Assembly: GCA_964304625.1 (NCBI GenBank)
Contig: OZ199839.1
Span: 4,139,092 to 4,203,091, forward strand
Source of the DNA: Kudoa neothunni
Lineage: Eukaryota > Animalia > Cnidaria
DNA length: 64,000 nucleotides
Direction of reading: 5' to 3'
In this document: positions 1 to 64,000 of the stretch, one piece after another
Layout of the letters: every line of letters starts with the position of its first letter
Position numbering within the stretch: the stretch's first letter is position 1
Position numbers and translations under genes: made by a program
The notes under the pieces: generated by a model
The model's database searches: none
What the model saw: the letters and a program-made list of their open reading frames with translations, nothing else
What the model was told of the DNA's origin: nothing

Positions 1-1697
1 GATTAAGAGAGATGAACCAGGGTGCAAGGGTAGTAAAAGATCTTGTTTCACCTTTTTACGGTACATGTCGAGGAGTTACAGTCGACAACTTCTTTACGTC
101 TATTCCACTCGCCCAGGAACTAATTTTCAAATAGAATAGCTTTGACTGGAACTGTCCGACCCAACAAACGCGAGATTCCTCAAGAATTCCTCAAAAATCC
201 TAGGCGTGAGGTTTTCTCGTCAACTTTTGGATTTCATGGAGACCTCACTTTGGTCTCATATGTCCCCAAAAAAATTACGCTGTGAACTTTCTCTCAACCG
301 AACATAACGATTGTTCTATTGAAAATGAGGAGAGAAAACGACCTAGTGTAATTATTCATTACAATAAAACAAAAGGCGATGTTGATATGGCGGACAAAAT
401 GACTGTCCATTATTCCTGTTCAAAACCAACACGCAGATGGCCAATGAAAATTTGTATGGATCTGCTAGACATTGCAGTTTTAAACTAATATCTTATTTAC
501 CAAAAAATATCCTGAATGGCAAAAAAATAATAAAAGCAAGAGACTACTTTATTAGAGAGTTATCCATTGATTTGGCTAGAGAAAATGTTTCTCGTCGCCA
601 AACAAATTCTGAAAGATTGCCAAGTTACATAAAGTATGGTTTGGGCCTTTTTGACGATAATAATAATAATAATAATCATAAATCAATAAACTCAAATTTA
701 CCACAATTACTAAATAGAAAAAGATGTTCCTTGTGCCCAAGAAATGTCGACAAGAAAACAAAGCTAACGTGTTTTCAATTGTCGAAAATTCGTGTGTGCA
801 AAGCATAGAGCCCAAAAAAATATTATTATACGTTACTGAATGCAACAAATAGCTTCTTTTTGAACAATGATATTATAGATCTTACTCAATGTAACTATTT
901 AAGCGCCATTTATGACACGCTGATTCTATTGCATCTTCGGTTCTGTATTACTTTTGGAACGAAAAACTATAATTTAGTGGGAAAATTAAATTATTTAACG
1001 TCTAGCATTATATCTTGTTTCAAAAAAAGGATCATTTTATTTTTATGCAGTTCTACTACATACGGATTATTTCTTAACTGTTTGAAGTAATATTTTGTGG
1101 TATAATTATTTTGTTTTTCTTTATTCTAAAAATAAAACTGTTAATTAACATTCAACATTCAAACGAAGGATAACAACAATTGGAGAAAACGAAGAATGCA
1201 GCTTAAACATGCAGTATAGTTAAAATTTGTATATTTTTATGAATTCATCAGTGAAACGCTTAGTAGTAAGGTTAATTAGAAAATATCGAATTTGGGTTAC
1301 ATAATCTCCGTTAAACCGAAAGTAAACGAATGTTTGTGCTTCCCGTGGTGATATTGCCGGTTTTGGTGATAACATTAAATATCCATTTTTCAGCAGTAAC
1401 ATATTATATCTAATTTAACTGCTATATATTCTTTTTAATGGTTAATTTGTTTTAATTTTAATGCACATAACTTTGCTTGGTTACATGATGCCTTAACTCA
1501 TAAATATTCTCATTTCCTACCCCACATAAGCTAAAAGCTTCCTTAAATGGTTCATTGCTGAATTTAACCATGTTGAAAATGTCATATAATTTATGTTTTG
1601 AAAAATGAAAAATTAATTAAGGTAAGTTTATACTGGGATCACTCAGTGACCCCACCTCGGACAGGGCGTGATTTTTTCTGAGTCCGTACAGGGAAGG
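1..1697 (+). mobile_element. Decayed piggyBac (PGBD4-like) transposon, 5' part outside the window
   Basis: Frameshifted transposase pieces GARVVKDLVSPFYGTCRGVTVDNFFTSIPLAQEL, YNKTKGDVDMADKM..TRRWPM and C-terminal Cys-rich RKRCSLCPRNVDKKTKLTC. Right terminus ...GGGAAGG followed by TTAA (1698-1701), with subterminal palindrome GATCACTCAGTGACC. Confidence 0.93.
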
Positions 1698-2896
1698 TTA
1701 AACATTTTTACCTCATCAAATCATCAAACCACAAATTCTGATAAACTGATACATTGTTATCTTTTCCAACTTTATCATGCTTTTATTTCTAAATATCCCC
1801 AAATTTAAAAAAATTCACCTTACTATTTAATTCCGCAATAGCATATACTGTAAAATGTCTAATGACGACTATTGTTGCGCTTTTAAATGTGTACTTGATT
1901 AGCTTTCAATTATTTCGAGCATAGTTTAGAAAATTCAATCGCTGAATTTAAATTTTACCCTCATTTTCAATAAAGAAATTTAATCTAAGTGGTTTGTCCG
2001 AAAAAGTGCGTACTATCGTTTAATCACGTGATATGCCAAATTGGTAACTTCCTAGTTCAATTAAAAATATTTTGAAGACTATTACTTTTTTACAATCACC
2101 AAAATATTATGAAATGCTTCACCTAATATAAACTTTGAATACATTGTATTAATGAGAGTGCGTACTATTGTACCCTACTGTAGTTGTTATATTTCAAGTC
2201 GAAATAAATATTTAGCAATCAATTTCGCTATTTATTGAATAAACTCTAAATAAACAATTAAAATATATGTATTTTTGAAATTATAATTACAAATTAATAA
2301 ATTATTAAAAAAACAAGGATTTAGGAACTCCAGGTCAACTCTAAATGATTTGGCTAAAAAATATAGGGCTACTAATTCACCCGAAAAGATTATCAGAGGA
2401 AATATGAGAAACGCTCCAAACAAGACGACTGAACATAATCTAAAAGGTTATTTTCAGCATTTGGAGGACATTCTTTGGTAGATGTATTTTTCTTATGGAT
2501 ATCAACCGTAATTATTTTAAAATAATATGTACATTTGGTACTTATACATATAAACTTATCTTTATCTATCTAGCGCTATTAAATAAATAGAAAAAATAGG
2601 CATTATCCCACAAGCCAAGGTATTCCGATTTTGATCGCAACAAGTCCTGTAGTATCTTTTGTAATCCACAGAATTTTAAATAAATATTTAGGAATTAAAG
2701 AGTTTTATCATTTTAAATCTTATTAATTTAAATATACAAGCATAATTGCCACCAGAGAAACCAATACAGTTTAAAATATTTTCCTCATGATAATATAAAA
2801 TTTTAGAGATGTGTATTTACACATTAATGAAGATATAAAAATCAGTAGAATTATTGTTTGATGAGATCGTTGCCATTGCGAAGGGAACGTGAAGAG

Positions 2897-3982
2897 CTAG
2901 AGCGGACGCTTACTGGTGAATTCGATCCCGGGTGAATGACTATTATTGTCGCTGTGATTTGAGGACAGGGAAAGGTTGCTCGAGTCATCTTCCATAATGT
3001 TAGGAATAGGAGGTGTCAAAAAGTGTATAGGTTTCGAGAAGGAATTCTTACAATTTAGCTCGTTCAACAAAGGTTTATTATATTGATCACTTGCTATAAG
3101 ACATGAAAAACCAAAAGATTAATCAAAAACAGCCATAAATTTAACAAAAATAATTACAACAATCACGTTGATCAGTGGTTTCATTAGAATCAATCTTAAG
3201 TGTGGCATTGGATGATAAATTTTTTTTTTTTAGGTGAAGCAGAATTTCTAACTTCCGACTGAATGCCACAATATTTGTCAATGTCATCATCAAAAGTATC
3301 ATCACTATCATCAGAAATTTCATCGTCCGAATGATCATACACATATCGTTCTTGGTTGAAACGTATAAGTCTGCCAACACATTGGTAACGTTCTGAAAAT
3401 TGGCCGTACCATTCATTCAACTGGGCTACCTACATCAACAAAAACAACAACTATAACACACAAACGACATGAATCCAGCTGAAATAGATTATATTTATGT
3501 AATTACTTCCGAGGAACTTAAGTCAGGCATCAGATCATCTTCTGTTGGTATGGAATCGCATGATATCGTAAATTTTGAAAGCGCTCTACTTGCGTCTCTA
3601 CCTGCAAACGCAAAATAATGGCCCCCTTTTTCAGCAAGCCAATCAACAACGTTGTATTTAAAAATTAAATTAAAACATTACCTGGACCGTACAAATGACG
3701 ATCAACTGTAACATCAAATATGAAACCGTTAACAGCCACAAAAATCACATAATTGGTTTCTGCATGTTTTCCGTCGTAGTTTCTCAATTCATGAATACTT
3801 AAATCTTGTCGTTTGTATCCTTTCAATTTGTGGTTAGGATCTTTGTCGGACAATTTGATTTTGGCGTCTGGGTTCGGCGTTGTGTAGGTCAAATATTTGA
3901 AAATCGCATAGCTGAACAACAGTAACACCAATGTTATTGCCAACATTGGAAGAACAGTTGGTGAAAGCAACAGATTAACCAT
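2897..3982 (-). CDS. Membrane-associated progesterone receptor (PGRMC/MAPR family, cytochrome b5-like heme/steroid-binding domain), 3-4 exons
   Basis: Exons 3982-3682, 3625-3507, 3429-(3196 stop or 3167 donor) and probable 3093-2897, all GT-AG. N-terminal TM helix, then ELRNYDG..IFVAVNGFIFDVT..LYGPGGHYFAFAGRDASRAL..LNEWYGQFSERYQCVGRL. As written it stops at 3196; the last exon needs a 1-nt shift in the A12 run at 3220-3231. Confidence 0.9.
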
Positions 3983-4387
3983 CCGCAATCTAATTAAGCC
4001 CAGTAACACCTAAAACAATACTTTGTCCCTTCCGCATGCGTGCAGCCTACGAATGGTAAACCGATATCCCTAATTTGTTGCCCTAAAAAATGGATTTTTG
4101 TCTAACAAAATAGATACCTTTTATTTCTAGATTATTAATCGGGATAATTTGATACTTAAAACAGACTATGTGAACTTTTTATTGTGGAAAAATTGGTATA
4201 TTTGCCAAACATGCATACGAACAAGCTGTTCGTTAATACTTAGATAGATTGATCTTATTATTGGTTAATCAAATAATGACCGGTAAATAACACCGTTCTT
4301 AAATTTCTCCGCCTCACTTTTAAATTATAGTTTAATGCAACCATCTTTATATTGGCTAAAAGATATTTTCGTTAGACGTGAAATATT

Positions 4388-4390
<3 letters not shown>

Positions 4391-4423
<33 letters not shown>
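4391..4423. repeat. (AT)n microsatellite
   Basis: About 16 AT units read directly. Confidence 0.95.
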
Positions 4424-4428
<5 letters not shown>

Positions 4429-5268
4429 CGTATTGATAGTTATTTTGAACCTTATTGTAATTTTTGGTCTAATCAACACTGGCCTTAGACGAATTTATAT
4501 TGATTATTGAATTCGGGCGTTGTTAATTTAGTCGGTCCAAAACAGTATTATACTTCTGTAAGTCTCCGATGATACTCTTAGAAGTCCCATAGGCATAGAA
4601 GAACCTGATTTTTATTTTTTTTTCTCAAAGCTATGAAATCATATCGCTAATTTTTTTTGAAATAAGCACCATCTGCCGAATTAATATAGTTACAAAATAT
4701 ATTTAATAAGACCAGAAAACTAATCTCTAAGCTCTGCGGAAATGATTTAGAACAAAATCTTAAAAAATATGCGTCTTTTCAAATATAGCAATTCTTACTT
4801 GATTACATGCTAGAATTAGAATGTATTCATTAGAATTGAAAAATTATGAGCTTTTTGTTCTCATTCTATTACTCATCATTCAATTATTTGGTATAAACCT
4901 ACATAGAATTAGGTGTTAAGTTTATGTTTGTTTACAAACTATAAACATAAGCGCTCATAGTTGATCACTGCCATATGACGACGTTTATTTTGTTTTCTGC
5001 AATTAATTATCCCAATTTAAGTTTAATTTGCATTATTCTATTTTAGGTTCTGGAATCTCCTATAGCGATTGCAATAATTTTTGTCTTAAAATTTGTATAT
5101 ATATTGAAGTTGCCTTAACTTAACATTCGATTGAATGATTCTGCGACTTACCGCACATAAATGAATCACGCTGAAAAATCTACAAGGGCATTCCTTTGCA
5201 GTCCAACAGCCAGACACGTACGATGGCCAATTGCTCTGGGTATGCAGCGAAGGGATTATAATATAGAG

Positions 5269-7582
5269 CAGTGGTTCTTAACTTGGGTTCGGTCGAGGAT
5301 TCTGATAGGTTCGATGAAAAAATTCCAATTATTAGATCAAATCTAGGATTAATATTCTTTATAGTTTTAATATTTTAAATAAACCTTCTACTGGTTGTAT
5401 TTATAATCCTAATTAGAAGCTTTATTAAAAAGATAATAGTGATAAATTAAAAAATTGTCGATAATTTAATTACAATTATGATTTGAGCGTTTGAAATTCT
5501 TTTCGATTTATCTGATTAGTACAATCACGTTAACGAGTTACAGAGTCTATTGCGTGGCAGTGTTATTTGCTTGCTAGTTTTGTGAGGGTTACTGGAAATA
5601 ATTATTGGCTCTTTGAATGTTTAACAAAAAAAGAAAGTGGTCAAATGAATTTGTACAGTTCGGGTTTATCTATGTTATGGAACTTAGTGGTATTCAGCGA
5701 CCTCTTTGCATGATATGTCACTCGAAGTTAAGTAATTCTGGTTCGGTACCAGCAAAACTAAAGGAGAATTTCACAGATGTCCATGAACATTCTGTATATA
5801 GGAATATGACTCTTTCCGAGCTTGAAGCAAAGAGAGAAAGGTATGATGAAAGAACCACGTTGCAAAATTTTGGATTTGTTAATATTGATAAGCCTATCTT
5901 AACAGCAACATATGAAGTTTCATATCTCATTGGCAAACAAGGTAAACCTCACAATATTGGTGAAACGCTCGTTAAACCTGCCACGTTGAAGATGGCAAAT
6001 ATTTTATTGGGAAGTATTGCAGAAAAATAATTAGCACAACTTCCTTTGTCAAATGAAACCGCTAAGAAAGAATTGATGATATGAGTAAAGACATTCCGGA
6101 TCAATTAATTTCTAATCTAATTTCAAGCAGAACAAAGTTTAGTTTAGAATTCGACGAAACTACTGATATCTCAAACCTAAGTCAACTGGTTTCGTTTGTT
6201 AGATATTTGAAAAATTGTGTGATAGTTGAAGATTTTATTTTTTCAAACCTTTAACAGCAACTACCAAGGCAGTGGATGTTAAGAAAGTTGTCGATGAGTT
6301 TTTCAAAGACAAAGAACTTTCATGGAATATGGTTTCTTCTATTTGCACTGATGGTTCCCCAGGTGTGCTGGGGCGTAACTCTGGTTTTTGCTCATTTGTG
6401 AAAGCAGATGTACCTCATATTATTGTTACACATTGCATTTTACATAGATATGCATTAGCAACAAAGAATATGCCTCCAAGGCTGGCAGAAGTGTTGAAAA
6501 TCGTTATCGATTGTGGAAATTTTGTGAGACTTAGTGCTTTGAATCATCTAAACTCCAAATATTTGTGCAACGAAATGGATTCTGAATTTTAGATATTTTT
6601 GTTTTATTCAATTGTGAGGTAGCTGTCTCGAGGTAAAGTATTAAATCACGTTTATACCCTGCGAAAGGAAATAGGTTTATTTTTGCTGGAGTGTAACCAA
6701 TGTCATGCTCAATGTTTCAATAATTTAGAAGTTATTCCTCTTTCGGCATACATGGCTGATATTTTTGATTCCATAAATTGTTTGAATCAGCAAATGCAAG
6801 GAAATCGAGTCAACATCATTGAGGCAGAGGAGTATCTTAGTGCATTCCGAATAAAATTATCTTTATACAAACGACGAATAATGGTCGAAATTCCGCAAAC
6901 TTTCCACTTTTAGACGAATTTATAATATTAATGATTGCGATAACAACGATTTGATCATTTTATCTTTCGAATTAAAGGAAATAATTGTTGCACATTTAGA
7001 AGAACTTTCTAACTCACTCGATGGCTGTTTCCCTTCTAAAAATTTATTCCCCGACTGGATGAGGCAGCCATTTAGCTTCGATACTTCAGCTGAGGATACC
7101 AATAATAAATATTTTGATGAATTTATCGAACCTCAACACAACAACATTAAAAAATAACTTTTTGAAAAAGTTTCACCATCAATCTTTTGGATAAATCAAA
7201 TTGAGAAATACCCTACAATTTCGATGAAGGCTTTGGAAGTTTTTATTGCTTTCGTAACAGCTTACCTTTGCGAACAATCATTTTTAAGATTGGTCACCAT
7301 AAAAAATAAGTTAAGAAATAAGCTTTTCTGCGAAAGCGATATGCGAATTGATTTCTCCAACACTTTGCCTCGTATTACGGAATTTGTTGCGAAAAAGAGA
7401 ACAAAAATCGCACTAATTAGCTTTATATTAATTTAATTTTCACATTTTTCAACTTTTATGATGTGCCAAATATTGATTAAATTATAATTCATTTTATTTA
7501 AAAAATTTTATGTTTGGGGGTTCGACGAGGCGTGCTATAGGATAGTAGTGGTTCAGCCATTCCAAAAGGTTAAGAAACACTG
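5269..7582 (+). mobile_element. Full-length decayed hAT transposon, Buster (ZBED5/ZBED8/SCAND3-like) clade
   Basis: TIRs CAGTGGTTCTTAAC / GTTAAGAAACACTG. Perfect 8-bp TSD ATATAGAG (5261-5268, 7583-7590) with central TA. Interrupted transposase 5617-7436: KKRKWSNEFVQFGF, CMICHSKL, GKPHNIGETLVKP, FDETTDIS, ICTDGSPGV, THCILHRYALA, AYLCEQSF. Confidence 0.96.
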
Positions 7583-8029
7583 ATATAGAGGAAAGCGTTT
7601 CTGAAATTTCAACATTTTTCAACATAAAACGGTCGCAGTATATTTTTATCATTAAATACGTAAATAAGGTGAATATTTTAGCTTTAGTATGATTATCTAG
7701 AGAATTAATTGATTTAAAAACAATAAAAATAATTGTTTCAAACAAGACATGAATTAATCAATAAAATTTCATTATATTAAATAAGCGACCTATATTTCAA
7801 AGTTCAAAATTATTTTCGAGATATTTTCACCATAAATCCAATTATTTATAGCCATCATTTGTATGTTAATTAAGATGCTTATTTTTATTTTATCAAGTAA
7901 TTAATTTTAACGCTGTGACCGCGTTGAATAAAATTTAAAAAACTACAACTATATGGGGAAAAAATTTTTCAATATTTCTCGGTTGTTTTTGCCTTTTATT
8001 TTATGAATTTCAATGCTTAAATTCTTCTG

Positions 8030-9200
8030 TGTGTCAAATAGCAAATCAATTCTGGTTTATCCAAACGTTTTCAATAACATTTGGTTATGATAATGTTTGG
8101 CAGATCGCTCATGTTTATTGAAAGCGTTAGTCGAGTTATTCAAATTAGAATATCCTCTTTTCACCCACATATTTTCATTTGTCGCAGAAAATAACAGGCA
8201 GAAGAAAAAAAAGTTTTTTTGTTGTAGTACATCCACACAACCATCCTTTCCTCTTGTACCGTACACTATGAAAGGTACGAGTAATTTTCTCTCCTAACTG
8301 TTGTTTAAACTCATAAAGTTTCGGTGTTGGTCTACACTTTGTTATGATTCTCATCTTTTCCTCATAGGGAAGTTTTGAAAACTGTTTGAGATAATGACTA
8401 TCCATGTTTGAAAGTAACATGATAAAACCAACAAACACTTCAACAGATAATCAAAATAGAGATTATGATTAATTTATTAGCAACTCGGATTTTCTCTGAA
8501 ATATTACCTAATTTTATCATTTCGCAGACACTGATTAAGATTTAAAAATTTGAAAAATAACTAGAATTTTATGTATGAGATATGCCAATCGGCTCCCCCT
8601 ACTGCATGTTGTCACGTGACCACGCGGGTATGCAGAATTTAGTTTACATACCCTGATTAGTACAAAAAATGGAGATGCGAGGAATCTCCACGCACGTGCC
8701 AGTTACGCTCATATACGTGTGTTTAATATAGGAGGCTGTCGTGACCTAAATATTTGAAAAATTCTTCAATTTTATGCATAAAATTTTATTTATATATTTT
8801 TTATAATATGTATATTATAAATTCACAACTGAAAATTCCTTATTCATCTGTATTGGAAGTTGACAAATCAGGCATCGCAAGCTTTCATTTGCCTGTTTTA
8901 CACACTTAGACCCACGAAAATTACTCCATGTCAAGCTATTTTGGATTATTATTGATTCCGGTTTTATTAAATTTGACAAATATTCTACTTATATTGATTG
9001 TAATTTATATATATTCAAACTAATACTGAGATAAATGCAACTCATTTTTCTATTTGCGTGCTTCATTAATACATACATTATTTATTTCTGAATTGGTGTT
9101 ATCCTATTAATTCTCATGTTATACCCTGTAATGCAGGTACGAAAATTTTCCCACCTAACATATTCCAGGTATGCACTGCATACCTGTGCGACACGCATGC
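8030..9200 (-). mobile_element. Truncated hAT remnant encoding a ZMYM1-like TTF-type zinc-finger N-terminus
   Basis: Frameshifted FSKLPYEEKMRII..RPTP..RTFHSVRYKRKGWLCGC..FFCLLF..WVKRGYSNL..KHERSAKH. A GC-richer palindromic end-like sequence (AGGTATGCACTGCATACCT) lies near 9167-9200. Boundaries approximate. Confidence 0.75.
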
Positions 9201-9739
9201 GCATCGATATTTTTTGGAAATGCTTATTCTGCGTTAATCATTATTTTATGCATACTCAAATGAAATAAAATAAATTTTGCCATTATTTCGTCTATTTATG
9301 TATTGATTTAATAATGTTCGAGTGAAATAAATTGTGCGAATCGATAGTCTATTCGCGATCTCAAAAAATTCGAAAGGAATTATGAAATTGCGAATAATAC
9401 AAATAAATGGTAACAACTAACTATTCTTATGCAATAAAAAATTATTTTTATTGTTTCTCATTTGATCGACTCTAAGTATCTCGCTACAAATTCACGTTAT
9501 CTAATTTACAAATATTTTTAAAAAATAAAATTTTTGGTTTCGTCCTCGAATCGATTATAATACTGTGAACCTCCTTTCGGACACCAAAAATGCCTTCAAC
9601 TCGGGTCGAACTTCTTTGCTTTAATAACTTAAATAGATCTACTTAATATTTGAGAGCTTGATTAAATGAAATAGATGGATTCACGATTTCCGATAAATCT
9701 TAATCAGATGTCTTGTTATCATTTGTTTCATTGTTTTTC

Positions 9740-10300
9740 ACACCCTTAATTATTTTTTAGACATACGTTTAAAACATTCTCAGGTGACCACTTTTCAAGA
9801 ACACCATGAAGCTTCCCATTCCATTCTGGGACTGTTCCAATAAGAATGCTCCCAACCTCAGCATGGAACGTAACATATTTTAATTTAACCTGGTCTTTAA
9901 ATACTGTATACCTTCTACAGTTAAAATGATCGTTATAATTGTTGCTTTCCTTTGGAGCGAATCTTCTCACCATTGCAATGGTATTGTCATTGTTAATAAT
10001 ACCACCATTCACTCATGTGTAAAACATCTATTTATAAAATTTGTTATCAACATCACGCATGAGGCCTTATTTAATGTTTATCAAGAATTGATTAAAAGTA
10101 CTAAACTCCCTGATTTTAAAATTACATCTTTTATTAGAATCCCATTAAATATTGACATTCTTTTCAGGTCATACTTATCCACAGTCATTTTTTTAGATTT
10201 CCTAACTCGTGTGCCGGATCATAATATTGAATTATTATATATTTCTCAGAAAAGCTTTTGTAATTTCTTGGTTAGATAATTTTTATTATTTCCGCGATTA
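9740..10300 (-). mobile_element. Tigger/pogo transposase remnant (CENP-B-type HTH region)
   Basis: FKDQVKLKYVTFHAEVGSI..VPEWNGKLHGVLEKWSPENVLN resembles the Tigger motif 'F+.R..i....lhGE..sv..v..W...l..y.p.nifN'. Stops and frameshifts; boundaries approximate. Confidence 0.65.
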
Positions 10301-10858
10301 CTCACGAAGCGCGAAAAGTGTACTTTCAGATACAATTTCCATTACGTAGAATCGCTGTATTACGTGCAAGCAATCTTTTTTATTTATTTTTAGTTATTCT
10401 ATAGTTGAAAGTATTTTCTTTATTAACGTAAAAATTAGGAAATTCAAAGTTCGTTTGACGTCAAAATACTAGCGATTACGTACGAGCACAGTCGCACTGT
10501 ATTTCCTTCAATCATAAATATAAAATTGGAGTAGATTATAGTGCAAAGTGTATTTTCTTAATTGTCAATGTTAACTAAAATAGATATTGTTGTGATTATT
10601 ACATTCAAAATTGTAGATAACAAACTCGAAATGTTGATTAAAAATGATTACAAGTGTAAATTAACATGCTTAGTCTTCCGAGTATCTTTGGGGTCCGTTA
10701 GACCCCAATGGATGTTTGAAGCAATTTTAGTGAATCTTATATTGCATAAGATGATTTAAAATCATATCTATTCTCCTACAAATATTAGTTCTATTAAAAT
10801 ATAACAGAAAATTTAAATTTGTACATTTAGGTAACGAAATAATCAAAATACTTACATA

Positions 10859-12972
10859 TTCCTTCGTTTGGGGTCCAATGGACTCCGTGTTTTTTTTCTA
10901 TCAAACAACAAAGAAAAATAATTTACAACAATTTTGAGATTTAAATAAAATTTTATCTAGAGGAAACAGAGGAAAATTGAAAAAACCATACATACGTTAA
11001 ATACCGATCATTACGGACGGTTAAAACACTGCCATAAGTGGTTCTGGGCGTAATATTTTGGATGAAGTTGTATCCGATATCAATGAATTTTATGATATCT
11101 TTGGATAATTTAGATATATATATATATTATACATGTCATTCTAATGTTTCTGAAGATAATAAACGCTATCGAAACATTTACGAAAATAAGGATAATGTTC
11201 ATTGGTTTTCCGAGAAACTTCAAATAACTAAAAGTTTAAACCGGAATATTTTTCAAAATACCCAGGTTCAATTTCTTATGTTTCAAACAGAGTCACCTTC
11301 TTAGCTGATCATTTCTCATATTTTATGGTGAATCTATTTTCTCAATTGTTATTTCAAACATTAAAACGTTTACCAATTTTAATCATCAGAACTATTTGAA
11401 GACTTTTCAAAGCAAGATTTATTAGCTAATTCGGGAATCGAAAATTGTATTCCCACTTTTAAATCTTAATTAGAATGATTCAATTTGCTTTGGAGTGTTG
11501 GAAAGCGAAAGGATCTTTTTCGAAGGATAATGCCATTAAATAGGTTTAATCAAATTTCGTGGGCCGTTCATTATAAAGAAATCAAAACCAAAGAAGCTTG
11601 AAGAATAATAGATAAATTCTTTCTCATTTGTGATTTTTTAAGAGTTGGAAAGGTTGTCGTTCCCAACATTATTACCTCCAGGTGAGTTTGACCATTGACA
11701 AACAGCTACTTGCTTTTAGGGGAAATTTTTCTTAGGGCAATATGCCGAATTAAGTATTTCCTCCTTACCAATCCTGAGCCGAAGTACACTCATAACTTTT
11801 CTGTGTCTGTGTATTTGAATAAAAATAATGAAACGTCAACAAATGTTGGGGAGATATTGTCCTAGATCATGTGTCATCATTAATGGAAAGTGGGAGAAAT
11901 ATCATTTGTGAAAATTTCTTTATTTCTGTATCCATTTTCCAAACACTGTTACACAGGGAATGACTGGAAAAATCCGAAATAATAAAAGAGATATTACAAA
12001 TTATCTAAAAATGAATGCAAAACGGGAAGCTTCTGTACACTTTTGTCTAATCAAAAACTAATACCAATCTCCTATGTTCCTATAAAAGGTAAAGCAGTTT
12101 TACTACTAACAACCTCCGGTTCATTACAAATGTTGAAGATACAGGCTGAAAAACCTGTTGTTAACCTGGAATATAATCGTTAAAAAGGAGGAATGGAAAC
12201 AGTGGATCATATTATTGTCACAACGAGTGTGTAAAGTAAACGAATCGATGGTCGACAACAGTATTCTTCATGATGGTTAGTATTAACTTGGTTAATTCAT
12301 TTCATCTTTATGACTGTTCTCTATGATCTCAATTGTTCAATAATTAAGTTTCTAGAAGAGATTGAAGATAGTTGGGTGAAGGATTATGTTCAGAGGAATA
12401 AAAATCGCGTTGCTAAGAATTATAATTGCATAATAAAATTTCTTTCTCGCGAGTGATGCTGTTATTGTTCGAGATCTCGAGACAGAAAAGCGAGGATTTT
12501 TTGTTTGTAGAACCATCTGTAATGAAAGCAGTTCTAAAGTTATTTTCGTGATCTTTTTTAGTACAAAAAATCAAAACAAGATAAATATCTCGCATTTCGT
12601 GTATTTTGGAACAATATGTATTGCGGGTATTATTAGGCGTGATCATTAATAAATTAATTACGAAGGAAACAATTTTTAAGATTTATTTAATGCGGAATGA
12701 TATATACTTTTATTAAAATCCATTATATTAAAAAAGAGGCTAAACTCGTTTAATTTAATGCTTAATTTAACCTTTTAAATGTTTCGGTAACTATCGTTAA
12801 CAACCGGCGCTGTTATAATTGTAACGTTTTCCACTATTTTATCGATAGTATTCTCTCATACTTTAGTAAATTATTTATTACGTTTTTATCCATAATTAAC
12901 GCTAATAAAATGTGGGTCCATTGGACTCCAAAAGAAGGAATGTATAAAGTCGATTTTCGGTTGCTAGGAAGG
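10859..12972 (+). mobile_element. Decayed piggyBac transposon
   Basis: Fragments IMPLNRFNQI, LTIDKQLLAFRG, KGGMETVDH, NRWSTTVFF. Right end CTAGGAAGG+TTAA (12973-12976). Internal repeats 10859-10885 and reverse complement of 12914-12940 match 24/27. Left TIR not found. Confidence 0.85.
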
Positions 12973-13075
12973 TTAATTTGAAATAATATGAAAATAATCA
13001 AATAAATTTTAATAATACCATAATTAGTGAAAATTATATTAATAAAATTTAAACTACATCTCTTTAAATTTTTAA

Positions 13076-15231
13076 CCCTCTAACGATCCGAGAATCAATA
13101 CCCCACATTTTTATTTGCCGAATATATATGAAAAAGTGTAAAAACTTTAGTTATAAATTATATAAACAAATCCTTCGGGCGGAGCCCCAATAAATAGAAG
13201 AGAATATACTCGCGTTAATCCAACTTTAATCCGATTTAATATCTTCATAGACGTAAGTCGTATATGATCGTTTGTTTAACTATAATGTTTCTTTCTAAGA
13301 AAAATAGTCTATTGCATGATTTCCAAAAAACTATTTAAATAAATAAGATCCGCAATTTTTTACATTTAAAACGAGTGTTAGATGAATGTTAGGAGCAGTA
13401 AAGTTTGAAACATGATTTCCACCATCGTGACGTTTCGCAGTCTTTTTTCTACCGCAGTTCTCACATCTAAATTGACTCAGGTTGCCAGCGTCTGCCTTTT
13501 TCGCAGCCTGGTCTCTTTCTGGTATACGTTTTATGATTTTGGTGGACATTTTTCTAGAGAGAAAGAGGATCGTGGAGACATTGAGAAATTTCCTTTAGAA
13601 ATATAAGCCTGTTTTTCTTCATATCGCCGTAGATATTCTTATATAACGTCAAATAATTAATTATGGGTTAATCATATTAAAAAGGCATCATGGACATCCT
13701 ATCGTAAGCTAGCGCGCTGAAACAGGTTCAAGCATCCATCCGATCTGTTGTCAATCCCGTCTTGAGTTCGGTTATAGTTCAAGATATACGTAGGCTTAAA
13801 TTTTTATTTTACATCAGATACAGACTCGTTTGCGATGCCATTTGTGAAATGAATGACAGCCCTCGATTTTTTGTATACATACGAAACCATCGCATAGTTT
13901 TATAAAATACAAAATTGTTGTCATAAATACATCTTCTCTGAGAAGGAAGAAAACAGTTCGGAATTTCCCTTTTTCCATCATTGTTCGTAAGAAAGCGAGC
14001 TTTTTATCTATCTATTTTTCGACGAACGTAGATGAAGATAAAAATCATCGGTTACCACGTTTCGACCAGAATAAAAAAGCAGGGCCGATAGGGAAAGAAC
14101 TATGTCTTTGTCAATCTTAAATTGTCTCGTACTGTCAGAATTATTCCTCCTCAAATAGACATTGATATTCAAGCCATAGTTGGATACTGGATCAACCGAT
14201 AAGAAAAATTTCAGACAATATTTCGTCAGTTTCATTGACATATGTTATATAAACGGATATCTTCCCCAAAATGAAGCAAGATGTTCATCTACCGTAACAT
14301 CTTGACTGGGAATAATAAATCATTGCAATGTATTTATCCACGTATTATATATCTCACATCGTTAAAAAAATTTATGTCTCCTTTGGCTTAACCCTGGTTT
14401 CAAAATCATCAAAATGGATTTATCGATTATTCTGTCGGAATCAACGAAGTGAAAAATGTCTTATGTACATTTTTTCGGCTTCCCTGACACTGAAAAGGAC
14501 ACATAAAAGCTCTCGCCGATCCTTATGCGTTCCCATAGGTATAATAAGACTAAAGTAACCCATTAATTTAACGCTGTCCATATCAAACCATCCATGTTTG
14601 AAATATTTTCTGCAAAACATGTTAGTGTACTTTATGATTGTTGCGCATAATTCTTCACTGAAAAAAAACATAAAACAATCGTCAGTGTTTTTATTTTCAA
14701 TCAAGCGTATTAATTAGGACAAAGAGTAGATTTCATAACGTCTGCGGTAATGGCTTTTGTTGCAGATGATCTTATATTATTACATGTGATACCACTTATT
14801 TGCTAATGTATCACTGTGAACTGAACCCTATTCGATGTTATTGTCATTGGTTTCAAAGTCTTCGTTGACAAAATCGTCATGATCATTACCGTGTAAGCAG
14901 CATTCATCACTAAAATAGCGTAAACCACACGTGCCAAATATTCAACAACCCCTTTAGAGACAACTGAAACTTTTAATTTATGTTTAAAATAATATACTTG
15001 TTTCTTTGAAAAAAAAAATCTGGGGTTAAATACATTCCAAAAACCTTAGAAGATAGTATTCCGGTAAAGATATATATTTTCAGTAAATTTTTATATGTCA
15101 AGTATTACCATGTATTATAGATGTTTTTACAGGAATAACATAAGTTAAAAATTGGTCGATTGTTTACAGCGGATGGTATGCTTGTTTTAAATTCGCCTTG
15201 AGGTGTATTACACTCCAAAAACCTTAGAGGG
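13076..15231 (-). mobile_element. Full-length decayed piggyBac transposon
   Basis: TTAA TSDs at 13072-13075 and 15232-15235; TIR CCCTCTAA(C/G)G. Minus-strand fragments FMFFFSEELCATIIKYTN, VTVDEHLASFWGR, KYCLKFFLSVD, GRNVVTDDFY and a Cys-rich tail. Confidence 0.93.
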
Positions 15232-15306
15232 TTAAATACTACTTTATATTATGTAAAGTGATTTAATGGAGCTTTATAAAAATAATAACTAGAATAAATT
15301 GTAATA

Positions 15307-16184
15307 CGGTAGATGAGGGGTCGTGGGCACTAAAATCGGAATTGGGCTCAAGATGCCCACGACCCGTTATAGGCGCATGCGAACAAGGCCAAGTTTAATG
15401 TAGGCCATTACAATTTAGTCTCTCTTATTTACTACTATGTATGCATTTATATCCAAAAGTATATTAAATAAAAATAAATTTTTTTATAATGATGATGATA
15501 TAAAGATCAAATGTGCTTAATCTAACCGATCCTTGATTTCAATTTGACGAAACAAACTATTTAGACAACTTTGTGACAATACTAATGCTGTTTTTCAACA
15601 AAAATAAAAAATATTAATAAATGCAATTCACTCCTCCAATTTTTTTATAATCAAGACTATCAAAACTTTGTTATATTCACCGTAAGTTTTTGACGATTTT
15701 ACATGGAGACACGCAGAAAACATTCTTTATGAACAATTTTAAATACTCAAGAGAAGTAGGAGTAAGAGTTAGTAATCAAGATAAACTTAATATATATTGA
15801 AATGCATAAATTTCATAAAATTAAATAATATACTTAATAAAATATAACTAAAAACTTTTATCGTATTTATTAGTTGAATTTTAGGTTGAAAAAGTTGTTA
15901 ATATTTATTGGTACAGCTTTGACTCTCTTATATCATAAATAATTGTTTCTAGCTCCATGACCTTAGATAACGTTTGAAAATTTCGTTTTCTGAAAAATAT
16001 GTACATTTTAAATTCATAGAGATCGTAAATTTTGGCTAATTCTTATTTACAGCGAATTCAAACAAAAACTAAAGTTACAATAATTTATTATAATTGTTAT
16101 GTTTTGATTCGAACTACTTTGATTAATAATAGAATTGTGTACATCATTAAATCATGGCGGGTGTGCATAAGCCGTCATCTATTG
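15307..16184. mobile_element. pogo/Tigger-derived MITE, copy 1
   Basis: TA TSDs; imperfect TIR CGGTAGATGAGGGGTCGTG / CATAAGCCGTCATCTATTG. Long blocks shared with 44539-45746, e.g. TACTCAAGAGAAGTAGGAGTAAGAGTTA. Confidence 0.88.
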
Positions 16185-16386
16185 TACGTTGTTCGGTAAT
16201 TTATAACAAGAATCGGAAGTGTATTATTTTTGAATTAATATTTTATTTACTCGAGAAATTTCTTAAAAAACGATAAAATTATTTTTATAATTCTTCATGT
16301 ATACCAAAAAATTAAATAACTATGATCCATTAGACCCCAAAAATACTTTATGTATAGGTGGGTTTGACATGCTAGCAAGGTTGAAT

Positions 16387-16626
16387 AAAGGCACTGGTTA
16401 TTGACACTGAAGTTTTTAATCCCAATTGGCAACTATGCTCGCGCAGTGCGAAATTTTAACCCCGGTAGCTCCTATTTATAGTTGACCTATAAAATTTACT
16501 TTTAGTATCTGCTGCATTTAATTATTTTTGGCCCTAGAAGCGGTAGCGAGGGGCCAAAAATAATTAAATGCAGTCAAAACTATACCTATCTGGATATTAT
16601 AATCTGTGTCAATAGCCACGTCCTTA
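16387..16626. mobile_element. MITE with 24-bp imperfect TIRs (Kolobok-like) and an internal perfect hairpin
   Basis: AAAGGCACTGGTTATTGACACTGA versus reverse complement of 16603-16626 TAAGGACGTGGCTATTGACACAGA (18/24). AGG..CCT termini in a TTAA-like context. Superfamily is inferred. Confidence 0.6.
16512..16573. repeat. Perfect 23-bp inverted repeat with a 16-nt loop
   Basis: CTGCATTTAATTATTTTTGGCCC-tagaagcggtagcgag-GGGCCAAAAATAATTAAATGCAG read directly. Confidence 0.97.
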
Positions 16627-19026
16627 AAATAAATAGGGTGCAATGGAACATGGATTACATGGTATAATCCGAAGCCTTATCCAATTCCGTGTCGTTTTTC
16701 GATAATAGAATAATACAAAATTGTTAGATTGATGTTACTAGTTCATAGTTGACTTATACCACATTGTTAAATTTGGGAAGAAAATGAATATTTGCACCCC
16801 GGTATGGTATTACAAGAAAATAACTTTTTTCAATTAATGGATTAATGTGTGGTGATTGGTTGAATCTTGTAATCTAACAAGAAATAGCCCAAAAACTAGA
16901 ATGAGATTCTAAATTAATTTTTATTGTATAAATCTACATCAGTTTCATTGAATAAAATGTAATCTAATATAGTAAAAACATTGAACTACGTCTTACTATT
17001 TTCTCAACCAGAAACGAGTGTTGGCGGAATATGTTGAGAATTCGTAAAACAAATTTCCGGTGATTAATTGATACGATTATTGACATTTAACTCAAAAACC
17101 TGCTGTTATCTATAAATAACAATTCACCAATACTTTTATATATAGGCTCTATGAATAAATTAATCTACAAAAAGTAAATGGTTTAAGTTACGACGTAGCT
17201 AAACGATAATTTTTTTATGATGGATATTCATTTTGCTCAATAAATAAAAAACAACCTACAAAAACATTAATATTCGAACTAAAAAATTCAATCTTTTAAA
17301 ACGGTCATCAAGAGGATCAATATTAACAACCGAATAATAATACCACTGATATTATTAATGATAGCGCAAATGTCGAGTTTATGTTGAAAAATAACTGTTA
17401 AATAATAGTGTTTATTGTAAATTATTGCCACTAATGGGGCACATCCTATCAGCACAATATAAATGTATCGTATTGACGTGATGAATTCGGTTTATTGTTG
17501 TTCACTCAAATATTTGTAATGTGCGTTGATAAGAAAAATCACATCTACACGGAAACTATATCACCTAATATAGAGCAACAAAGCTCAAAAATCTTGTTGA
17601 TCATAACAGAAAATTTTAACAATAATTCCACAGACATCATTGTTTCATTGCGTAGATTTCGAGTGGAGTACGATAATCGGATTGATGAACTTTGTTGGTG
17701 AGTTTACACCCACATTACCTCAAACCACGTAATATTGGATTATCAAGATCAATTATCTACCATTATACAGGTAGGCTTGAGGTGGTCGGTGTTGTTGTGC
17801 AGCTAGTGATGATGAATTGATTTTGACAAGTTGTCATGACAATATCCATAGGAGATAAACAGCAACAGCGCTAACTATGTACACAGCTGTTAGTCAGGAT
17901 TTAATAATGTGCTAACCGAACAACGACAATATTAGGCTAAACTGGGTGTCAAATGTGGTTGAATGTAATCTCTCTCGGCCACCCTTAGAGATGCGTGGAA
18001 CACACGCAAGAGTGATGAGAATTGAGATTAATGCGATAAAATGAGTGCTCTACTCGTAGCTTTGCTATGACTAATTAAAAGTGTATAAACAACAGCTCAC
18101 TGCGTCTGCAAAAGTAGGATTTGCCAACATTACATAGTTGTTTAATGCAACCACATTAACTGCCAGTCACCGTCAGGTTAATTATCTCTCGTAAAAATAG
18201 AACTAAATCAAGTCGAACTGTTCCATTCAAAAATATAGAATCATTAACCATCTTAAAACAGGTCAACAGACCAATTTTGATTGATAGGATTTGAATTTAA
18301 ATAGGATCATTTGTCGTACGCAGCGTTGATCAATTACGCAGTTGTTTTATCCAACTAACACAGCACATCTAACGACACCACTGATACACAGTTCTGATAG
18401 AAAATCTGCTGACATTCAGACCTGCACCAAAAAGTAAGAATACTCTATAGTGGTTCGGTGTATACTTTGATAATTGATGAATTATCAATTGGAGGGTAAG
18501 TAGAATGGGCGTGTGTAGGCCGCATCAACTTTTCCATTCCCTTATTGATTGTATTGTTGCAGCTGAATGTACAATTGATTATTTGGTTATTGTTTGAGAT
18601 ATTATTTAAATAAAATTTAATTTGAACGAGTACAGAACGATCAAATTCGTTGTCGAGTTGCGCATGCCACTTATAATTAAAACCTAGGAAACAATTCTAT
18701 TACTGTATGCCCAGTTATTCTCGTCTAACAAGTGGAAAAGTGGTAAGGTAGGGTGGATTTTGATTTTAGGATTTGAAAGTTGTGTTTGGTTTGGTTTCAT
18801 TGGTTGTTTCGGATCGAAAGGGAAATCGACTTTAACAATAATATTTGTTTGATTTTACCACACAGCTTGCTGTGATCGGTTATTTCTATCGAGGGGAATT
18901 GTTGAATTTTTGTGGGCCAACCAACACACCTCGTACTAACTTAAAAATACTTCCGATAGAAAATTCTATAAATAACAAATTTTATTAATATTTTTATTAT
19001 AAAACTCTGCTGTAGTTTTCAGCACT

Positions 19027-22000
19027 ATGAACCCAGAGTTTAACGGTCCAAAGCGATCAACTATACTCGACCAATGGAAGTATTACATCTACAATGGAAG
19101 TATTCCTTCGTCGGTGTACAGAACCACGAAAAGTATGTGTTCTGCTATTGCTTTTTTTCGCCGTAACGAATTTTCTGTTTAATTTTACCACATTATAGTA
19201 AAAATGAAAATTTTGTAATGGTTTAATCCAACTGACGTTCAAACAATAAATTGATTATTAATTTAATCTGCGGATTAATTTTTCAAAACTTGATTCTTTC
19301 CATTATTGTATGCATAAATTTAGATTCGAAATTCTTAGTCAAACGTTTGGCAATCAAAGAAGAAGTTACTGGCCACAGTGGTTGTGTAAGTTTATCATCA
19401 CTACATTTTGATATTTATGTGTTGTTTTGTTGCTGGGCCAATACATGAGAAATTCATTAGGTAAACACAGTCCATTGGAATAAATCAGGAACTATATTGT
19501 TAAGTGGTTCCGATGATCGAAATCTCAATCTGTATTCTTATCCTTCGTTCCGAGTAAATTTAATTCACCATATAATTATTTGATTATAATTGGGGTGATT
19601 TGTTGTCTAGTTGGCGGAACGAATTAAATCCGGCCATCGAGCCAACATTTTTAATGCCAAATTTATACCTCATTCCAATGACACCAAAGTATTTTATTGA
19701 TTTGAAAGTAACTATCGCCCGCTCCAATTTAATATCGCGCTTGTACGTATTGTTGTGATTACAGATAATAGTTTTGTACTGGTGAGGACGAGTGGGAAGC
19801 GTCGAAAAGTCACGACTAATTAACCTATTTCAAATTACAGTAGATAACCAATTTTAAGTAATTTTACTTTTTCTTCCCTTGTATATAATTATCAGAGTAG
19901 AAACCATTTTTTAAATTAAGGAAGTTTATTTCATGCAATTAAAATTAAAATGACGAGAAAAAATAACTTATAAAAATAGGGAGTATCGATTTTACGTAAC
20001 TTTTCGGATCCAACCTTAATTTTCAAAATTATTTGGTCCAATTAATTACATTCACGATGACATTGTAAATCATTTAGATATACCAAAATTTTTATTTTTC
20101 ATTATTTAAAAATTTGCGAATGAACACTGATAAATCTTTTACATTTCATGATTTTCATGTCGTACCTACTTTTACCTTGAAAACTCCTAAAACAATAATG
20201 TAGAATTGATTTCCTCGTGTAAAATAAGTTTGGATTCAATCGAAAGAAACGCTTTGGATAAGAAATAAAAAATAATTTTTATGCTATAATTTAATTGATT
20301 TTAGACTTTAGAGTCAAAAAAACTCAATGTATTGTAGACAGTTAATTATGTAACAAATTAATAAAGGAGTTCCACTCAAAAAAATTCATTACTTTTAGGA
20401 GACTTTATGGTTATGTCGCGCCTTAATACATAAATGGTAAATATTATTCGGTGGTTATTTATGCGCTCAAAATTGTTACCATAACTAGTTGAACGAATTG
20501 AATGTCATTGTTACAAGATCTTCTGCCGCCGTTTTGTATAATTATATAAAACTGCGCTATTCAATCAACAAAACAATGTCAAATTATTTAATATGTAGTA
20601 ATTTTCAAAGGTAAATTTTGATTTACCTCTGGAATTCAATTCATATCTAGAAATGATATCCAAAATGATTTATGAGTTAATTTTATACGTCTATTTTCGA
20701 TAATTGTTCAGATCGTCCTTTGATTTGTCAGCACAGGAATTGACATGTTTTTGACGGCAGTAAGAATTTACCCATCAAATCTGAGTAAAACAAGAAAGCA
20801 AGAATAATGATGATGATGAAACATTTAAAATATGCCTAATTCGTTAAAATAATAATTTCAGAATTATTGTTAACAATTTATGTGTATATCTCGGTAGCTC
20901 AACTTTTAACCATGAAGCTAAATTATATAACATCGTTGGTGTATTTTTCAAAAAATTCGTCACATTAACTAATGTCTCTCAATAAACGAATAATTTATTT
21001 TTCAACGTATAACTACAAAAGTATTTCGGTTAAAAACCATCTTTTTAAAAATGATAGCGATCCAAATGAATATCCACCAGATTTTCTTCAAGTTATTTTA
21101 AACAGATAAAAATATTTCTGACTCAATAATTGTGAACTTTATTATATTCCTTCAATACAAACTATTTTAATTTCCTGCGTCGAAAAGTAGTAAAATCGAT
21201 TACTTACTGTATTAGCTTAATTAATTTTAGTAGTTACATTTTAAAATGGATACTACTGGCGCATAAAAAAACTTAGGATTTTTTGTTATTATGAGGGGGC
21301 AATATTTATGGCGCGATTACACTTACTAATTTTTTGTGTTTATGCGTCTGTGTGTGCAGATTTGTTCTTGCTCGGGAGACGGAATTATGCACTACAACAA
21401 CCTATTAGATAAGAGAAACTTTGGAAAAAATCCATTCAAATGCCATGTGGGAATTGTCTATGATGTATTTATTTTGGTGGAGGTCGACATGCATCTTCTG
21501 CCATCTTAGTTTGGCGCCAGTCTGATCCAAACATTTTCTTTGTTAGGTGGTTACCCACAATCAAGACCCAAATGGATTTCTGTCCTGTGGTGAAGACGGA
21601 ACTGTTAGATACTTTGATCTTAGAACCACCTCGTCCTGCAATTGTTCCCATTGTGACAAAGTATCGGACTTGCTTGCGTTTGTAATTTTTTTTAATCACA
21701 CCATAATTACCACCAATAGAACACACTTCTCGACATCAAACAACCGATCACTGCATGTACGTTGAACCCCTTCAATCCAAACGAAATTGTGGTTGGTTGT
21801 GATGACTCCACTATACGCGCCTATGACAGGCGATTTCGTTTCACGCAAGAATCCAGAAAAATCAAACAAGTAGGAAGTCCTCAATCTAATTCATCTCCAA
21901 TAGACCCCACGTCTACTGGTCTTATTTACTCTTATCGACCCTCAGACAGCACATTAGACACCGGCCCCTCTGAGTCTCACTACAACAATCGCCTCACCTG

Positions 22001-25000
22001 TGTCACATTCAAGTAAAAAATGAACTGATTTGTGAACGTGCGCTCAAAATTATTGTTTTTCAGTTGGAAAGGAGATGAAATTCTTGCTAGCTATTGCCCC
22101 ACACTTGTCACTCTATTCTCAACCACACCAAAAGTTAACCCAACCATCGCCGAGTCGAATAACACTCGTGCGTGTTTATTTGATGAATGTTTTCTATTTC
22201 CTGGGTACAATATCATACACAATATCAATCACTATGTTAGAAATTTGTTTAATATGAATTCATTTTAGTGGAATCACTCCCGAATCCTCTAAACCAGATA
22301 AAATGTTGACATCCTACGCAGAGTATATTAAAATTATTCAATGGATTTACCATAGTAATAGCAGTGGCTACTGAAGCGGAGAATTTTTATTTTATTTGTA
22401 ATGCGCTTAAGTACTAACTAAAGTTCATGTTTCTTTGTATACTAATTCTTTTAAATTAATACAAGTGATAAAACTGTCAGCGTTTGCTGATACTGATATC
22501 AGGCTGTATGCAAGTTTAGAGCAGTAATTTTCAACCATTTTTTAAATATACTCCCTTAACTTGGAAGTCAGGTTAATATATATTTTTAGGTTGTATACTT
22601 ATTTGAGTGTTATTAGGCTGCATTTCTATAAGATAAACGAGAAAAAAAGAAAGAGACTAGTTATAGTTTAATGAATATTTGTGTAATAGTTATTCTTAAA
22701 ACATTTTGAGCATTTCTACGAACATCTTAATTGAGTTTAATAGCCCTGAATAATATAATTCCTTAGAAATCCTTAAGTATGTAAGAAACCGCATTATGTA
22801 AAAGTTACCCGTATCCAATTTTAATGTCACTTAGTTACCCCCTGTTATTTAAAATTTACCCCTGGTTGAGGACCTCTGGTCTAGAGCTTTATTTCCCAAC
22901 CCTTTTGGTCTAAGGATCCCTAACTAGATAAGCTAAATGAATACAAACCCCTGAATGTATTAACCACGCATATTTATTTATATTTGCGGTACTATTGTCC
23001 CAGAATTATGTTTTTAAAGTTGGTATTATTATAGCCGAGAATTCACGAAAGACTAGGCTTTTAAGAGTAAGGATCATCTTGGGGGTCCACGAACCCCAGG
23101 CTGGATAACATTGGCCTAGAACCTAGATGGGGTGATTTCATCATGTTAGAAATCGATTAAATATCGCCTAAATACATCAGACAAATTTTTAATGTTCATA
23201 TTTAATTGTGTAAAATATTTTTAAAATTAAACTCAGAAAAAGAGAACTCTAAACTTATAATTTAATGGTTGAATGAGCAGAATGTTTTGTTTGAATGAGG
23301 TTTTCGATTAAACTAATGATATTTAATCCGTTAAATAAATCACAATTTGTCGTATAAAATAGTGAATGTGGTAAACCTTGTTTGGCTTTATGAATTGTTT
23401 CCAATATGAATGAGATGTGTGAAAAGAATAATAAAAAAATTCTTGCATTAGTCAAAAATATCGATTTTTTTAATGCTGATTCAATTTTATAAAAGAGTTT
23501 ACATATTTAAAAATTTAAAGTTAAAATTTTAGTGGTATCGGTATTGAATGTCGATAAGCTTTGGTTAGTACTGGTCATAATATGGTATCTTGTTATCAAG
23601 AAAATATTTGCCATGATTTTCAAGTTTTTTTTAATCAAATTTTATTTTTGCATTGTATAATTCATTTAAATGGTCTATTTATGTCTATGATCTTGTGATC
23701 GGCAACAGCCCGTTGAAGTTAATTTGACCACTTAAAGTACGATCAGATTTTCGTCGCAACAATAGCCACTTCTTTATTGGTCGATTGTACAATTTTTGAT
23801 TAATTGAGTGCTTTTTTTATTGGAAATCTAATTAAAACAGGAGAAATGAAACAGACGGTGCAAACCCTCCTCTTAACCCACCAACCATCTCTGACAACTA
23901 TACAACGTATTATCTTGGGTGTAGTTGAGTTTATTTGATTTTGGAAATCTTATAGAGATGAGTATTCGGCGTCACCGGCTGAAGGAGTAACTTCCTTGAA
24001 TCAAGATAACATCACCTCTATCAAGTATACATTTCTTGCTCTCTTTTTTATAATTTTGACTGTTAGCGAAAATACTGGAACTCGGCTTCCTTCTACCACC
24101 ATTCCATCTACCGCAAATGATGACCCTTCTGTACCCACAGCTCCCTCGGTAGAGGATGACGATGAATCACCTCAAGATACACCCTCTACTAATGATGGTA
24201 GTTGATTTGATCATTCTGCACTTTTCCATTTTCCCATCATTAGAAGCTGGAAATATCACAGACATATTCAGGTCTTCTCTCAATGAGAGGGTGATCGAAC
24301 TGCCCCCAGATATAGACATCCAAGGATTATACGAATTAACAACCTTAAATCGTAGCTTAAGATGTGTCGCACCTTCCATCAATACCAATCCAATTTCTGT
24401 TTAGATCCTAATGAATTTTCTTATGGTTATGGTGGTGATGAATCATACGAATTTAGTCCTTTGCAAGATAATCAACAAACTGGAATACTCCGCTCAAACC
24501 CCGCTGGGGTGTCCAGTGTTCCCAATGTTGTAGTTGCTACTGGTCGTGGTAATGCATCCGACGATATTCTTGTTGAACCCAGCGATTCTGCCGTTGTAAA
24601 TGATAATAACTTTGAGTTGACATTAACCGATAACACTCATTCTGTGAGTGAACACTTAAATAACTTCGTTGAGTGAACATTTGTTGTAGATCCATGGCGG
24701 GCATTCCGCCTCTGACAACACAGAAGATCACTCAAGTCGAACTGCACCGTTACCGAGGACAAGGGGTGTTGTTTCCTCGGATATTTATACAAAGTATTTA
24801 GTGGCTATAACAATTTTAATTCAGCATGTATATAATGAGCAGTTACAACCAAAATGATACCGCAGACAATACGCTCGGCGCTGAGCTCACCAATGTGACG
24901 GACACCTCAACACAACTTCCTTATCATGTAGGATCTGCCCCTTCTATCGAGTCTCGCTCGCTAGCAACCAACACTGGTGATAGTCACCAAGGCGATTCAC

Positions 25001-28000
25001 ATAAAATCACAAAAACTCCCAAATCCAGATACTCTGCCTGGGATTGTGCTTCTAGTAGTTACTCGAAAACTTGCATCCCTGAAAGTACTGCCCGAGGACC
25101 TAATGAGCCAACCATAACCGTCTCCGAAAAAAATTACAATCCTACATTTTTCAACTCTATCGATTCCTTAACTACAATGTATGATTCTTACTGTGTGGGA
25201 TGTGTTTATTCCTTTTTAGATCCAGTCACGACCGTTTACGGGCCTATATAGATAATTTATTTGTGCCCAACTACGTCGTCAACTATAGAGGTCATCACAA
25301 TTCCCGCACGATGGTATCAATCCGATGATTTATAACTACCCTCTAATTGCGACATGCCTTAGATTAAAGAATGCAATTTCTACGGAGACGATTATGTGAT
25401 GAGTGGTAGTGATGATGGAAATGTGTTTATATGGGACAAATGGTCCAGCCAATTGGTTAATGTTTTCAATGCTGACAATAGTGTGGTAAATTGCCTTCAG
25501 CCACATCCAGTAGATTCAGGTACGTATTCGCAGCTCCTCAGGTTTTCCATATCTAATAATTAAATAAATTTTGAAAATTGTCTTAACTCTTGATTTAATG
25601 AGAAAATCAATTCTTCGGTAAACCTTTGGTTAGAATCCTACGATTTTACTATTTAATTAGACAAAAATAGTTTCGGGCGGAATATTAATTTTTTGAGAGA
25701 ACCTGCTAAGAAAATAATATAAATGTCAATTTATTTTTAAAAACTTTGTTAGCAGATTTTACTTTATATTCCGCACTTCTGTTAGATTTGAATTTAAAGA
25801 AAAGTTTTGTTTGTTTGTTTGTTAAATTTATGTCGTTTTGCAGGTTGATAAAAAGTTTTATAATAATTGGAAGCTGTATTTTTTGTAGAATTATACATTC
25901 CAAGTTATTTTTCTTACTTTGTCCTGTTAACTAATTATTTGTTAGAATTTTCAGCATGGACTAGGAACTTGAAATGATAAATTAAACTTTTTGTTATGTT
26001 ATTAATTGACAATTTTTTTTATTTACATCATCTTAGTATACCCATCAAAATCGAATACTTTCAGGATAAAATAGAATCCATATAGGTTTCAGATTTTTGG
26101 GTTATTCTTTTATTTGGAGTATATTTTCTATTTATTATAAAAATTTCGGGGAGAAAATCAGAGCATTTTATCGTTAATTAAACGCTTTATAGTTTGTATA
26201 TGTACGCATATATGAACAAAGTGTCCATTTTAAATTCAAAGGCTTAGCTTAATCTTTAATATGCCTGACTTTGATCGTCTTGTGAAGGTATCAAAAACAT
26301 GCGATATAATAGATAATTATTTTTTAAAAAATAAAAGTTTTGATTTGTTAAATTGATGAATATATCTAATATAAATAAAAGTGTGTGTCTGAAAGCAGTT
26401 TATTTGTAATAAAAGTACTATGATTTACAATTATCCAATCACATCAAATATTCTTTAATTATGAATCTAACGTTTGTTTTGATAATGGTTAATATTATAT
26501 TTAAAGAATCGCTTCAAAAATTATATTACATTGTGTCATATTAATGTTAAAAACTCAAATAGGCATGCGATAAAAACATTTTACAGTATAGATTCTTTTT
26601 TACATAAACAACCATACTGTAGAATAAAATCATCATATTCCCATTGTTTTCACAGTTTTTTGCTTTAATCAAACTCAACAAATTTTTATTATTATTATTA
26701 TTAATGAGTGAACTTTTCATAATGAGTTAAAAATAATCATTAGATTATTTTAAGTATAAAAGCTTTAGTGTATCATCGTCATTGATGCCAACTAACACTA
26801 TCATCACTACTAAAAAAATTCATACTCATCCGAACCATGTAGACTTTTACAAGTTCGCAAACTTAAATGAGAAACATTGATTAGATTTGTTAATTTTTAT
26901 AAAACTGGAAAAGTAGAATAATTTTTTATAAATATCTAAAAAATTAATGAAAAATCTAACGACAAAGTAAACCTCATTTTACTTAGAGGATTAAGTTTTT
27001 TGCAAAAAGATGCCGGTCAATTAAAGAAATGCTTATATTGTATTGTGTTTTCATACCTGTACATAATCAGCGTTAAGTTTTTAATTTTCAAAATTATACA
27101 AATTAGCAGAAAGGCTCATGGGAGTTAGAGTTTGGCGAAAAGTATTAAATTCCCCTCAATATTGTTGATAGCTTATTGGATTCAATTTGGTTTCTGTTTT
27201 AGACGATTTTCTCTCGTTTAATTTTGATTAAAGAACTATAATAACTTGGAGGGGAATTTGTGAAAATATATGAGGTGATCCAGTTCTACGTTTGTATGGA
27301 TTTAAGTTATTTTTAACGAGTAAAAATTGAAACAGACACAAATATGGATATTTAGATCAAATTTTATTTACCTTCGATTAACTTTTAAGATCCTATGGAA
27401 TGAGTGAACTTGATTTGGGGGTGTTAGCTTTATACTTTTAAAGAATAGATTTCACGTTTTTAATGAAATCGACAGAATATTTAACTGAAAAATATAATTT
27501 CAATTTTTGATAATTATTTAGTGATTGCTTGCAGCGGCATAGATCCCACCATCAAAATTATTGCTCCCATCAGAAGAACCGCTATCCCTATTAGAGATAT
27601 CAATTCTGTATATATTTGATATATTGAAAGCGTTCGTGAGAATAAACTCAAATTTTTATATCTTTTATGTAGATTGTTTCGCTGAATCAACAAAATCTTC
27701 GTATGACCAATAACTATTATTTTGACGCTACACCCACTATGATATTTCATGTATTGCTGGCACTGGAAAGAATACAGCGTACTCTGGAATGTTGCTATGC
27801 ACTACATTGTTTTACTCTGTTGTAGGTAATCGCGGTGATGATGCCACCAATCCAAACGACTCATCAAATCCTGATACTTTGAGAGATGTGGATCCAGTAC
27901 AAACGGCCAGGGAGGGATTTCGTAGAGCTACAAGACTTCGTAATACAGGTTTTCCTAACCTTCGCCGAGGAAGGGTTCCCAGTCGACATTCCACAGAGGA

Positions 28001-28148
28001 TAACGTCGAACTCACTTCACACCACGATGTTGATCTGGATAATTTTTTTGAGTCAGACGTCTATGACGATGATGACGACGAAGAATACTCTATGGATTCG
28101 TCGTCCAACTCTCAGTCCTCAACAACTCCCTCATCTGTTGATGATTGA
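19027..28148 (+). CDS. DCAF6: DDB1- and CUL4-associated factor 6-like WD40 protein, about 20 exons
   Basis: Spliced translation GHSGC|VNTVHWNKSGTILLSGSDD, SGHRANIFNAKFIP, CSCSGDG, FLSCGEDGTVRYFDLRTTSSC, VVGCDDSTIRAYDRR, a long low-complexity middle, YRGHHNSRTM|IKECNFYGDDYVMSGSDDGNVFIWD..ADNSVVNCLQPHP, IACSGIDPTIKI. Start codon uncertain; upstream exons near 18700-18930 are possible. Confidence 0.9.
19838..21209. mobile_element. Non-autonomous Tc1/mariner-pogo-type element in a DCAF6 intron
   Basis: TA-flanked imperfect TIRs: CAGTAGATAACCAATTTTA versus reverse complement CAGTAAGTAATCGATTTTA. Confidence 0.55.
22522..22878. mobile_element. Buster/Charlie-type hAT MITE in a DCAF6 intron
   Basis: TIR CAGTAATTTTCAACC / GGTTGAGGACCTCTG; TSD GTTTAGAG / GTCTAGAG (7/8). 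Confidence 0.75.
22887..23113. mobile_element. Second Buster/Charlie-type hAT MITE, abutting the first
   Basis: Degenerate TIR CTTTATTTCCCAACC / GGCTGGATAACATTG; typical GGGGGTCCACGAACCCCAGG subterminal; flanks GTCTAGAG / GCCTAGAA. Confidence 0.65.
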
Positions 28149-28979
28149 TGCTTGACCAGATGTCATTCCTTCGGTCGACACCCTTTGTATTGCACATATT
28201 CATTTTTAACCTTGAATTTATACATTCATACACTCTGTCGTCAATTGCAACTCAACAGCTACACCATTGCAACATTCTTTTCATTCATAAATCTAATAAA
28301 GCTCAACTTGATGGCTTGGTGACTATTCGACGACTTATAAATGATGGTAGAGAGTTTTGGTGATTGGTGGCTTCTTTTTGTCTGTTTTTCATAGTTTTGT
28401 CTGTTCTCAAACTACTCGCATTAACATCAAAACATAAGAAAACTTTTTTTCTGTATTTTTACAAAGTTTTGTTTTTAATCCTCATTTGTTCTTTAAATGA
28501 ATTGCTATTATTGTTGTCGTTGTGAAAAGGTGTCAGGAGTTTTAAATATATTTGCCACATTCTTTTGGAAGGCGTTAAAATTTACTGTACATGTTGTGTT
28601 TGTTTGATGAAACGTCTATTCGTCTTGTGTAGAATAATTCGTAAGATCTACAATAGGAGGATTTAGTGAGAAACCCGATTACGAGTTTATCCCTTGATTC
28701 CTTAATACCGTTGGAATTCCCCAGTCTCACAGCGATAGGCAGAACATTAATTAGTTTGACGTGTTGTTGTGACTGGCGTTTTTTGTTAAATTTTTGTAGT
28801 GTGTATATCACTGGGTATTTTGGTGGTTTCTTAGTTGAGATTGATTATTTTCCTAGGAATCAGACATTGTTGTGGTTGTCAGCGAATCATTAAAATCAGA
28901 TTTAGTGTTATTGGATCGCTGGTTTAAGACCGAATTTTGTTCAGAATCGCACTGACGATTATCTGTGATAGCGTGGAGA

Positions 28980-29912
28980 ATGGAACAATTATTGAAGGAT
29001 GCACTTGACAATCCATCACAAATTACTACTGTTCTAAATAGTTCCACCACCTTCAACGACGGTCCCTTGCTACAATTCTTGAAAACTTTTGTGTCATGTG
29101 CTGTGCTTATAATATTCTCTGAGTTGGGGGACAAGACCTTTTTCATTGTGGTCATTCTGTCTGCAAAGCATCATAAATATAATGTTTTTGTTGGCTCTTT
29201 TTGTGCTCTGATTACCATGACAATACTGAGCGTGATGATGGGGTTCGCTTTTTTGCATTTTGCCTCGCCAACCATTATACGACTGATAACTTTTTGTATC
29301 TATGCTATATGTGGCTGTTATATTCTTTACGATTCCTATAACACGGATGAATGCTCTTCAAACTCCAGCGTCTACAAAGAAGCCTCTAATGATATCGATA
29401 ATATTGGATCGAAAGTAAACCAGATAGTTTGCTGGTAGGTATGTGAACTAATTTTTAGATTCACATGGACGAAATACCAACTTTGATGATTGATAGGAAA
29501 AAATGTTTACCATTTGAAAAGTTTTATACTATTTTAAGAATTATTTTCAAAATAACTACAAGATATCTTAGTCCTGTACTGTTACAGGCTTACTTTTTAG
29601 TCTTCCTAGCTGAATGGGGCGATCGATCGCAGATTGCTACAGTTTTCATGGCTCGAAATCATGTAATCTCAATCGACGTCTCTGTGTTAAATATTATCCT
29701 GTGTAGATCTTTTCCGCAATTAGTGGCGCCATTTTTGGTCATCTACTATGTACAATTTGTGCTCTAATGTGTGGTTGGATGGCGTCCAGTGTATCTATAC
29801 GAAAAAGTAAAGATTGTTGTTACTTAACTACTATGTTTTTTCTTGATTATTTTTAGTTAACATCGTTTCCGGAATAATCTTTATTTTATTCGCACTGCAT
29901 AGTCTTTATTAA
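28980..29912 (+). CDS. TMEM165: TMEM165/GDT1 (UPF0016) Golgi Ca2+/Mn2+ antiporter, 4 exons
   Basis: Both family motifs SELGDKTFF and FLAEWGDRSQIAT, then GAIFGHLLCTICA. Three GT-AG introns near 29416, 29663 and 29807; TAA at 29910-29912. Confidence 0.95.
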
Positions 29913-30506
29913 CAGTACAACAATAGTAGAATAATTATTGTTGCTACCTGTTCATGTAATTTATCATATTTGATAGATTTTTTTGTTGCATATTCACATA
30001 ACCTTTCAATTAATTGTTATTTTGAATTTTGAATGAACGGAAATAAAATATTATTCAAACAAAGGAAGCATCTGATTTACCTGTAGAAATATCTCAAATA
30101 TTACAGCAATAATATTGTTAAGTTTATTAAATGATATTTAACGTGTTTATTGCAATTATTTAACATAGAAAAATAAGTTTTATTGTATTATAATATTGAT
30201 GACAAGTATTTCAAAGATATTTATTATATAGGATCCATTGGAATACATTTTATTTTTATCATATTAATGTTGGGAAACCAAATGCTTAGAACATGAAGTA
30301 CTGACGTGATTAATTATTATATTAGAATCATCATCAATTTCTTTCCGCTACATAAATTTTTATCCAAAATAGTTTGCATTAATTTTTTAACTTCACTCAA
30401 TTATCTGTAAAGCTCAGATTATCTTTAAATATGAATTCTAGTGACTTACTGAGATTCCTTATTAGATACCAACAAATTCATGACAGATATCCTTTAGCTT
30501 ATTTAA

Positions 30507-33500
30507 CCCTTTCACGTTCTTTTTTTTGTTTTTCTTAAAATATATATATATATATATATTATTAATGGGATATTTATTATTAAAAACTTTAAATTTTAAT
30601 TTTAAAGGATAATTTTATCATGCGGATTTTCTAAATTTTGTGCAGGTGCATTTAAATGCATACTGGGATTAAATGGTAAAAAAGTTGAAAATGAATAAAA
30701 GTTTCAAACCAACTATTCTAACTTTAGATTTAAAAAATAATCATTTTAAATTTCACAATTCAAAAAAAATTGTCAACAATGACTCAAAAGCATGTCTCCC
30801 ATTAACCATTTCCAAATTTGTTTCATTAGTATTATTAATAATATATAAATAGATTTGTGATACAAAAATGATGCAATTTTTTTGTTATAAATTTTTTTTA
30901 ACAAGTATTGGTTTGGCTTATTTAATTTCACTGATATTAGAAGACAACATGACATAATAATTTGCAAGAAAATAACACACAATATAATGAAACGTACTGA
31001 ACAATTCAATCTAATTAATTTAATTTGTGATGAAATTCGTAGAAACAATTCCTTTCTTTAACCAGAAAGCAGCCCCATTTGCATTTAATTCATTTGATTT
31101 GCGTGACCTTTTGGCAAAGTTTGCATCTATCGCGTGTGGGCGTGACTCAGGGGAATGCCCATCATTATCGGATCGGATATCGTCAGAAAGAGAGCAAGAC
31201 AATTTTTCGGCTTATTGAATTTTCCAGTTTATTATCTACCGATAATGATGGTCACCTGTGCCTTAACTTTAAGTTTTTTTTCTTTTTAACAAATATTAAA
31301 GTCTCACATACCGAACAGGTGAAATTCAGTAAACTTAATACAGAGTATTGGCGCAAGTGCGCTATGTACAAAAAACATAAATTTATTGGGGTTTAAAATA
31401 ATCGGTAATTTCGATTCGTTTGCATTATTATCGGGTTATTTCAGACATGGACTCCATAACTATGTGTTTTGAAAACAATGGTGTTGAGTTTTCTAACAAA
31501 AATTTTCTGATTAAATTAATTGATTGTTTGAGTTCCGAAGTTGACACAAGCGCTTCAGGTAAAGCTATTGATTCCTCATGTATTTTCTTTCCCTCTTCTT
31601 CAATATTGTTGGTTTCGCCATACGTTTATCTAAAAATTAAAGTTTATAAACAATTAAATAATTTGACGAAATTCTCAACATTATTTTTATAAAAATCTTG
31701 AGATAAGTTTCATTATCTATTCATTAATATTTAAATTGGTGTATTGTACTATCAAAGTACAATGTTCAAAAAGTCTAGATTTTCTAAATCAATTTTGAAT
31801 TATAGTCGATGATACGTTTTCCCATGCATGATTTAAAATTTTAATAAAACCAAAATGATATACTTAATTAAATTTGAATTATCCATATTTATTACGTTGT
31901 ACTCTTCGTATCGTAGTGAAATTTTTTTTAAATTAATTCCAAAAATATTTTTAAATTCTACGAACCAACCATTATTACCAGTAAATTTGTCAATACCTAT
32001 GGATTTAACGATACTTTTTGTCTTTTCAATAATGAAGTAAGCAGAAATTACCTTTTTTTCATTTCGCATTTTAGTTATTCGTGTATAGAATAAATTAATT
32101 AACTCCGCGTACTTGTCTTCGTTTATTCTTTTGTTTGTAGCCGAAAAAATAAAATTAATAATATCATTTTGAGAAGCTAAAATTCTATTAACAGTAGAAT
32201 GTCTTGAAAATATATTATATTGGGATTGGATAATTTTATATTATTAGATGGCTTGGGAAGTTTAAAAGTCATTCCTTTTTCTCCTTTGAGTGATTTAATC
32301 GAATTATAGTATTCGATTATTTTAACTTTTCCAGCCATTGTTCGCAGATTCCTTATCATTTTTGTTTCACAGAATTCAAATAGAAGATTAGTTGAGGGTT
32401 AAACTGAACAAAATGTTACGCAGTAGCGAGATTTTAGTTTTAGCACACTGACTTAAATTTATACGTCTTTAATAAAAACTTTTGATCTTCGCTTGCTCAG
32501 TTAACATTAATTTAAATAATATAAAAGAAAAGTTTGGGTAAAAAGTTTAAAATATCCTTTATATTTAAAAGAACTTGTGAAATTACGCAATACCAAGGTT
32601 CGACTGTATTTCGCTCTCTTTTATTTTTATTGATTTACTATTTCTCTGTATAATAGCCAAGAGTCACCATAGCTTTATTTATTCCCCAATAAAATATCTT
32701 CAAGTTAACATTTTAAGCCACCATTTTGCAGGTTTTCTAGACTCAGGTTGCTTTGAACATCGCCCACCCTTAAATATCATCTGTTCATCTACATATAACT
32801 TCCTTTCGGTTAAATCTTTAAGCAACTTGAACTTAAATGATCTAAAAATTGTCTTATTTTCGAAAATATACCAAAATCAGGGTTGGATTGTTTCGTTATT
32901 GTTTTTGAATTGACAAAATTTTCAAATCAACTCAAATCTACAGCGTGTGAACACGTTTGCAATTGGCTCAAATTTAAAACATGTTTGCGAATAACAACGA
33001 TATCTAGGCATCCTTATTACATCCATTAAGATGAGGACCTCAATATACTTTTCTATTTCATCATTATCGATTTGGAAACATGAGTTAGACTGTCTGGAAT
33101 AAAGGTTTGCCTAAACATCAAATCTACGAAAGATTCATTGATAAATTGGTTGAAGTAATCGATAGGAGTTAAAATCCCATTTATTTCTTCCAAATAACAC
33201 TCTGAATTCTCAAAATCAATAACATCATCTAACAAAATTTTCTCTATATTCCAATTAAATTTGAAGTTCGAGTTGCATTTTTCTTCGTCGGTAGCCTCCT
33301 TATGGTTTTTAGAGTAGTCATTGAATTTTTCGAAATTATAGATATTTTCTTTTTTTAACATATCTCGGGTTCTGGAATATCTCCATCGGACAGAAAAACT
33401 ATTTTTTAATAAATTTTTCCACTTTTCGCAGATATGTCCGAAATATCGTATGAGTATCTCCAACACGGCTGTGCCACGAGATCACAATGTGAATTTAAAT

Positions 33501-33855
33501 GCACAGGCTACAATACTCAAATAACTATTTATTATTATAAATTTTTTTCAAAAATACTCATATATTTTATTATTTGTTATGAACAATTCGTATTATTTTT
33601 TTAATTGATATTGATAATTAACACTGATCAGTTTCAAGAGTGTAATCTTTCACGTTTGGAACATGCTCAATATATAGATGAAAAACATAACAATTTTTTT
33701 AAATTTTCAAGGAGAATTATTCATACTTTAAAAAAGAGAAGAAAATTAGATATCTCTTATGATGAATAAAATGTGTTGTATGAAACAATAGTTAAGTGTA
33801 TTAAAAGATTATGTTTTTCTTATGTGCATTCAAATGCGCACTGAACGCGAAAGGG
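30507..33855 (-). mobile_element. Full-length decayed piggyBac transposon with a nested Tigger insertion
   Basis: TTAA TSDs at 30503-30506 and 33856-33859; TIR CCCTTTC(A/G)CGTTC (12/13); internal TGCATTTAAATGCA-type palindromes near both ends. Fragments TPIDYFNQFINESFVDLM, MPRYRCY, YVDEQMI, DIRSDNDGHSP. Confidence 0.9.
31800..32606 (-). mobile_element. Tigger/pogo remnant nested in the piggyBac
   Basis: One TIR (TA)CAGTCGAACCTTGGTATTGCG on the minus strand at 32606. HTH fragments KVKIIEYY and ISAYFIIEKTKSIVKSIGIDKFTGNNGWFVEFKNIFGI (CENP-B HTH). Other end not located. Confidence 0.85.
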
Positions 33856-35453
33856 TTAATACTTTGTGCATGTTATACCTGGGTAGAATCAGTTATGATA
33901 AAGACATTTAAAAATGAACGCTAAAATAAATCACCATACTATAATATATTACCACTAAAAAAGTAATTATGAAAAATTGTTGCAGGTTTTCTGTAAAAAT
34001 GTTATCAAACAATATGTAAAACGATGGAGCAGAATGGTCTAATTATAAAAGAAATGTGCTTATCTTACTGAAAAAATATGATATTCTGGTTGATATATTT
34101 TAATCTTCTATTGATTATAGATAAAATTTGGATTTTTACCGAAACCTCAAGGAACGTAGAAATAATATGATCTTGTTAAAGTCCTTTGGTTACTATAAAA
34201 TAATTTAATTTCACAAATTACTGATAATATTGTCTCGTTGATAAAATTTGTTGTAAATATATTTTTTACTTAATGATTCTATGTCGAAATCAGATTAGAC
34301 TGAATGGGATGGACTCATTACTAACGAGCTGTTTGTTTATAGGGGTAGGAACCTACATATGAGGATGCGCAAGTTGACCGGCGAAAAAATTTACTCGGAC
34401 CAGGTATTTTATCGTGTTATCTCCTGATGAATGTCAAATTTATTTTTGAGAATTATATGATCCATAAAATATCGAGGATTCTAAATTACATTATATTTTC
34501 TTATTTCGGCAGTTTTTAACGACCATAAACATTTAACAATATAATTATCGTTTTTGAGATAATTTGGTCCTAATATTATTTTAGGGCAAATTTAATATTT
34601 TCCCGTAAATAACATGAGTTTGAATAAAACAATTAATTAGTTGTATAATAGCCATTACTTTAATCATTGGAGGACGATTCACCCGAAAATCACGAAGGGC
34701 AGAGTGGGGTCCGAATGGACCTTGAAAACTTTGGCTCATCTTTAGAATTTCTCTTCAAAAATGGCGCATTCGTAACCAGCACGCATTTAAATATTATGTT
34801 AGTCAACAAATATAAAAGGCTTAGAAATTATTGAAAACCACAATAAATCCATTCGATAATCATGAATATTCAGTGTTGATGAAGGTTTTGAATATATAAA
34901 TAATAGAATTTCTCACACATATTGATGCGAAAATATTATAAAATGTGTTACTTTAACATTTAAAAGGGTTCTTGAGGTGAAGATAAGAAAAACTTAACAG
35001 CTGATCCTGACACGGACACTCGGAAATAGCTCGCAATCTCGCCTCATATAATAGATTAACTTCGCGCCACAATTAATCTCATCATTACACTTTGCAATGT
35101 CTTCCTAAATAAAATTACTAAGAATCTTATCACGTTAATTTCAAATTTGTTGTTCTTAAATTTTTGTATTATCGCAACAATAATTTTGTTATTGCATATT
35201 AATTATGTTTTAATGTTATGAGCTGAAATGCGTTGAAACTAAACAGACTTAAAAATCAAACAGTACAAACAAAAATAAAAAAATTTATAGAAATTTAATT
35301 AAGGAATTATTGTTGTTACTATGTCTATTTATATAAAATATAAATATATCGATAATAAGTAATTAGTGTTTATACCGCAATAAATTGTACATTCGTTTAC
35401 GCAAATTAATGTTAAATCAAAAATTTCTAAATATTTTGAGATTGCATCATTAA

Positions 35454-35653
35454 CCCCTGATAGATCATCGTATAGCGCTCTCGTATATGGTCATTATTAA
35501 GGGTTTATACGCCAATTAACCATTTTTATGATATTAATTCAAACAAAATAAATTTTAATAATTTATGTATGAAATTTCAAACAAAAATATTTAAATTCGA
35601 GAAATGTTTTAATCGCACCGTGGCTCCACTAGCCCAACGTGGTCTATTAAGGG
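35454..35653. mobile_element. piggyBac-type MITE, about 200 bp
   Basis: TTAA+CCCCTGATAGATCA ... TGGTCTATTAAGGG+TTAG. Confidence 0.6.
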
Positions 35654-35799
35654 TTAGAGAGGTTCGAATCACGCTGGAAAATCGCAAAGTAGGCATTAAA
35701 ATGATATGAGTAAATTTCATTAGAAAATAGGATAACGATTTTTATTACTCTTATTTCCAATTTTTCGATTACTAACATTTCAAATTAAGCGTTTAAGCC

Positions 35800-36950
35800 A
35801 AAAAAGGATTGGTTGAATCTTGCCTAAAATGTACTTGGAACATTTCAACTTAGTTTATAGTAACGTGGATGTTCTGTCGTATGCGATTAAATACTTACCG
35901 TAAAATTGTTGGATATTTCACAAAATTCATAATTTTTACAAAATAGCAAATGAATTCGGATAAATAAATTTTTTTATACCTATCATGATTTTTTGTAACT
36001 TTACAAATGTGACTTTATTTTGAGGGACGAATGCCGATGAAATGAGACACTAAAAGTGTGAAGTTTGGATCATTCGTATAACGCTTAGTCAAATTCAACT
36101 TATGTACTTTACGCTAAGTATATTGACCTCGGTGGAATAAGAAAAGTATTTTTGACTCTGTTCAGACACATTTTTGAATGAATTGTACGTGTTAATTCCA
36201 AAATCCACATTTACGTATTTGGACATTAAACATTGGAGATTTTCTTAATGTCTCTAACATGGCATTGCAGTTATCATGAGTTTACGGCTCATCAAAATAT
36301 AGATAAAATGGAAAGCTTTACGAAATAATCACTATGTATTACAAATTATTACAAATAACTAGAAAACCGGTTTTAGTACATAATTGAAAGAGTCCTCAGA
36401 TATACAAATAAATGAGTTTTTCGAATGCAGGATATTAATGTTGGCCGGAAAAAATATCATTCTTTCGGAGATATATTTCCAAAATCGAACTTACAAAATA
36501 ATCCACCTCTAAAAGTTTTAATACCCGACTTCGATATATCAATTTAATAATTGATAGATAAATTATTTTGTTCTAACAACTCTAATGTTTTTGTATACAG
36601 ACTGGAAGTAATTGGCATTTCATTGACACAAATTTTGGAAGTTCTCCCCGAAAGACCTTCCTCAGCTAATATTTTATAGTTTAGGTCCGCTTGTAACCAA
36701 CCCCATCGTTAAAAATTTCTGTATTTATATTAATTTATATTACACTCTGTAACAAAGTGATTATAACAGCTTTTATCACTGAAAAAATATTATGCAAAAA
36801 GTAATAATAAGACGTTCTTATAAGTACGTGTTTCAAATCTCCGACGTTGACATGAATTAATTGTGATCATTTACATAAAAAAGCCATTATACAATAATTT
36901 GTCCCCCTTCTTTACCTTTCTACGATGATATAATTTTCATGGATTTTTTC
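35800..36950 (-). mobile_element. Decayed Mutator (FLYWCH-MULE) transposase remnant
   Basis: Minus-strand fragments KKGDKLLYNGFF (FLYWCH start), VNVDFGINTYNSFKNV and LTKRYTNDPNFTLLV..SAFVP match the MULE pattern 'DFE.a..nA.k.vF..gL.k.Y..d..f..laLafvP'. Boundaries approximate. Confidence 0.6.
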
Positions 36951-37442
36951 TCCATCCATCATAAATAACCAAATACTGTTTAAAATAAATGATCATAAAA
37001 ACTTAATATTTCCCAATAATGTCTGCAAGAAAATATCAGTGTTTGCTCATTATAGTTTCAGCGAGTAATAGCTGTCCTGAAAAATGACCAACGTATATAT
37101 TTAAACTATTAAAAATAAAAGATTATTAATATTTTTGTTACTTTAGCCAGCAACAAAATTTCCGTTTAAAATATAACCAGTTATATGTACAATTAAATCA
37201 ATTATAAGATTAATAATTCTTCTAAAGTTTTTATACTTCTCGATCTTGTATCTACGCATGTTTTCATGCCTTATAACCATAAAAGTACTACCACCTCAAG
37301 TTTAGAAATATTAATACAAATTAATGAGCATCAGGCCTAGGATGCATAACAACTATAACTCTATAAAAATGTGAGACACTTTATAGGGTAGAAAATTAGT
37401 AAAAGAATATTTTATTAAGAATTAAAATTAAGGAATAATTGT

Positions 37443-40400
37443 TCAGACACCTAAATGAGCCGCTACATTTTTTAAGAGTTCGGTCAGAAATGTATTCACA
37501 TTCTACAAAGAACCATTACAGAAAACCTCCCAACAAAGTGGATACCTGATCAGAGGGGCCATTGACAGAGTAACTTTTGGCTTGTTTGGCTTTGAAATAA
37601 CGATGCTGTGGTTCAGCTACAGAATATTAGAATGCGTACCGTACACTTCAAATAAGGTCTTACAATTGTGTGATAAATCTTGAGTGTTCGTGTTGCTGCC
37701 GGAAAGTTTAAGTATGGTGGCCAATGTAGAAAAAAGTGGATAACTGAATGAAGTAAACAAAGATTCCCTTATAATGTTAGAAATTTCCTTAAATCTAAAA
37801 ATAGGTAGCGAGTTAAAAACTATCAGAATGTAATTGGAAACCTTTTATTAACATATTCCGGATATGCCAAGGCCAATATTCCTGCAGAAAAAATTAAATG
37901 GTCACATTGAAGATGGTATTGAACAGCGTCGTTGCATTTTTTTATTAGAAGGTCTACCATAATGTTCACTTCATAACTTGTGAGATTGTAGCTTTTGAGA
38001 GTTTGGGCTTGAGCATCGAATATTTTATCAATTCCAACACCTAATTGTATTTTTTGTGTGAGTTGATTCAAGAAATGAAACGACATTCACTTTGATGTTT
38101 CACCGTGGAATCCATACGCTGATTGATCAGATGAGTAATAATGCGGTCATCATTGTACAAAGCTAAAGTATGATTAGGAAATAGTTGAATAACAGCTCTA
38201 TTGATAAAGTACCCATGACTAAAACAGTGTTCATTTTGTCAATTTTTGAAACAACTCTAATAATTTAATTTAGTTATTCGAAATAACGGATTATGATTTA
38301 GGAGCTAAATTTTTACGAGGAATAAATTTTTCCTGTTGAATTAGGAGTATGAGGGTTTGGTGTTAATTTTTTGTTAGAACATGAGAGATCGTGATCCATC
38401 TTGTTAATGCAAATCAGCAAACTGAAAACAGCAATGATTAGATCAGCTATTTTTGAATGACCATTTTGCATTGACCACGAAAAATCTAATCGTTCGTCAA
38501 ACGTACTTCTAGTGAAGTTGGGGAAAATTACACGGGTAGATCGCAGCTACAAATGAGAACGAGAAAGACGTGCTAAAATCGATATTTGTGATCATTTTGA
38601 ATTTATTTATTATATTTCGAATTGGAGCCTCTTTGGTGATATCGGAAAAGTATTTCTGGAACTATTAGATTGGAGAATAAAAAATCAGCATTTAGCAGAC
38701 CGTAAGTGAAAATTACGGTTAGATTCGCCGGTTTATTTTGGATAAAATTTGAGAGTATACTGTACAAAATGTTCCAACAAACCTCAGGAATATTTTCTGC
38801 GTTGGTCTAGATAGAAGTTAACAATATCATTCATCATTAATAAAGATGTAATACCTGTATTAAAATAATTACTAAAATAAATACACAGCCTTGTAAATCG
38901 GAGAGCTAATATAAATAAGATTGATCATATATGTCGATCAGATAGTTGAATTTACATAATCAACGTTGTTTATTATTTCGTATAGGCAATTCAAACACAC
39001 GCTATGTATGGAGTTGCTGTTGTAGGGAGTGGTCATTAGTTTGCTTAGGATAACTAGCAACTGCTGGAAGTGTTTTTGTTCGCGATGGTCAATCAAAATC
39101 GAGCAAGAGTAGACTGTTAATGCGGGTATAAGAATGATTTTATTTATTTCCTCTTCAACAAGTGACAAACGTCCGGTAGAGTCTTTGGGGAGGTTGATTT
39201 GGTTTAATTTAGAGAAAAGAGTTGATTCTAACACTTCCCCTTTAAGAAGAGAAGCAATATCAGCACTAAAGTTTTCAACTTTTGTGTACTAGATTAAAGA
39301 TCAAGAAAATCAACCTGAGTAGTTTGATGTGATCCAAAAAAAATTACATTCATAACCAACGATTTGATATCATACAACAGCAGTTTGTAAGTTTTAATAA
39401 GAGGTTTGTTTTCAAAAATTTCGTTCAGTGAACTAATTTGTGTTTCATTTTTAATATCTAACAGTTTCAATTATGATGTATTCCTTTTTAATTTTTGACT
39501 AATCCTTAAATACCATTTATTTGGAAAAATCTGTAATTGATTGAGGAAACATAACTTTGAATGAAATTTTCGTTTACAGCGGATTTGACGGAGCTAGGAA
39601 TTGAACCAGTTGATGAAGTCAACGGGAATTCTTCATTGCTCAAAACATAGAGTATGTTTGCTGCGGCCGAGACAATATCTAGAACGAATTTCTTTGGTAC
39701 TACCAGAAGTAGACTGATCAAATGAATTAGAATTTTGGTAAATGTATTCTTATCTACATATAAGATAGCACAACTAATGATTAGTCAAAAGTTCATACTT
39801 ATTTGGAAGGTCTCGTAAGTTACAATGCTAAGAATCCGTATGAAAAACGATAATGTTTCATTCTGGTAATCTGGATTCAGTATATCTGAATTGATGTTTG
39901 AGTATATCTAAGAGTTAGTTTAACCCTCCTATTATATTGTCAATAGAATAAAGTAAGCGTATAAATTATGATCAAAAGAGTAATGTGAGCATATAAATTT
40001 AAGTTAAATGAATATTTGTTACATATTTTTTAAAAAAATTATAAAGTACGGTTTTCATTTCTGAAAAAACGTCATCAATCAAAAATTCATGATTTGCGGA
40101 AATCTTGGAGAGCGAAGCGTTTATCATCATATATAATTCTTCTGGTTGCATTTTGTAGCAGACTTTGTGATAGAACTGTTTGCGTAACGAGTAGAAATAC
40201 GCGGTAATTTATGCGAATTACCTTTTTGAAATAAACCCAGGCTTCTTTAGCCATCTTCTTATCAAGAGCGATGTATTTCCACACATAATTGGATAGCTTA
40301 GACAAAACTTTGTTGTCACTAAATGTGAGAGTGACGATTGAATGCACAATGTTGATAATATCGAATCTTTCGCTGTCTTTTATCTGTCGGGATATTCTAA

Positions 40401-43400
40401 ATAATTTCAGTACAAAAATTTGATAAAACATATTTAACAAATCTTTGGTCAGTTATTTGTTTCAATTTTTATATTAATTAATATATTTTCTCATAATGTT
40501 ATTGTATACAATAATCGAGTAAGAAATGCTTTCAGAAGAATCTAATAATTATAAAAAATCCATACTTTACCAAATTGCTCATCCAAGGTTCCAAGTAAAT
40601 TATCACAACATCTCTTATTTCATCTTGGAAGGAGTTCAAAAAGTCCAATGTGCATTGTATAAATCCGATGGTAAAGGAGGGAGCATCCATCGATATCATT
40701 TCACTTACCATAGATAGTACTGAAAGATGTGAATTACAAATCCATTCCCCTAATTATATGTATAAAAATAAAAACGTAGCATTTTCAAATTAACCTCTTG
40801 TGTTAAGATAATCTAACGAACGACCCAACTCGTATCGCTTGGCCATAATTTTGAGGAATGATACAGCTTGAAGCTTCGCTTGAATATTTTGGCTCAGGAA
40901 TATTTTAAACGCCTAAAATGATACCTTAAACACACATTTTTGTAAAAAGACCTATTTACAACTGCGATAGCCTTTCCAATGAAAAAATTTTCGAAACTAT
41001 TCAGCGAACACATGATTACTGATGGCTACATTCACACACATTTAGATATGCATATAAAAAATCAAAATCCGTAAAATTTAACTCACTTTACATCTAGCTT
41101 TAAACAGATTTAACTGTTCCAAAATTTTCATTGCATTTTGTGACTCCAATTTTTTCAAAATGTCCCCATTTAAATTAATTTCAATAACTGTACCGAGAAC
41201 ATTCACCTAGAATCGTTACATAAAAGCATCTTAAAAGAACGACTTACATCTTTTATAGTCGAATATTTTATCACGTCTGTTATAACTTGTTTCGATTTTT
41301 TTCTCTCATTTAATACAGCGTATTTCAACACAATCTCATGCTTTTTTATCTACATTAATTGCATTGTGAATCCAACTCGATCGAGTGAAAATTCATACTA
41401 TCATATTCACATGTGGGGTTGTGTTGTAGGTGACAATAAAATTAATATCTGTATCATCGGTAATGAATGTCGAAATATAACCTAAATCTGGTTTGTCGAT
41501 GATATTTCCAAGTTCTTTTGCATCGTCAATAAATATGATTTTCGAATAAATCTACAGTTTATTTAATACATCGTATTATTTTATCGTTTTATACTCTCTT
41601 CAAATATGTTGAATAGTTAAAAATATCGTAAAGGTCCTTTGGAAAGTTTATCAAGTAGATTTTTTGTAAGCGAATCATAACAAACGAATCCGATTGCTCA
41701 TAGTCATGAGGATTAACCAGTTTTATCTAATAAAAAATAATATTTATTGATTATGGGGTTTTCAATTACAATTTGATGCTTATTTTGAAATCCGTATGCG
41801 TCAATCACTAATATCCAAGGAGCATCATTATCAGTACGAGGTATTGTATTGAGTAGTTCGAAAAGCGAATCAAATGGTGCTTTTTGGACATTTCTATGCG
41901 ATGGAATTTTGCAATAATTACCAAACTTTAAATCTAACGAATTTACTCGAATGAGGCCAACTTTAAAAGATATATCTCGGTAGAAGGATCCAATTTGGAT
42001 TGAGGAGATAACTTTAGCTAAATATTAAATGATATATGTAAAATTTATTTTAAATTTTAATTAAAATTACATTGATAATGAGGTTGAGTTGGTCTTTAAA
42101 GTTGTACTGAATTTGTTGAACCATACTTTTGTTTACAAAACTACTGCTTGAGAATATGTCCGAACTATCGTTGTTGTTGTTGTTATTATTCAAACTTTTA
42201 GTGGGCCTAAATGCCTCGTTAATTATGCGGTGATAAACATCAAAATTCTCTTTCAATATAGACACGTACAAATGATTTGCTGTTAGCTTTAGGTTATTTT
42301 CAGACATAAATTGCTGTTGTAATTCGGTAAAGTGATTGACCTTAAATAAGTACTCTTCCAATTTCTTTAACAAAGTCTTGTCTACAGATCTACAGTTGGT
42401 GATCACAGATTAGATCGGAATTGAAGAATGAATGATTACTCCACTTCTGTAAAATTTTCGTAGTTTGAAGGCAAATTCATATAACAACTGGCCAACACAT
42501 CAACAATAGTGTTAGAGTTTTCTAATTTTGGTGACTTGGCAGTGGAAATACTTTTTGGGGTATACTCAATGAGGTTATCAATAAAACTAAATAATTAGTT
42601 ATCGAGATAAATGTTTTCTCAGATACGTCTCCATCTTTGGAATGGATTGTTTAATATAGAAATCAAATGGCTGCATAAACTCTTCTTTTGCTCGCGATGT
42701 CTTATTGGCTATGTTTTGTAAAATCTAATCGCACAGACAAATAGTTAAAATATCACTAATATCTTTTGAATGTTTGCCTACTTTGGATAATAGCGTTACT
42801 GCACGGTTCAATTTTTTCTCGAGCGCGTCATTTTTGGCATATTTAGAAATGCAGTATTGTATCTGCGGATTAAAAAATCTCAAGCAAAATATACTGGCCA
42901 CTGTGTTTTTCGCATCTTCAGGATATTTCACGTGAATTGCCTATTATTGCGACCGAATAATATATATTTTATAATACAAAGTTAATTAACTACCGTATAC
43001 AACGCTTTAGCTATAATTTTCAGCTGTTCAGGTGATCTATTAAATTTTATTTTTTGCGCTACGTAACACAACCAATACTTTTCATGATAACGATACAAGG
43101 TTTTCATAAATATATTAACCAGATTTGCCAAATTGTTGCGATTATTGTTCATATTACAAGGAGCATCAATTCTTCTACTATCAACTTCGTATTCGTTTTG
43201 CGGTTCGTTTACTATCTTGTCTACCACTGGTTGAACCAAAAGACGAACGTGCTCCATGGCTTTCACCCGAAATATGCTTTGGATCAGTTTGAGTGCTCCT
43301 GACTCGGATCTAAACAGTACTTGCTTGCTAGTGGAAGATGCTACCTGTCGAAGAATTTATTATTAATTTATTTTAATTTATAACCAAAACTTACTTCCTC

Positions 43401-46400
43401 TGTGGCAATCGACTCCACAAAATCATATAAAAGCCCTCTTTGTGTAAACAAGTCGACTATGATAAAACCAAAATTGTCCTATTTGTATAATGCAATTTCG
43501 CTACTATTTACATTTAAAATGTTACAATATTGGCTGTGTTGCACAGCTTGAAGAAGACAGTCTCAGCCACTAGGTATCGATTCTCAATTTTTGTTATCAA
43601 AATATCTCCGATCGCGTCAGCATCAGCTTTTAATGCAAGAAAATCCCCATAGAAACGATTACATCCAATCTAAATATAAAATAACAACCACGTGCAACCT
43701 TTGATATATTACAATCTTGTAAACGTGACAAATAATGCTGAATAGGTCGCAACTGTGCTCGTTGAGGGCATAAGTATCGAGGATTTCTAAATTTGGATAA
43801 CATAATTTGAAAACTCAATTAAACATAGCCGTTCTCTCATTTATATTTTTATTATAAAGTTCCTTAAAATGTATACATTTAATATAAACAATTAACTTGT
43901 ACTGATGCAAACACACTCACAACCTTATTTGAAACAAAATCATTTAGAGATTAAACAGATATCAGCTCGTATTTTTCAATAAACTTATGAAAAAATTAAA
44001 ACATTAAAAGGACCAAATAATTTGTTGTAAGTATGGCTCTTATAACAAAAATAGATTAAAGTGTAATTAGGGGTTATTTTTTCATAACGGAAACCCATCT
44101 AAACAGCTACCACGATAATTGTAACTTCTGAATATTAATTAAACGTCTACTATTTCTCAATTATGTCTGGCAAAAACTGAATTAATGAATGGAAAAGTAA
44201 ACCAATAATTTATATTATAATTTATCGACAAAAACATAATAAATATAGATCGAAGGTTATTTTAGGTTTATAAGAGGTTTTAAGCGCCTAAAACATTTTT
44301 TAACTTATCTTAATAATGTTTTGGTAATTAATGTTTACATTGATCTATTTTATAATCAAAGATTTTAACATCAAATAGAAAAATATGGATATACCTAGAT
44401 AAGGTAATCACTACCAGAGCGACCTTACAATGGAGGTGTAATTATTATTAATATTCAAAGTTAGATTGCCTTTATAACTTTTTAATCAAATGTTTATTGA
44501 ATTCTTAGTTAACACTCATACTTACGACGAAATAAATACAGTAGGTGCCCACGACCTGTTAAGTGCCCTCGAGTCGTTATGACGCATGTGAATAAAGCAA
44601 AATTTTAATATGAGCTCTTGCAACTTAGTCTCTCCTATTTATCACTATGTTTATATTTATATTCAAAAGTATATTAATAAAATAAAATTTTCTTATAACA
44701 ATCATGTAAAGATTAAATGCGATTAATCCAGTCCAGGGGTTCCCAACTGGGGGTGCAAACTTTGGTCTCAGGTAGTGCGAGTCTTGTTTTAGTTAGGAAG
44801 CGTTGATCTAGTCTATCCTTGACTTTAATTTGTAGAAACAAACCATTTAGACGATGTGATGATAATACCAATGATTTCTGTCAACAAAAATTTTAACAAA
44901 TAATAAATGCAATTCACACATCAGGTTTTATTGCAATCAAAATTATTTTTTATTTTAACCATAGAGGCTGGGACGATTTTAAATATAAACATGCAGAAAA
45001 CTTTCTTAATGAATCACTATATCTTAAGGAAGTGTTGCGTAACAAATGAACTATTTTCTGTACTCAAGAGAAGTAGGAGTAAGAGTTAATAATCAAGATA
45101 AATTTAATATATGTTGATATACTCAATAAAATATAACTAAAGTTTTATAGCATACTCGTTAGTTGGATTTTGCTTTGGAAAAGTTTTTAATATTTTACTG
45201 GTAAAGCTTTGGCATTCTTGAACCGTAAATCGTCGTTTCTAGATCTATGACCGTAGATAACATTTGATAATTTCGTTTTCTGAACAATTTGTACATTTTT
45301 CTCAAATAAATTAGAGCAAAATTCATAGAAATAGTAAATTTTTTAAATTTGTTTTGGTTATTTGTAATTTTCATTCCATTATGAGACTTCATAATGGATT
45401 CTTTATTACCCAAAATCCTGTTTAAAGAGGATAGATATTTTAAGTTAAAATTATTGAGAATTTTAGTTTATCTGTTTTTCCGATTCGATATTCTTTCATA
45501 ATATGACATTATATCCATTTTATCTGTCAAAGAACGTACCTTCTTGGTTTTCTTCAAGTGCCCACGAGTCGTAAATTTGAGCTAATTCTTATATACAACG
45601 AATTAAAACCAAAACTGAGGTTTTAATAACTTATTATAATTGTTGTGCTTTTATTTGATTCATTTTAATTAGTCACAGTATTGTGTAAGTCATTAAATCA
45701 TGGCAGGTGCCCACGAGTGGTAATGCGCACGAGCCGTCACCTACTGTATATTGCTAGTCTAATATTGGATAATCTTCAGAACACATGAAACAAATAATAT
45801 TCCAAAAATTAATGAATGAAATATGATTTTCTTACTTTATATTAAAATATTATATAAAACAATTAATTGTTAAAAAGTAATATCAGTTTATTTTTTAACT
45901 AAAATAAAAATGTCTGTTATTCAGCGAAAGTCAACTCTAAAATATCTATTCCGAAGTTTTCCCCATTTATATAAGTATAAACAATATTTATCTATTTTTA
46001 GGTATTTTTAAAAATTATTTCAATATTTTCAGTTATTTTTCCATATGAAGTGTAATCAATAAGTATACTTAATATTAAAATATTATTTATGGAGTTAATT
46101 TTTTTATAGACTTCAAATATTTATAACTTTTTAACCAACAATTACTCAAACTTGATACATATGTCAAAAATAAGTACTTTGAAAAATTAATTGAAACCGC
46201 AAGTTTAGACGAAAATGGTAATAGCGATATATTTTTTCTGATTATCTTTAAATTTACATATTTAGCAATAAAATGTTAAAAATGTAAATGCATGCAGATA
46301 AAGGAATTTTCCATTATGTTTTGGAGTATTCTTTAATATAAAACAGAACTTCCTGACTTTCTTATTAGAGTAAATTTTTTTCATACAAAACAACCTCGAC

Positions 46401-49400
46401 TTCATATTAAGTTGATCATAAGTAATCAAAAGATATTCTGTTCTAACAAATTTAACGTTAGCTCAATAATTTAAAAGTTAAATTCTTGTTTTATTTATAA
46501 TTACCAATTTTCAATTAAACTAATTGTAGTATCTTATTTAAATAAACTATTAATATAACTATCAAGTATTTATTACTAAAAATATATGATATCTGATTTA
46601 ATTATTTTATTTAGGTAGATTACTGATAACCTTTAAGAAATTAGTAGTTTGTTGAGCCACTTAATTAATTAGAAAAAATAAAAGAACATCGACGCTTTTT
46701 AACAATTAAATTATGTCTTAATTATATTCTATTCGTCAGTAGAAGTGAAAGCACTCTAGTTACAAACAATTTATCATAACTTTAATTAAATATCGGCCGA
46801 TTGAAACTAACTTTCATACCATTCATAACGTCAAAAGTAACGTTCCAATTAGAAATTACGAAGGATGTTATGGTGTCTGTGAGGAGACGGTTGAGTTCAT
46901 GGTTTTTTTTGAATAGTGGAAAGCTTGAAACATTCATCAGTTGTTGTAACACACTAAGACGCAATAAGTTTTTGTAAATTTTGATATCCAATACGAAATT
47001 TGTTTCTTACCTGTTGAAATTGTGTTGTGTGGCGGTATAATAACTTTCTTTGGATGATGATCTTTCAGGAGGCCATTTAAAATGAATAAATACATTTCTT
47101 AATGCCAAACACATAATCTGATACAGCTGTTCATTTCTAAATAACGTTAAGCTGAAAACCCTCCAGCGAATAGTATATAAGCAACCTTTTGATGGAAAGT
47201 TTGAGTGGATTATATTCCATAGAATGATTGTTATCCAAGTCGGCCAGATTGTCCAGTGCTTTGATATTTAACAATCCCGAGAGAAGAATGTCATTTATCT
47301 CACTCATCCAACCATACAGAATCTCGAAAATTTTCTGAGCATAATAACACAGTTTTAATGGCCATCTATAGTTTGGAGACTGGAACATTTTAAATATCAC
47401 ATTTGATATATCTCTGTAGTAGATTGGATCCACTTTCATATTAGAAAAGTGCACACCTGGGTTTATTAGCGTGTTCAGTAAAAAACAGATATTTTCATCA
47501 TTTTCAGGTTTGTTGATGTGAAACAACCATTGGTTTTTGCTTTCATATAAAATATTCATGAGTTGAATAATGTTAACATAGAATATTGTAAAGTCGTTAT
47601 GCTCCTAAAGGGAAAAGTTTATGATGTTTTGTGCAATTTTGTCATATATATTATATATTCACGAGATCATATTCAAAATGTGATACCTGTTGTCTGACTA
47701 ATAAATTGAAAATTGTGACTATTTTCGAAAGAAGTAAATCGGAGAATTCTGGATTTAAATAATGACCGAAGGCTGTCATAATGCTATTGGTGGTCAAGTC
47801 TTCATTGTGATATTTATTTGTAAATAACGTCATGGCCAGCATAGCAAACCGTGTAGAATTACTGTTTCACATATTTCCGGAGGGTTGGAGTCAAAAATTA
47901 AATTAAACTTTAAAGAATATAATTTACTTATCTTCTTTGGTGTCGAAGGTAAGTGTGGCTACGTAAAACGAGTTGATCCTTCTTGGCGAAAACGGCGCTG
48001 ACTAGATAAAACAAAAGTCAATTGACAAAATTATAATATCTTAAAAGTAATGTATCGTCTATTTTTACATTATCAGTGCCGGATTTTCTATCCAGATATT
48101 TCATAATAATAATGGGCAAACGGTTAGCAATTCCGGTATTGTAAGGAAGCGAAATTTTTGGGTTTGACACAGATTTTGAGCATGTAGTTCCAAAAACACT
48201 CGATGAAATTTCATGTGCCTTAAATGAATTAAAAATCAATTTTTTATTTATTCAAGGATATTATTGTATACCATTTGAAGAGCTTTTGAGTCGCATCTAT
48301 TATCGGCAAGAATCTTCATCACTTGTATTTCTCCGCTATTTTTTCCAGCTAAAAATCATATAAATCGAACCATTAGTATAAATAATCAGATTTTTTGTTA
48401 GTTAAAAATACACATGAATTCAATTTCTGACAAATGCGAATTTCCTATCAATTTAAGCAATTTCACAATCGACATTAATGTTTTTTCTGCACAGTGTTCT
48501 GGTTTAACACCAACTTTATCCACCCACTGATATTCAGCGGCAAGCAGGTTACAACAATTCAAAACCATCTTGCAAGCCCAAAAGTTATCAATCCACAAAA
48601 AAATATACAATGCATGCTAAAATATATTTCGATAGTGATTATTTTTTCTATTCTGCCAATGCTGGAAAAAGTAGCTACGTTACCTCTACGGATTGAAGTG
48701 ATCTGGATATTAAAGACTCTAGGCTGAGATTGATTTCCTTGATCTAAATCAAATATAGTTGATGTTGATAAAAGGTGTGTTAAATATACTTTATAATTGG
48801 GATTTCTCTTCATATATTTAAATTTTTCTTCCATAATAAATCCAATGGCTTGAACTACATTAATGACAGTAATTTCGTTGGATTGCGTTTTGAGAACATC
48901 TTCAGCTAACACAGAAGCTAGTAAGAAACTACAAATATAATTTGAGAATTAAAATAAATGTCTTTTATAAGCTGATATGGAAATACTGCAAGGAGATGTT
49001 CTTTTCAAACCAAATACTCATTGTTGATTCTGTATAGAGTACTTTAATAATCTTTAAATATAACATCGTAATATTGGAATAATAGATCAAAAGAAGAGGC
49101 GTTGTTACTTCATTTATTTCATCTGATATTTCTGGCAATGAATAATGCACTAGTAGTTTACAAATACAAATGATGACGGTATTGATTTCTTCATATGATG
49201 AATTGGATGCATCCTAAATAGACTGAGCATAAATTGAGTTTTTAATGCAAAAATCTACCAGTAACATTTGATGTAAACATTTTTTGTATATTCGAAGACA
49301 GCTATGTAGCCACAATGTAGTTGAGTCATCAACCTGTCGATCCACTTCCTTTACTGCTTTCTAAAACCACGAATAACATTGTTTACAATTTTAGAAAGTT

Positions 49401-51475
49401 TTTGATTTTAAATACTTTACTGTTATTACTGTTGAGAGAAGTGTTTGATGTGCTTATTAGTTTCTCCTGCAAAGAGCAGCTTAGCTTCAAAAAGTAAAAT
49501 AAAATGAGAATAAATTTTTAAAGTATTGAATATACGTCATTAAAGAACTCAAGAAAACAATTGTTGAATTTGATATCCTTTATAACGGTATGGATTTTGG
49601 GCCAAGAGTCGTCATAATTTTTCTAAAAATGGTGCCATTTTAGATTATTGTTATCACCGCAGCCAATGCATACCAGACTAGAAATCAAAGCTATACATCT
49701 AACAATTGTTGTTGCATTTAAGTTTTTATATTGAATAAAAAAGATTGGAGATAGTTCTTCCGCAGTAATACATTTGTTGAGAAGCATTGTTTTCAACAAT
49801 GAAACAGCAAAATCCAAAGTGGCACCAGTTGGATGAATATTTTTTGATAGGGTAGTGAATAATAATTTCTAATGTACCATATTGATAATCGATACAACCA
49901 GTAATAGTGCTTTCAATGTTAAATGTTACTTTTAGTCGCTCACTATAGTTGTTAAAAAGCTCGGTAGCTTTAGAGCGATGTATCAATTGTAGGTAGGTGA
50001 ACATTTGGCAGAAATGATACGTGGAGATTAGAGTTAGTTCTGTGTCAGTATTTTTTCCGCTGGTTAAAACTTTAACAATGTTGTTTAGGTTAGAAATTAT
50101 CTAACACGCGATTTCAAAATGAATGTAATACTAAACATCTTTTTAATATTACATTATCTTTTGGTAATGTGTTGTCAATGGCCAGATTGACAAATTCAGT
50201 AAATAAACGCTATAGAATTGTTCAAATCAGCAACCAAACAATCAACATAAGTTACTGGATGGAAATATATCAGTACACAGAAAAAAGCTGCTATGTTTTG
50301 GCGGTACTTGGAAGAATCCATCATTTTGTTCATTTTTTCCAGCAAACCCCACACCTGTTCCACAATAGTATTGTCAGGCTGACCGAAATGCTGGTTGAAT
50401 TTTTTTGGGTTGTTCTCAACAAGTAGACTGATGGCCTATACGAAATTTTTCATTTAATATATTTTGAGAGTTAAAAATCATAGTCTCATATCAATAAAGT
50501 TAAGAAAATTGCGTCAGCTAATGAGAAAAGCGGGAATAATCACCTCGATCGACTTGCAAATCAGTAAACCTTTATTACTTTTTTTCGATATAAGCATACT
50601 TGAGAGGTCTGAAAAAAAAATAACAGCGATTTTTGACAATCGATTATTAACCAAATAAAAAGTTAGCCAAATGTTGGAAATCCATCTCCAAACAACTATA
50701 TAATGAGCCAAGAGTTTGATCGTCATCTCCTTCTTTATTTTTGCCTTTCACTCTTAATTTTTTGTTTATACCACTGAAGAGTTAGTAAATACCGCATATT
50801 AATACACGTAGAGACCAATTCAAAATGTTTGGTACTCAACAGTCGCAAATATTTGCATGCGTACACCTCAATATATGGGTCAAATGGCCCATCTTCATTG
50901 GTGACAATCTACGATGGATGATTGGTTCACAACGGAAATCACATACAGAAATATAGGAATTACTCGAAGTAGTATACTAATAAAATATCGCAGTTGCTGG
51001 TTTGTCAACTCAGAATAATGTTTTGGATAGTTCTACAAGGGTAAATCAAAAGATAAATTACAAATGATTTATTACCCTTTTAAGCGATTTATAATAAAGG
51101 TAAAACCAAGATTTTTTATTCACGGCAGATTCAATTTGCCAATTAGGCTAAACGTATATCAATAAATATACACACAAAGAAAAACTAATTTATACTTTTG
51201 GTGTATCCAGATGGCTGAAACTTTGAATCACGTCACCAAAAAAACTTGAAAATCCCTGGTTTCCAATCTCGTCTAATGTTTTTTGAATATTTTGGTATCG
51301 ATAGATAAATTCATGCTGAGATGCGATACTGAAAAAATACTAAAAAACAAACATCCAATTCGATATATTTCTAATTACGCACAAACAGGTTTACATGTTT
51401 AGCACTGGGGTTGACGTGTGAAGATTCTCCCGGTTTAGATTTTTCACATCTTTTATTTTGCTTGTACACCCTCAT
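37443..51475 (-). CDS. NF1: Neurofibromin (RasGAP, Sec14-PH and HEAT-like regions), many small exons
   Basis: Collinear NF1-like blocks: AISLLVENNPKKF, DSWPKIHTV, HALYIFLW, GAP domain VLFRSES..EVDSRRID..NNRNNL..CLRFFNP..TLLSK|ILQNIAN, Sec14 PWILVIDAY..KIIFIDDAKEL, YLEPWMSNL. Stop TGA at 37443-37445. Start (about 51475) and several exon edges are uncertain. A 3-kb intron lies at about 43.8-46.8 kb. Confidence 0.92.
44539..45746 (-). mobile_element. pogo/Tigger-derived MITE, copy 2, in an NF1 intron
   Basis: TA TSDs and terminal CAGTAGGTG inverted repeat; homologous to 15307-16184. Keeps an HTH-like remnant KKVRSLTDKMDIMSYYE..LNRILGNKESI at about 45390-45550 (-). Confidence 0.88.
44734..44805. 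mobile_element. 72-bp hAT (Buster-like) micro-MITE nested in the pogo MITE
   Basis: TIR CAGGGGTTCCCAAC / GTTAGGAAGCGTTG; TSD ATCCAGTC / ATCTAGTC; empty site ATCTAACC at 15520-15527 in the paralogous copy. Confidence 0.85.
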
Positions 51476-54400
51476 TCTTTTTGGTGAGAAACGGAATTAC
51501 TATCAATATAATCACCCTTTATCTAACAATCTTATGCGCGTGATTTTGTTGTACTTTTTAACACCTTATCTACTTATTTGAAAGGGTATAATCTTGAAAC
51601 ACTGAATGTGTATATATGATATAAGACCGAATCACTTTAATCTTATCATTTATATGTTAAATATTAAGTATAATTTATCTAAGTATTAATTTTACGTTGT
51701 TTTCGTCAACCCAGGCCTAAAGTCGAGTCAACCCTAACCAGTTTACTATTTAAGTTATGGGATTTAAAGCTTAGTGTATGAGCGAAAAATCGAATATAGC
51801 GTTAGCTGTGAAACTAGATTTTAATTCTTCGAATTTGCATATATAAATCGTATTTATTGTATACACATCAATGAAATACATTGAAACAATGTCAACTATA
51901 TATTTTTCTGCCCTATGTCCGAATTATAAAAGAAAGCAGACAATATAAGATAGCCGAATAATTAAGATAAAAATCTCAATAACATATCTTTTTCTGTTAT
52001 CTTCCAATACAAAGGTGACAAACTTTATAGGATAATCCTGGTTTTGAAATAGATCATTGGCTACTTTTTTCGATATTTATTATTCCAAGTAAATTGTTTT
52101 TGAAGGTTTTCTTAAAGTGAAATATGTCATATGACTATGCTACATGAATAATTCCTCAGTTCTACAAACGTTTCCAATATCAAGTAAACGATATCAAATA
52201 AATAACTTGGTGCAAATCTTATTGGCTTAACGATAATTACCATCTAAGTCGACTAAAAGTGGAAAATTTGATATACATCAGAAAACACAGCTAATTCGTT
52301 TCTCACATATACTTTTTAAGTTTTTAATAATTTTTGATCAATTATTCTAAATTTAAGAATTCTTTTTCAGTACAGTTAGTTGTATCTATAGTTAGTAATA
52401 AAGAAACGTTTAGCATAACGTAATGTTTCCCGACCTTTTTTATCCGTTGTTCATATTTTTTCAAAAAAAAAGATTTGATGACACATATAAATATTAAATT
52501 GATTGAATAGAATTAAACGTTAATAATGTTTATTTGTTGATAATATTTATTTTCAGTATTATGTATAAAACTCAATAATAATTAAATTTGTGTACTTTTA
52601 ATATAATTATTGTTAATATGTTAATTAAAGAATATTATTTAGAATCACTTGTGCTGTGAATTTTCAAGCTTTAATATTACCTTTTAAACAAACATTAATA
52701 AACCGCTAAGCTTGTCTTTAATCGTTTTTTCGTATTTTAATAAATGTTTTAAATATTAATTTTATGTTATCATCAGTAAAAGTTACAAATTATCAATATT
52801 TGTTTACATATTCTCCCATATTCAATGTGACGAGGGAACAATAATTTTTTATTTATTTCTCACTGTTCATAAAAAAATGTGAACAAGCATTGTAGCATGT
52901 ATTCTTTTAAACTCAATATATTTAAACATAATATTTATACCACTTTTTCGAATATAAATTTCCATTATCTAATATCAATGCTTTTTAATCCGTCTGACAC
53001 TTAAAAATAATTTATTCATATGGTAATTAACTTTTTATTACAAAAAGATACTATTTCGTTATTCATTACATTGTTATATATATATTAAATAGATATAATA
53101 GTGTTTGATAATACTTTTATTTGTAATATTTAAAAATTTAATGTAAACAAGTATAAAATATTACTGTAACATTAGTTTCTATCAAGAAAGGAATGAATGA
53201 TCATATCAGAGAATAAGACGTTGACTTGGTGTAACACCGTTTGACGGAGATCTAGTTTAATGTAATTTTAGTTATATTAGTAATTAACCAATAATGTTGA
53301 CTATAATATGAAAAACAAATTTTTTACAGAACAGGATTTTTTTCCATCCGCAACTATTCTACAAATCAAATTTGTTTAACGCATAAATAAAGATTAATTA
53401 TTTATCATAATTTTAATGAAAAAATTATACTTTTTAAAATATTCAACATAAACAATTTAATTATTTAATTTGGGAATAAAATATAATATACGCCCAAGGG
53501 TGTTGTTATCAATGTTTAAAAAATTACTTTTTTTAGTAAATATTTTAGGTGATAAGAAAACTATTTTTATTAAACGTTTTAATTATTTAGGTTTATGTAT
53601 TAATTAATAGACATTGTCTTTTTATGAAATATACGCTTTTTAAACATAATACATTAATGTGCTTGATGAGTACTTTAGGGAGTTATATTTTTCTATTGAA
53701 TTGTAACACAGACAAACGCCGATTATCTAGAAAACTTTTGACAAATTATTTTCCTTCCATATAACGAGATTTCGGTTCATCTAACAATTATCAATATTCA
53801 AACTCAATTAAATCAAAATATAATTTATAATATCTTTCAGATAATACGATTTTCGGATAGTCGACAGTTCTTTATATTTCACCTAAATGCGCATGCTTAA
53901 TTTACAGCATATTGTTTTCGTTGTATAAAATATATTTTATTGTTCATCTAATACACGTTAATATCTTATTTTGATATAAAACCGAATTTTTTAGTTTATA
54001 ATTTTTTTATATTAATTTTGAAGTTAAAACAAACGTATAAATTCATTATCTCCCCACAAATGGTCATGACGATATAATTTTCTTTATTGAATACTTTTTT
54101 TAAGTCGTGAATGATTTTGAAATATGTGTGGAAAAAATATATGTGCCATTCCAAGTGTTTCAAAATGATTCATTGCAATTTTATTTGTAAATTAAAAATA
54201 TCACGTATTACAATCAATTATAAATACTGTTGTATACACACAAATAAAATAAAAATGTGAATGTTATTTAAAATTTACTCCTTTCATAATTTTCTATTGT
54301 GTTCAATAAAATATTTAGAAATTTTATTTCGTTGATTATAAATATGACCGACAGATCAATGATAAAAAAATACAAATTGGATCGTACGAAATATATTCTC

Positions 54401-55731
54401 ATGAGAGAGCTACTTGGCACATTACTTTGTATAATACAAATCATTAATTTCGTATAATTTGATGTAATTAACTAATAAAATTCCATCTGTAGAGTAATTT
54501 CAGATTAATAATTCGGCGAGAAAACTGAAGTGTTGTAAATACCTTTAAGTTTTAATAGTTAATTTTGATGTGCAATGTAATTTCTAAATATGCTCGTTCC
54601 ATATACATATTTAATGGATAGTTCTACTTAAGTATTAAGTAATTAAAAATCCAGAAATTCTTCATAGACCTCCAAAAATCTGCCACAACCCACCTGTGGA
54701 GCATATGATCAACGATTGGTAAGACTGCTCTAGAATTGTACTCTCTATTTAAATAAAATCATAGTTTTACGCATATTGTTGCAATTCATTTTAGTTCGTA
54801 GCGGAAATCCAAAGAAATTTGTAGTTTGCAGCACATCATCCCTTTTTATCAATTTTAGTGACTAGTCTGTTTACTGGTTTTCAAAATAATTTCTTTTTTA
54901 ATTTTTTCTCATTTGCATGAGCATAATCTTCTTTAAATCAGATTCACAAGGTATAATTTTGTAAAAAAGAGAAAATTTTTTGCGTTGGGCATATATATTA
55001 TGGTTTCTGATTCATTTCTAGCAAGAAACTGAACACCAACGTTGATATGTAAGTTAAATAATTTTGAATTGTATATAATTAAAATGAATAAAACAAAGGA
55101 AGTTTTAACTAGTTATATAAAAGTTTAAGCTTAGCCATACACCACCGTATGTTGATATGAATTTATAAAGTGAGTAATTAGAATAAAATACAAACTTTAT
55201 ATTAAATATTGAAATTGTTTATGATTTTAGAATGAATTTCACATATATAGAACTCTCATCTCGCCTAAATCCATATGACTAATTAGACCAACTGTTTTCC
55301 AAATGTTTTGTTAATAACAAGCTGGTTGGACCATTATTCATGTACCAAAATGGTATCGTTACCATCGGTTATCCTATAGTATTATGGAGTCGGTAACTAC
55401 AGAGCATTCTCAATCCGTAAAATATTATTTTTAAAACTAAGATCGGTTATTCAATTGATAAGTGAAGTTTCTAGCATGTATTTATATTTGAATTATCTAC
55501 CTATCACTATCGTCAGAGAAACATCAACCACGAGTTCTAAACAAACTTGCTCAAAATGGTAAAGCAGTTCGCAAGGCAAAAGAAATTAAAACTGAGTTTG
55601 ACCAGAAAAGGCGCAAGAAACATCGATGGGGGACTGCAAAGAAAATATTATTTACCGAAAAACATATAGTAAGGTAATTAAAGTAAAGTAGGTATAGTGA
55701 GGGAATGGTAATAAGTTGTAACTGATAATGA

Positions 55732-57006
55732 TTAAGCGTCAGCGTTAAAGAGGTACTCGTACACATATTGGAAATGGGTTTCAAAGTCATCCTCAAAGTC
55801 ATCACAACTGAAACTGTGTACTGCGAACTCGAGTTCATCACATACTTCTGAACAACTCATCTGATCCTTTCGTTGGAGGTGTTGTTTAATGTGTTCGAAC
55901 ACACCATCCATTGGATGCTCCTTGTTAGCATACGTAGGTGGAATGATGATGAAATTGAAGGAGAAGTCTGAGTAACATCGAGAAACATGATTGAACGCAA
56001 ATTGCAACTGAGGAGAGTAGTCAGAAACGATAGTGACACTATATTTATGTTGTTCAATAAATTTTTCCTTTATATCTTGAAGAATATTTATGTAGTTGGA
56101 GAAGACGATTTTATCCCAGTTGAGCGAAACGAATGCGTTATTGTTCTTACCCATTGCAACTAAAACATCAAAGCTCATTTGAGTTCTGTGTTGAGAGGGT
56201 TTATTTTGTCTCAAGGTGTAACTAAAATTATCAAACATTTCGTCGTGGTAATCGACAGTGAAATTATAGACTTTTTTTCTGAGAAAAAGTACATCTTGGA
56301 TGAGCTCGGATGTTTCCACGTCCATTGCGTAGCTAAATTAAAACGAAGAATAATTTAAACTATCGTTGTGCAACTGTCCAATAATGATATTTTACCTTAA
56401 CAATGAGTAAAGCTCGTTTATAGTAAAACTTCCCATCCTTCTAGTGAAAGAAGGGGCGATATGGTGCTTAACACTCATGAACGAAGAAATGAAGGAACTT
56501 GAAACTTTCCTTTTGATGCGATTCGAAATCATATTCGATAATGTGTAAGGACTAAGATCGTCGTGCCAGGTCAAAATATGCCGTAGATACTCTTCTTGTG
56601 TAAACGTCAACTGACTCAATTCGTCAACATTTTCGCTATGCAGACGGACAGTTAGCTCGTATTTCAGATGATAATATATCTTTTTGACACTAGCCAGTGG
56701 TAAACCTAGCTTGGCTGCAACAACTCTTGGACTTGCTCTTTTTTTCTGAATGAGTAAATAAAAATTTAAATCAATAAGAAAAGAAGAAAAATTTGATTTT
56801 TGTATCACTCTGATAATGTCCTAATAGTCCAATAATTACTGATAAGCATACTAACGTACACATAAATAGGAAATTTTCGTGACACATTCGCATCGTTAAA
56901 GTCAATAGATATATTAAAATATAGGAATTATTACTCGTATCAATCGCTTCATGTTTTGAATAAGAGTGGTCTCATATTCCAACTGACCGATAGAAGTAGA
57001 ATCCAT
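55732..57006 (-). CDS. Intact spliced gene derived from a Tc1/IS630 (DDE_3) transposase, putative domesticated HTH DNA-binding protein of about 344-365 aa
   Basis: Exons 57006-56935, 56820-56396 (possible in-frame 63-nt intron 56746-56808) and 56332-55732, GT-AG and in frame. HTH ASPRVVAAKLGLPLASVKKIY; second HTH LTFTQEEYL..LSPYTLSNMI..KVSSSFIS; degenerate DDE motifs TIVSDYSPQL and IIPPTYANKEHPMDGVFEHIKQHLQR. Confidence 0.75.
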
Positions 57007-57749
57007 TTGATCAAAATGCTCACAGTCGAACTTTTATTAGAATCAGCAATGTAAACAAGAGTTGCATTGTCACAAGATATTTGTTGCTGCCACTTCATTT
57101 TTAGGCTTTTAGTTCATTTTCCAGGGTTACTATTTTGAAATAAACTATTCAAGCTGCCACTGTTATATTTAGGTGTGAGGCGTCGCCTTGAGTGTTGGTC
57201 GCTTTTTTTGGGAATTGCCTAGCAAATAGATTCGACCTAATGTCACGTTTTACACTTCATGATAGTTAAGAATTGTTGTAGTTATTTCACAACAACAAGA
57301 ACTTAACCTTTGAATGATGATGCTATTAACAATTAGTAACGCTACATCATTTTAACAAGCCTCAAGGTTTTTTCTACATACTGATTAATCGTTTATATTA
57401 ATTAATGTAAAATGCAACATTCTTGATCTGAAACGTATTTCTAAAACATGCCGACGTAAATATATCTAAGCACTCATCTGTTCATTAGATAAACAAAAAT
57501 AATCTTCGGTACCATCACAATGACCTAGGCCTACAATTTTTGAACACGTCTATTGAGCGTATAGAAAATATGGTTCAATATTTTTTTAGCTTCACGGAAA
57601 ATTTGAAATACACAGAGCCAACTAATTTTTAACTTGGCGTTTTAATTTATTCAGCACAATGGAAAAACAAGTAAACATTTTATTTCTTTAAACCTTCATA
57701 AAAATTAATTCACTGATCTTTTCACAGCTTCAAATAATTAACGCTTTTC

Positions 57750-58850
57750 ATACCTTATACAAAAAAGAATAATAATTTATATGAATTTTTACATGGAAGT
57801 ATTTTAAGGAGGATATATTATGAAGAGGAAGACGGCGAATCGAATAATTTTTATCGTAGAAAATAATTAATTTATTAAAAAGAACACACACTACCAATAA
57901 TTATCCCAACAACATCAAAAGTCTGATCTGATTCTGCTCAATGGGCGGAATTATAATTGCACTTAGGTCACATAGAATAGCGAGCGTACATTCTAACCGA
58001 AGTTTCATCACCGAATGCAAAAACAGTGACCTTATTGATGCGTTAACTTACAATTTAATGAATATTAATCTACACTAAATTTCCATTCCAATTATATAGT
58101 GGGCGTGAGGAGCGTTTAATGCTTTATAGGAGGTGAGAACCACATTTATAGTTTGGAAGCGTTGTTTAATTGTATCACTATTAGATCCTACAGACAAGAT
58201 AATCACAAATTTCCCTTTTTGTTTGTGCATTACGTTAATATTCTATTAAATAAGAAAAATATAATGCTGTATAAACTCCTATATTTGATGGAAGAGCACA
58301 CGGAGGAATATTTTTTTTAATATTACGTACGGTACTTAAACACATAAGCATCTTCCCAAGTAATTCGGCTAACAATTTAAAAAATACGAAAAAATTGCCA
58401 TCAACCTCATTTCCAATAGAACGAAAAAGTAGGTGATTAAGGTCAACACAACACTTTCACGAACATTGCAATTTGATTGCATCGCTTTCATTTTGAATAA
58501 GATATAGAAAAATATTCATCAATAAAGTAACCCAAAATAAAGAGCTTAATTCCATGAATAATTATTAACAAAGTTATATATTACAGGCAACATAATCTTC
58601 CTTCAAAAGTAACAAGCTGGTCATCTACAGTGACATCCCGATTTGTAGTATAACATAATGATAGGATATAAATTAACTTAGGTAGGATAAACGTCACGAA
58701 TCAAACCAAATTTTTGTTTTTCTCTGCGCTCACCAACGCTGTAGTCATCTAATTACACAGATCATGATATAGATTTGAACTTTCGAATCTATATCGGCGA
58801 CGTATTTGGCTATCTTCGATCACATTGATTAGCTCCGGTTATTGTTTAAC
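57750..58850 (-). mobile_element. Heavily decayed piggyBac transposase remnant
   Basis: Minus-strand fragments RRYRFES, ERREKQKFGLIRDV, YTTNRDVTVDDQLVTFEGR. Ends not defined. Confidence 0.75.
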
Positions 58851-59989
58851 TCTATATTTTTATGCACGTCAATTAAGATTAATTTTCCTATATACTCTAT
58901 ATATTAAATACACTTCACGTCCTTCTAGTTTACCCAAGTGCATTATTCATTATTTATCGTAAATATTTGTATTTTAAGAAATACGTTGACCCATAACCTT
59001 AGTAAAAAAATATTAAGACATTCAAAGATATTTTTTTATACATTTAAAGGAGTGAATAATAAAATCATGACAGAAATTCATAATGTTTTAGAAGGAAGTT
59101 TACTATCTTCAAAAATTCTATGGAATCGTCCGAATATTCTAATTTAATTATCACAATAATAATCGGATGTTAAGGACTTATTGTTTATGTAATAACTTAC
59201 CTGAACACGTTGTTTAAGTGATACAAATAGAGAAAACAGGACTCTGCCAAGCTCAAGGCTATTTCGAATTTTTACAACCATAATTCTATAAAACTAAAAA
59301 TTACTAATAGCTTATCACAGATGTAAGAAAATTCAATTAATTCATTAACTAATTAAATATTCGCATTTATAAATATTCCTAAAAGTAAAAAAATATTTTA
59401 AACATCACAAAAATCCGTGAATTTCACAATAAAAAGCTAAAGATCATTGTAATTTTAATGGTATATTTAAACGGATTTATTATTGTGGTATTATTTTAAA
59501 TTAGTTGTCATAATGATCACCATGTTCACTTTTCAAATATGGAAACATCTCTTTTTGTATTTAAAAATCCAAAGTAAGACAATTCAAGATTTTCACTTAT
59601 TATTTGGTGCTAAAATAAATAAATTTACAAATTATTAATAGAGTGTCATTTATAATCTTGGGAGTAATTTAAGCAACTTTACTACTTAATGGGATTGTGG
59701 CGCACGCATAAAATCGTATCAAACAATCTATTAGCAATGGTATCGATTCTAATGTTTGAATGACAAAATTATCTCACTCTATATATTGAACCAAATTATT
59801 TAAATACATTATTTCCTGATTTTACAGATATTATTAAATTTTATTGTGCAATTAACTTGAAAAACATATAATTTCAACTTTTTAAACAAAATTGTATATT
59901 TTTATTGATTTTAAATGTACAAAAATAATTATAGCGAATTTATAAAATCACAACAATCAGCTCTCCACTGAATAAACTTATTATTAGTC

Positions 59990-59999
59990 TGCGCACGCA
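59990..59999. promoter_or_regulatory. NRF1/Ewg-like TGCGCAYGC motif just upstream of the FLII start
   Basis: TGCGCACGCA about 27 nt before the ATG; related motifs precede MAPR (4033), DCAF6 (18659) and NF1 (51535). Confidence 0.4.
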
Positions 60000-60025
60000 A
60001 TTTCTATTTACAATTTTTATTATCT

Positions 60026-63000
60026 ATGGGTGACTATTATAAGAGCATTTTGGGAATAGATTTCTCCAACTACGAATGCAATGTAATATATTGATGTGAA
60101 TTATTGTCGATAAGATGCCATTTTCGGCCGATGGATAGGAATGGTTTAATAATGTGACAGATAAAATGCAAAATTTGGAATCCATCAAAATGGATTACAC
60201 ACATTTATCTGATCTTGAATTTTTGTCCAAATTTCATAATTTGGTACTTTGATGGTTGATTTGATATTTTGTTTTAATGAGTGGCTGGTGTAGGAGGAAA
60301 TTAGTTGTAGAAATAATAATCTCGAGAGTTTGCCCGATAGAGAAGCTGAGCAGCCCAACCAACTAAAAGTTCTCATTAAAATTATTTATGTCATCACGAT
60401 ATTTACGGATTGTGGTAGGTTTTGAAGTTATCGAAAAACCGTTTGACGTTTGAAACCCTAGAAAATTATCTAACTAGATACGATACACTTGAAACTATAG
60501 TAATATTATTTCTTTTATTAGTTTTATTTATTAGTGTTGTTAGGATTTATCAGAAAACAATCTTGAGGATATTCCTCTCTCCATAAAAAACCAACATAAT
60601 CTCATCGTGTTAAATCTATCAAAGAACAGGTAATTCGACAAATAGAGATGATTTAGATGAAGCATTTGTCTTTTAGAATATCTTCCTTGGATCGTGATGT
60701 GATTTTTGTCGGTCATTTTATTTTTTAAAGTCGTTTCTTGTAGCTATTTACCGATATGGAACAACTAAGATTTTTGAATGTATCCCGCAATCTGCTGGGT
60801 ATTTTTGGGTTTCTTTTAATTGATGTTGTATAATGTTGTCTATAGAGGAAATGCCTTTCAACATTCAATGTCAGGAGATACAACAAATGGTAGTGGTTGG
60901 CGTGAGGATAGATTTAAATTATATTTATAGGATTTAAGCTATAACCCTTTTAAAACCTTGGACTCTGAGTGAGAGTGATCTGTTGATGACTCTAATTGAA
61001 TATTTAGTTTATTTCTTAATCTATCATCAATTAAAATATTGGATCTCTCCCATGTCAATGTAAAAATTAATAATTAATGTTATTCGTCGATGTGGGGGAA
61101 TTTTAGTTGCAACAATTATCTGAAAACACCAATCTTTTTACATTGTTTTGTCCCCTAACTAACTTGATTGGTATTTCGTTCGAATTTTATTTCATTATTA
61201 ATTTACTGCCACTAATATAATAGAACTCAATGTATCACATAATGAATTGAAAGAAAGTAATTTATTTTAATTTACAAATAAAAATTTGATTTCTATTGTT
61301 TAGTTCCTTTGTCTGTGTACGAGATTGTTTCGCTCAAAAAACTCAATCTCTCACACAATAAAATAACTATGATATCGTCAAAGATTTGTATACAAATTTT
61401 AACTACATAAGACTATATGTGGCCATTAAAATTTAATCCCTTTTAAATTAAATTGCGCATATGCAAAATTATTTTTAGCCCTCGAACACCTGAGGAAAAA
61501 AGTTACACAAATACCATGTGGTGGCCACATGAAAAAATGTATTAAAATAATTATTTACGTTATTTTTTACATCTTGAAATCTAATAAATTTAGTAAAAAA
61601 ATCAGGGATGCATTTTTGTGACGCTTATTTGCGCAAGTGTGAAGAACGGGAATAATTATGCTTTTATGTATGTTGAATAGCGTGAAAAATTAGAGATAAA
61701 CTGTTTCATTTTTCATATTTTTCTTCCCATTATTATTTTAACAGATACGATTTTGTTTTAATCTCAAAATCCATGATTTTATCATGAAATCTCTTCACCA
61801 GTTGACAGAAATATGTTAAAGTGTCAAGTTGTTATAGAAACCAAAAAATGGATGTTAATTAATTCCTTGCTTCAAAGTATAGTAATAATGTTTATATTAC
61901 CACAGATAAGCTTTTTTATATATTTTAACTAATTAAACATTATTATTTATAAGGTGGGCAGATTCAGGTATTCTTGTAACTTTTTTTCTTTTTTTGATTT
62001 TAAGCGGAAGTATTAAATATAAAACTCCATTATTTAAGTATCTTTAAGAACACCATTATACTATAAAATACACCAAGGGGAAACAGATAATAAATTATTT
62101 TCTAGCGTTATTGATTAACAAGCGTTGATTGACCACCTCCAGGTATTCGAGGGCTGACTATTATACAACTGTTATTTAATAAGTTAACAAATGTATTTTC
62201 ATAAAAAACTAATCGAATTAATCGATGCATTATATGTTAAAAATAATTCATAATAATTAATCTTAGTCAAACTAATAGGATTAAATTCTAACGGACAAAT
62301 AGTCATTACTTCCTTTTTTTATAAAAATCTAATTTTACTCCTGAATAGCCCATTTGGTTGAGCTCACTAGTTTGAGTTTGTCTTCAAATAGACTGGGAAC
62401 TTTACCAGTATATTCGTTGTTTTTTCGTTTTACTTTTAATTGATTACAGTCTGCAATCACCCACCTTGTCAGTTTGAGATGTCTATACTTGAATGGTAAC
62501 TTTAAGTGTGATATTTATGGAATGTATTTTGTTTCTCAAGACAACAAACTCAATCTGTATACAATTCCCGATAGTTTTGAAAAATTGGAGAATCTAGTAT
62601 ATTTTGTATAACAATTGACAAATGAGGTTCAATTTTTCGTAAAGACGACATTTATGTGTGCATTCAATGAGCTCACTTCTATTCCCAAGTCTCTGTGTGA
62701 ATGCGGCCAGCTGAGCACTCTGATCGTCAATGACAACGATCTTCAAACTGTTCCCGAAGAGATTTATTATTTAAAGAACATGAAAGTCGCTTTAAATATA
62801 ATCAATGCAACTTTTTAAAAAATCTATAGACCTTTGATTATCGCAATAATCCGAATTTCGTTATGCCAAAACGTCCCTCACTCGATAACGATGAATTTCG
62901 AGGAATGGATTTCTCTTATGAAAATGTGAAAAATATGGTTATCACCATGTTGAAACAGAAATTCAAACTTGAGCAGGAAGGTTTTTATTATTTTTTCTTT

Positions 63001-63091
63001 GATTATTACGATATGATATTATATGAGAGGTTCATATTTATTGTGATCTATTCATATTCTAGGACGAGAACGACTAAGAATCCAAAAAGAG
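60026..63091 (+). CDS. FLII: Flightless-I homolog, N-terminal LRR region (3' partial; gelsolin half outside the window)
   Basis: MGDYYKSILGIDFSN, DLSENNLEDIP..NLIVLNLSKN, FMCAFNELTSIPKSLCECGQLSTLIVNDNDLQTVPEEIYYL, FDYRNNPNFVMPKRP..GMDFSYEN, RERLRIQK. These parallel FLII GVDLSGN, LDVRENPNLVMPPKP, NIDFSLQ and RKMRLRRRK. About 19 exons. Confidence 0.9.
61476..62156. mobile_element. MITE (probably hAT) in a FLII intron
   Basis: AGCCCTCGAACACCTG versus reverse complement of the right end AGCCCTCGAATACCTG (15/16); flanks ATTATTTT / ACTATTAT (6/8). Confidence 0.65.
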
Positions 63092-63489
63092 GTATTTTTT
63101 CGAATTAAATTATATATGGCGGAGTTTATTTGATATTGTAATCGGCGCGATTTAATTTTAAAAAATATGGCACATGCCTGCGGCTAAAATTATTTATGCA
63201 TATTTTATATTTGACTGGGAAGCTAAGATTATACTTTTAATATTTTTTTATATTGTATATGTGCAGTTGAAATAATTGCAAGGGTTTAGTCGACTTTTCG
63301 TACAATTAGCGCGCGCATAATATAATGTAATTACGATTTTTGCATAGTTGGAATATCGAAGGTAGTTTTTTTAACTTATTAATTTTAATAAGAAGCAAAC
63401 ATATTTTTATAGTTATTCATAAATTAATAGTGAATCTGCTGTAAATGCCGATACAACGCTTTTTATTTATTTGTTAGAGATTTGAAATA

Positions 63490-64000
63490 CAGTTGAACCT
63501 CGATTATCCGGAAAATTTGGGACCATCAATTTTCATAAAAATAATGAGGCTCCAGTTGATCGAGCATAAACAACGGTATATGTGCGCGCAGTTTTAAAAT
63601 TTCTGCTTAAATGATTGTTTATTTAATTTATAAACGATTTTCACTGTTTATTAACTAAAATAGTTGAACTTCTGTAACTTAAATTAAAAATATTGGCATA
63701 TCTATTAAATAAGAATATGGAAATTTAAAATAAAAATAAAAAACAATGCGTGGTTATGGGAGAAAAACACGTCTACATAGGAATATCCTACTTTATTAAA
63801 ATATCGATAATTAATGTTTGTTTAATATAAATACAGGCATGTGGTCAGATATAATACAAATTTATATAAGAAATTAATGCTTAATTTAAGTTTTAAAAGA
63901 AAAATTTTTAAATAATTAATCTAGAAATACTTTTGTTTCAAATATTGCATTCGCGTACATGCTACATTGTATATTTCGTACGGTGATGGGTGGTACTTTT
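63490..64000. mobile_element. Tigger/pogo-type element end in a FLII intron
   Basis: TA+CAGTTGAACCTCGATTATCCG, a typical Tigger TIR. Partner end not seen in the window. Confidence 0.6.

Follow-up and report, generated by a model that had tools for sequence, protein, structure and literature searches.

Gene structure and genomic surroundings

The gene under study (copy A) lies on the minus strand at positions 55732-57006 of the window, i.e. the whole 64,000-nucleotide stretch of the Kudoa neothunni genome that was analysed. Once spliced, its open reading frame is unbroken from the ATG at 57006 to the TAA at 55732, as the initial annotation had stated, and is made up of three exons encoding 340 aa. 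The parts of the gene and of the block duplicated with it are as follows (window positions).

57007-57900, minus strand: upstream block common to the three copies described below; no further genomic copies, no credible Rfam match
56935-57006, minus strand: exon 1, beginning with the ATG, 24 codons; this ATG and the GT donor are conserved among the three diverged copies
56746-56934, minus strand: intron 1, 189 nt, GT-AG, phase 0
56396-56745, minus strand: exon 2, HTH1, linker and HTH2, a predicted paired-like DNA-binding region; basic, pI 9.9
56333-56395, minus strand: intron 2, 63 nt, GT-AG, phase 2; GT and AG kept in all copies
55732-56332, minus strand: exon 3, DDE-derived domain with an eroded triad (R158, D244, D282) by alignment with resident transposases, acidic (pI 4.8), and stop codon
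55350-55731, minus strand: downstream block common to the copies; the duplicated block ends here, without a TIR

The length of 340 aa was obtained by comparison with the paralogs and replaces the 365 or 344 aa given initially. The ATG, the stop codon and all four splice dinucleotides are conserved in three copies, in which the intron interiors are 57-75% identical, and the splice junctions of copy A are predicted from this conservation. In intron 1 the identity between A and C is 65%, equal to that of fourfold-degenerate sites, and a 15-nt block close to the 3' end is invariant across all three copies. Retention of intron 2 leads to two in-frame stops. The 365/344-aa models were rejected: they apparently need an acceptor at 56821, the AG of which is not conserved, and the extra 25 codons contain in-frame stops in both paralogs. 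According to the genome paper, there is too little Kudoa RNA-seq for annotation, and the intron length listed for the species is 49 nt (PMC12239612). The description of the introns as micro-introns does not hold for intron 1, with its 189 nt. Database searches and fold predictions were run exon by exon, and the exons were joined for pairwise comparison and dN/dS.

A basic stretch spanning the junction of exons 1 and 2 is present in all copies, and the 3' end of exon 1 would form the first half of an NLS-like stretch running on into exon 2. Upstream of the ATG, positions 57007-57500 are conserved above introns and fourfold sites (72.6% vs 64%, Fisher p=0.015), and are probably promoter or 5' UTR; an Rfam search of the upstream region gave a single match, which was at chance level. 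The downstream block (55350-55731) is probably 3' UTR.

Other features of the window are listed below.

437-808, plus strand; 33053-33466, minus strand; 31833-32359, minus strand: broken transposon remnants, presumably two piggyBac pieces and one pogo-like piece
5617-7436, plus strand: element in pieces, which we take to be hAT/Buster-like
22572-64000: 41.4-kb repeat, found again at C2:4203292-4244733 with 99.8% identity, directly after the 200-N gap at the window's end
28965-29438, plus strand: GDT1/TMEM165 exon; the closest database matches (55-56%) are two unnamed Logan proteins, one from SRR31175926, the source of which is possibly another myxozoan
43075-43353, minus strand: weak RasGAP match (E 0.03)
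62615-62818, plus strand: weak LRR match

The weak RasGAP and LRR matches, and the gelsolin repeats found farther downstream, are consistent with the NF1 and FLII neighbours that had been named for this locus. Pfam searches with three of the window's transposon remnants were blank. The earlier statement that the gene stands among dead transposons is accurate for the window, but not for the genome as a whole, which holds many DDE_3 transposases with long open frames.

Copies of the gene and purifying selection

The genome searched comprised 40.26 Mb in four contigs (17.15, 12.04 and 11.05 Mb, and 18.2 kb). The published assembly has 40.2 Mb after purging, in three chromosomes and a circular mitochondrial contig, with a GC content of 30.4%, about sevenfold coverage and residual haplotypic duplication (PMC12239612); the GC content of the window is about 30%. 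Genome searches with exons 2 and 3 and both flanks found four loci (A, A', B and C), i.e. three distinct loci at 67-74% DNA identity, plus A', a probable assembly duplicate. Copy A is not a lone gene but belongs to a small paralog family.

The coding region of A' is identical to that of copy A and lies within the 41.4-kb repeat. The two halves of this repeat differ by 41 indel events, nearly all of them single bases in homopolymer runs, and by 16 substitutions, and the gelsolin repeats of the FLII-like neighbour were found only after its second stretch. The repeat is probably an uncollapsed assembly overlap, i.e. a false duplication, and the same differences led to rejection of A' as a recent transposition. 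In the assembly, the repeat doubles the NF1-like gene, copy A and the start of the FLII-like gene.

Copy C (C1:15,688,263-15,689,545) is intact and encodes 340 aa. It is colinear with A at 57% protein identity, has both introns in common with it, and agrees with it in start, stop and splice sites. Copy B (C2, about 4,256,200-4,258,550) is inverted and lies about 18 kb from the locus. Its coding region carries six single-base indels (frameshifts) and one in-frame insertion; when read in A's frame it has no nonsense codon, against about nine predicted for neutral evolution, and its non-coding indel rate is not above that of A. Copy B may truly be a pseudogene, or its indels may be artefacts of low coverage that mask an intact third paralog.

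The block shared by the copies is about 2.5-2.9 kb long, including 0.9 kb upstream, has ragged ends, and lies at unrelated sites. A repeat search detected no inverted repeats flanking A, B or C, a profile of the resident TIRs had no match at the block ends, and genome searches with exons and flanks revealed no related MITEs or young copies. The lack of TIRs at copy A, already noted in the initial annotation, was confirmed by the repeat search, the resident-TIR profile and an end-to-end test. With three distinct loci and no young copies, the copy number also argues against an active element, which had been named at the outset as the alternative.

Both A and C have remained intact, and the purifying selection on them is moderate. 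The dN/dS comparison that had been proposed for the gene gave an omega of about 0.5 between A and C, significantly below 1: the value was 0.40 by NG86 (bootstrap 0.28-0.56) and 0.49-0.55 by codon ML (p 2e-5 to 1.5e-4 against omega=1). The HTH half (N-terminal 140 codons, omega 0.58-0.67) is less constrained than the DDE-derived half (0.45-0.48). Between A and C there is no indel in 1,023 coding bases, where 21 would be expected from the flanks and introns (P about 6e-10).

By branch, omega was significantly below 1 for C (0.45, p=1e-4), but not for A (0.65, p=0.18) or B (0.69, p=0.19), and the amino-acid constraint on A is thus weak. A's own branch has a length of 0.12-0.17 neutral changes per site, enough for about 5-7 stops, and several indels as well, to be expected in the absence of selection. 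None was observed, and the neutral probability of finding no stop is 0.001-0.004.

Relationship to resident DD34E transposons

At least 150 resident DDE_3 matches were found in the genome, many with long open frames. One resident family is of the IS630/Tc1 type. Its elements have TIRs about 50 nt long and TA target duplications, and their transposase gene has a DD34E triad and is interrupted by two spliceosomal introns, each about 40 nt long and in some cases GC-AG. This intron-bearing family is represented by on the order of 100 copies or fragments genome-wide (family loci L024-L026, L028, L030, L033, L035, L038-L040 and L042). At L038, L042 and C1:13.394 Mb, an inverted second catalytic exon (93% identical) lies about 0.9-1.3 kb away, giving mirror-ended structures.

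In hhalign comparisons, exon 2 of A and C matched its counterpart in the resident transposons with a score of 38 (shuffles reached 17 at most), an E of about 4e-6 and a probability of 84-88%, and with the resident-transposon profile, exon 2 of copy A was the only match in the window's six frames. Language-model (Atlas) features of exon 2 pointed to HTH_Tnp_Tc3_2 and HTH_Tnp_IS630, and the HTH units recognised in the initial annotation are borne out by this HTH-like character of the exon. Exon 3 is only 12-17% identical to the resident transposases. Its hhalign match to resident exon 3 was weak (E 0.005, score 24.6; shuffles at most 21.9), with a register that is clear in the C-terminal half, and its language-model (Atlas) features pointed to DDE_3 (0.93-0.94).

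Pfam gave nothing credible for exon 2 or exon 3, whether from A or from C. AlphaFold modelled exon 3 with a pLDDT of 47 alone and of 51 when the resident transposases were supplied as the alignment, the latter not being independent evidence. The order of strands and helices in these models, at their low pLDDT (47-51), fits an RNase H-like fold, and Foldseek and VIA-align found no significant transposase match for them.

The positions of the introns provide a further point of comparison. Intron 1, in phase 0, lies 12 codons before the HTH1 Gly in the resident family and 13 codons before it in copy A; intron 2, in phase 2, lies 18 codons before the first Asp position in the resident family and 17 in copy A. 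By a rough estimate, the probability that two introns in a 1-kb frame agree by chance in phase, and in position to within one codon, is low (1e-4 or less). The same phases, and positions that agree within one codon, indicate that the introns came with the transposon. The introns, read initially as a sign of domestication, were therefore inherited from the resident intron-bearing transposon family. The presence of parent and tamed descendant in one genome, with the same two introns, means that transposase introns can predate domestication and are unfit as evidence for it. Together with the exon 2 match and the weak match of exon 3, these results support the descent of copy A from an IS630/Tc1-type DD34E transposase.

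A second eroded gene was found at C2 about 9.433 Mb on the minus strand (L057:3758-4900). It is intact and triad-less, has two introns that agree with those of copy A in position and phase, and is 17-20% identical to copy A. It occurs once in the genome, and distant relatives of it lie at C3:9.547 Mb and C3:4.746 Mb. In a tree of exon 3, copy A lies on a branch 4.1 long, on the side of the intron-bearing family (85/83); two alternative placements, next to the intronless family (p-AU 0.19) and next to this other eroded gene (p-AU 0.20), were not rejected. The second gene may be an ancient paralog or an independent recruitment, and the exon 3 tree fits either. It is conceivable, although improbable, that Kudoa, having no DNA methylation, repeatedly recruited dead transposases of its own intron-bearing DD34E lineage (A/B/C, the C2:9.43 Mb gene and the C3 relatives) as trans-acting transposon repressors.

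Catalytic residues and possible function

According to the alignment, the catalytic positions are occupied by R158, D244 and D282 in A, by K, D and N in C, and by K, E and D in B. The altered motifs quoted in the initial annotation are present in copy A, and 37 residues do separate D244 and D282. The first Asp is replaced by a basic residue in all copies (R in A, K in B and C), indicating that its loss predates the copy split, while the variation of the second and third positions among the copies indicates that the triad is not constrained. DDE transposases use a two-metal mechanism, and since the triad is lost, the protein of copy A should not cut DNA, nor would its own enzyme have been able to spread the copies. 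The pI of exon 3 is 4.8 in A and 5.8 in C, compared with 6.2-9.5 in the resident transposases. In copy A, other residues have taken the place of the basic linker and of the recognition-helix residues that these transposases have. Since TIRs, triad and young copies are all lacking, it is difficult to see how selection could act on an element, and the selection described above would act at the host level.

These results would best be explained if copy A encoded a domesticated, catalytically dead transposase that acts in the nucleus as a non-cutting regulator binding nucleic acid or chromatin, a prediction that we hold to be reasonably probable. In the Kudoa lineage, an IS630/Tc1-type DD34E transposon with introns would have left one copy behind. 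This ancestral copy lost its TIRs and the first catalytic Asp, as the alignment shows, and diverged far from the mobile family. It was then duplicated with its flanks, as an ordinary gene, to give A, B (nearby and inverted) and C (on chromosome 1). Judging from transposase anatomy, the basic NLS and the tandem HTH would contact DNA, probably no longer at the parental TIR and with a changed or relaxed specificity, and the RNase H-like domain, acidic on its surface, would serve as a scaffold for oligomerisation or for interaction with other proteins. As to the host-exapted, non-cutting protein put forward initially, its transposase origin, lost catalysis and host maintenance are supported, but the introns no longer count as a sign of exaptation.

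The main rival explanation is that the gene is a transposon repressor kept by the host, the dead protein of which would poison the transpososomes of the resident DD34E elements by hetero-oligomerisation, or block their TIRs. Such a role would agree with the finding that the DDE-derived half is more strongly constrained than the HTH half, with a parental family that is abundant and has TIRs and TA target duplications, and with a Kudoa genome that consists of 45% repeats and is without cytosine-methylation genes (PMC12239612). However, about 4 amino-acid changes per site separate the protein from the resident transposases, and its linker and recognition-helix residues have been replaced, which makes TIR recognition or co-assembly doubtful; we regard this role as rather unlikely. 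The gene family could also be decaying after past selection, copy A being relaxed or recently dead, as B appears to be. The omega values of A (0.65) and B (0.69), neither of which differs from 1, and the six single-base coding indels of B would be expected in that case, but copy A is without the stops and indels that should have accumulated on its branch, and the splice sites and the upstream region are conserved, so that decay is improbable.

The presence of a common block of about 2.5-2.9 kb, 0.9 kb of it upstream, in three copies at unrelated sites would also follow if the gene were a passenger or helper ORF of an unrecognised mobile element, which moved the 2.5-kb block and was itself the level of selection. 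Against such an element, there are no TIRs, no second ORF and no young or non-autonomous copies, the block ends are ragged, and B is inverted about 18 kb from the locus, as local duplication would place it. The copy number largely refutes this explanation, and we consider it very unlikely. It is highly improbable that the protein is an active nuclease or transposase in which D244, D282 and another acidic residue make up a rearranged active site. Such a site would be in keeping with the second Asp, retained by A and C, and with the Asp that takes the place of the Glu in A, but every copy has a basic residue instead of the first Asp, the intact paralog C has Asn as its third residue, and TIRs are lacking.

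As a presumed domesticated transposase, copy A can be compared with several known systems. It resembles the resident DD34E transposons in the layout of exons and introns (a phase 0 intron ahead of HTH1 and a phase 2 intron ahead of the first catalytic strand), tandem HTH, length and C-terminal motifs, but differs from them in having no TIRs of about 50 nt, no TA duplications, no intact triad and few copies. None of the marks of active IS630/Tc1/mariner elements (TIRs with TA, an intact triad, many near-identical dispersed copies) was found for copy A. An intact ORF under purifying selection (between paralogs), low copy number and lost mobile ends, which are among the marks of domesticated transposases, are present. 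Pogo-derived genes and catalytically altered piggyBac-derived genes are domesticated transposases, and like copy A they are host-maintained transposase ORFs with the DNA-binding region retained and the catalytic site altered. The same is true of SETMAR (mariner) and CENP-B, which are also domesticated transposases (10.1101/656579). Unlike all of these, copy A comes from another transposon lineage, has no added host domain, and is under much weaker constraint (omega about 0.5).

The TLEWI elements of bivalves are Tc1-like, have spliceosomal introns that were present before the copies spread, occur at low copy number without TIRs, and have been proposed to be domesticated (10.1101/656579). By this description they are like copy A in type, introns, copy number and lack of TIRs, but they are DD36E elements of bivalves, whereas copy A has lost the triad, has 37 residues between the last two positions, and has a DD34E parental family. 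In Sphaerospora molnari, MULE-derived FLYWCH transcription factors have been proposed (10.64898/2026.02.11.705288); these would also represent myxozoan transposase domestication, although from a different superfamily, and no domesticated Tc1/IS630 gene was found in that paper's text.

No description of copy A was found in the literature searched. Word-based protein searches (exon 3 and exon 2 alignment) found no homologs outside the K. neothunni genome, in databases with thin myxozoan coverage, where a conserved neighbour gave only two close matches. HMMER searches with the exon 3 alignment against 1.84 billion representatives revealed no credible homolog; the single match, a low-complexity repeat protein, was spurious. 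From these comparisons, copy A is a candidate for a lineage-specific new example of the already known domestication of transposases. Myxozoans have lost most ancestral genes; few gains are visible in them, and a transposase-derived gene that was kept and duplicated would count among these. Should the protein regulate transposons or host genes, it would bear on the management of mobile DNA in a repeat-rich parasite without cytosine methylation.

It was also found that the 18.2-kb contig (C4) of the assembly is a very divergent mitochondrial genome, with cox1, cox2, cob, nad1 and nad5-like frames and a GC content of 43%.
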